This document shows positions 1 through 57,995 of a stretch of DNA of 57,995 nt, piece after piece. The stretch covers positions 27,279,411 to 27,337,405 of the forward strand of contig NC_068986.1 of assembly GCF_001194135.2 (NCBI RefSeq), in the 5' to 3' direction. Within the stretch, counting starts at the first letter, position 1, and every line of letters starts with the position of its first letter. The notes below the pieces were generated by a model. That model saw only the letters and a program-made list of their open reading frames with translations, was not told where the DNA came from and searched no databases. The position numbers were made by a program, and so were the translations under genes. The DNA comes from Octopus bimaculoides. Its lineage: Eukaryota.

Positions 1-697
1 GTAGTAGTAATAATATTATTAATAATAATAATAATAATGTGGAATTTTTTTTAATCAGAAAGAAAATAAATGTAAAAGGGAAATCTTTTGTAAAAAACCA
101 AAAAAAAAAAAAAAAAACTAAAAAAAAAATGTATTCATCTTTAAGTTAGATGTAATATCTGGACGCAAGCCAATGGATTGGGAAGACAGATGAGGTTGGG
201 GTGGTAAAGGAGATAGGAGATGAGGTGGCAGGAAAATTTAGTGAAATGTCAGTGATGGTGGCAGTTGGAAGTTGAGATGGTGAGGTTTGTGTTATTGTTG
301 TTGTTGTTGTTGGGGTGGTGATGGTGGTGGAAGTGATTTTTTGAATCAGTGGGTGGAGAAAGAGGTTAAATAGAAGAGAAGAATATTTTTAAAATAAATG
401 AATAAATAAATAGATGATGAAAACTAAATAAAAACAAAAAAAAAACATTAAATAAATGGAGAAAAAAAAATTACAACAGGAGAGAAGAGAGTTGAAGAAA
501 CATAGACAGAATTAACGATAGGCAAGCAGATTTTATTTGGATATGATTTTAATGGAATGTAAAAGTAAGCTTCAGGATTTCTGTCAAATTAAAGATGTAC
601 ATAGAACCAGAATACAACTCTATCCTATCATTCTCTCCTTTTCTTTACATTAACGACTTAGCCACCTATCAGGTTAGGCTAACTTTTCTTTAGAGCC

Positions 698-763
<66 letters not shown>

Positions 764-800
764 TACTAGTAGTAGTAGTAGTAGTAGTAGTAGTAATAAT
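698..800. repeat. Compound (TAT)n-(TAG)n microsatellite
   Basis: Directly visible; source of the poly-I/poly-L ORF 674-910. Confidence 0.95.
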
Positions 801-984
801 AGAAGAGCAGATGGTGGATTGGCAGAATCAGTGTTGCAGTATTTCTTTGGGTGGGGTGGATCTACGTTGCCTTTCATTCTTCTGGGGTCAATAACATTAG
901 TATCTGTCAAGTACTAGGGTTGATATAATCATCCAACCCCTACTGTATCAAGTTTTAGGTCATGTGCCTATATTTGAAACATTA

Positions 985-1358
985 TTATTACTATAATATT
1001 TTAACTCGCATTCCGTTGGAACTTCTGGAGTCTTGCAAGCATAGTGGGCTTGCTACGGTACCATGTTATATGTTTTCTTCAACTATCTAATACTTTCCTG
1101 ATGATTCTGACTGTGCCAAGAGGGCAAATCCTTTGTAATAGTTCTATTCACTTCCTTTATATTCCCCTATTCCCATTTCCTTAATATTCCTCTTGATGCC
1201 TTCTGATACTGTCCCCAAGGACAATAATTGGCACTGTCTTCACTCTCTTCATTTTCCACAATTGAGCCATCTTGTATTTAAGAAGATTGTATAATGTTTA
1301 TTTTTTTGCCTGCCTTCTTGACTGTCCTTATGTCAAAGAGGCACACAACATCAATGAT
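985..1358 (-). mobile_element. 3' fragment of R4/Dong-like non-LTR retrotransposon (restriction-like endonuclease C-terminus), frameshifted
   Basis: Minus-strand translation across frameshifts gives IIDVVCLFDIRTVKK...LKYKMAQLWKMKRVKTVPIIVLG...TVSEGIKRNIKEMGI...IELLQRICPLGTVRIIRKVLDS* (stop 1081-1079). This resembles the RLE C-terminal consensus I recall for R4-clade elements (IIDVA.P.D...K...EI.RLW....V.P++IG.LG...LLQK..LLGT.RI+RKVL). A (TAA)-rich tail follows near 985. Confidence 0.75.
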
Positions 1359-2239
1359 AGAGCAAGGGGCATGCAATGGGATTGGACCTGGAACCTTGTA
1401 GTTAGGAAGCAAATTTCTTACCACTCACTCATCATGTCTGCACCTATGAAATATAAATGCATAAAATATTCTAAGTTTCTCACTATACATGCATTCCGAA
1501 ATATACAAAAAAAAGTAGTCTATATACACATATAACCAAATTTACACATTCAATGTTGCTAGCTGTACATGAATACATTAACTAGTTGGTGCATACTGTC
1601 TATGTATGCCAATAAACGCATACATATGTACATTCATAGCTACAGATATACACACAGCTCACATTGCACTTGTGTCTACACACACATTCATGTTCAACTT
1701 ACATTTATATAAAATCCTGTTTCTCATGACAATACTGAAACATATAAACAAATCACATATAAACATACTTACACTGGTCAAGATTGCGCAATATCATAAT
1801 AATCATACCAACCTTTAACTTCAAGACATGTGGCAACATTCCCAATAGAGCCTATGTATTATTTTCAGAAATTGACTAAATATACACAACTGTAGTTACG
1901 TGTTATATCTATTGCATATTATATATATATTTATATATGCAACATTTTGTATATACAGAAGTGATCAAAATTACTTGGGATGTTGAGTTATGTCTATCTA
2001 ATATTCATATACAAACTTTTGTGTATAAACATATGCTGAAAACCATTTGGGACATGTTTATTCTCTAAATCTTCATGCCAGTCAAATTATTTTTAGAAAA
2101 AATTAAAAACATACATAATATCTAAAAGTTGCATAAATTCTGTGGCTACATGTTATATAGAAAGATATTCAAAATTAGTCAGGATGCTTTGCGTGACACT
2201 AAATATATAAATACACCTTAGTAATTATTTTTTTTATCA

Positions 2240-2286
<47 letters not shown>

Positions 2287-3729
2287 TATTATTATTAATA
2301 TTATTATTGTTGTTGTTGTATTTTGCTGTGAATGGATGTATTGTCANNNNNNNNNNNNNNNNNNNNNNNNNNNNNNNNNNNNNNNNNNNNNNNNNNNNNN
2401 NNNNNNNNNNNNNNNNNNNNNNNNNNNNNNNNNNNNNNNNNNNNNNNNNNNNNNNNNNNNNNNNNNNNNNNNNNNNNNNNNNNNNNNNNNNNNNNNNNNN
2501 NNNNNNNNNNNNNNNNNNNNNNNNNNNNNNNNNNNNNNNNNNNNNNNNNNNNNNNNNNNNNNNNNNNNNNNNNNNNNNNNNNNNNNNNNNNNNNNNNNNN
2601 NNNNNNNNNNNNNNNNNNNNNNNNNNNNNNNNNNNNNNNNNNNNNNNNNNNNNNNNNNNNNNNNNNNNNNNNNNNNNNNNNNNNNNNNNNNNNNNNNNNN
2701 NNNNNNNNNNNNNNNNNNNNNNNNNNNNNNNNNNNNNNNNNNNNNNNNNNNNNNNNNNNNNNNNNNNNNNNNNNNNNNNNNNNNNNNNNNNNNNNNNNNN
2801 NNNNNNNNNNNNNNNNNNNNNNNNNNNNNNNNNNNNNNNNNNNNNNNNNNNNNNNNNNNNNNNNNNNNNNNNNNNNNNNNNNNNNNNNNNNNNNNNNNNN
2901 NNNNNNNNNNNNNNNNNNNNNNNNNNNNNNNNNNNNNNNNNNNNNNNNNNNNNNNNNNNNNNNNNNNNNNNNNNNNNNNNNNNNNNNNNNNNNNNNNNNN
3001 NNNNNNNNNNNNNNNNNNNNNNNNNNNNNNNNNNNNNNNNNNNNNNNNNNNNNNNNNNNNNNNNNNNNNNNNNNNNNNNNNNNNNNNNNNNNNNNNNNNN
3101 NNNNNNNNNNNNNNNNNNNNNNNNNNNNNNNNNNNNNNNNNNNNNNNNNNNNNNNNNNNNNNNNNNNNNNNNNNNNNNNNNNNNNNNNNNNNNNNNNNNN
3201 NNNNNNNNNNNNNNNNNNNNCATTATTATTGTCGCTTTCTTGGAATTACTTTTCTTTGGAATTATTCATTTAGCCAATTAATAATTTGTCCTTATTGTTT
3301 TATTTATTTCATCATCAGTTTAAGTGCTTTGTTTGTTTCTTAAAATATCTTTCATTCATTAATTAAAAAATTTTTTCCTCTTCCTTTTCTTTTCAATGCC
3401 TTTAATTTTTTTCACTGCAATCTTGATCTACTCTTGTCTTATACTACTTTCAAGATGAGAAACATATCATTTTAAATCATCCATGTCAATGACCTTATGA
3501 TGTTTGTGGTGTAGTTAAAATGCTGAATAAAACAAATAATAAAGTAATGCAATCAGATGTTTAAATTCTGCTTTACCTTCTGACGTAAGTTTAATTGCTC
3601 TACTTGTCTGAATGTATTTAAAATACGATGAAAATAGGTACCATTGTGCTACTGGTGTGGAAAAAACCCATCAAGTGAAGGTAAAGGGTAGTCACGCTGC
3701 AAAGCACCTTGGGTATGTGTCTTCTACTA

Positions 3730-4133
3730 GGCACAGATATGGTTGAGTACTTAAGAAACTTGCTTCCCAACCACATAGTTTCGGGTTCAGTCCCGCTCCA
3801 TGGCACTTTGGGTATGTGTGTTCTTTGATGGCTCTAGGTCAACCAAAGCATTGTGAGTAGATTTCATTAATTGAAAGAAGCCTCTCATATGTGTGTGTGT
3901 CTCCCTCCCTCCTGCCTTGTTTTGACATTATGTGATTATTGTGAATGTCATTCCAGCATTCTTCAAAACCATGTCTGGTCAAGGGGAAATATTACCTTGT
4001 GAGGGAAACAGGGAGAGGTTGGCATTAGGAAGGGCATCTGACCATGGAAAATCTGCTGCCTCAATAGACTCAGTTCGACCCAGGCAAACATTGAAAAGTG
4101 GATGTTAAAACATTAATGATGATGATGATGACG
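3730..4133 (+). mobile_element. Degenerate tRNA-type SINE family A with RTE-type (GAT)n tail
   Basis: Head and body similar to 25437-25600; 3' part similar to the RTE 3' end at 33460-33616; ends in (GAT)n. Confidence 0.7.
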
Positions 4134-6849
4134 ACTCTTGCAATTATTTGAATTTGTAAAAGATTTCCAATTGATAGCTGATAGGATAAAAATTTTAAAA
4201 AAGTTCAAGGAACAAAAAAAAAAAAAAGTAATGCAGATAGATGTGATCAGTGTAAATTGAAAACAAGCAAGAAATAGGTAGTTAAAGAGTAGAAGCTAAA
4301 AACAAGTCTTTNNNNNNNNNNNNNNNNNNNNNNNNNNNNNNNNNNNNNNNNNNNNNNNNNNNNNNNNNNNNNNNNNNNNNNNNNNNNNNNNNNNNNNNNN
4401 NNNNNNNNNNNNNNNNNNNNNNNNNNNNNNNNNNNNNNNNNNNNNNNNNNNNNNNNNNNNNNNNNNNNNNNNNNNNNNNNNNNNNNNNNNNNNNNNNNNN
4501 NNNNNNNNNNNNNNNNNNNNNNNNNNNNNNNNNNNNNNNNNNNNNNNNNNNNNNNNNNNNNNNNNNNNNNNNNNNNNNNNNNNNNNNNNNNNNNNNNNNN
4601 NNNNNNNNNNNNNNNNNNNNNNNNNNNNNNNNNNNNNNNNNNNNNNNNNNNNNNNNNNNNNNNNNNNNNNNNNNNNNNNNNNNNNNNNNNNNNNNNNNNN
4701 NNNNNNNNNNNNNNNNNNNNNNNNNNNNNNNNNNNNNNNNNNNNNNNNNNNNNNNNNNNNNNNNNNNNNNNNNNNNNNNNNNNNNNNNNNNNNNNNNNNT
4801 TAAACATTTATTGATTTTAAGTATGGATGGATACTTGTCGCTGAATTTGATATGCATTTATTTATTTTTTTTTACTTTTATTAATTTTAGTTTTAACTCT
4901 TAAGAGGAAACTTTTTTTTTTTTTAATTGTCATCTTGATTAATTCCTCCACCACCACCACCATCACCATCACCACCGCCACCATCGCCACCACCACCGCA
5001 GTGTTTTGATCCAGTTGCATTCTTTTTCCCCTTCACTGCTCCTTATGAATCAATTAGCAGGGGCGTCTTTCCAAATAAAACCATTATTTATACTAATGAG
5101 AATGCATTTTTAAGAACATATATAGCATGTTTTCCACTACTTAAGTGCGAAACTATTAGACATCCTGAACCTACTTGAGGCAGTTAAATCTTTCAAATCC
5201 TTCTCCTCCTCCCCTACCTTTCAGCAATTTTACTAATTCCTTCCTCTTTCTCCCCTGAGGAATGGAATCATTTACTAGTTAAGAGGCATTTAACATCTGA
5301 AGTTTGGATACGTAGTAGCCAAAATAAGTTTCCTTCTATAAGGTTTCAAATATTTAACTTTTTTTTAAATATTTTCCTCTACAAGGTGAAACAAACTCTT
5401 CCAACTACTTCATCATACTTTATTATTAAAGGCTGTGTAGTTGAGAAGTTTGCCTCCCAGCCACAAGGTTTCAGGTTCAGTCCCACTGTATGGCATACTA
5501 AGTGTGTACTTTATCCCTTTTGAGTAGATTTGTTAGATGGAAACTGAAAGAAGACTTCCTTGTGTGTGTATGTGTGTGTTTGTATGCATATGCATATGCA
5601 TGTGCCTTGTGTTCATATCTGTGTCCACTTGCCTGAAAGTGCAGCAGATGGTGTTGCGGTCAGTTTCTCTCGGTCACTTTGTGTCTCTGAAGCTGTGAAA
5701 AAAAAGTAGTGGTTAGTATTGGGCAGAGCAGCCAGCTGTAAAACAATGCCTCAAATAACATATCTGTTCAACTTGTCCAAGCATAGACAAAAATCAACCT
5801 GAAACGAATAGACAACCCACATCTTAAGAAAATATTCTTTATATATTGACTCTGTCAGTTTCAAGTCAGTGGAGGAACTGCTACACAAACATTTGACTTG
5901 CTAGAAATAGCAGCTAAATTTCCCTCGCATCACGCCCTCCCATCTTAAAGAAATTGAGATGTATTGGGCAATGTATGCTAAGGTGTACAAAAATAACAAG
6001 CTGGTCACAGCTGGAATGCCTTGGATTATAGAAAGGGTTTGACCAGAGGCTAAGCAACAACTCTCTCAGATTGAACTCAAAATACTTTGGGCTATGTGAA
6101 ACCAGGAAATGTGTAGCAATTTACTGTTTGCTTGCTCAGGCAATACCAAACACTGTTTCTCAGTATTGCAAGAGCTGTTTGTGTCATTTACTTTGAGAAT
6201 TCGTGTGAGCTTTATTTACTAAAACTACATTCTTCTTTCTTGTCTGTTGTGCACAAATTTTGATTTTTCTCTTTGAAGTGAATATCAGTTTAATACCTTC
6301 CATATTGAGTTTTGCAAAGTATAGCTTTGATGGATAACTTTCTCTAATGGAGTAGAAAAAAACTAAAAAACATAAATGTGTTAATCCCTTGGCAGCATTG
6401 TGATGCTTAAGGAAATGTACTAATTATTTCTAGTAAGATATCATTGATTTTGGTAAGCTTGGGGCTTGTACACTGTATCACACATATATATTTGCCCCCT
6501 TTTATCTTTGAAGTGGGTGGGTTCTGTCGCACAAATTTCAATACTTTCTCTCAACTCTGATCTTAGAACTTCCACTGCAAATTCAATGAAATTCCTTGTT
6601 TTGCTTGATAATCATCTGGACCATCTGAATTTTTTAATTGGCCAGAACGAGACTCATTGTCTGGTAACTAAATTCCATCTCCAGCTTCAGAGCTAAGAAT
6701 TTGGTAACAGTAGAGTTGAAATGTTGCAAGAATATTCAGTAATAACTTCTCACTCTTATCAAATAAAGAGTTCCTCTGGGTGACCACTCAGCCTTGGTCT
6801 GCTGTCCTCTTCTTTCTGTAAGACATTGGCATTTATTTACTGTTGTGAG

Positions 6850-7240
6850 AGGCACTGGTGTGGTTATGTGCTTAAGAAGCTTACCTTTCGACCATGTGGT
6901 CTTGGGTTCAGACCCATTGCATGGCTTTTTAGGTGTCTTCTACTGTAGGCCTGGGCCAACCAAAGCCTTTTAAGTGGATTTGATAGATGGGAACTCAAAG
7001 AAGTCTTGTGTGTGTGTGTGTCCTTGTCTAGACATCACATTATGGTTGTACATGTGCATCATCATTATCATACAAACAAGAAATCCATGTCAAGCTGTGA
7101 AGAAATATTACTGTGCTTGGAAACAGGTGAGGGTTGATGACAGGAAAGGCATCTGACTGTAGAAAATCTGCTTCAACAAATTCTGTCTGACCCATGCAAG
7201 CATGGAAAAAGGAACATTAAATGATGGTGATGATGATGAT
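6850..7240 (+). mobile_element. SINE family A with RTE-type (GAT)n tail
   Basis: Head ggttcagacccattgc...ccaaccaaagcctt...gatgggaactcaaagaag, internal (GT)n, tail aaggcatctgactgtagaaaatctg...cccatgcaagcatggaaaa...(GAT)n. Confidence 0.8.
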
Positions 7241-7601
7241 TCTATTACTCTCTTATTTCTCATATCTATCATTCATTGTAATTCAACACTAATAAATTCT
7301 CAATATTTTTTTGTACTTCACTATTTCTCTCTTTCTCTTCTTACAAATATTTCTAATTTTCAGCTACATTTTTTTACATGATAACGTTTTGACACTATTA
7401 ATTTCTTATTACTACTCAATTAATATACCATATTAACTGATATAGTCTTAATGTCGATCATTATTGCTAACATAGTTTTTGCTACTGGCTTAAAAAATTT
7501 TTTTTTTTTATATATACATTTTTCCTGTGTGTTTGTTTAATATCCTCTGTTATGTGTGTGTGTATATATATATACTTATATAGATATACATATACTCACA
7601 T

Positions 7602-7804
7602 TTATGTATGTATTGCTTCATTTTCATCTTTAGCTTTTTTCCTTGCTGGCTTGGATGCGGTAAGACTTATTGAGGTAGTTCTTTTTTCCAGCTGGTTGAC
7701 TTTCTTGTCATTAACTCCCACTTGTTTCCAAATAAGGTACAGCTTCCTCTGGTCTTTCAAATGGCATATCTGTGCCCCTCCCATCCCACTTTTTTTTTTT
7801 TTTG
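7602..7804 (-). CDS. Candidate exon of unknown minus-strand gene (KKKKSGMGGAQICHLKDQRKLYLIWKQVGV...EAIHT*)
   Basis: Strong acceptor ctctttttctattttgtacag at 7806-7805; open 67 codons in phase 1; a GTGAGT donor lies at 7599. No homology recognised. Confidence 0.25.
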
Positions 7805-8304
7805 CTGTACAAAATAGAAAAAGAGTACTCAATACATGTAGTAGAGTTTGTTTGGAAGCAGCTGAAGTTTCACTTCATTGCTATTTCTGCATAGCAACAG
7901 AGTAAACGACGAATCTCCTCTGAACATACACAACGGTATGTATGTATATGTGTGTGAATGTGTGAGCTGATTCTTTTTTGGAATATCCCAAAGCATAAAG
8001 CTATTAAGCACATAATTATTCGGTTGTAAAACTTTTTGGGAGAGAAAAAGACAAAAGCTGCTCATAGGACATGAACCTACATCTAATTATCAAGAGCAGA
8101 AGTTTTGATTTCATTTCTCATTAACCAAAACTACCCAACTTATTTCTGCACATGCTTCTCCCTCGCTCCTGACCTTTTGGTGTGTGTGTGTGTGTNNNNN
8201 NNNNNNNNNNNNNNNNNNNNNNNNNNNNNNNNNNNNNNNNNNNNNNNNNNNNNNNNNNNNNNNNNNNNNNNNNNNNNNNNNNNNNNNNNNNNNNNNNNNN
8301 NNNN

Positions 8305-8385
<81 letters not shown>

Positions 8386-8879
8386 CACACTCAGTTACAT
8401 ACATTTACACATAACTATTTAGTATATTAAATTTTAATTGTAGTTAATAACGTTTAATTTATTACTTTATAACCAGCACTAAAAATGCAATAATTGGGTT
8501 TCTATCCAGAAGTCACTTTGTTATTGATGAGGAATGCTGGAAACTATATAAATGGTGAATTTGCTGCTGTTATCAGTATTTCCTTCTCTTTCTTTCTTTA
8601 GACAGCATGTTGTCTGTTTCTTATTGAATACTGTTGTATAATAGTTATTTAATTTCTTGCTCCATATGTCTGTTGTTCATTATTTTTATTCAGTTTAAGC
8701 TAGACGTTAAATGTCTATTGTTGGACTGAGATGGAGAAACCTAATGCCAGCCACTAGATAGCAATTTCATTACGTTTCATTACATCACTGCTGTAACTAT
8801 TCATACATTATTACATCGGTGCACTAACACATCAGGTAATGTTATTAAATGCAATGATGACATGAAGCCTTTGTATAAT

Positions 8880-9085
8880 TCATGATACATTCAGCAACAT
8901 TGTCAAACCATTATGTGTAGTAGGGATGTCATTATCTGGTTGCCTTGCAAGTTGGATCCTGAAAGCAGCTAAAGCTGGTTGATCTGCACTGATTGGGTGA
9001 TGTTTAACTTGATTTGCATGTTTGCTCAAGAACGAAGATGATGTATCTGCAGTTGTATTATTAAGAATGGGATTTGAAAGATTCA
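8880..9085 (-). CDS. Candidate terminal exon (NLSNPILNNTTADTSSSFLSKHANQVKHHPISADQPALAAFRIQLARQPDND...*)
   Basis: 68 codons open in non-repetitive AT-rich DNA with coding-like codon usage (GCA, GAT, ACA, CCA); modest acceptor attgctctcag at 9087-9086 (phase 1). No homology recognised. Confidence 0.25.
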
Positions 9086-10837
9086 CTGAGAGCAATTGCT
9101 TATGAACTCAGACACTGTTAATAGTTTAGCATGTAGTTTTTACATCGTAACACAAAGTTACTTACAGTCTTGGTCAAAGTTCAGCCTTTATTGGATATTC
9201 TTCAGTCTGTCCAGCTATTTAAACACTTATCATTGGTTATCAACTCCTGTGTGTCTCCAGGTTCAGTTATGTCACTTTCACTTTCACTTCACTGTAATAA
9301 ATTGTTCTCTGTTACTTCTCTGTGTGTATGTGTGCGTATATGCACATACGTGCATACACACATTTACACATGCTCCTTTGTGGATGTTATGACCTTTCTT
9401 TTCTCTATAACCTAAAGCATATTCATGTGGTATGTTATTAGTATTTTTAGAAGTGATGATGAATGTGCATGTACGTATGTATATGTAGTGCATGTACACA
9501 CATATGTGCACACAGCTCAATGCTAATCATTAGTAGAGTGATTTAGTGGTAGGAGCTGAATATTTGTTTGACCAAATGCTTTGCTCACTTCTATCCACTC
9601 AGCTGCTCAGTAACTTTAACACCTAGGCAAGCTGCAAGAAGGAGGGGGACACAAGTATGTGCCTAATTTTTATTTCTTAATTTTTTTTTTTTTCATAACA
9701 AAATGTGAATTCCTGGTCGCATTGTCACTTTTGAGCCTCACATTTAAATCTGGTTTTATATGAAGAGGAAGGTCAGTGCTCATAACCCATTGATGTCTTT
9801 GTCAGTGATAGAGAGACAGCTTGATGATTTCCATTCAGGTAGAACGTGTGTGTGTGTGTGTGCAAGTGAAAGAGGGAAAGGTTACTCAATACATGCTGTT
9901 GGAGTTTATTTCATTAGCTGAGAATTGAAGCTTTGTTCTGTTATTGGTCTGAGTTTCAATGATCAAGTGTTTTGATTGTCCAGTAAGAAATTTAAAAAAA
10001 ATATTTTTACTTGTTTCAGTCATTGGACTCCGGCTATGCTGGGGTACCACCATCTTGAAAGGACCAGTTGAACAAATTGACCCCAGTACCTATTCTTTAA
10101 ATCTGCTACTCTTACTATTGGTCTCTTTTGCTCAACCACTAAGGTGATTGTCAAGTAATGTTGGAGAGACAAGCGCACACACACNNNNNNNNNNNNNNNN
10201 NNNNNNNNNNNNNNNNNNNNNNNNNNNNNNNNNNNNNNNNNNNNNNNNNNNNNNNNNNNNNNNNNNNNNNNNNNNNNNNNNNNNNNNNNNNNNNNNNNNN
10301 NNNNNNNNNNNNNNNNNNNNNNNNNNNNNNNNNNNNNNNNNNNNNNNNNNNNNNNNNNNNNNNNNNNNNNNNNNNNNNNNNNNNNNNNNNNNNNNNNNNN
10401 NNNNNNNNNNNNNNNNNNNNNNNNNNNNNNNNNNNNNNNNNNNNNNNNNNNNNNNNNNNNNNNNNNNNNNNNNNNNNNNNNNNNNNNNNNNNNNNNNNNN
10501 NNNNNNNNNNNNNNNNNNNNNNNNNNNNNNNNNNNNNNNNNNNNNNNNNNNNNNNNNNNNNNNNNNNNNNNNNNNNNNNNNNNNNNNNNNNNNNNNNNNN
10601 NNNNNNNNNNNNNNNNNNNNNNNNNNNNNNNNNNNNNNNNNNNNNNNNNNNTATATATATATATATATATATGGCGTGTTTGTTTTTTGTACCTTGTTTA
10701 TCTTTTTGTCCATGTTCTTTTGCAACGTCATGTACCCAGATATGTATCTATATGTACATGTAGATGAAAGTATATACATACATGTACATATATATGCATA
10801 TACTCATATATTGTTTATATATATATGTATATAACCT

Positions 10838-11185
10838 TGCCAGATCAGATTGGAGCCTGTTACAGCCTTCTGGCTTGCCAGCCCTCAGTCCAACCCATGC
10901 TGACATGGAAAACAAATGTTAAACGATGATGATGATGATATAAATGGCGCCATGTTAAATGGCATACATGCCAGAACTGTGTCGAGAGCACCGTTGTTAA
11001 TGCCACACAAAGGCACTCAGTACACTCTATAAAGTGGTTGGCATTAGGAAGGGCATCCGGCCTTAGAAACTGTACCAAAACTGATGACTGGTATCTGGTG
11101 CAGTCCTCTGGCTTGCCAGCTCCTGTCAAACTGTCCAACCCATGCCAGCATGGAAAATGGATGTTAAATGATGATGATGACGATA
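10838..11185 (+). mobile_element. Two tandem 5'-truncated RTE-type 3' tails
   Basis: Both units match 33460-33616 (gattggagcctg...gtccaacccatgc..catggaaaa...gttaaa(gat)n). Confidence 0.8.
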
Positions 11186-11591
11186 TGTTATTATCTTTGT
11201 CATAAGAGGTGACTAAGAAGTTTGTCATCAAAGTAGGCCTTAAAAAACAGTCTCATCTAACCCATTCCAATATGAGAAACAGGCATAACACCGATTATGA
11301 TGATATGCTGTCTAATTTTGTGTGTGTGTGTGTGTATCTGTCACTCAGTCCAGAGTACTATACTATTCAGCCTCATGCATTTTTTGTATTGGTTCCACCT
11401 GGTTCCGGAATATTGAAGTCCAGTTGTTGTGTTATTGTATAGTATTTATTGTCTGTTAGACATTTCTGGTACTGTATATTGGTACTGTCATGAAATTTAA
11501 ACTCATGAATAATCTACTGTGTTCTATTTGAATATTCAAAATTGTCATTATGTACAGATGTAACTGTACATTTATGAAAAGATGCTATGTT

Positions 11592-11637
<46 letters not shown>

Positions 11638-11647
11638 NNNNNNNNNN

Positions 11648-11691
<44 letters not shown>

Positions 11692-12239
11692 AAGCGAAGT
11701 GGGGTGTATTGTAGTTCTATTTGAAAAACTCTTAGAAGCAAGAACACATATTGGAACAAGTTGCAATAAGTTAAATAGACAAGCAGTCTGCTTACATATT
11801 TTACTATTCATACATATCTATATATATATGATCACAACTAGTCATACATGTGTGTGCCTATATATATATATACATATATATAAATATAAAGCAAATTTTA
11901 ATACATATTTACACACAATCAGAAATATATGTGTGTATGTGTATACAATTTTACACACACACACACACACATAAAATCAATAGTCATAAATAACTGTATG
12001 TGTGTGTAACATGTACAAAAATGTACTTGTATATAATAAAATCAATGCAATCATAACTATATACATGTAATATGTGTGTGTGTGTGTAAATATATATATA
12101 TGTGTGTATGTATATTTATATACATATATGTGCACCCATACATACACATATATAGTTAATTTTTATGTTTGTAAATATATATTTATTGTCATGCACATAT
12201 GCATGCATATAATAATAATCATATAAATATATAATTTTT

Positions 12240-12273
<34 letters not shown>

Positions 12274-12291
12274 TACAATATNNNNNNNNNN

Positions 12292-12329
<38 letters not shown>

Positions 12330-12687
12330 TCATATATGCATGTATACACACATACCTACAGATATTCATGCATGTGTGGATGCATATACATACATATGTA
12401 CATGTATATATGTAAGTTTTTATTTAGTTATTCCTTTGCAATTGTCATTCGCATCCAAAGTATGTTCTGAATTAGCAAGAAAATACTGAGAAGATAAGCT
12501 ATTGGTTGAAGAGAAAGAAATTATATATGAAGTATGCAAGTGAGTGTGCAACTATGCATACGCTCTAAGTGTAGAAACGTCTCTGTGCAAGTGTGTATGT
12601 CGGTGTGTTTGTGTGTATGCCAGTGTAATATATAATATATATATGTATAGAAAGATATAGATATGTATATATATATATGTGTGTGTC

Positions 12688-12719
<32 letters not shown>

Positions 12720-13147
12720 CCACTGACAGGAAGACATGATGGAAGCATATCTCAGATCTCTGGAAAGACGAAGAGGAAAGAGTAGGCGGAGGTGGAGGAG
12801 GAGAAAGAGGACTGGGGAGGAAAAAGCTGGGGTCTTATTGATTTTATGAAATGCTTTTAGACGTTGCTATCTCAGTTCTGCTTGACATAGTGACAGATAC
12901 ATACCTATATTCCAGCATTAGTGAGCTTTTATGTCTCATTTTTGCTTTTGCCTTTCTCACTTTTTCTTTTCCATTGCTTAAATTTTTTCCTTCTTCTTCA
13001 TGATTTATATGTATTTTTGTTTATTATTCTAGTTTTTTTTTTTTTGTGGAGGGTTCCTCACCACCCCCATCACTTTTTTTCCTATCTTTTTTCTTCCTTA
13101 TTATTTCCTTCTCTTTTTTTCTCCTTTTTAGTTTTTTCCTTCCTTCC

Positions 13148-13190
<43 letters not shown>

Positions 13191-13785
13191 TCTTTGTAAT
13201 TTTTTTTCTTTTTCGTTGTATTTTTTTTCTTGTTTTCCTTTGCCTTATACTCTAATCTAAAGAGTAAATGTAATAGGAATAGTGAGACAAAACAATAAAT
13301 AAATACATAAAATAAAAAAAGGAATAAAATAGAAGAACCAAGCAAAAATAAATAAATACATATATATATATATATAAAATGAATGTAAATAAAAAAAAAG
13401 AAGAAAATAATACACATACAAAACAACCACACACATGCACATACATACGCATAAGAAACTAGAAATAGCAAAGGAGGAAATAATAAAAACTAAATAAATA
13501 AATGAAAGAGAAAAAAGTAGTTATATGAGAGGAGAAGAAGAAATGGAGTTTTCCCTAGCTGCTTTGGAATCTTATTCCAAACTGCCACAGCTTGCAGATT
13601 TCTGATTACCATGTAAAAACCTGTCTGCTGGTCAATGATTGATGACAGTTTTCAGTAGGGAGTGTAAAATGTTATTTTCAGGTGCTGACAGAATTCTGTT
13701 GCCTGGTAACTGTCAGCTTTATTACTCCCTTCTTGCTCAATCCACCAACACCAATATCAAGCTGAATACCTACCACTCTACTTAC

Positions 13786-13830
13786 CAAATCTATCCACCC
13801 AGTTCAAGACTTCAGATTCAATAATATTGG
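13786..13830 (-). CDS. Candidate 45-nt symmetric (phase 1-1) coding exon, (A)NIIESEVLNWVDRF
   Basis: Very strong acceptor (tttttttcttttttttcttttttcctccag) and perfect donor TTG|GTAAGT. Length divisible by 3, and only one frame is stop-free. Protein not recognised. Confidence 0.5.
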
Positions 13831-13998
13831 CTGGAGGAAAAAAGAAAAAAAAGAAAAAAAAACTTGGGGGGGGGGGTGCATTTTGACTGAATGTCTGGTT
13901 TTTTTCTTCTTTTTCTTTAGTAGAACTTCGCGGTAAAAACTTGTTACTTTCTCTTTCTTCCTTCTTCCTTCTTTCTAAACAACGCTTCCTAGTCTTAC

Positions 13999-14067
13999 TT
14001 GGTATATTGGCTGTGCTATACTACCTCTCTGCGAAGCAAGAGTTGCCCGTTTTTCAGTTGCTTTCAT
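13999..14067 (-). CDS. Candidate initiator exon or uORF, MKATEKRATLASQRGSIAQPIYQ
   Basis: ATG at 14067 preceded by an in-frame stop; open to donor CAA|GTAAGA; upstream acceptor ctcttcttacag near 14127. Phase 0, so not in frame with the 45-nt exon. Confidence 0.25.
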
Positions 14068-14782
14068 GTCTCATATGGTCATCGAGTTTGATTGCTTGTC
14101 CTTTGATCTAACCACTTGGCATTGAACTGTAAGAAGAGTCCAAGGCTTGATGGAATTACTTAAGTGTTTATTACAAGGATTATTAAAAGCCTTGTTGTCT
14201 TAGAATTTACTTCATTGATTTGTGCTCTAACATTTTCTCTGTGTGCATGCATGTATGTATATATATGTGTGTGTGTGTGTTTGATTGATTGTGCATGTGT
14301 GTTTGCATGCATGTTTCCTTGTCTGTGTGGATGTTTGCGTCAGAGGATGTGTGTAAGTATGCGATAGTGGTTCTGTGGCCGCTAACATCTGTTCAGTTGA
14401 AAGATGTGAACTGGTGAGAGAAAGCTAACAGGAACTGTATGATGTTCAAAGCAGAAGGATCATTCACTAAAAGAAGAAGAAGGAGGAAAAAAGAAATGGA
14501 AAGCAGAAGATGAAGACTATGTTTTAGGTGTTTAGAGCCACTAGGTAAATTTAACCTGTAATATTAGGCATATAATGAGATCAAGTCCAGTCATTTCTCA
14601 AATTTGATTGGTCAACGTATCAACTAGTCCTCTTATCATTCTATTGAGATGAACAACAGGGTGTGCAGCTTCATAGTAGAATACTGTGTGTGACAATTAC
14701 ACTAAAAGATTTAATTGACATTAATTACATTAAATCTTAGGGTACTATTAAGGATGTTCTTTTGTTTTCTTTTTCTACTATT

Positions 14783-15014
14783 TTTACCAGTTAGTATTTA
14801 AACTGGCCATATATTCTGGCTCAAATATTCTACCTGTCTTATGTTAATACTGGTTAGATCTAGTATCTCACACCCATCGTACAACATCTTTCTAAAAATA
14901 AGGGAATCACATCATTGAAATCTCAAAACTGTAGGATAGTGCATGATTAATTCAAGACAATATGAATAAATAAGCATTACATTTGACAGAGGAGTCTGAA
15001 TGCTAAAAAGTTAA
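14783..15014. mobile_element. TTAA-ended piggyBac-like MITE, second family (degenerate)
   Basis: ~230 bp, ends ...ctgaatgctaaaaagTTAA; left end degenerate (tttaccagttagtattt). Confidence 0.5.
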
Positions 15015-15319
15015 ATGTATAATATAGTATTGTTTAAAGTTCTGAAGTCAGTTATTGTAATAATAATGTGAATTTCCCAAGCTATTAATTTATGTGCAGG
15101 TACGTCTATGTAGATATGAACCACACGGTTTCAAGTTCTATCTCACTGTGCAGCTACTTGGTCAAGTGTCTTCCACTGTAGCCTTGGGCTGACCAGTGCC
15201 TTGTGAATGGAATTGATAGACAGAAATTGTGTGTGCGTGTGTGTGTTATGAAGGGCATCCAGCTGTAGAGACTATGCCAAATCAGACATTGAAGAGCAAT
15301 TCAATTCTTGGACCTGTCA

Positions 15320-15717
15320 GATTACCATCATCCCTTTAGCTTTCACTTTTCCATGCTTGTATGTGTTAACTGGAGTTAAATGAGGCAGATTTTCTATGGC
15401 CAGATACCCATCCTGTTTCCAACCTTTATTTGTTTCTAAGCAAGGTAATATTTCCCTGTTGTCATACATGCATTAGCAGAATATTGGAAATCAAGAACAC
15501 TGCTTGCATGGCAGTGACGCTCACAACTATCACATACTGTCAAGCCAAGCAAATAAACATAGACACATATACGATGGGTTTCTTTCAGTTTCGATCTGCC
15601 AAATCCTCTCACAAGGTTTTGATTGGCTTGAGGCTATAATAGAAGGTACTTGCCCAAGGTGCCATGTAGTGGGACTGAACCCAAAATCATGTGGTAGTTT
15701 GGAAGCAAACTTATACC
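15320..15717 (-). mobile_element. SINE family A (minus strand) with RTE-type tail
   Basis: Reverse complement of the family A head at 15560-15717 and of the tail toward 15320. Confidence 0.7.
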
Positions 15718-15830
15718 TGTTATATCCTTTCAAACTATCCAGTCCATGCTAGCATGGCAGAAAAATGTTATGAGATCTTGATGATGGTGGCAACCCATTC
15801 ACACTGACTGATCATGACACTTGTAGACAA

Positions 15831-16148
15831 GAGTTGGAGGACAATCTTAATATCCTCAACTAAAAGATCTGGTTGTTGTGCTCATAACAAAGTAGTCTCT
15901 GCCAAAAGCACCTCAAGAGCCAAGTGATAACGTTAAATTGGCTGATGGTTAATTCTATCACTCTAGCTCCACATTTCCATACTTTGTCAGGTTTATGCAA
16001 ACTAAAATGAATGTCAACTAAATTGGACCTAACTCTGTAAATATTTCAAGTATTTTATGTCAAACTTTCAAAGATCAAACTACTATGAAGCTGATTATTC
16101 AAAGCTGTTCAGATTAATTATTGATCACTAGAAAGTAAATATTTCAGT
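15831..16148 (+). repeat. Left arm of long inverted repeat (partner 17690-18012)
   Basis: Hand alignment to the reverse complement of 17690-18012. The inner ~100 nt differ at only about 4-5 positions; the outer part is more diverged. Confidence 0.92.
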
Positions 16149-17113
16149 AAAGTGGCATTGGATAGCATTTTCTTGTTTTTGTTTAATTTAAAAAAAAAAT
16201 TTTTTAACTTGATTTAAATTGTAGAGAATTTATATGTGGAAAAGAGTGTGTATGTATGTGTATTATATGTAATGTTGCTTTGTTGAATTAAATAATGCAT
16301 GATGTGTATGTGCATAGATAAACATATTCATGTTTGTGAATTTATGCATGTATGTATGAGCTTTTGTACACATGCTTTTCTACCAAACTTTTCTGGTTCA
16401 TTATTGATGTTGTATAAGTGAACTGAGCTGCCATGTCAGTTGACATAATATTTTTGCCTTGTTCTTGGGTTGTCAAGTTATGTGCTTCATTCATTTATCA
16501 TCCCTGTTGATAGCTACAGGTGTTACTAAAAAGATAGTCTATTTTACAAATGCCAAATTGATTTTATGTCTGTTTCTATGCAATAATTCTTAATTCCTTA
16601 AATCCTAAGACTTCCTCTTACCACCACACATGTCGAAATAGCAGTATTAACTGTTGTACTCTTTGTTCCCAAAGCAGACTTTTTAATACATGTGTAAACA
16701 AACACCTATCTGTGGGTGGTGACTTCCTAAGACACAGCCATAAAATTTTCAGCAGTATATATGCTATATGAATGAAAATTAGCCATGTGATCAATAAGTA
16801 CACCTAGCTACAGGTATTGTCATATCGACCATAATTGTCATGAATTAATTAATTACTTGCTACAGTAAGTAATTGGTTCATGCCAGTTAACATATTTTGA
16901 GCAACTTTTTACAGGCAGCCCCCCCCCCCTCCATATTATCTAGCTAGCAGTATCATGCAAGATTGGGACCACTAATTCTATTGTTTCTATGTCTTATTCT
17001 GAAATTCTAGGGGGGAAAAAAAACATACCAAGCAATCTTTCTTCAGAACTGTAATTGACTTTGTTTCTTGTTACCTGTTCTTTGTTGAAATTGGGTTTCA
17101 TTCTGTCTGTCTT

Positions 17114-17165
<52 letters not shown>

Positions 17166-17689
17166 GCACACACACATTACAATATGTGCTTTAAATTATC
17201 TTTCATACGTGTTTTATATGGTGCTGAAAACTAAATTTCAAGTGGTCAGCTGATTTTATATTTTTTTCAAGATGCTTTAATAATATCGTTTGGTGTCATC
17301 CTGCTCTTCTTCATTTATGTTTCTAAGTGAAAGCATTAAATTTTTATCATGTCATATTTCGGAAAAAAAGGTTATTTGTTTTTGGAATTGATTAATGATA
17401 AACTGTTTTTTATTTTATTCTTTATTTTTTAATTGCCATTTATTGAAACATCTCAGGTTTTCATTTTTTAAAATTTGTTCCATTATTTCACATGCTGCTA
17501 TTTTTTCTTTCCCTTAGAAATTTACAAAAGTCAGTTGTGACTCTACTGCTAAGATTTACTTTGGAAACAGTTATATTACGCATAACAAACATGTACATAG
17601 AACACGTATCTTTCTCCATATAAAATTTCTACAATTCAAACCAAGTTAAATAAATAAATAAATGAATAAAAATCATTTAACATCAATTG

Positions 17690-18012
17690 ACTGAAATATT
17701 TACTTTCTAGTGATCAATAATTAATCTGAACTGCTCTGAATAATCAGCTTCATAATAGTTTGATCTTTGAAATTTTGACATAAAATACTTGAAAAGATCT
17801 ATAGTGACAGTTTTAATTTGCTTGACATTCATTTTAATTTGCATAAACCAGAAAATGTATGGAAATGTGGAGTTTGGGTAATAGGGATAACCATCGGCCA
17901 ATTTCACGTCCCCACTTGGCTCTCAGGGTGCTTCTAGCTAAGACCACTCAGTTATGGGCACTTCAACCAGGAAGATCTTTTGTCTGAGGATTTCAAGATT
18001 GTCCTCCAATTC
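17690..18012 (-). repeat. Right arm of long inverted repeat (partner 15831-16148)
   Basis: actgaaatatttactttctagtgatcaataattaatctgaac is the exact reverse complement of the end of the left arm. Confidence 0.92.
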
Positions 18013-20390
18013 TGCCACCAATTTCAAAAGTTACCGTCCATCTAACTCTCACAAAATCTCAAAAGAAAATGTCTATATAGCCTGGAGCAAAATTCTTCAT
18101 TCTACATCTCTTATATGCTACATTTCAATTTGGAATCGGTGATTTCTGAAATATTGTTAATAATAATTCTTATTGTTTATATCTTTGTTATCTTTTGTCT
18201 TGTTGTTTGGATCAATATGAGTTCAGACATTGATAGTTCTTATGTGGCTTCAGTGAAGTGTATTGTTTAAAGTCTAAATGACCATTATATCCAATGGTAG
18301 CTTCATCTATAGAAATTTCCATGTGTGAATTATGAGTACTGTTAAAATTATTTTGCAATATATCCTTGAAATATGTTTGAGTGTGTGAAGTTCAAAAAAT
18401 TTTTTTTCATGCATTTTCCATTGCCTTCTTGTATATTTAGTAGCCATGTCAGTTACATCTGGATTTTTTTTTTATACTGGCATGCATTGGACAGTGCTTC
18501 TTGAGATTGTAGTCTATGGGTTTTAGGACGGATGCTCTTAAAGCCAGTCCTTGTGTTTTAATTGAGGCATTCCACTGGGATTTGCATATTGAATTACTGA
18601 GCTATGGGGCATATTATGTATGTAGGACATAAAAATCACTGTGACTCGATGGTATCAATGTGGAGGCACATTGAAACAAATGCACATGTACACACATCCG
18701 TACATTATGGGCTTCCATACAGTTTCCATGTATCAAATTTTATAAAGCATTATATTGTAGAAAACATTTCTCCAAGTGCCACACTATATGATTGAACACA
18801 AAACCATGTTGTTGAGAAACTTTTTATCCACACAGCTATGCTTTTTTATCCACATAACTATATTTGTCAGAAAAAATATACTAAAAAATTCTTGCTGCTT
18901 TATCTTTGTCCATATTTTAATGGATCCTGACATCAATTCTGAAGACTGAAAAATCTTTACAGCATGAAGTTAATGGCGCCATTTGTTTACATCAGTTTCT
19001 TTATTGTCTTTATTCCCATCTACATGCTAATACTTATCTGTATCAGTTATATTAAAACTGAAAGTATTTCTCTGTATTTTCAACATCTTGAGAGAAAAAT
19101 GTAAAGTTTATAGTTGGAACTACTTGGCATCAATTGAATAGCAGGTGTCAATGTTAACAACAACAAAAAGATGTATATGCCTGAGGGAGTTAAAAAAAAA
19201 GTGCTGGAATACTAAGATTGTACACCAAATATCAATAGTAGCTATTATAGAATAGTTTTCAAGTGATCAGAATGAAAACATTTCATGCCAGTTAAGCATA
19301 TAAATCAATAAAATAATCATAATATTTTAATCACGAAATATCTTAAAATCTAGTGTCAATGAACATTTTTCTACAAGAAATATCTCATTATCAGAGTGCA
19401 GCATTTTGTCACAAGCTAAGGCATTAGAAGCAATGATTTCTTCTAATTATCTGTTTCAGGTGTGCACATAGATTTGTTTGTTTGCAAATTTTGTCTTTGT
19501 TTGCAAAGTATTTGCTTATCTATATGAGTAACCATTGCTCAATTGCTATATTGACCACTTAAGTAAATATACTCCATTTTATAAGCGTATATCATTTTAA
19601 AGATTTTATTAAGTTGATGGAATTGTTAACACATTGGACAAAATGCTTAGTGGCATTTCTTCCAGTTCTTTGCATTCTGAGTTCAAATCCTTTCTAGGCC
19701 AACTTTGCCTTTCATCCTTTCAGGATCAATAAAATAAAATACTACTCAAATAATGGGTCCAGTGTAATTGGGTTGCCCCTACCCTCCCAAAATTTCTGGA
19801 CTTGTGCCATAATTAGAATTATTTAAGATTTTATTATGAACTTATACAACTAAATAAGTTCATTTTGAAAACCTACCTTATATGCACTCAATTGTTCCTT
19901 TGTACATTAGTTGTAAAACATGTGTGTATGGAAGCACATAACTCAGAAGGATCATTGGTAAGTGTTAACTTCTAATTATGTATACTGCTGTTTTATTACC
20001 AGTAAAAGGGTTACAAATTTATTGAATTTCTAGTAAGACAGATGATTTCTGGGCTTCAAATGGAAAATACATAGAAGTGATTCCTTATTGCCTTTCTCTC
20101 AGCTGTAGAAATGTCTTGAAGTTTGTATTGCAAGCAAAAAGATTAATTGAAATTATAGATGTTGCTGTTACCTACAATGAACTGTATCAACTCCTAGTGT
20201 CAATTCTAGACGAGCTGGACCACAAAAAGTTGTGTCGCTGACCTTGGTCACAGAAAAGAGCCAGTGATAGTACAATACCCAATCAGTATAATTTGTTTTA
20301 TGTTCATTTTGTCATGATAGCATCGGTTATATGAATATGCATTGAGGCATAGTTTTGCAGCTGGATGCCTTTCCTCTTGCTCACCCTTAC

Positions 20391-20433
20391 CTGATTTACA
20401 AATTTTTGTTATTATACTTGTCTTCAAAAGCAT
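20391..20433 (-). CDS. Candidate alternative initiator exon MLLKTSIITKICKS (phase 1)
   Basis: Strong donor CAG|GTAAGG; in-frame ATG at 20433 with an upstream stop; phase compatible with 13830. Inference only. Confidence 0.2.
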
Positions 20434-22257
20434 AAAGCTCAATACTTTTCATGTAAAGACATGGAATGTAAGCAGTCATACAGACATATGCATGGTCGCA
20501 TGCATACAGACATCCTTTGATGTGATTCCATTTACATTCCAGCTTCCATTTCTACTTACAAGGCATTGGTTGGCCAGCAACTACTGTAGGAGACACTTTC
20601 CCAGTGTGGCAGATGGTGAGATAGAACTTAAAACCATGTAGTAACAATGTGAACTCAGCGTCCACACAGCTATGCCTCTACAAAGATATAATTGACTTCT
20701 TCAGTTGTACCCTGTCTACATTAAAATATGATTACTGATGGTTTACAGTTGTCATATTTCATATCACTTGTTAGTCAACCAATAGCGTGTGTATATATAT
20801 ATCAATAGTTATTGACATGTACATACAAGTGGAAACCTATTTCCTTCTGCTTTATTATCAGTTTGTCTATTTCTTAATAATAACCGTCACCTAATCTTCC
20901 TTAGTTAAGTAGAAAGGGTAGTGCATTATTTGTCCTCCCACTTTTCTCATTGGTTATTTCAATAAATCTGCTTCAGTCGACTGGATTATTCAAAATGTAA
21001 AGTCTGTGTGACTTAGGATCTGAAACCTGTTACCAAATTATTGAGAATATGTCGACCAGACATTCTGCTATAGATTTTTCAAATTTCTTATCTCGGATTA
21101 TATTGAGCTTGTGGTTTTATCAATTTATTAAACACTGGCGTAGTATCAAATACCGTATTTATACAAGTCATATTTATTTTATTTACCAAACACTGCCTTG
21201 CCATTTACTCACTCCTCTTCCAATAATTGTAGCAAACATTCAAATCTTCCTACCTATCCAACCCATATTAATCTTAAGAAAACAAACACAGAGATATTGA
21301 GCAGACAACATTATAAATGAATTCAGAGAGAACTTTGTAACAATAAGGATCTCTTAATAAGACATATAACATCACTATGATAAAGTAGAAACTGTGTATT
21401 TCATGCCTTTTCTAACAGCAAGATTTTACCAAATGAAACAATAGACTTGGCTATTGTGAAAGAGTGTTGGGGGGGGGGGAGAAAGAAAAAGAAAGAAAAG
21501 CAATTCTTGATAAATTTCACTTCAACAATTTGTTTGTTTCTTCTTTCGAAATCATTCTTAAAAACTCAGTTGACACTAAAAGAAAACATAGAAAANNNNN
21601 NNNNNNNNNNNNNNNNNNNNNNNNNNNNNNNNNNNNNNNNNNNNNNNNNNNNNNNNNNTATATACTTGATAGTGTAATTAATGTCTATGTACTGCACCTG
21701 AAAGGGATTCTCTCTTTGTGTTAAACGTAAACTATGTACCAAAAGTGCGATATCATGTGGCTGTTAAATTTAACCACTTGGTATGTAACAGAAATCCGAA
21801 AGATAAAATGTTTAGATGTTTTGGGTGGGTGGGGTGCAGAATAGTTGGAATGAATGAATATCAGTGCCATCAGCCATTGCAGCTGAGAAAAATGTTTTGG
21901 GAAATGATTTTCATTTTCTGACTAGTTACAAGGCCAGCAAAATTTGAAGGGGAAGAGGTGAGTTAACTAAGTGACCCCAGCATCTGACTGATACTTCATT
22001 TTTGTGATGCAACGAATGATACGAGTTGGTGGTTGGCACTCAGTAGATGAACGTGTATTCAGTGTGGACATATGGATGAAATGGTCGGGAACAAGTAGTA
22101 TTGGAGTAGATAGAAATAGATAATTCCATAGATGAAACATTTTAGATTGGTCTGATGAAAATATAGTTTGAAAATACTGTATTTACTCATATAAAAGTCA
22201 CATTCCTAGTTTGCTGTTAAATCATGGTACAAAATTTTTTTCTCCTTATATTCATAC

Positions 22258-22387
22258 CTGATATCAGCTTTGCCACTTGTATTAGCTACTCCCCAGTTTT
22301 TTCAGTTAGAATCAAGTATAACATAGTGCAACTTATGCATGAGTAATTTGATTATTGAAGATTGGTAGTCATTCAAGAAGTCCAACC
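22258..22387 (-). other. Candidate 130-nt non-coding (5' UTR, lncRNA or poison) exon
   Basis: Acceptor after a >30-nt poly-T tract (ttttgcag) and donor CAG|GTATGA; stops in all three frames. Confidence 0.4.
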
Positions 22388-22389
22388 CT

Positions 22390-22429
<40 letters not shown>

Positions 22430-23071
22430 AAAGAAAAAATTGAGGTACCATTGCTTTTGTCACAGTTTTCTTCAGTTGCTCCTTGAGTGTCGGCTTTGGT
22501 ACTTCCAGAAACTATTGAAGCTTAGAAGTCTAAATACTTTTAACACTGAGAATTACATGTCCAACTACTTTTAGTGAATTATTAGGACATTCAAGTCATA
22601 TGCTTGGCAATTCATGAATCATACAATAAACAAAATCAATTCAAATGTATTAGTAATATGTTCCAGCAAATAAGTATATAGCTACAGAATATGTCTCAGC
22701 AACCACCAATAACCATTGTGCATAATAGTGCAAAGTACATTCAAATATTAACCAAATAACCATTGAAAACTTCCCTTTTGTTTTCATTCATCAACTTTTT
22801 GGGTCAATTATTTGTTCTGATTATATATATATATATATATATATATATAGCATTATGAAAGCTGAGTTCACATAGCCCTACTTCTCTCTGACCTTCCTTT
22901 CTCAAAGACCTATTTGTTTAACTACTGCATATTGTTATTCTTAGGCCTACTAGCTCAATTCCGCATCAACTGAACAGTCAAGTGTTTTCTTCACTCAGTA
23001 TATTCATATGTCACACCTAGATGCATGTATGCTCTTGTATATGCACACATACATAAACACAGATATGCATT

Positions 23072-23108
<37 letters not shown>

Positions 23109-25436
23109 ACTCACACACACACGGCACACGGTTTCATGTGGAACTTAATGATGTTGTAAGTATAACACTGTTGGAATAAAACTAGTCTTTGCTCAGATGC
23201 TGATTATATTCTAACATTTCAGTGGGATCAATGCTTGCCTATGTAATGTATGTTATTAAAGAATAGCTTATCTATTTTGAAAATTACATGTCGATAGATA
23301 TCTATAATTAAATGTAAGAACTGTATTAAAGCTTCCCTCTGTCTGTGTGGGATGGGATGGTAGTAGTGGGGAGTAGTATGTGTATATATGTATATACATA
23401 CTATACATGTATGTATGCAATATATGCACGTGTAAGAGGTATGCCTATAAGTATGTGTGCATATGTAGGTATATATGTGAATAATTTATATATATATATA
23501 TATATATATATGATACTCATACATGTATGTAATCTTGTAATATAATATCTGATAGAAAAGTGTAGCCTTGCATAAAAATGGCATTAATACCTACTGTGGT
23601 AGAGAACTTTGGTGTATGTGTGCATGCTTATTATATGTATGCGTTTATGTGTGGGGTTTGTGTAGCTAACATTCAAATATAGATTTATTGCCTAAGTAAC
23701 CAAATCTTAGCATAAAATCTGCTGTAATCTATGATGCATCCTTTCTTCTGCCTTAATATATTTAATTTCTGTACAGCTACAACAAGAACAAATATAACAG
23801 CAGCTGATAACAGCAATATCAGGAATGGGCAGATACATGGCTGAATAGGATTTGTGTTGGTGGATGGGTGGAGTGTATTTGCATATTGCATTATCTTAAA
23901 TATGCTGTGTTTTTCTTTTTTCTTTCTCTCTTTAAACATTTCTGTGGTGAGAATAGTTTTGATGAGGGTTAAAATTTTTTTGTTTTTTTCTCTTTTGATT
24001 TTCTGTTTTCTCATCCAGGAGAGTTCAGCAATTATCTCTGATCCCATTGATCAAAATATACTTATTTATATTTGATGCAATCTTCGACGGACAGGGTGTT
24101 TATTGTCAGTTTATAATTATTGTTTTTATTATTATTGTCAGTATTAAGATGGCAAACTTGCAGAATTGTTAACATGCTGGACAAAATGGTTTGTGGCATT
24201 TCGCCAGTCTTTATGTTTTGAGTTCAAATTCTGCTGAGGTCAGTTTTACCTCTTGTCCTGGGATTGATAAAACAAGTACCAGTTGAGCACTGCCACTAAA
24301 GTTGCTGACCTTGTGCCAAAATTTGAACCATTTATTACTGTTTGTGTCATTATTAGTCAACCTAAGCCATGCATTTGAAAACTGGATTGATGAAAACTTT
24401 GCAGAAGACCAGCAGATGGATTGCACCTGTAATTCAAAGATCTAGTCTGCTCACATGCTGTGTCTCATTGATTCTGCTTGAAGTTGTGTTGAGAGTACCG
24501 GATAACTATGGAATACTCAACCATTCACATGCTAAGTCAATAAGCAGGTATTGCAGTTGATTTTGACAATGAATATCTAGTTGTTTGATCCACAGAGATC
24601 CAGTTACTTTATTATTATTAGTTCAAATACCATTGTGTCATCTTTGCCTTTTATCTTTCTGCATTCAATAAACCAGTCAAGTTCGAGGGTTTAAAGTAAC
24701 TGTATGCCTTCCAACAGTTTGAGTGGTCTTGTATCTGTATTAGAAATTATTATAGTCCCCCATGTTCCCATAGATGGAACTGGCCAGTCTTTCAAGAAAA
24801 CTAGCATTCCGGTTTTGCAACTTTATGTTCTGAGTTCAAACGCAACTAGATTTAATTTTGTTTTATTTTCCTTCCCTTGGAGTATTGATTAAAGAAATAC
24901 CAGTGTTATCCTGGGAGACTATAAAAGAAGTACAAGGATTATACTTGCAGTTGATAAAATACGTTACAGTTGATTCTCCATCTCTGCAAATGTGGGCGAT
25001 CCTAGACTAATTTGTGTGAGGTAAACAGGACAAATTTAGGGATAAATTTGGATGACAGCAGCAAAGTGAACTATAAGGTCCCTATTAACCTGAAGTTCTC
25101 AATAGAATTTTTTTTGTCTTTGAAAACTTTGCCTAAAACCCTTGAGAAAATTATGTATTAGTTTTGTTATTTCATTTATTAACCCCAACATTTTAAGGAT
25201 CTTGTGCCTAAAAAAAAATGAAGTAAACAAAAAGATCACTATTAGTGTTAAAATTTTGTCCCTTTACATTCTATGTTCAAATCCTGCTGAAGACAATTTC
25301 AACTTTTCGGGTCTCCAAATGTTGGCTAATTGTCAGTGTTATACGTGGAGTCTAGAAAATAAGTACTAGGGTCACATGACAAGTCAGTAAAGTAAAAACA
25401 AGTTGACTGACTCAAGCATCGTACCCCATTCTTGTG

Positions 25437-25854
25437 AGGTGCAGGAGTGGCTGTGTGGTAAGTAGCTTGCTTACCAGCCACATGGTTCCGGGTTCAGTCC
25501 CACTGTGTGGCACCTTGGGCAAGTGTCTTCTACTATAGCCTCGGGCCGACCAAAGCCTCGTGAGTAGATTTGGTAGACAGAAACTGAAAGAAGCCCGTCG
25601 TATATATGTATATATATATACACACACACACACACACATATATGTGTGTGTCTGTGTTTGTCCCCCTAGCATTGCTTGACAATCGATGCTGGTGTGTTTA
25701 TGTCCCCTTCACTTAGCAGTTCGGCAAAAGAGACCGATAGAATAAGTACTAGGCTTACAAAGAATAAGTCCCGGAGTTGATTTTCTCGACTAAAGGCGGT
25801 GCTCCAGCATGGCTGCAGTCAAATGACTGAAACAAATAAAAGAGTAAAAGAGTA
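25437..25854 (+). mobile_element. Near full-length tRNA-type SINE family A with internal (TA)(CA) microsatellite and short-repeat (aagagta) tail
   Basis: tRNA-like head (gtggctgtgtggtaag...ggttcagtccc), conserved body, tail taaaggcggtgctccagcatgg...gactgaaacaaataaaagagtaaaagagta. Further copies or fragments at ~5430-5560, 15110-15240, 18640-18845(-), 20510-20675(-), 27060-27214, 36300-36573(-), 41160-41460. Confidence 0.9.
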
Positions 25855-26555
25855 TACCCCCAATATGAAAAAAAAAATCATTATAATTATGATCTTTAAA
25901 TATATTGGAGAAATTTAACTCAACTACAGCAATTATTCTGCTACTGTTGTACCAAAATGTTTAGTCGTAATTGTTTTGGCTGGTTAATATTAGCCAGCAG
26001 TGTTTCCCTCTGTTGGCAGAACAGGAAGTGCTTGGCAGACACTCCAAACTGGGTGGAAATGTTTAACCACAGCTGGCCCTTTCACATAATCTGGCTTGTG
26101 TCTGTTTAGAGGCAGTTGATATTGTTGAAATATTGTTGAAATACGATATTAACTTTGCTGCTCCCCCCTTATCCTTTTCTTTTTTTTTTTTTGATCTCCA
26201 TTATATTGTGCCACCAAGTTCAGTAATCAAAGATTGTTTACAAAACCAGTCATACTAGGTGTAAGTTATGATGGTGGTGGGAAACACTTTAGCTTTGTGT
26301 TTATTTTAAGGTGCTATAATACTCAGAATGGTTGTTGATGAGATGGCAGTGATGGGGGGAATTGTAGTATATTATCATTACTGTTGTTGTTAAGGTGGTG
26401 GATTGGGAGGATCCTCAGTATTTCTTCTGGCTTTAAATGTTCTGTGCTCAAATCCTGCCAAAGTCAAAGTTGTTTTTCATCCCTCTAGGGTTGATAAAAT
26501 GAAGTAAATGTCAACAAGTACTGGAGTCAATGGTACTGGCCCCTCCTTTCCCCTG

Positions 26556-26557
<2 letters not shown>

Positions 26558-26620
<63 letters not shown>

Positions 26621-26660
26621 TTTTATTATTATTATTATTATTTTTATTATTATTATTTTT

Positions 26661-26736
<76 letters not shown>

Positions 26737-26784
26737 TTATTATTTTTATTATTATTATTATTATTTTTATTATTATTATTATTA

Positions 26785-26829
<45 letters not shown>

Positions 26830-26837
26830 TTATTACT
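26558..26837. repeat. Long (TTA)n array with recurrent TTT interruptions, at the 3' end of a SINE-B copy
   Basis: Directly visible; the preceding 26410-26557 matches the SINE-B body. Confidence 0.9.
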
Positions 26838-28189
26838 ACTACCTCTGCCTTCACTAAGGAGGAGGTATTGTTTTTAGTCATGTTTGTTTGTTTGTCCGTG
26901 AACAAGATATCTCAAGAATCGCTGTATGGATTCAGATGAAACCTTCAGGGATGTTTGGCCTCATAACTGACAGAAACTGATTAGATTTTGGGATCGATTC
27001 GGTACCAGACAAGCATTTTGGATTATTTGTTATATTTACTTTACTTTACATATTTACTTTACGTCCCCGTAACTTCGCGGTTCGGCAAAAGAGACCGATG
27101 GAATAAGAACTAGGCTTACAAAGAATAAATCCTGGGGTCGATTTGCTCGACTAAAGGCGGTGCTCCAGCATGGACGCAGTCAAATTACTGAAACAAGTAA
27201 AAGAGTAAAAGAGTATTATTAGGGTGATGGATTCTTTAGTATGTCGGACTATCGGACTAACAATACCAACTACCTTGTAACATTTCTTCTGGTTCTTTAT
27301 ATTCTGAGTACAAATCCCACTGAAGTTGACTTTGCCTTTCATCCCTCTCTGGGGTCCAGTAAGTAAAGTACCCGTCAAGTACTATGGCTCATTTAATGGA
27401 CTAATTGCTTTGAGCATGTATTAAAAACAAGAATTATCATTGTTATTTACATACCTTCATCTGTGACCTGCACTAGAAAATATTTCTCAATAATCAATGT
27501 GCGTGAGTGTGTATATAATGTGGTGGATGGTTCCCTTGTATATGTGCTGAGGTGAATTAGTAATCTTTAGCATTTACATAGTTATTGAATAAATAGATCC
27601 CTTCTTCCATACCCATTAGGCTAATGTGTGCACACACACATGCGCGCTTGCACACATACATACATGCGTGCATGCTTGCACACATGCATATTGAAATTAT
27701 GCAAATTTTATAAACATAACAATTTCTTTTCATGCTTTCTTTACTCTCTGTATGTTTATGACCCTGCTGTTTTTTCTTCTTCTTAAATCATGTTGTGTGT
27801 ATTGCATACCATCGACAAGCTAGTTTTGAATCCTTCCAGTTATCAATCTGATCAGCTAAACTGAAGGCCAGCTGCAAAATTGAAAGAGATTATTATGTAT
27901 GATGTAGTTAGTTAGTTCTAGTATAAAACCTTCACCTCAATCTACTTGCCCAGGGATGGTGGACCAGGACCAGTAAAAAAGAGGAAAGAAATAAGTCTTT
28001 CTTATATGAGTGGACCTTGTAACATTCCCTAACAGCGCCTCTTAACACTTTTCTGTCACCTCCACCACAACTTGACCACAACTACAATAGTCAATTGCTT
28101 GTTGGTGAGTCCCTTGTAGTTTGAGAAAGAGTGTTCTGCAATCTCTTGCTGAACAACCTGCGCAAATGATTCATTTATAGTGATAAAAT

Positions 28190-28400
28190 ATATATGCTGA
28201 TCAAATATATGTGCTTACTCTCTCCAACAAACTGATGTTGCCCGAGCAAGTGCACAGTGTACCACATGTGAGGTACTGAAGTGATCACAGAGCAATGTCA
28301 GATGAAGGGTTTTGCTCAAGAACACAATGCACCACCTGATCCAGAGATTGAAACCATGATTGTGAGATTGCGAGTGCAACAGCCCTAACCACTAGGCCAT
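28190..28400 (-). mobile_element. tRNA-headed SINE family C fragment
   Basis: Reverse complement gives gcatggcctagtggttagggctgttgcactc...ggtttcaatctc (A/B-box-like); related copies at 53400-53630 and 55640-55860. Confidence 0.7.
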
Positions 28401-28565
28401 GCACTCTCACACAACAATCAGTGATGTACCATCATCACCACTACTGCCTCCTCTGCCATCACCACTGCCTCCCATGCATTCGTCAGAATCTACATTGACA
28501 TCATCACCTTCAACACCAATTATGTGGTTGGGAAGCAAGCTTCTTACCACAAAGCCACTCATGCG

Positions 28566-28614
<49 letters not shown>

Positions 28615-30165
28615 TGTGTGTACCTGTCCTCCATCTCTAGCTTTCACTTTATCTAACTATCTATCTATCATTCTCTCATTCTATGCTAGTCCTTTTCTTC
28701 CATTCTTCCTCTCCTCTTCTCCTTTCTGTTTCATCCTTGTTCCTTTCACTATTCAAACCTTTATTTTATCTTTTCTCTCATCCTTCTCTTCTCTCCATAT
28801 ATACATACATCTTTTGTCTCTTATTCTGTACTTTCTCCTGCTTTCTTTTCATTGTCTATCTTCTCTTTCAATTTTACATCTTTCTCGTCTTTTTCTTTCT
28901 CTCTTCTTCTTCTTTTTAGCCTTTTCCTTCTTCTTTTCTCCTTGTTATACTTTTTATTTTTGCATCTTTGTTCTTTTTTTCTTATTTTGCTTTGTTTCTC
29001 ACTGTCATTTTCTTTTTTTATTTTTTATTCTTTCCTCCTCTTTTCCGCTCTCTTCTTCCTAATCTTTTTCTACTTCCTCTCCAGGCTTCTTCACCCCCCT
29101 CCCACCTTTTCTGCTTTTCTCTTTCTTCCTCTATCTCTTCCTCCTTTGTCCTTCATTTCCCTGATCTCCTTCCCCCCCCCCACCCACTCTTCCANNNNNN
29201 NNNNNNNNNNNNNNNNNNNNNNNNNNNNNNNNNNNNNNNNNNNNNNNNNNNNNNNNNNNNNNNNNNNNNNNNNNNNNNNNNNNNNNNNNNNNNNNNNNNN
29301 NNNNNNNNNNNNNNNNNNNNNNNNNNNNNNNNNNNNNNNNNNNNNNNNNNNNNNNNNNNNNNNNNNNNNNNNNNNNNNNNNNNNNNNNNNNNNNNNNNNN
29401 NNNNNNNNNNNNNNNNNNNNNNNNNNNNNNNNNNNNNNNNNNNNNNNNNNNNNNNNNNNNNNNNNNNNNNNNNNNNNNNNNNNNNNNNNNNNNNNNNNNN
29501 NNNNNNNNNNNNNNNNNNNNNNNNNNNNNNNNNNNNNNNNNNNNNNNNNNNNNNNNNNNNNNNNNNNNNNNNNNNNNNNNNNNNNNNNNNNNNNNNNNNN
29601 NNNNNNNNNNNNNNNNNNNNNNNNNNNNNNNNNNNNNNNNNNNNNNNNNNNNNNNNNNNNNNNNNNNNNNNNNNNNNNNNNNNNNNNNNNNNNNNNNNNN
29701 NNNNNNNNNNNNNNNNNNNNNNNNNNNNNNNNNNNNNNNNNNNNNNNNNNNNNNNNNNNNNNNNNNNNNNNNNNNNNNNNNNNNNNNNNNNNNNNNNNNN
29801 NNNNNNNNNNNNNNNNNNNNNNNNNNNNNNNNNNNNNNNNNNNNNNNNNNNNNNNNNNNNNNNNNNNNNNNNNNNNNNNNNNNNNNNNNNNNNNNNNNNN
29901 NNNNNNNNNNNNNNNNNNNNNNNNNNNNNNNNNNNNNNNNNNNNNNNNNNNNNNNNNNNNNNNNNNNNNNNNNNNNNNNNNNNNNNNNNNNNNNNNNNNN
30001 NNNNNNNNNNNNNNNNNNNNNNNNNNNNNNNNNNNNNNNNNNNNNNNNNNNNNNNNNNNNNNNNNNNNNNNNNNNNNNNNNNNNNNNNNNNNNNNNNNNN
30101 NNNNNNNNNNNNNNNNNNNNNNNNNNNNNNNNNNNNNNNNNNNNNNNNNNNNNNNNNNNNNNNNN

Positions 30166-30204
<39 letters not shown>

Positions 30205-30414
30205 CAACAGGAAAAAGACAAAGCTATTTCTTTGTGTGGACAATGTCATTTGGTTTGCACAGTGCAAGGGGACTGTTTGTGTAATAGCTATTGTCACCTG
30301 CCTGTCCTTGCTTTCTCAATGGCCATTAGATGATAGTTGAGACTGGATACAAACTGCAGATTTGCTCTTCTTATCATTCTCCTCAGTCAAATCATACAAC
30401 AACAACAGCTAGTT

Positions 30415-30448
<34 letters not shown>

Positions 30449-30526
30449 AAGAAGAAGAAGAAACAGCAGCAGCAGACCATTTACTTCCATTTTAGCCTTA
30501 TTCCAATTTTCAAAACTGCATATTAC

Positions 30527-30577
<51 letters not shown>

Positions 30578-31691
30578 ATGCATATATACACAAACACATA
30601 GATACTAATAGAGAGAGAGAGAGAGAGAGAGATATCAGGAATGAAAAGTACTCAACAGCAACTCAAACAGACTCAGTTCTACTCTACATAACAGTATTGA
30701 GTACCTTCTTTGCTTAATTTCATTCACACCAGTCTGAAAACACACACAAACGCGCACACACACACACACACATACACAAACACACACACAGAGTATGAAA
30801 GGGAGAGCTGCATACATGCACAATATGCTTCTTGTGTTTGCATGTACACTTGCATGATCCATATGAATGCATGTGAACATGTGCACCAGAATCATGAACA
30901 ATATATACTCTTACTGTGTTACTGAAGCATGTACACATATGCAGTGACAGATAAAGAAAAAAAAAGAAACTCTATTACTTGATGACTAATATTAATTTTT
31001 TCATTCACAAGTATGGGAGCTAACTCTAGTCTCATTTTGCTTTATTTTTAAAGGTTCGTCAGTGAAGCATAGCCTTCCTGTAACTTTAGCCTGTTTAATG
31101 TTCTAGCCATTAAACATGCTTTCATCTGCATTGCTATCAATGTTTATCCCTGATGCATTTAACAATATCACTTGAGAATATTTTTAGATGAGCATATATG
31201 TGTGTGTGCATGTGTAAACGTTAAAATACATCGTATATATGTATGTGTATATATGTGTGGGTGTATGTATATATATGTGTGTGTGTGTGCGTGAATTGCA
31301 TTTGTATACACAGCTATGCTTCTACATGCATGTTCTTTCGCTCATTTCAATTTTAAATCAATTTGAAGTCTTGTAGAGAAAAAGAAAAAGAAAAACAAGC
31401 ATGTTTATGGGCCATCATACATGTCTGCATGTTAAGCACACACACNNNNNNNNNNNNNNNNNNNNNNNNNNNNNNNNNNNNNNNNNNNNNNNNNNNNNNN
31501 NNNNNNNNNNNNNNNNNNNNNNNNNNNNNNNNNNNNNNNNNNNNNNNNNNNNNNNNNNNNNNNNNNNNNNNNNNNNNNNNNNNNNNNNNNNNNNNNNNNN
31601 NNNNNNNNNNNNNNNNNNNNNNNNNNNNNNNNNNNNNNNNNNNNNNNNNNNNNNNNNNNNNNNNNNNNNNNNNNNNNNNNNNNNNNNNNNN

Positions 31692-31730
<39 letters not shown>

Positions 31731-33141
31731 ATATGCAGTAATCACTTCATTAATATTGATAATTATTTTCTGTTTGATGCTTGTTTGTTCTCAGCCATAT
31801 GTAAGCAGTTCCTTTTTCCCTTCTATCTTTTTTTCCCATTTATTTTTGTTGTTCTGTTCACACATCTCCTAACAATGTCATTAGATGGTATCATTCATTT
31901 TGGTTTTCTTTCTTTTCTTTTTCATAGATTCCAGTTTATTTTTTTCTTTGCCCTTCTTAATACTTTAATGGGTGACAATATGAAGTTGTGTATGCACACA
32001 CACACACACAGCTATGTAGATGTGTATGTGTGTGTGTGTGTGCATATATATATATATATAGATATATAGATATAGATATATACACACACATATTCACACA
32101 CATACATATAGATATATGTAATACATATATATAGACACATACATCTATCACTTGAAATAATGTATATTTATGTGTATCAGCATGTGTGCACACATATATA
32201 TATTATTGCAGCCATTAAAAAAAAATGGCTCCCCACTCTAATTAAACTAATTTACAGAAGCAACTGAAGTAAAAAAAGAAATGCTTGATGAATAAATAAT
32301 TTAAAAGTAGAAATAAGTGCAGTTACTGTCACCAAGAGTCTGTATCCTCCCCCTCCCTTTCATTCCTCTTGCATCACATTTTCCTGATTACATCTGTTCT
32401 GCATGTTTGTCTTACTGCTATAAATTCCTTAAAGTGTTGTTATTTTGTGGAGGGGGATTCTTTTTTTTTAAAGATGTATTGCAGTTGCTTAGAGGTGAAG
32501 ATTTTAGATCATGTAAGTCATTATTTCAAAACCACACCATTGTCAATAATTTTCAATCAGGATTGCATTCTATTTAGGTTTGCAGAGATAACATACAATA
32601 GCCTCTGTTCTGGGGAAAAATATCTGAAGCCAGACAGAACTTCCAACTAGTATACTCTGCGCTAAGAACAATGTCCAGTGCTACATATTAAATACCAGTT
32701 ATATCTTAGTGCCACAGATTAAAATAAGATGTAAATGAGAGGAGATGAGAATCTCAACAGTGTACTTATGTTTTCCTTTAATTATTTCTTTTACTTGACA
32801 TTGTTGTAGTGTGTTTGGAATTGCTTGTCGTCTTTGAGGTATTAAATAGTGTTGATTTGAAAAATTCTTTAGCAATGGACCAAAAGTCAATTCATTGCTG
32901 GTTTGATTTAAGGCAAGAGTTGATCTCGGGCCCCATGAATAAGTGAAATATGTTGATGGTGTTTATAGCGCTAAATATCAACTATTTTTTGTAATCTTTC
33001 TTGAGGTTAGTGTAATGGTTTTGTTTTCTAGCCATTGGTTATTTTCAGTTGTTGTCCAGTTGGTCACTGTCTTGGCTGAAGTTTTAATGGGTACAAGAAA
33101 AAGAAACATATACTAGCTGAATTTCAAACGGAAAGTACAGT

Positions 33142-33633
33142 TTAACCCTTTTGATGCTGACCTGCCTGACACTAACCCTTGGTTCTATGATACAAATCTG
33201 TTTATCAAAACTTTCCATCAAAATTTCTTATTGATTTCCTAACGCCCGCTCCAGGCGATGACTACTGACCGAGACCTTTGGAAATGTGCTGTGCATGAGA
33301 AGACCTGGCAAGCCAAGTGAGATCGTTGCCAGTGCCCCTGGACTGGCTCTTGTGCGGGTGGCACATAAAATACACCATTTTGAACGTGGCCGTTGCCAGT
33401 ACCGCCTGACTGGCCCTCATGCGGGTGACACGTAAAAGCACCCACTACACTCTCGGAGTGGTTGGCGTTAGGAAGGGCATCCAGCTGTAGAAACTCTGCC
33501 AAATTAGATTGGAGCCTGGTGTTGCCATCCGGTTTCACCAGTCCTCAGTCAAATCGTCCAACCCATGCTAGCATGGAAAGCGGACGTTAAACGATGATGA
33601 TGATGATGATGATGATGGTAACAAAAGTATTAA
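33142..33633. mobile_element. TTAA-flanked MITE interrupted by an RTE insertion
   Basis: Left end TTAAcccttttgatg (33142); right end ggtaacaaaagtaTTAA (33633). The segments match the MITE at 39229-39463, with the RTE fragment between them. Confidence 0.65.
33241..33616 (+). mobile_element. 5'-truncated RTE-clade LINE 3' end (ORF C-terminus + 3' UTR + (GAT)n tail)
   Basis: 33258-33320 encodes MTTDRDLWKCAVHEKTWQAK*, matching the DR..W C-terminal motif typical of RTE ORFs. CpG-rich 3' UTR and short tandem-repeat tail. Confidence 0.8.
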
Positions 33634-34919
33634 GCACATGGTTAATTATAAGGAAACTCTGTAGATGAATAATGGAGCCAGATGTTATTTAATGATATTG
33701 GAGAATGATTAAATGGTGAAACAATTAGAGTCCTTGTTTGTCAAGTACAGGAAATAAGGTTAAGAAACCGGTTGTCTTTGTATATTTTTGTTCTTAATCT
33801 TAAGATTTATCAAATGGGAGAATTTGAGGGATATTTATCGTGTCTCACAATTTTCTGAACGTTGTGTTTTGTGAGCTTCAAATAAAGTACCAGCAAATGA
33901 TGGACATTATTACCAAATATGATATGTTAAGAGCATATTTATAAATCAAATTGCTATACATTAATTACAGTAATAAGATTATCCAGCATGTTGAAGATGC
34001 AAGTTCTCAACAAATAGGTTCTATGATCCTGTTTGCTGATGTTGCAAAAATCTTCAACAATAGCACCTTCCAGTAAATATACCAACTTCAGGCAAACATA
34101 TTCCTTTCATTGTTTTTGCCTATAGGACTTATTTAAAATAATTAAGTTAGAGTTGATTTAAATTAATTAAACCTCAAGGTAGAATACTTGTTGTGATTGC
34201 TATGAAAAGAAAGATAATAAATCCTTGATGTTTTAAAATGACATTGAATAAAAATGTTTTGTTTCATTGTCTTTATTTCTTTCTATTATATATTTTCACT
34301 TTCATTTAAATATATCATATTGAAGAGGCTTGTGTCAGTTGTTGGTATTAAAATAATGGATAATGCTTTCTTGTCTAATGGAATAACCATAAGGAACTTT
34401 GTTGTTAATATTTTATTTATCCACGTTGAATTGAAAGCATGTTTTATCTTCTGTTTTCTCTCATTATGTAGATGATACAAATCCCAAGTTGTGCTTTTAT
34501 GAACAACTTTGATATTAAACTCTAGTGGATTAAGTAGATTCATTGTGTTTTCAAAGTAATGTTCAGAAAGTATAATATATTAGATCTGACATTAATTTTG
34601 TTTATTTGCATAGATCGTATGATATAAAATTGCCCACTTTGACAATTATCCCATCTGTTAGTGTGCTTTATAGTTGCGTGGATATGGAACTATAGATTTT
34701 TAAAGAGGAAAATTTAATCAGCCTTTTAAGTGTTTGTAATTTCCAGTTGCATAAGGAAAAGGTTGAATGAACCTTAAAATGGTATGTAGTATCTAGTTGT
34801 GTGTGATGAAGTTGATAGATAATCTCAAATGGTTATGTAGACATGATTTGAAATAATTTTCAGAGACTGAAAAGGTACTGGTCACAGGCTGAATATTTGA
34901 TGTAGTAATATATATGCAT

Positions 34920-35156
34920 TATAGGGCGACGAGCTGGCAGAATCGTTAGCACACCGGGTGAAATGCTTAGTGGTATTTTGTCTGCCGTTACATTCTGAGT
35001 TCAAATTTTGCCAAGGTTGACTTTGCCTTTCATCCTTTTGGGGTCGATTAAGTAAGTGCCAGTTATGCACTGGGGTCGATTTAATTGACTTAATCCCTTT
35101 TTCTGTCCTTGTTTGTCCCCTCTACATTTAGCCCCCCTGTGGGCAACAAAGAAATA
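34920..35156 (+). mobile_element. Full-length SINE family B with 13-bp TSD
   Basis: TSD aatatatatgcat at 34907-34919 and 35157-35169; closely similar to 56724-56963. Degenerate copies at ~805-975, 19612-19820, 21880-22010(-), 24145-24345, 25230-25410, 27215-27385, 36015-36230, 43160-43310(-). Confidence 0.9.
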
Positions 35157-36381
35157 AATATATATGCATAATGACATTTCAATAAAATTTACACATAGAA
35201 AAACTACAATTGGCTGGTCTAAGACAGAAAAAGGTGAGCAGAATAGTTGAACCATATATCTGTAGTTTGAAGGCAATCATGCATACCAGTTACACCAAAG
35301 CATCTTTGAATGAATTAATCTCTCAAATTGACCACCACAAGCAATTTTCTGGGTGAGCTGTCTTACTTCATATCACATGAAGATAAAAGGCAACTGCATA
35401 TCCACTTAACCACTAGAAGACAGGTTCTCCTGACTACTGAGTAACACAGACTAGTATCACAACTAAATTTCACAATGAAGGGCATTTTCCATTGCATGTG
35501 AAATCTGGGATCTAAGTGATGGAAATGGTGAGTTAGACTATGGGTGTTAGAGTTTGAAAAACTGAAAGTTAGTTTATTGTGATGTATTTAGTAAAGGTAT
35601 TTAATGAGAATGTTCACAGATGTATCAAGAGTAAGAAACTTTGGTTCCTTCTCAAAAATAATATCTTGGAAGAGAATTACTGGAATGTTCTTTTAAATAA
35701 TTGTGATTTGTTGAAACATAACTAATGGGACCATAGGACCATCATTGCAGATTATCTTCATGTAATATGCATATATGTATAGGGGTGGGGCAAGTCAGCT
35801 TGGCAGAACCCATCAAGTTTTACCTTGCAGCTGCTGTTTATAAAGGGTATACCCTGACCTCGAGGGTATATTTACAACTTGGTGGATGAGGTTGTTAAAC
35901 TGGCTTGAACCTGGGTGCAACACACTGGCAGTAACAGAATATAAACAGCTGACCTGTCAGTTGGGTGACTGCTATTTCTGCACTTAGTAAGTGTATTATA
36001 ATTCATACTTAGAAGCTGGAAAATTGGACGAATTCTTAGCATATCATAGAAAATACTTAGCATCATTTCTTCTGGCTTTTTACATTCCGTGTTCAAATTC
36101 TATTGAGGTCAACTTTGCCTTTCACCTTTTTGGATTGATAAAATAAATACTTGTTGAGCACAGGGGTTCATGAAAATGAATACACGCCCCCACCACCCTT
36201 TGTTGGCCTTTTATCAAAGTTTGGAACTAATTAATACTTAAAAGGTTAAGGGTATGGTGGATGGAACTTGTTAGTAGAACCCAGAACATTAAGTCATGCC
36301 AAATATACTCTTTTGCTTGTTTCAGGTAGTGGACAGTGTCCATGCTGGAGCACCACTTTGTAGAGTTGGACAAACTCACAC

Positions 36382-36417
<36 letters not shown>

Positions 36418-37966
36418 TGGACTCCTCACACGTTTCCATCGATCAAATTCCCTCACACGGCATTGATCAGCTAAGATTATAGTAGATGGCACTTTCCCAA
36501 AATGCTACACAGTAGGACTGAACCGAAGACTATAGGGTAGTGAAGTGAACTTCTTAACCATGCAACCATGCCATTCTATAAATATTGTACAGTTTAAAAT
36601 TTTATTACACCAAGTAGCCTTCTTTTCTGTTCCTACTTTTGTAAAGCATTTATTTACCATTTTGGTGAAAATATTTGAGCTTCCATTTTTACCTGTATCT
36701 CATTATTGCTGTCATTATTGGTTACAAGAGCAAGAAATTTATTTTATTTTATATTATTTTTTTTTTCAGGTAAATATTCGTTATTTCAATAATGACACAT
36801 TACTTTCTATTTAGTTTTTTTGTCTCTTTTTGTTTTATTAATTTTGTTTATTTATTTATTTATTTATTTATCTAAATTGTAAACTTAACCAATTTGATTT
36901 TCTTCTTGTCATCTCTTTTGCTCTAAGCTGTCTCCTATTTATTCCTCTCTAATCTTGTTACCTCCTTCAATGAATTATCCAACTTCAACATCCCCCACTG
37001 CAACAGTACTTTAGTCTGTTTCTTTACTTAACCTACCACCACCACCACCACCACCGCTGTTGCTGTTTGGAGTTTATATATCATCACCACAGTCAACATG
37101 TCATTATGTGTTTTTTTTTCTGTTTTTTTCTTCTTTTTATTATTATTTTTGAAACACTTGTTCAGAATTAGATCACTTAAGAATTAAAAGCTTTACCAAA
37201 TTTATTTTTGCTTCCAAGATTTTTGTGGAAATGTGAAACTACTTTTCCCACTAAAATATGACAATTTATTTTCTACCAGTTTTTTTTTTTTCTCTCCTTT
37301 CTCTTGNNNNNNNNNNNNNNNNNNNNNNNNNNNNNNNNNNNNNNNNNNNNNNNNNNNNNNNNNNNNNNNNNNNNNNNNNNNNNNNNNNNNNNNNNNNNNN
37401 NNNNNNNNNNNNNNNNNTTTTTTTTTTTTTTTTTTTTTTTTTTTTGTCAGAATCCCATCTTTCCTTCATCTTCTACCTACTGCCTTATATGTTCTTGATG
37501 TTCATGCTGATCAGGTGATTAGCATTATTAGACTTCTGCTATTCAGGAATCTTTTGTGGTACAGCTAAAGAATAGAGGTAGCTCACTAGTGTGCCAAAGT
37601 ACATTCTTGATCCATTGATCACCTGTTGCAGCATCATTTTATCATGCACACGTGTGAGAGAGAGAGAGAGAGAGAAAAAGTGATTTACTCCTCAGAAATT
37701 TCAGAATATCACGATATATTTTCCTTGCTCTCAAGAGTCAGCTTTTGTGTAAGTGTTGTTGTTGTTGCTGTTTAGAATAGGTCCCCTATATTTCTGCCTG
37801 CTAAAATAGGTGACTAAAAGGGCTGGTGTCAGGATAAGCATCTAGTTTTATAATACTTCAAAATATCCTGTGCAACTCCTATCAGTGTGGAAAAGGCATA
37901 AAAATTATCATGATAATGGTGCTGATGATGCCCATCGAAAATGGATGTTAAATGATGATAATGGTG

Positions 37967-38003
<37 letters not shown>

Positions 38004-38081
38004 GGTAATGGTGGTGGTGTTGGTGATGGTTGACTTATAGAATATATAAATTACATCCTTATAATTTTTCCCTAACCTGAG

Positions 38082-38284
38082 CCCTATTGTTGTATTTCTC
38101 TAGAAATACACATCACTTTTGAACAGAATGAAAAATTTAATAAAATAACTTTGCTATTATTTAGATGGTGTTTGAAACATACAACACTGTGAATTTTTCA
38201 TGGAAGGTTTCAATTTAGATCACTTTCACCAAAAAGTTTGTAGCATAGAACTGAGGTTAGTCGGTTGGTATGAAAAGATTTTAA
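38082..38284. mobile_element. Degenerate TTAA-type MITE
   Basis: Similar to the reverse complement of 39233-39459; ends tatgaaaagattTTAA. Confidence 0.6.
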
Positions 38285-39228
38285 CCAGTCTTATTTCCTG
38301 CCTTTTTTTCTTTTTATCACTTTCTTTTCACATTCCGCTTTTTCTTTCATTTCCATCTTTTTTTGCCCCTTTTTTTTTACTTTTACTTCTTGTTTACAAT
38401 CTATGAATGAAAATTTGCTTTGACTGCATCAAAACCATTATGAATGGGGGAAACAAATTGCCAATTGTTCTTTTTTTTTTTTCCCCATTGTACCATTCAG
38501 AAAGGCATGAAAGTTACTAAGTCATGTTTATTTTCCTTTAAAACGAAAGACAGCCATGTCTTGTTAGAATATGCACTGGTGGTTAATGTGCAATCTGAAT
38601 TTAAGAGGAGTACATAAGTGAGTTGATCAAGAACTGCATACTGGCTTAAGAATAATTTTACTGTGAGATAAAAGCATTAGCAATGGATTATATCTGAAAG
38701 CATGTGTTACGAGAAAGACTTAGGAAGGAAGTAGATATAGCATATTGAAATGAAGTTGGGCTTCTTAGATGAAATGTCAAAAGATATTCATATATGGATG
38801 AGAATAGTGATAATTCTCTAAATTTAGTCAATGGTAAATAAATAAAATAGAATTTAGATTGTTGATGATGATAATGACAAAGCTTACTAGCAATGGAAAT
38901 AGTATTGTGGATATAAGTTTTGCTTTTTATGAACTTTCATTACATTTTTTGCAACAATTCTTTCATCACTTCAGGAATGAGATTTCCTTTATTTAAAAAA
39001 CACTAACCACATGTTATACTGTTTTACAATATAATATTCCACTCTTTCGCAATATAATCAAGAGTCCATTATAAATTTAACTTACATTGACCAACTAGTA
39101 TATTTAATATATAAAAACCTATGCCTTTCTTAGAATGTATCATAGAGTTTACTTTTTTTTAAAGTGAATTAGTCTCTTTGTCTTCTCAGTGACCAGACAA
39201 AGCACTATTTCCTGTCTAGGTGCTGTTA

Positions 39229-39463
39229 TTAACCCTTTAGGTATCAATCTACTGGACTCTGCTCCTGGTTCTTGGATACAAACTTCCCAGTTTAAAGTGT
39301 TCTAAATTAAAACCTTCCATCTAAATTTCATATTAGTGTTATATTCCAAACAAACACTAGCTTAATAACGACAAAGTTGTTTTACCAAATTCTTCATTAT
39401 TTTCGTAATTAATTGAAATATAGGCAGTGTATTTCAACAAAAATATGGTAATGGAAGGGTTAA
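39229..39463. mobile_element. piggyBac-like MITE (TTAA TSD, CCCTT...AAGGG ends)
   Basis: TTAA at 39229-39232 and 39460-39463 flank a 227-bp body starting CCCTTT and ending AAGGG. Confidence 0.8.
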
Positions 39464-42340
39464 GGATCTTATATGGAATATTCAATATTTGAGGGGTAGG
39501 AGATAACACAAGACACCTAAATGCTGGATTAAAAATATGCAAAGTAATAGTTATAAAATAGTAATTGTTAATGAAGATGACAATGAAAATGCATTTTAAG
39601 TGTTTTGTACTATAGCTTTTTGTGTTACTGTAGTGCAACTAGCTATTATTTGAATTTTTCTTTACTCTACGATAACAGCACTTAAAGATCTTGAAGTTTC
39701 TAAATGTCTCTTATTGAAATGCAAATTGCTGTCATTGGTCTAATCAGTGTAATTTTAGATTGGAAAAGAAAATGTGATTTTATCCTTCTCTCTTTTAATA
39801 ACTAAATATTCTCATACTTAGCATATTTATTTAGTGTAGTAATTAAAATACAACTATGTTACTCTATACATTAGCATGGGAGAGGAGAATATTTCAGTTG
39901 GTCCATGGACTTGTATTTTGTTTATTTCTAAGTTGTGTTTTTTTTTTTTCTCTCTTTCAAAAAATGTAAAACCTATCTGATTATTATTATTTTCTGCTAA
40001 AATTAATTAGTTGTTTGGAATAGTTTCATGTATTGATTCCCCTTTAAATACAATATTTCAATATTGCCATTCAATTAATTTAGCTGTTAAAATTTTAACC
40101 AGCCTGACCTGCGATTGTGTTGTCATGGTGTTTGTGTATGAGGAAAAAAAAATCCAAAGAATATTAAAAATACTTTGCTGTCAATGACATACACTTTGCA
40201 ATGGAAAATGTGCTCTGCCATCTGTTTGAAAATAATAAATTGCACTAAAGAAGCCACAGGTGAACTTAATTTATCTATTGACAATTAGAAAACTTTTCAC
40301 CCTTTTTTTTTTTTTTTTTTTTTTACAATTTTTTTACAATTTTTTCCTCAAGGATGTTAATTTTGCTCATCATAGGTTGTTGAGGTCATTTAATTTCTTT
40401 CATTAGTCACATATATGAATTACACTGAGTTTGATATAAGCAAGATGCAGGATAACTGACCATAGCATTTATATGATTAAACTTAGCTACATCCATTGTT
40501 TTGTCTGGATGCATAAATCTTTTGATTGATGACAGGTCCCATTTCTGTGCTGCAGTTGAGGTGTTTAGCAATAATAGGAACACACCAAATAACTGCTGAG
40601 TGCATTTCTCCTACTTAGTATTTTAATAATTGAACCAATAAAAACAGCTCTGAGCATTTTAATTAAACACTTGTAATAGGTTTGTAATGGAGATTTTTTT
40701 AACATTTGTTTGTAGCCACTTAAAATATAGTTATTCTATAATGAGTTATTCTAAACTGAAATCGATGCTAAATTTGGAGCATTAGTTAGTCACTAACTCA
40801 TTAAAAATAAATTGGTATGAAAATAATGATTTTCATTTTACTACAGATTCTTTAGAAATCACTGAAGCCATTGACTATATTATATATGTTTCTTTAGAAT
40901 GAATTATTTTTAATTATTTTCATGTGGTTGGCTAGTGAGTTTTGAGTTTAGCTCAAGTATTATGTCTGTAATTAAAACAATGTTATGCTTATAGTTATTA
41001 TATGATGGCTTTACTGTAATGACAGACTCTTTATTTAGAAATGCTTATTCTGATCTATTGATACCCAAAAATGTGATAAAATTGTGATATATATGCTTAT
41101 ATAAGCATGCTGTCTTAAAGACAGCATATGTTGCATTGACATAAAGATTTGCATATAGTTTGTGACACTTTGGGCGAGTGTCTTTGACTGTAGTCCTGGG
41201 CTGACTAAAGCCTTTTGAGTGGATTTGGTAGACAGAGACTGGAAGAAGTGTGTGTGTGTTTTTGTCACCCACCCACCACTCAACAACTAGTGTTAGTTTG
41301 TTTATGTCCCTGTAACTTAATGGTTCAGCAAAGGAGACCAATCGATTAAAGTAGATGTTAAAAGAAAAAAAAAAGTCAATTTATTTGACTAAAACCCTTC
41401 AAAGTGGTGCCCCAGCATGGCCTCAGCCCAATGCCCGAAACAAGTGAAAAATAAAACATATCTTTTAAGGAAAATATATGATGGAGAAACAAAAACTTTT
41501 AGAATATTATAAACTGTTAAACAGCACTTATGGTCTGCTGTATAAAGTCTGGAATTTTATGTAGCATTATCTTTGGTCAGCAGGACACGTATTCTTTTTT
41601 TCCTTTCTATTTTGTTTATTTTCAATACATCTGATCTAGTTTTGTGTATGTGATCTATTATTCCTATTGATGGTTTTCTTCTTTTACTCATTGTTCCCTA
41701 GAATTCATCAATTCTGCAAATCTAATCTTTCTTTATCATAAGTATCACACTTGTGAGATTTATTCTCATTCAAGTTGCCAATCCTGTATATTCAGGTTAA
41801 TCTCTAAATTTCTGTTAATCTTCCTTTTACAGTTTTTCTAATCTTTTCTAGTGGAATATGAATTCTATTCTTTCACTAACTTATGGCTGTTGATTGTGAC
41901 AGATTTTCTACATTGTTAATGTTGTTTGGATAAACTTAGCCAAGTTTCCATTTTCTTTTTTGTGTGATTAAAAAAAAGCATTACCGTTTGATATTGAAAT
42001 TTTCTCCTTTTTATACAATTATCTACTGTTTTTTTTTTTTTATCTTAAAATTTTTTAATTTGATATTTGTATTTTCCTAAAGTGGGATTTTGATATTCTA
42101 CTGAAATGCACCATTTTGTGGAAAGGGGAAGATGATTCTAGATGATTCCACACTTGTTTCTCATTTTAACTGAGAATATTATCTCATATATTTCAATCAA
42201 AAATTGCTCTTGAAATCTTCCATCAAAAATTTTACTTAAGCTCTGAATGGCTTTAGAAGGCCAGTGGTTATCTTTTTATCTTCTACTTGTTTCAATCATT
42301 AAAATTCAACCATGTTGGAGCACCGTCTTGGAGAATTTTG

Positions 42341-42854
42341 AGGTTTCGTCCACTTTGAACTTTAAACTCAAACCAAACGATAACAAAGGAGATCTACTGC
42401 AAGCAGCTTGAGTGGCTTAAGCACTAGAAGAAAATCAACCATCTTTGGTTTCAAGATGAAAGATGTTCTTCTATCAGGATAATACTCAGCCACATACAGC
42501 GAGGATGACATTCCAAAGGCTGGAGCAGTTTGAATGGGAAATGATGCCCTACCCACCATATTCACTGGACATTGCCCCATCTGATTATCATTTATTCCGC
42601 AGTCTTCAAAATCATTTGGACAGAGAAAATATAAATTCTGTAGACAAGGTCAGAACAGTACTGGAGGAGTATTTTTTTTGTCATGGACAAATGAATTTTG
42701 GAAGAAGTGCCTTGCAAGTCTACCAGGTAGATGGAAGAGCATTGTAGAAAATGAAGGAGAGTATATTTTAGATTAAGAAAGAACTTTGTTTATCTTCATT
42801 TTGAAAAATAAAAGAAGTATAAAAAAACTGCATTATTTATGGGATGACCCAATA
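42341..42854 (+). mobile_element. Mariner (DD34D-type) transposase 3' fragment with right TIR, pseudogenised
   Basis: GFVHFEL/NSNQTITKEIYCKQL/ALEENQPSLVSR*KMFFYQDNTQPHTA...EWEMMPYPPYSLDIAPSDYHLFRSLQNHL matches the mariner motifs HDNARPH and HPPYSPDLAPSDY. Ends ttatgggatgacccaa-TA. Confidence 0.92.
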
Positions 42855-43607
42855 AATACTACAGCATANNNNNNNNNNTTGTTTATCTTCATTTTGAAAA
42901 ATAAAAGAAGTATAAAAAAACTGCATTATTTATGGGATGACCCAATAAATACTACAGCATATTTTGTAGGACACTTTACCATTTTTTTCTGTCCACTGTC
43001 TTCTGACTTGAATTTGAATTGATTGTAAAACCACCCACCTACAAAAATATGAAATGAAAAATAAAAATAATTTGGTTTTGTGTTTAAGGTATGATAATTA
43101 ATCATGACTTCTCACTTCATCAAAGGTTTTGCATTTCTTTTTTGGCAGGGTAGAGGCTGTTGGTGGGGAATGTAGTTGACCTCAGTAGTTCACTGGTACT
43201 TTAGTTTGTTGAGGCTTGAGGAGATGAAAGGGAAAGTCAGTCTAGGTGGAGGATAGGACCCAGAATGCGAAGAGATATGGCTAAATACTGCAGAAGCATT
43301 TCATTCAGCACCAGTTGTACCTAATAATAATAATAATGATAAAAATGTTTTCACTGCTGTCTATTGATATTTAAATTTTCTTTGAAGCTAGTTACCAAAA
43401 AGAGAGAAAAAGAAAATAATAATAATAATAATTAAAAACCTTAAACAAAACACATACATAAAAAAAAAACCCTATTTCTCTCTATGAAGTTTGATAACTA
43501 AAATGATTAGGTGATTTCAAGGAAAATAGAAAATTGTGTTTGAAATGTGTGTGTCTGTGTATGTATGTGTGTGTCTGTGTATGTATGTATGTGTGTGTGT
43601 GTGTGTA

Positions 43608-43642
<35 letters not shown>

Positions 43643-44151
43643 TGTGAAAGAGAGAGTTTGGGAAGTGAGATGTATGAGATGGTTGTAATACTTTATAAAA
43701 TGTATGTAAAATATTCCATCTACAATTATAAATGANNNNNNNNNNAATACAAAAAACATGCCAAAAGAAAAAAAAAAGAAAGAAAAGACATGACAGAAAA
43801 ACAGCACAAAAAATAAAAAGGATTTAAAAAAAAAAAGGAGGAAAATGTATCGTTCTTATTCTTATCAAATAGATGTTCTCCTCTCTGCATTGGCAGTGTC
43901 TTCTACTGCTTTTTTCTCTGCATCACATACATATTCTTAGCACATTTTGTTAAGTCGGAGAGTGGAGTGATGGTGGTGTTGGCTGTGGTGGCAGAGATAG
44001 TGCATAATGTTCCTTGTAGTGCCAGCTGTAAATAGTCAACATTCATTGTGATGGCTGCTACTGTGTATATGACAAGTATTGTGATGATTGTGATGGTGGC
44101 AGTGGTGGCTTCTTCCCTATTATCTTGAAAATAATAATAATAATAATAATA

Positions 44152-44183
<32 letters not shown>

Positions 44184-44299
44184 GAAGATGATTATTTTTT
44201 TTTTCATTAATCTCTCACTACTTATATAGTGAAAGATTAGGGATAAAAATTATTCCGGGGTTAGAGGGAATAAATCAGTGCCACTATACACATACTGTG

Positions 44300-44339
<40 letters not shown>

Positions 44340-45354
44340 TGCGCGCACGCCTGTATAGCTTTTCCTCCATATTGTCTTCAAAAAGAAAACAAAGAACAAC
44401 TTTAAACACACACACACACACACACACACACANNNNNNNNNNNNNNNNNNNNNNNNNNNNNNNNNNNNNNNNNNNNNNNNNNNNNNNNNNNNNNNNNNNN
44501 NNNNNNNNNNNNNNNNNNNNNNNNNNNNNNNNNNNNNNNNNNNNNNNNNNNNNNNNNNNNNNNNNNNNNNNNNNNNNNNNNNNNNNNNNNNNNNNNNNNN
44601 NNNNNNNNNNNNNNNNNNNNNNNNNNNNNNNNNNNNNNNNNNNNNNNNNNNNNNNNNNNNNNNNNNNNNNNNNNNNNNNNNNNNNNNNNNNNNNNNNNNN
44701 NNNNNNNNNNNNNNNNNNNNNNNNNNNNNNNNNNNNNNNNNNNNNNNNNNNNNNNNNNNNNNNNNNNNNNNNNNNNNNNNNNNNNNNNNNNNNNNNNNNN
44801 NNNNNNNNNTGAAAAGTATTCTGATCATGTCAATGATGATGATGACGATGGCGGTGATGTTAAAAGCTAAAATATTAAAATCTTTGATATCAAACTGTTT
44901 TATTGATTCATCTGGGTCAAAAATAAGATAGAGAATAATAATACTGTAGATAGCATTTAATCTCTGAAGAATGGCTTACCTTTTGTCTCTCTATAACTTC
45001 ATTGGTTTGAATGGAGTATTTGATATTTTGAGGTGGTGAGTTAAGGAACTGACATTACTGCTGAAGATATTCTTGCTTGCTTGTTATGTATGAGTTAGGA
45101 AGACATTTTCGACTTGATTTTTTTTTCTTCTTTTTTCTTCTTTTAATTTGATTTCATTAATCTTTCGTTAAATTCAGCTTAAATAAAATATGCAATTAAG
45201 CCATACAAGAATGAAAAATGAATAAATCACAATTAGATATTCATTTTTTTTTTCTTTTTTCGTTTTTTATTGTTGTTGTTATTTCTGCCATTTGAATATC
45301 TTCTTTTTTCTTTGTGCCATCAAATTTGTTCTTTTCTCTTCTCTCCCCACTTAC

Positions 45355-45373
45355 CTACCCCCAATCCATCCAT
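45355..45373 (-). CDS. Candidate alternative initiator exon MDGLGV (phase 1)
   Basis: Perfect donor TAG|GTAAGT with an in-frame ATG 19 nt upstream, but next to low-complexity sequence. Confidence 0.15.
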
Positions 45374-46323
45374 TTGAATGAAATGTTGATGCAGGTGTTA
45401 TTTTTTATTTAAATTCTTGTTGCTCATCTTCAAGCAAAGTAAGGCATGGAGGTTGTGCATCAAATATTAGAAACACACCTTAAAATCCTCAGTCCTGTGT
45501 GTGTGTGTGTTCTCTTACACTTTTGCTTGGTTCAGTCATTAGAACTATGGCAATATTGGGGCACCACCATGAAGGACATTAGCCAGTCGCATTTATTTTT
45601 TAAAGTCTGGTACTTGTTGACCTCTATTTGTTGGTCCATTGGGTTGTATATGATTAAGAGGACACATACAAGAAGTTTTACATGCACGCATACACTAATT
45701 TCACTCACAGGGCATTGGTCAATGTGGTCCTGTAATAATAGATGTGTGCTGAAGAACCTATGCAATGAGGCTGAATTCAAAACCACAGAGCTATGATTTG
45801 AGGTTTCTTAATCACACAACCTTACTTTCATCTAGCATCATTTACTCTGCTGAATTACAACATTTGTAGTGCACAGAAGGCTGCATACTTGGTTCTGTAT
45901 AGAGTGAAGTGTAAATCTTGGCTTGTTGTGTATTCAGTTTGCTGTCTAACTTTATTTACCTAATTAAATTATGGATTCAGTTTGGTTTCTTTGGATTTGT
46001 AGTAGAAAAAAGGTCAGTTGTTCTTCTTTGGGCAGCCATTCAATGTTTTTTTTCTTTATGTTGTATCCTTAATGAGGATATAGTGATATACTTTGCACGA
46101 AGGTAGAATGAGGTGCCAATGATAGTCTGAAGATCAGCAATGCTTGGCTACTAATAAATTCTAAACACTCAATTTCCAGGTTAATTTTCATGTTGATTTT
46201 TTTTTTCTAGATTGTTATTGTTATTGTTCTGCTCCTGGCCTGCTCTAATTAAAGATGAATGATTGTATAATTAAAGGCATTCTAGCCATGACCATCTTGT
46301 CTATTCTTGTATAGTTTATCTTA

Positions 46324-46354
<31 letters not shown>

Positions 46355-46364
46355 NNNNNNNNNN

Positions 46365-46405
<41 letters not shown>

Positions 46406-46984
46406 TGTCCAACACATGCAAGCATGGACCATGAACATTAAATGATAATGAAATATATATAATTTGGGGTTTAAATATGTATGTCTTCAATATTTTTAAT
46501 GGATTTAGAAATGCTTAATGTGTTCAAGCATTAACTGTTTTCATGTTCATTCTGTTTTGTTTTCAAGAAGTTTTGAAATACCAATCTTGAGTATAGGTTT
46601 AGATTGTTCTTGAAGTCTTATATAACCAATAGATTATCCAACCACTTTTTTTTTCAAAGCCATATAAGATTTAAAATAATGCAGTCTCTAAATGTCATAC
46701 TTTTTACATAGTTTAATTCCATTAAGTCTTTCATATAAAGTGTACAATTATTTCTGTAGGCTTGTTTTGATGTCCTCTTATCTGAATAATTCTTAAGAGA
46801 TTATCTTGCATTATGGTTCACTTTTGCATTTCCTGACACTCATTTAAACAGTGGTAGTTACTGATTTTCTTGGGTACTGTCCAAAATAGTAATTTCTTAA
46901 GGAAGCCCCCATCATGAAACTTGCTACACTGTAACCAGTGAAATTCTATTCACATTTAATTTCTTCAATATATCAAGACCCAGT

Positions 46985-47368
46985 GTGGAGGCGCAATGGC
47001 CCAGTGGTTAGGGCAGCGGACTCGCAGTCATAGGATCGCGGTTTCGATTCCCAGACCGGGCATTGTGAGTGTTTATTGAGCGAAAACACCTAAAAGCTCT
47101 ACGAGGCTCCGGCAGGGGTGGCGACCGCTGCTGTACTCTTCCACCACAACTTTCTCTCACTCTTACTTCCTCTTTCTGTTGTGCCTGTAATTCAAAGGGT
47201 CAGCCTTGTCACACTGTGTCACACTGAATATCCCCGAGAACTACGTTAAGGGTACACGTGTCTGTGGAGTGCTCAGCCACTTGCACGTTAATTTCACGAG
47301 CAGGCTGTTCCGTTGATCGGATCAACTGGAACCATCGACGTCGTAAGCGACGGAGTGCCAACAACAAA
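46985..47368 (+). mobile_element. Young full-length tRNA-derived SINE with 13-bp TSD
   Basis: tRNA-like head ggcgcaatggcccagtggttagggcagcggactcgcagtcataggatcgcggtttcgattccc (A and B boxes); CpGs intact; (ACA)n tail; TSD atcaagacccagt at 46972-46984 and 47369-47381. Confidence 0.93.
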
Positions 47369-49871
47369 ATCAAGACCCAGTATTAATTCTCTAGCTGTGT
47401 ACTCATGATACAATAAAATCACTTTCTGCATGATGCAAATATTTGAGTTTGGTAGACTAATCAGTAGTTACTAAGTAGCTCATTCACACGACCATTTTAC
47501 CTTCATAGATGAGGTGACAGATATCAGTTCATTACATGACTTACATATTCCATTTGAGTTAAATTTTTAATCAGGACAGACCTACCAGTTCACTATCATT
47601 ACAGTTTACTCCACACTCCGTTTATTAATTACAACCACCATACAGATTTTTAATTTGTTCACTAATTTCCATCTTCACCTCTGACCATTTCACAACTGTT
47701 GCTTGTTTCAAGACTTTATTACTATTTCACCTGCAACTCTTCTTCCTCCACTACAGGTCTTCACCAACTTCATTAATTCATGCTGTCGATTTCAAGAGAG
47801 TTAAATCTATTTCTGGGGAAAACAAACTATTGTAAATCCAATGAAGTTACTTAAAATAATCCACTCTGAACCAGTTAGCAATGGTGGCATTTCACCCGGT
47901 TCTCTCTTGTGGCAAATTGACCAAGGTCCAGATGACTGTTGTTGGAAATTGATCAGAGTCAGTTACTTGCTGTGGTGGTTTTTCCCCCCAAGCTGTGACA
48001 AATCCAATATAGCCATTTTTATCAGTGGAGTCCATTTCATTTGGTCAGTATGGAAAAAAGTCTTCCTTTGAACATTTCTCCTGAAATAATGCAGTCCTAG
48101 ATACTCTATTTCTGGGAAAAGAGAAGAAAAGGGGAAGAAAACAAAAAAAGGAAGATAGGATGGTCACAAGCCTTTGATCACATGTCTGCTTGATCAAGGC
48201 TGACCTGGATCTAAACAACAAACCCCTACTTATGCTTACACTGCACCCCCTATTCTCTGCTTTCCTGGTTATGTTTTTTTTATCCAACTCACACACTCTC
48301 ACTCATGCATGTGTGCATGCATACATACATACATATATGCACACAAAAGATCGACTTCTATACACCTTTCCACCTGCTAGAAATATATAACTGTCTCTTG
48401 TTACTTGGAATTGAAACTCCTTTGAGATTTATGTATTGGATTGTAAGTCTCTTTTATGGCTGGGAATCCATGGTGAATGGAAGTGGCGGCTGCAGTGGTG
48501 CTGATGGTAGTGGTGGTGGTGGCAGCAGCGGTGTGTGTGTGTGTGTGTGTGTGTTCGGAATAATATAAATAAAAAATAAGCAAACTGTTGATTCCTGCTT
48601 GTCTTATTGTCAGCTGGCCAATGAAATATGGATAATTGCATTGCTGTGGGTTGTGGCATGGTCAACTGAATTACCTACCCTCTTTCCCACCATCCACAAC
48701 TCTAACTCCCTATTCATCTTCGCCCACACTCACGCCCACAAAATCCACCCCACCTGCAGCAATCTGGATACTATTATTTATTCATATCCAATACAGCCCC
48801 CTCTCATACCCTGTCCTCTTTGATATAATGCTTCTGTTCCTCTCACACTTCATCGCTCTCTCTCTCTATCTCTCTCTCTCTCTCTCTCTCTTTCCATTTG
48901 TTTGTCCAACTCAATAAGTATTCCCTCTTAAATTTTCTTTCTCTGCTTTTTAACTGTGCTGCTACCCCCACTCCGCATCCATTTCTCCCTCACCTTATTT
49001 TTGCTATTTTTTTCCCTTCATCCTGTCCTATTATTTTCTTTATTCATTCTAATTTTCTTTCTCTGTACATCCTCACCATATATATTTATCTATTGGCCTG
49101 TCTGTTTGACTGGCTATTGCTATTTCTACTTGTCTGTCTATTGACTGACTTTTATTTCTCTGTCTCCAGTTTTCTACATGTCTGTTTGTCTACTTACCTG
49201 TCTGTCTACCTACCTACCTGTCTGTCTACTTGTCTGTCTGTCTCTTTACTTGTTTGTCTGTCTACTTGTCTATCTGTCTCTCTACTTGTCTGTCTGTCTG
49301 CTTGTCTATTTGTCTTTCTGTTTCTACACTTTCTTAGTTTCTACACTGCTGAGTATCTGATTTTTTTTTTTAACCATCTGCCTGACTATCTGTCTACCTG
49401 TCTGACTGACTTCCTATTTATCAGCCTGTCACTATGTCTCAGCCTCTTTCCTTTACTCTGTCTCTCTCCCTCTCCTCCTTCTCTCCCTCTCCTCCTTCTC
49501 TCCCTCCCTCTGTGTCTTTCATTTCTTATTTTTACAGATATCACAAAAAAACTGACATGTCCTCTCTTCAGAACATTACCACCACCGGCTCTCCACCCCA
49601 ACCCCCGTGTTGTCTTTGAAGAATATTCCACCCATCATTCTTTAAAATGTTGTTACATCACCATTTTTTTATATAATTCATTGACAGACCGCACTCCTCC
49701 TGTCCCTTCCCCCAAACCTAAACTTACATGTACCTTTCTTTCTGAACTCTGACATTTGTTCTACACTGTTGGAGCTGCTTCTTCTCATAAGACATGTCAT
49801 AAATGGTCTCATACAGATCACTTCTTATATCATACACATACATATATACATGCACACAAAGTGTACATACA

Positions 49872-49906
<35 letters not shown>

Positions 49907-50571
49907 CTGTGTAAATATATTTGTATTATCAATATTATTACTGTTATTACTATTATATATATACTAGCCTTATATTTGTTGTTTTTATTCTTATGTACCC
50001 CACCACAACCTCCATCCCTCACCATCATTATCATCATCATCATCATCGTCATCATCATCATAGTATTGTTGTTGTAGTTGGTGTAGAACATCAAATGCTA
50101 GCTTGTTACGCAAATGCTGATAGCGGTGGCGATGGTGATGGATATTGGCAGTAGTCTATGTTAATGCATCTATCTATAAGAATGTGCGAGTGAGCGTGCA
50201 TGCATGTGTATGGTTAGTGGGTGTGGAGGAGGCGGTGGTGGTGGTGGTGGTGAAGTTGTCGGTCATATTGCATATCTATTTTATAGCAGCTCGAGTCTCT
50301 TTGAAGTGTGCCGGTCAAAGCAAATGTTAGATCTAACAGTTGCCTGATCCTGATGTAGACTGTTGTTAGTCGTGCTCTGCTTTCAGTTCAGTGCTATGAT
50401 GTAGCAGCATCTCTGATGCATCATCATACTTTCACATCCACCAACAACACCCTCCACTCTCTTTCCAACACACACACACACACACACACACACTCACCTC
50501 CACCTCCACTGTGCAATGGTGATTATGTGATGCTTACTTGAAAACACTTATCTCCTAGAGTCCATATATAT

Positions 50572-50662
50572 ANNNNNNNNNNNNNNNNNNNNNNNNNNNN
50601 NNNNNNNNNNNNNNNNNNNNNNNNNNNNNNNNNNNNNNNNTATATATATATATATATATATT

Positions 50663-50722
<60 letters not shown>

Positions 50723-51112
50723 TATATATAAATACACATGCACACACAGATATATGTGTGCATATATATGTATGTCTGTGTATAGCGCGTGTGTGGATGT
50801 TTTTCTGTGCATGTGTGTATTTATGTATTCTTTGTGTATATACGTGTGTGTGTCTGTGTGTATTTTTGTGTGTGCATGTGTGTTTATATATACTTTGCGT
50901 ATATATGTATGTACATATGTGTGTGTATGTGTATTTTTGTGTGCATGTGTGTTTGTCCATATACTTTCTGTATGCTTGTACTATGTGTGTTTTTACACAC
51001 ACACACACACACATGTAATATGTACATACACACACACACATAATATGTACACACACACATGTATACTATAACTACATGTGTGTATGTATGTATGCATGTA
51101 TGTATGTGTGCA

Positions 51113-51150
<38 letters not shown>

Positions 51151-51320
51151 GAGAAAGAGAGAAGAGGAGATAGATAGATTTTGTGTTTGAATTGTGCATA
51201 TACATATATTTGTTTGTGTGTGCGTGCTGTGCATATACATATATTTGTTTGTGTGTGCGTGCTGTGCATGTGTACATGCATGCATACATACATGTTTGTG
51301 TGTAAGTATAAAAATATAAT
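50572..51320. repeat. Compound (TA)/(CA)/(TG) microsatellite field, including a 35-bp tandem duplication at 51193-51262
   Basis: Directly visible; source of the many C/V/Y/H/T-rich ORFs. Confidence 0.9.
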
Positions 51321-51782
51321 AATGTGCATTTACACAGCCTGAATGGAATACTAGTTGGGCTATAACAATGTTGATTATACACTCATCTACACATACTGTT
51401 TTAAATCAGTTACACCTGATTAAACTTATAGAGATGGGCTCTGGTTTTTTTTTTTTAAATAATTTTTTTTTATAATATTTTATGTTTTTTATTATTTTTT
51501 TCCCCAAGAATTCAATTTGGGTAAATTTTCTGTCTGTGCTGCAGTCACTTTCTGTGCATGATGTATGTGTCTGCATAAGCGCACGTATGTGTGTGTGTGT
51601 ATACATATATATACGTACGCAGCTCCAATCTGCCTCATTTGGTCTCTGGTGACCATTTGCTGTTCTCTGTATTTATGTTATCTATTTACACTTTCTAGCC
51701 TCTTGTTGGCATTAGTTCCATATATTTCATTGGTCTTTTTCTTCAGTCTTGTAAAGTGACCACCACCACCACCACCACCACC

Positions 51783-51855
<73 letters not shown>

Positions 51856-52812
51856 ATAATAATAATAATAATAATATTAATGATGATAATACATATAGAG
51901 AGAGCGTAGAGCAGTGATACTGGTGCAGAAGATAAATTTCCTTTAGTTGCGATGCTCCCAGAAGGCTACTTCATCGATGTAGTAAAGGGAGAAAAGAAGT
52001 AAGAAAAAAATAAAAACTGCTGCGAATATCTGGATAGGAGGTGATTGCACAGTGTCAGAACTATAATAAATCACTTTGTATTGGTTGTAAATTGTTGGCG
52101 GTGGTGGTGGTGGTGGTGGTGGTCATAGTACTTGCTGTATGGCTGGTTGCATGTGTGAAAGTTAGCACTAGTGCATACACTTGGCTCTTCTTGATTGTCT
52201 GCAATGAACTTGCAGGTGTATCCAATTCCAGATACACTTTGTTTAATAGTATTCAGGAAAGCTATGACAAGGTGGTTGTGGTGATGCTAGTGATGATGAT
52301 GATGTTGATGAATATGTTGGTTGAAGATGAGGCCTTTCGTAGATAGCTCCATAGTCAGAAGAGATATTAAGAACTAAGATATTATACTGGATAGTGGCAA
52401 TGAGGACAAATTGAAGATGACAGTGATGATGATGATGATGATGATGATGATAAAGATCATGGCAAACTTGTTAACAAAAAAGTGGGGCTGTTGTGTCAGA
52501 GTTTGGCTCGCAACTATATTTGTAATAATTGTGGAAAGAGAATTTAAGGAATCAAAATTATCAGGTTCTAATTAAGATTAATATGGGTAAACTGGAAAAT
52601 CGTCATTTCAGTTTTTTAATTTTGTTTTATTTTATGTTTTATTTATTTTCATGGAAATCATTGAAGTGGTTTTGAAGAGAGAGAAAGTGAAGTTTTAAAT
52701 ATCTGCCATTCTGTTCTGGTGGAGTTAAAACCTATGCTGTAGAATAGAAGGAACTTGGTTGAATGTTTATGAAACTGACCCCCTAATAATCCAGCTTGCT
52801 AGAAATGCAGTC

Positions 52813-53032
52813 TTAACCCTTTCATTACTGTATTTATTTTGGGATGCTCTGTGTTTCTTTCAATTACTTTAAAGAAATTAGTAAAATAGCGCAGTTATCA
52901 TTAAGCTAGTGTTGAGAACATAAATTGTAACTAAGGTTTGGTGGAAGATTTTAATTAAAACTTTATGAAAACAAGACATTTGTACAACAAAGTCAGAGGC
53001 GATTTCAGCCGGGTTGGTATCGAAAGGATTAA
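52813..53032. mobile_element. TTAA-flanked piggyBac-like MITE
   Basis: TTAAcccttt ... gaaaggaTTAA; similar to the 39229-39463 family. Confidence 0.75.
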
Positions 53033-53630
53033 TTATTAACACTGCTGCTATTGGTAATGATGATGATTAACATGTTAGTTTGCTTTTTAACAATTCTTTT
53101 CTGGTGAAAACAAAAGGAAATTGAAGCAGCTAAGGTGTCATGTGATCATCTTGAACTTCATATTTCATTTCATATTACGAAGTATATATATTTTAACTTT
53201 ATGTGTGTCAGTTCATCTAACTGTCTGGCATAGGAGGCTATCTGGGAATTCTACAATGGGACTTATGCAGATGGCACAGGCTATCTGAGAATTAATTATG
53301 CAATAATAGTTTAGTTCTCAGTTCAGGAAGAAAATTTGCCTCTTACATGCTTCATGTTATAGAATCTTTGACCATTGGTTCATTTGATCAAGACTGACTG
53401 GGGTTAGGAGGCAATAAGTTCCCAGTGACCAACCAGACTATCAGATGCTGTTACACATTGCTAGTCACAATGCATTTTGCACTGTTTTTTTTAGCCTTCG
53501 AATGATGCCAACTTCTTGGCTAGGTCAGCAAGCCAATATTCCCTCCCTGATTGAAAAGGGAACCGGAGCAACGTGAAGTGAAGTGATTTGCTCAAAAACA
53601 CAATGTGTTCATGAGTGCAACAGCCTAACT

Positions 53631-53919
53631 TGTGGTGTATGCATGCGAGTAGAAGTAATCAACTTACCTCGGTTTTCCTTCCTTTGCACAAGTCTGTCCT
53701 GCGGTATCCGATCCTTGCGGCTCGCCCGACCCGAGGAACACTAGAAATAGCAGCTGCTTCTCCCAACACCTAGACGATCGGTTGGCACGTCCTCTCGTCA
53801 CAACAACCCTGTTCGAAAAGGGCATGAAATCCCGATCAAGTCTTCCTCTTCCGGTTGGCTCGCCGTTCCGGTCAGTTCACGGTTCCGGTCAGCTCCCCAG
53901 TCACTGACGTCATACCACA
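53631..53919 (-). mobile_element. Solo-LTR-like insertion (289 bp) inside a SINE head
   Basis: TG...CA ends with inverted TGTGGT/ACCACA; 5-bp TSD taact/taacc (4 of 5). Removing it restores the SINE-C sequence cctaaccactagg. Strongly CpG-rich compared with its flanks. Confidence 0.8.
53849..53912 (-). promoter_or_regulatory. CRE plus three ETS-type motifs within the LTR-like element
   Basis: TGACGTCA at 53905-53912; CCGGAA on the minus strand at 53883-53888, 53866-53871 and 53849-53854 (ACCGGAAG). Activity not demonstrated. Confidence 0.5.
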
Positions 53920-54200
53920 TAACCACTAGGAGATAGTAATGGAAATGGTTTCTAATGACCAAAATAGGCCCCACTCCAACAGTGTCCAAGTTCTTTTTAA
54001 AAATATCCCTTCTCTTTATCTCACAAGGGAAAATGTATATAATACTAGTAAGTGGAATAAAATAAGTTTTATAGGTTTCAGGTATTGGTTTGTGGCCCTG
54101 CTGTCATTATCATTATGCCCTCTCTATTATATGATGATACCATTGATACAAGTATGTAATTTTAATATCATGTTTGTTTGTCTATATATCTGTCTGTCTA

Positions 54201-54258
<58 letters not shown>

Positions 54259-55310
54259 ACTGTAAAAGTGTACACACTTTAGAAAATGTCCGTAGTATAT
54301 AACAGCTGCAAGTATATCATATAAATAGATGTCTTATTTGTAGCCAAGTTAATATTAACATATTCAATGCTGGTAGCATTAAATATATTAACTAGAAATA
54401 ATTAATCACTGATGAAAACCAATGTTAGTTATTGTTTAATATCATTTTAATTATATTGTCAAATAGGAAAGAGAAACCTGGACATATTTTTGTTGTATTA
54501 TAACCTCATTAACATAGATTATTTTGTTGTACAACCATCTGAAAGTGGTAATGATGAGAGAACCACTAAGTAGATGTACAAGAATGTACACTGGTTGTGT
54601 GTAGAAAGCTATGATTTGTTTAGAGAATAAATTCCTCAAAGCTGCTAGTTAAAAAAAAAAGAAACCAATTGTTAAGTTAGTGTTAATGTGTAGTTAACAA
54701 TGATATTTTTGTTGTGTCATAAAATGTTGTTATTAGTATTAGTAGCCGCAATGATATTAGAAAATATTTTGCATATGATTTATAATTGCAAGAGAAGTGT
54801 CATAGCTTCGAGAAGTTTTTCTTTCTTTCCTTGCTCACACACATACGCACACAACAAACTATATATTCACATGTATCTACACTTGTGTGCATATGTATGT
54901 ATGTATTTAATCTCCAGATAATATATAAGTATGTTTTCTTCTCCCCTCAGCTTTCATCAAAACAATCAATATGCTTGCTTGCAGTTTTGTCTTTAATTGC
55001 ACTCAGAATAGCTTCTACTTCTCAACTCCACATTTAGAAAACATTTCAAGAGTGATTTTGACTTTTTTTTTTTTCTTTTTTTTAATGATATGCTGTCTCA
55101 ATTTTACTACATATCCACTTTGTTTACGCAATGGCTCTTCTGTGGGTGTGTGTGTGTACATGCGCTTATGTGTTCATCAGGTTTATTTTTTTCATTTTTT
55201 GTGGCTTGGATGATTCTCCATTTTCATCATTTAATTTTTGAATAATTGCAACTGAGAGGTAGCAGGGTGGCAGGCGAAAACCATTATTGTTGATGTTGTT
55301 AATTCTGTAG

Positions 55311-55324
55311 CTGTAAAATACATG
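55311..55324 (+). other. Candidate exon ending in ATG|GTAAGT (14-nt micro-exon or 3' end of a longer 5' UTR exon)
   Basis: Perfect donor at 55325; nearest acceptor ttaattctgtag at 55310; a strong upstream acceptor ttttcttctcccctcag at 54950. Confidence 0.35.
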
Positions 55325-56243
55325 GTAAGTATGAGGAGAGAAATGAATAAGAAGAATTTAAGTATAATCCTCTCAGTTTTGCTGAATCATACTTTTCTAT
55401 TTTTAAAAGAAATTAAATGACAGGAGAGATTGCTTCTGAGGAATTTAATGTGACATTTTGAGGCTTTCATACATATCTCCCAGTCACTCATAAGCAATGC
55501 TTATAACTAAATTCTAACTGAACCAACGAAAGAGCCCTTGTATGGTCACTCCACCAATTAGAAATTGCAGCCAAGTCTCCCACAGGCCACTATATCATCA
55601 TCAACGCCTAACATTACTGTCTTTAACCCTAGGATTCATAGGACTAGTTAGCCAGTTTCCATTGGTGTATAAGTGATTGAGATTACAATGCTACTCCTGA
55701 ATGGGATACCAATCAGTCGCAGGGTAACTCAACTATAACTGAGTTGACTGGAACAATATGAAATTAAGAGTTTTGCTCAGGATCACAATGCACCACTTAC
55801 TTTGGGAATTGAAATGGTAATCTTGTGATTATGAGTGCAACGGCCTAGCCACTGGTCACTACCCCATCATCTTAAACAAAAAAAAAAAAAGACACATTAT
55901 AGAACAGTGCTCCGCAGCCAATATATATTTGTAGTTCAGGTGTGCTGCCAAATTTTGAAAAGTCTATAAGTGTACCGCAAGTGAAAAAAGGTTTGGAGTA
56001 CTGTTGTAGAATATGTTCTCTAGTGCACTATATCTCAAATTAAGATGGAATGGTTAAAGCTTGAATGCTTTTGAGCATAGGTAATCACAGCTTACCAAGC
56101 ATGGCATCTAAATTTAAATGGGTGTTCAGTTGAAGTGAAGGTGAACTGTGGCTTTTACCCATTTTGGAAGTCAGTGAAGCAAGTATCAATAATCCATGAG
56201 AGTGTTTGGAGAGAAATTGTAATTTTGGTTTTATTTAATATAC

Positions 56244-56463
56244 CATCATCATCATCATCATTTAACGTCTGCTGTCCATGCTGGCATGGGTGGGATGGCT
56301 TGACTGTGGTAGCATGCTGGAAGGCTGTGCCAGGCTCCAGTCTCATTTGGCATGGTTTTCTATGGCTGGATGCCCTTCCTGACACCAACCACTCTGAGAG
56401 TGTAATGGGTGCTTCTACATGCCACCAGCACGGGTGCCATTTGCATGACACCAGCATCTGCCA
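56244..56463 (-). mobile_element. RTE-type 3' tail fragment
   Basis: Reverse complement of the 33440-33616 sequence, with a (CAT)n tail. Confidence 0.8.
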
Positions 56464-56723
56464 CTTGCTGATAAATAATCTCATGTTTATGATGGTGTAA
56501 GAAAATGGAAATTTAGCAACTATATAAATTTCCCAACCTGTATAACCTATGCAAGTACGTTTGTATGTATGCATGGACACAACCATGGTTGTGTGGTTAG
56601 GAACTCTCCCTGAATTTGAATTTTTCCTTATTTTGTTTTATTTCTTTTATTTTTTACCCTTGTAATTATAGAAGAGTCAGTGTAATGTCTGTCTACAGCT
56701 GTATTTCAGGTGATAGAAAAAAA

Positions 56724-56963
56724 GGCAGCGAGCTGGCAGAAACGTTAGCTCGCCGGTTGAAATGCATAGCGGTATTTCGTCTGCCATTGCGTTCTGAGTT
56801 CAAATTCCGCCGAGGTCGACTTTGCCTTTCATCCTTTCGAGGTCGATAAATTAAGTACCAGTTATGCACTGGGGTCGATGCAATCGACTTAATCCCTTTG
56901 TCTGTCCTTGTTTGTCTCCTCTATGCTTAGTCCCTTGTGGGCAATAAAGAAATAAGAAATAAG
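56724..56963 (+). mobile_element. Young full-length SINE family B
   Basis: ggcagcgagctggcagaaacgttag...ttctgagttcaaattccgccgaggtcgactttgcctttcatcc...; CpGs retained; (aagaaat)n tail. Confidence 0.9.
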
Positions 56964-57257
56964 GAAATTTTGATTTCAATATAAGCCAATATTTTCAAGT
57001 GGTTAATATTTGCAGTTTATTCTTATCTCTCCTAGTCTATTGCTGAACACTCCATATATGCCCATAAGGAAAACGATGTCCCTCAATGTTTAAAGTGGTT
57101 ACTATAAAAGTCTAGACCATATAAACACAAGTAAAGTTAAGATGTGTGGTAAGCTTATTCTTCACTCATTTCAAGATGGAACATAAAGAAAGGGAAATAG
57201 GATAGGGTTCACAAATGTAAATAAAACTTGAATGTTTGCATATGTATGTGTGTAAGC

Positions 57258-57642
57258 TCAGACATGGCTGTGTGGTTAAGAAGTTCCATTTCCTGACCAT
57301 ATGGTTTCAGGTTCAGTCCCACTGTGTGGCATGCTGGACAAGTGTCTTCTACTTAAGCCCTTGGCTGATCAAAGCCTAGCGAGTAGTTTTGGTAGGTGGA
57401 AACTGAAAGAAACCTGCCATACTTGTCTTGACATTGCATGATAGGTGTAAATGAATGTCATCATTATACAAACAATATCATTTGTTTTCAATCTCGTCAT
57501 GGGAAAATATTACCTTGCTTGGAAACATGAGAGGGTTAGCAGCAGAAACAGCATCTGGCCATAGACAATCTGCCTCAACAATTTCGCTTGGCTCATGCTG
57601 GCATGGAAAAGTGGATGTTAAAATGATGATGATGATGATGAT
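57258..57642 (+). mobile_element. SINE family A with RTE-type (GAT)n tail
   Basis: Head matches 25441-25590; tail matches the 7075-7240 and 33460-33616 type. Confidence 0.8.
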
Positions 57643-57995
57643 ATATATTATTGGTCCTAAATAAACTAACTTGAGTAAACTGCTATATGGATTAAAAAAA
57701 AACAAACTCCAACTGAAATTGGAAAATATAGTGCTTTGGACAAAATGATGTGTTCAAAAGAAACATTACATTTTATTAAATATGGAGAGGAAAAAAAAGA
57801 AAAAGACATAACAGCATAAAGAAATTGTCTAAGAGATTTATATATGAATCTAGCAAACTAAAGAGAATTGATATCTAAGAAAATGAAAATACAATAATTA
57901 ATATAAATGAAAAAAAATATCAAAAATATAACTGTATTTGAAATATAAAGTACAGAGAAGAACTACTTAAAAACAAAGAAATATATATATATATA

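What the first reader, a model, noticed from the sequence alone, without database searches (positions are those of the whole stretch)
53626..53924. Young solo LTR carrying a ready-made promoter-exon cassette (CRE + 3 ETS sites + ATG ORF + perfect donor)
The element inserted into the A-box of a SINE head with a 5-bp TSD. On the minus strand it reads TGACGTCA, three CCGGAA motifs (two within an 11-bp direct repeat), an ATG at 53825 opening 52 codons (MPFSNRVVVTRGRANRSSRCWEKQLLF...), and GAG|GTAAGT at 53668. It points toward the minus-strand acceptors downstream (48111, 27472, 22387, 13830). Each copy could therefore act as a portable cAMP/ETS-responsive alternative first exon, as is known for vertebrate ERV LTRs. 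No AATAAA is evident, so the LTR assignment rests on the ends and TSD.
Basis: partly seen in the sequence, partly recalled or inferred. Interest (0 to 1): 0.72.

Follow-up and report, generated by a model that had tools for sequence, protein, structure and literature searches.

The report
Probable solo LTR inside a SINE
A 289-base mobile-element insertion, most likely a lone retrotransposon LTR, split an older SINE and carries its own promoter-like motifs, but nothing shows that the host uses it, so it is an ordinary transposon relic.

Summary
A 289-bp GC- and CpG-rich block (53631-53919, sense on the minus strand) ends in TGTGG...CCACA. It is flanked by a 5-bp duplication, GGTTA/AGTTA, matching at 4 of 5 positions. 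A paralogous SINE copy in the same window (28180-28420) runs uninterrupted across the insertion point with one GGTTA, so the empty site is shown directly.

The CRE palindrome and three ETS-type cores are real and far beyond chance. The cores form a 3 x 17-nt tandem array. The ATG reading frame is at chance level. The donor-like GAGGTAAGT is present.

The best reading is a solo LTR of an LTR retrotransposon whose 5' third acts as a U3 promoter/enhancer. The LTR assignment rests on ends, duplication and asymmetry only. There is no second copy in the window, no gag/pol nearby and no AATAAA-like signal. None of the collections on hand covers this genome, so copy number could not be tested.

The window's repeats look cephalopod-like, not vertebrate, so "ERV" is unsupported. 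No downstream exon or transcript evidence supports the "alternative first exon" idea. The finding is ordinary: a new member of a known kind.

The parts
53631..53919 (-). Inserted element, 289 bp, probable solo LTR. Ends are TGTGG...CCACA. GC is 54% and CpG observed/expected is 1.03.
   Evidence: Sequence. It is the densest CpG block in the window. The empty site is shown by a paralogous SINE. Both termini fit the TGTNR pattern of Gypsy-type LTRs (PMC2836005).
53920..53924 (-). Upstream copy of the target-site duplication (GGTTA in minus sense). It matches the uninterrupted SINE paralogue.
53626..53630 (-). Downstream copy of the target-site duplication (AGTTA in minus sense). It differs from the other copy by one substitution.
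   Evidence: The join with one copy scores 51, with both copies 46 and with none 45.
53905..53912 (.). Palindromic CRE-type octamer TGACGTCA, 7 nt inside the 5' end of the element.
   Evidence: It is the only copy in the window. Expected number is 0.25. It appears in 0.7% of simulations of the element.
53849..53899 (-). Three tandem 17-nt units, each carrying an ACCGGAA (ETS-type) core. This is an enhancer-repeat-like array in the U3-like part.
   Evidence: the repeat finder family D1 has spacing 17, 17 and 71-76% identity. These are 3 of the 4 ACCGGAA sites in the window. Three or more CCGGAA appear in 0.04% of simulations.
53664..53825 (-). ATG-initiated frame. It runs 52 codons plus 2 nt to the donor at 53668. 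Unspliced it is 53 codons plus TAA. It is probably not coding.
   Evidence: 15% of simulations have a frame this long. No homologue. No Pfam family. Pyrimidine at position -3 and C at +4 (sequence).
53662..53670 (-). Donor-like GAG|GTAAGT. The last exon base would be 53668.
   Evidence: AGGTAAGT occurs 3 times in the window against about 2 expected. Within the element the chance is about 1%.
53487..53625 (-). 3' part of the interrupted host SINE: body with a CORE-like stretch and an A-run tail. Aligned to paralogues over about 53566-53625.
   Evidence: CpG observed/expected of the flanks is 0.33.
53925..53935 (-). 5' part of the interrupted host SINE (A-box-like ...CCTAGT, followed by the GGTTA of the duplication). 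The 5' limit is uncertain.
28180..28420 (-). Paralogous SINE copy that serves as the uninterrupted ('empty-site') reference.

Best explanation
The 289-bp block at 53631-53919 is a solo LTR. It is the remnant left when the two LTRs of an integrated LTR retrotransposon recombined. The superfamily is unknown, but the termini are Gypsy-like (TGTNR).

Shown:
- An integrase-type insertion went into the A-box region of an older tRNA-headed SINE and duplicated 5 bp (GGTTA).
- The element is sharply bounded and ends in TG...CA with a 6-bp perfect inverted repeat.
- It is much less CpG-decayed than the SINE it split.
- At one end it carries a CRE palindrome followed by three tandem 17-nt units, each with an ETS-type core.

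Inferred:
- The sense strand is the minus strand, because that puts the motif cluster in the first ~90 nt, as in a U3 region.
- The cluster is the element's own RNA polymerase II enhancer/promoter. It would be read by CREB/ATF-type and ETS-type factors, which are conserved across animals. Transcripts would start roughly at 53800-53850.
- The ATG frame and the GTAAGT donor are most likely incidental features of the R/U5-like part.
- Use as a host promoter or first exon is possible in principle but unsupported here.
For: - Empty site: a paralogous SINE reads straight through the junction with one GGTTA (z about 11 against shuffles).
- Termini are TGTGGTA.../...ACACCACA, matching TGTNR at both ends (pattern from PMC2836005).
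- The 5-bp duplication is within the 4-6 bp range of LTR elements (established knowledge).
- Both flanks are halves of one SINE, so no internal region, PBS or PPT is attached.
- None of the 58 longest non-simple ORFs of the window has a Pfam domain, so no gag or pol is nearby.
- The internal layout is asymmetric, with tandem enhancer-like repeats at one end only.
- The motif cluster is far beyond chance.
- CpG observed/expected is 1.03 in the element against 0.33 in its host SINE and 0.26 in the window.
- No RNA family or tRNA match.
Against: - No second copy exists in the window, and none could be looked for in the source genome. The family, its paired copies and its internal region are therefore unseen.
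- No TATA box and no AATAAA-like hexamer on the sense strand. An LTR normally needs a polyadenylation signal.
- At 289 bp it is at the short end for LTRs.
- The duplication is imperfect (4 of 5).
- A consensus splice donor inside an LTR is unusual.
Confidence: 0.6

Rival explanations
1. The inserted element, whatever its origin, now works as a host promoter with a spliced first exon for an unannotated transcript running leftwards on the minus strand. It is compatible with an LTR origin.
For: - The CRE plus triple ETS cluster is non-random.
- The frame is open from the ATG to a consensus donor.
- All 21 CpGs are intact in a locally CpG-depleted region, as expected for an unmethylated, active promoter.
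Against: - No recognisable exon lies downstream in 53 kb.
- The frame length is at chance level and has no homologue.
- Other young repeats in the window keep their CpGs equally well (0.86-1.14).
- If the host is an octopus, transposons are largely unmethylated anyway (PMC9476566). CpG retention then says little about promoter activity.
Confidence: 0.12
2. It is a short non-autonomous cut-and-paste DNA transposon moved by an integrase-like transposase (Ginger/TDD-like or similar), not an LTR.
For: - TGTNR termini are shared by Ginger elements and Gypsy LTRs. TDD-4 and TDD-5 make 5-bp duplications (PMC2836005).
- The element has a short terminal inverted repeat.
- There is no polyadenylation signal.
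Against: - Ginger TIRs are 40-270 bp, and metazoan Ginger elements make 4-bp duplications at CCGG or RTATAY targets.
- Here the inverted repeat is 6 bp perfect (9 of 11 with a gap), the duplication is 5 bp and the target is GGTTA.
- The interior is asymmetric, with a one-sided tandem motif array.
Confidence: 0.12
3. It is specifically the LTR of a vertebrate endogenous retrovirus.
For: - TG...CA ends and a 5-bp duplication.
- The window-wide CpG depletion of 0.26 is vertebrate-like.
- CORE-type SINEs also occur in vertebrates (PMC4824008).
Against: - From my own recollection, not a test, the window's abundant SINEs look like those of octopus genomes.
- tRNA-Core SINEs dominate octopus repeats (PMC8967140).
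- 34% GC, extreme microsatellite density and many gaps fit that too.
- No retroviral coding remnant is in the window.
Confidence: 0.1
4. It is a native host CpG-island promoter and first exon that never moved.
For: - CRE and ETS sites without a TATA box are typical of housekeeping-type promoters (established knowledge).
- It is single-copy in the window.
Against: - The block has sharp borders with an inverted TGTGGT/ACCACA repeat and a flanking 5-bp duplication.
- The two flanks join into one SINE that a paralogue shows uninterrupted.
Confidence: 0.03

Closest known systems
Solo LTRs of Gypsy, BEL/Pao and Copia retrotransposons, as catalogued in molluscs (PMC6238403)
   Same: TG...CA (TGTNR) ends, short terminal inverted repeat, 5-bp target duplication, length of a few hundred bp, promoter elements at one end, host DNA on both sides.
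   Different: No family, partner LTR or internal region has been seen for this one. No polyadenylation hexamer. The superfamily is unassigned.
Mammalian ERV and MaLR LTRs used as alternative promoters or first exons of host genes (my own knowledge)
   Same: A mobile unit that brings transcription-factor sites and, here, a donor-like site that could in principle splice to downstream exons.
   Different: The host is probably not a vertebrate. No chimeric transcript, downstream exon or chromatin evidence exists. The motif cluster is sufficiently explained as the element's own promoter.
Deltaretrovirus-type LTR layout: three tandem CRE-bearing repeats in U3, a splice donor in R and no nearby AAUAAA (my own knowledge, analogy only)
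   Same: A tandem triple repeat of factor sites in the 5' part, a donor inside the repeat, and no AATAAA close to the 3' part.
   Different: No sequence relationship was tested or claimed. The repeats here are 17 nt with ETS-type cores plus one separate CRE. The element is far shorter.
Ginger1 and Ginger2/TDD DNA transposons (PMC2836005)
   Same: TGTNR termini and a short target duplication made by a Gypsy-like integrase.
   Different: TIRs of 40-270 bp and 4-bp duplications at specific targets are not met here.

Membership tests
LTR of an LTR retrotransposon (solo LTR) | 5'-TG...CA-3' termini with a short inverted repeat (TGTNR in Gypsy-type elements) | tested here: met
   TGTGGTATG... and ...CATACACCACA. 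The inverted repeat is 6 bp perfect, or 9 of 11 with a 2-nt gap. The pattern comes from PMC2836005.
LTR of an LTR retrotransposon (solo LTR) | 4-6 bp target-site duplication, with the empty site recoverable | tested here: met
   GGTTA/AGTTA. The flanks joined with one copy align through the junction to the SINE paralogue at 28180-28420.
LTR of an LTR retrotransposon (solo LTR) | Solo state: host DNA on both sides, with no PBS, PPT or internal region attached | tested here: met
   Both flanks are halves of one SINE. No Pfam domain is found in any of the 58 longest non-simple ORFs of the window.
LTR of an LTR retrotransposon (solo LTR) | Member of a repeated family that includes direct pairs around a gag-pol interior | not testable with these tools
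   Single copy in the window. The protein search was empty, but so was the control with a high-copy repeat ORF. Viral and metagenome DNA scans were empty. The source genome is not in any collection.
LTR of an LTR retrotransposon (solo LTR) | U3-R-U5 organisation with a promoter and a polyadenylation signal | tested here: inconclusive
   A promoter-like CRE plus 3 ETS sites lie in the first ~90 nt. There is no TATA box and no hexamer within one mismatch of AATAAA on the sense strand.
Vertebrate endogenous retrovirus LTR | Vertebrate host and kinship to a retroviral gag-pol-env interior | not testable with these tools
   The host was not identified by any tool. The repeat content looks cephalopod-like (my recollection; consistent with PMC8967140). 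No retroviral remnant is in the window.
Ginger/TDD-type DNA transposon (non-autonomous copy) | Terminal inverted repeats of about 40-270 bp | tested here: not met
   Only 6 bp perfect, against the range given in PMC2836005.
Ginger/TDD-type DNA transposon (non-autonomous copy) | 4-bp duplication at CCGG/CCGT or RTATAY targets in metazoa | tested here: not met
   A 5-bp duplication of GGTTA.
Native host promoter with first exon | Native to the locus, with no insertion signature | tested here: not met
   Empty-site alignment plus the duplication and inverted termini.
Native host promoter with first exon | Transcripts start in it and splice from its donor | not testable with these tools
   No expression data are on hand. 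No downstream exon is recognisable.
tRNA-headed CORE-type SINE (the interrupted host element) | tRNA-like head with A and B boxes, conserved central domain, LINE-like tail | tested here: inconclusive
   The head and central stretch align to two paralogues. This copy lacks about 35 nt that cover the B-box region. ARAGORN and Rfam call nothing. CORE-SINEs are reported in octopus (PMC4824008, PMC4758252).

The most novel reading that the evidence does not exclude
The element belongs to a family of LTR-derived mobile units in a probably cephalopod genome. Each copy would deliver a CREB/ETS-responsive promoter together with a ready splice donor, so the family would seed alternative first exons or non-coding transcripts across the genome. 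This copy would be transcriptionally active.
Probability: 0.08. Interest if true: 0.55.

Novelty: new member of a known kind. Interest (0 to 1): 0.22.

Why it matters
LTRs carry promoters by definition, and solo LTRs are common debris. As it stands, this is a well-documented but ordinary insertion. It would matter only if expression data showed that copies of this family start spliced transcripts. LTR-driven promoters are well known in mammals but little studied in molluscs. The locus does have practical value: the insertion into a SINE with an in-window empty-site reference makes a clean presence/absence marker.

Tried and rejected
1. Looking for other copies.
   - Self-BLAST of the element against the window found only chance matches of 24 nt or less.
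   - An exact look-up of the 53-aa product found nothing.
   - A homologue search with the 70-aa stop-to-stop translation found nothing.
   - A control with a 121-aa ORF from a repeat present many times in this window also found nothing. An exact look-up of the mariner ORF was also empty. The protein collections therefore do not hold this genome's unannotated ORFs, and the negative result is uninformative.
2. Identifying the host.
   - The mariner fragment search returned only relatives of 59% identity or less, from insects, bats and metagenomes.
   - A literature search for SINE sequence strings found nothing.
   - The octopus genome paper is not held.
3. RNA gene or small-RNA-derived LTR. 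No Rfam match, even at E up to 10 over 53350-54150, and no tRNA. Rejected.
4. Host gene context.
   - An amino-acid-composition score over all frames of 35 aa or more found only low-complexity or repeat ORFs.
   - Pfam on the 58 longest non-simple ORFs gave one weak transposase hit unrelated to the finding.
I did not concatenate ORFs.
5. SINE duplication of its own. Only a 12-of-15 match was found, too weak to use.
6. Tandem Repeats Finder missed the 17-nt array. The repeat finder found it.
7. The bacterial promoter/terminator scan is irrelevant here.

Full report
**What is there.** The minus strand of 53631-53919 reads TGTGGTATGACGTCA...ATACACCACA and is 289 bp long.

- TGACGTCA at 53905-53912.
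- CCGGAA cores starting at 53888, 53871 and 53854.
- ATG at 53825.
- GAG|GTAAGT, with 53668 as the last exon base.

There is no AATAAA, ATTAAA or TATA. No hexamer within one mismatch of AATAAA occurs on the sense strand. The reading frame runs 52 codons plus 2 nt to the donor. If read through unspliced, it is 53 codons followed by a TAA that lies inside the donor motif.

**Is it an insertion?** Yes, and the window itself proves it. A paralogous tRNA-headed SINE at 28180-28420 (minus strand) reads ...CCTAGTGGTTAGGGCTGTTGCAC... without interruption.

I joined the two flanks of the finding with exactly one copy of GGTTA. The join aligns through the junction to that paralogue, with 22 of 22 bases around the junction identical and one 1-nt gap. 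The alignment then continues into a shared central stretch. The score is 51, against 18.3 +/- 2.9 for 300 shuffles. Keeping both duplication copies scores 46, and keeping none scores 45.

The duplication is therefore 5 bp. The upstream copy (GGTTA) is the original state, and the downstream copy (AGTTA) carries one substitution. The interrupted SINE lacks about 35 nt that the paralogues at 28180-28420 and 46976-47240 have in the B-box region. Its CpG observed/expected ratio is 0.33.

**Is the motif content more than chance?** I simulated 20,000 first-order Markov sequences of the element:

| Feature | Share of simulations |
|---|---|
| TGACGTCA present | 0.7% |
| three or more CCGGAA on one strand | 0.04% |
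| GGTAAGT present | 1.2% |
| all three together | never |
| ATG frame of 53 or more codons | 15% |

- TGACGTCA is the only copy in 58 kb, where 0.25 is expected.
- Three of the four ACCGGAA sites in the window are here.
- AGGTAAGT occurs three times in the window, against about two expected.
- The three ETS-type cores are not independent. They head three tandem 17-nt units at 53849-53899, with 71-76% identity between units. This is the pattern of a duplicated enhancer module.
- The frame has a pyrimidine at -3 and C at +4, no homologue and no Pfam family.

I take the CRE/ETS cluster as real, the donor as suggestive and the ORF as noise.

**What kind of element?** The block has five relevant properties:
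- Sharp borders.
- TG...CA ends that fit the TGTNR pattern shared by Gypsy-type LTRs and Ginger transposons (PMC2836005).
- A 6-bp perfect terminal inverted repeat, 9 of 11 with a gap.
- A 5-bp duplication.
- A strongly asymmetric interior, with the factor-site array confined to one end.

Ginger-type DNA transposons are the main alternative with such termini. They have TIRs of 40-270 bp and, in metazoa, 4-bp duplications at specific targets. Neither feature is met here. No RNA family or tRNA match exists, so a small-RNA-derived element is not indicated.

Both flanks belong to one SINE, so no internal region is attached. None of the 58 longest non-simple ORFs of the window has a Pfam domain, so no gag or pol is nearby.

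A solo LTR, sense on the minus strand, is the best fit. On that strand the CRE and ETS array occupy the first ~90 nt, as a U3 region would.

Four points count against it:
- No partner or family member is seen.
- No polyadenylation hexamer is present.
- The length is short for an LTR.
- A consensus donor inside the repeat is unusual.

**What could not be tested.** Copy number is the crux, and it is out of reach here. The element is single-copy in the window. The protein-space search was empty. A control with a 121-aa ORF from a repeat that occurs many times in this same window was empty too, and exact look-ups of window ORFs found nothing. The collections therefore simply do not hold this genome's unannotated sequence. 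Five exact-pattern scans of viral and metagenome contigs found nothing.

**Host and the 'ERV' label.** No tool identified the host. The window has the following features:
- 34% GC and CpG observed/expected of 0.26.
- Many microsatellites and 15 gaps.
- Many tRNA-headed SINEs.
- A mariner fragment and a weak piggyBac-type fragment.

From my own recollection, which is a lead and not a test, the SINE at 56727-56955 resembles the abundant octopus SINE. The literature is consistent with that. CORE-type SINEs were described in octopus (PMC4824008, PMC4758252). tRNA-Core SINEs dominate octopus repeats (PMC8967140). Gypsy, BEL and Copia elements are widespread in molluscs, including cephalopods (PMC6238403).

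If the host is an octopus, the element is an LTR retrotransposon remnant rather than a vertebrate ERV. CpG retention would also be a weak clock, because octopus transposons are largely unmethylated (PMC9476566). Still, old SINE copies in this window are CpG-depleted (0.18-0.33), while this element (1.03) and a few other repeats (0.86-1.14) are not. The element is therefore younger than the SINE it split. Whether it is 'young' in absolute terms is unknown.

**Function.** The most economical mechanism is that the CRE and the triple ETS array are the retroelement's own RNA polymerase II enhancer/promoter. This is inferred from motif identity, position and tandem duplication, and is not shown.

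That needs a downstream gene and transcripts. The four named acceptors are pyrimidine tract plus AG sites with stops in all frames soon after, or with no coding character. A composition scan and the Pfam scans found no host exon in the 53 kb downstream. No expression data are available. I rate co-option at this locus as possible but unlikely, at about 0.1.

**Verdict.** This is an ordinary transposon relic, a new member of a known kind, of low to modest interest.

Noticed in passing
window 42460-42744 (+): Mariner-type transposase C-terminal fragment. Relatives carry PF01359, and the best hit is only 59% identical.
   Followed up: partly
window 18215-18391 (-): Weak piggyBac-type transposase fragment (PF13843, E 6e-4, below the curated cut-off).
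   Followed up: partly
window 15830-16154 and 17684-18013: Large inverted repeat with arms of about 325 nt, 78-95% complementary, and about 1.5 kb between them. It could be a long-TIR transposon or an inverted duplication.
   Followed up: no
window 46976-47380 (+), 28180-28420 (-), 56727-56955 (+): tRNA-headed SINE copies of very different CpG decay: observed/expected 0.86, 0.18 and 1.14. The first two share their head and central stretch with the SINE that the finding interrupts.
   Followed up: partly
window 10863-11252, 33242-33544, 56081-56497, 7043-7216, 15370-15636, 57481-57753: A second high-copy repeat, seen as similar ORF translations on both strands. It has no Pfam family and no protein-database relative.
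   Followed up: partly
whole window: 15 assembly gaps totalling 3824 N, most of them bordered by microsatellites. Copies of any repeat could be hidden in them.
   Followed up: no
window 13785-13830 (-): A 45-nt open stretch between a pyrimidine tract plus AG and a GTAAGT, possibly a micro-exon. There is no supporting evidence.
   Followed up: no
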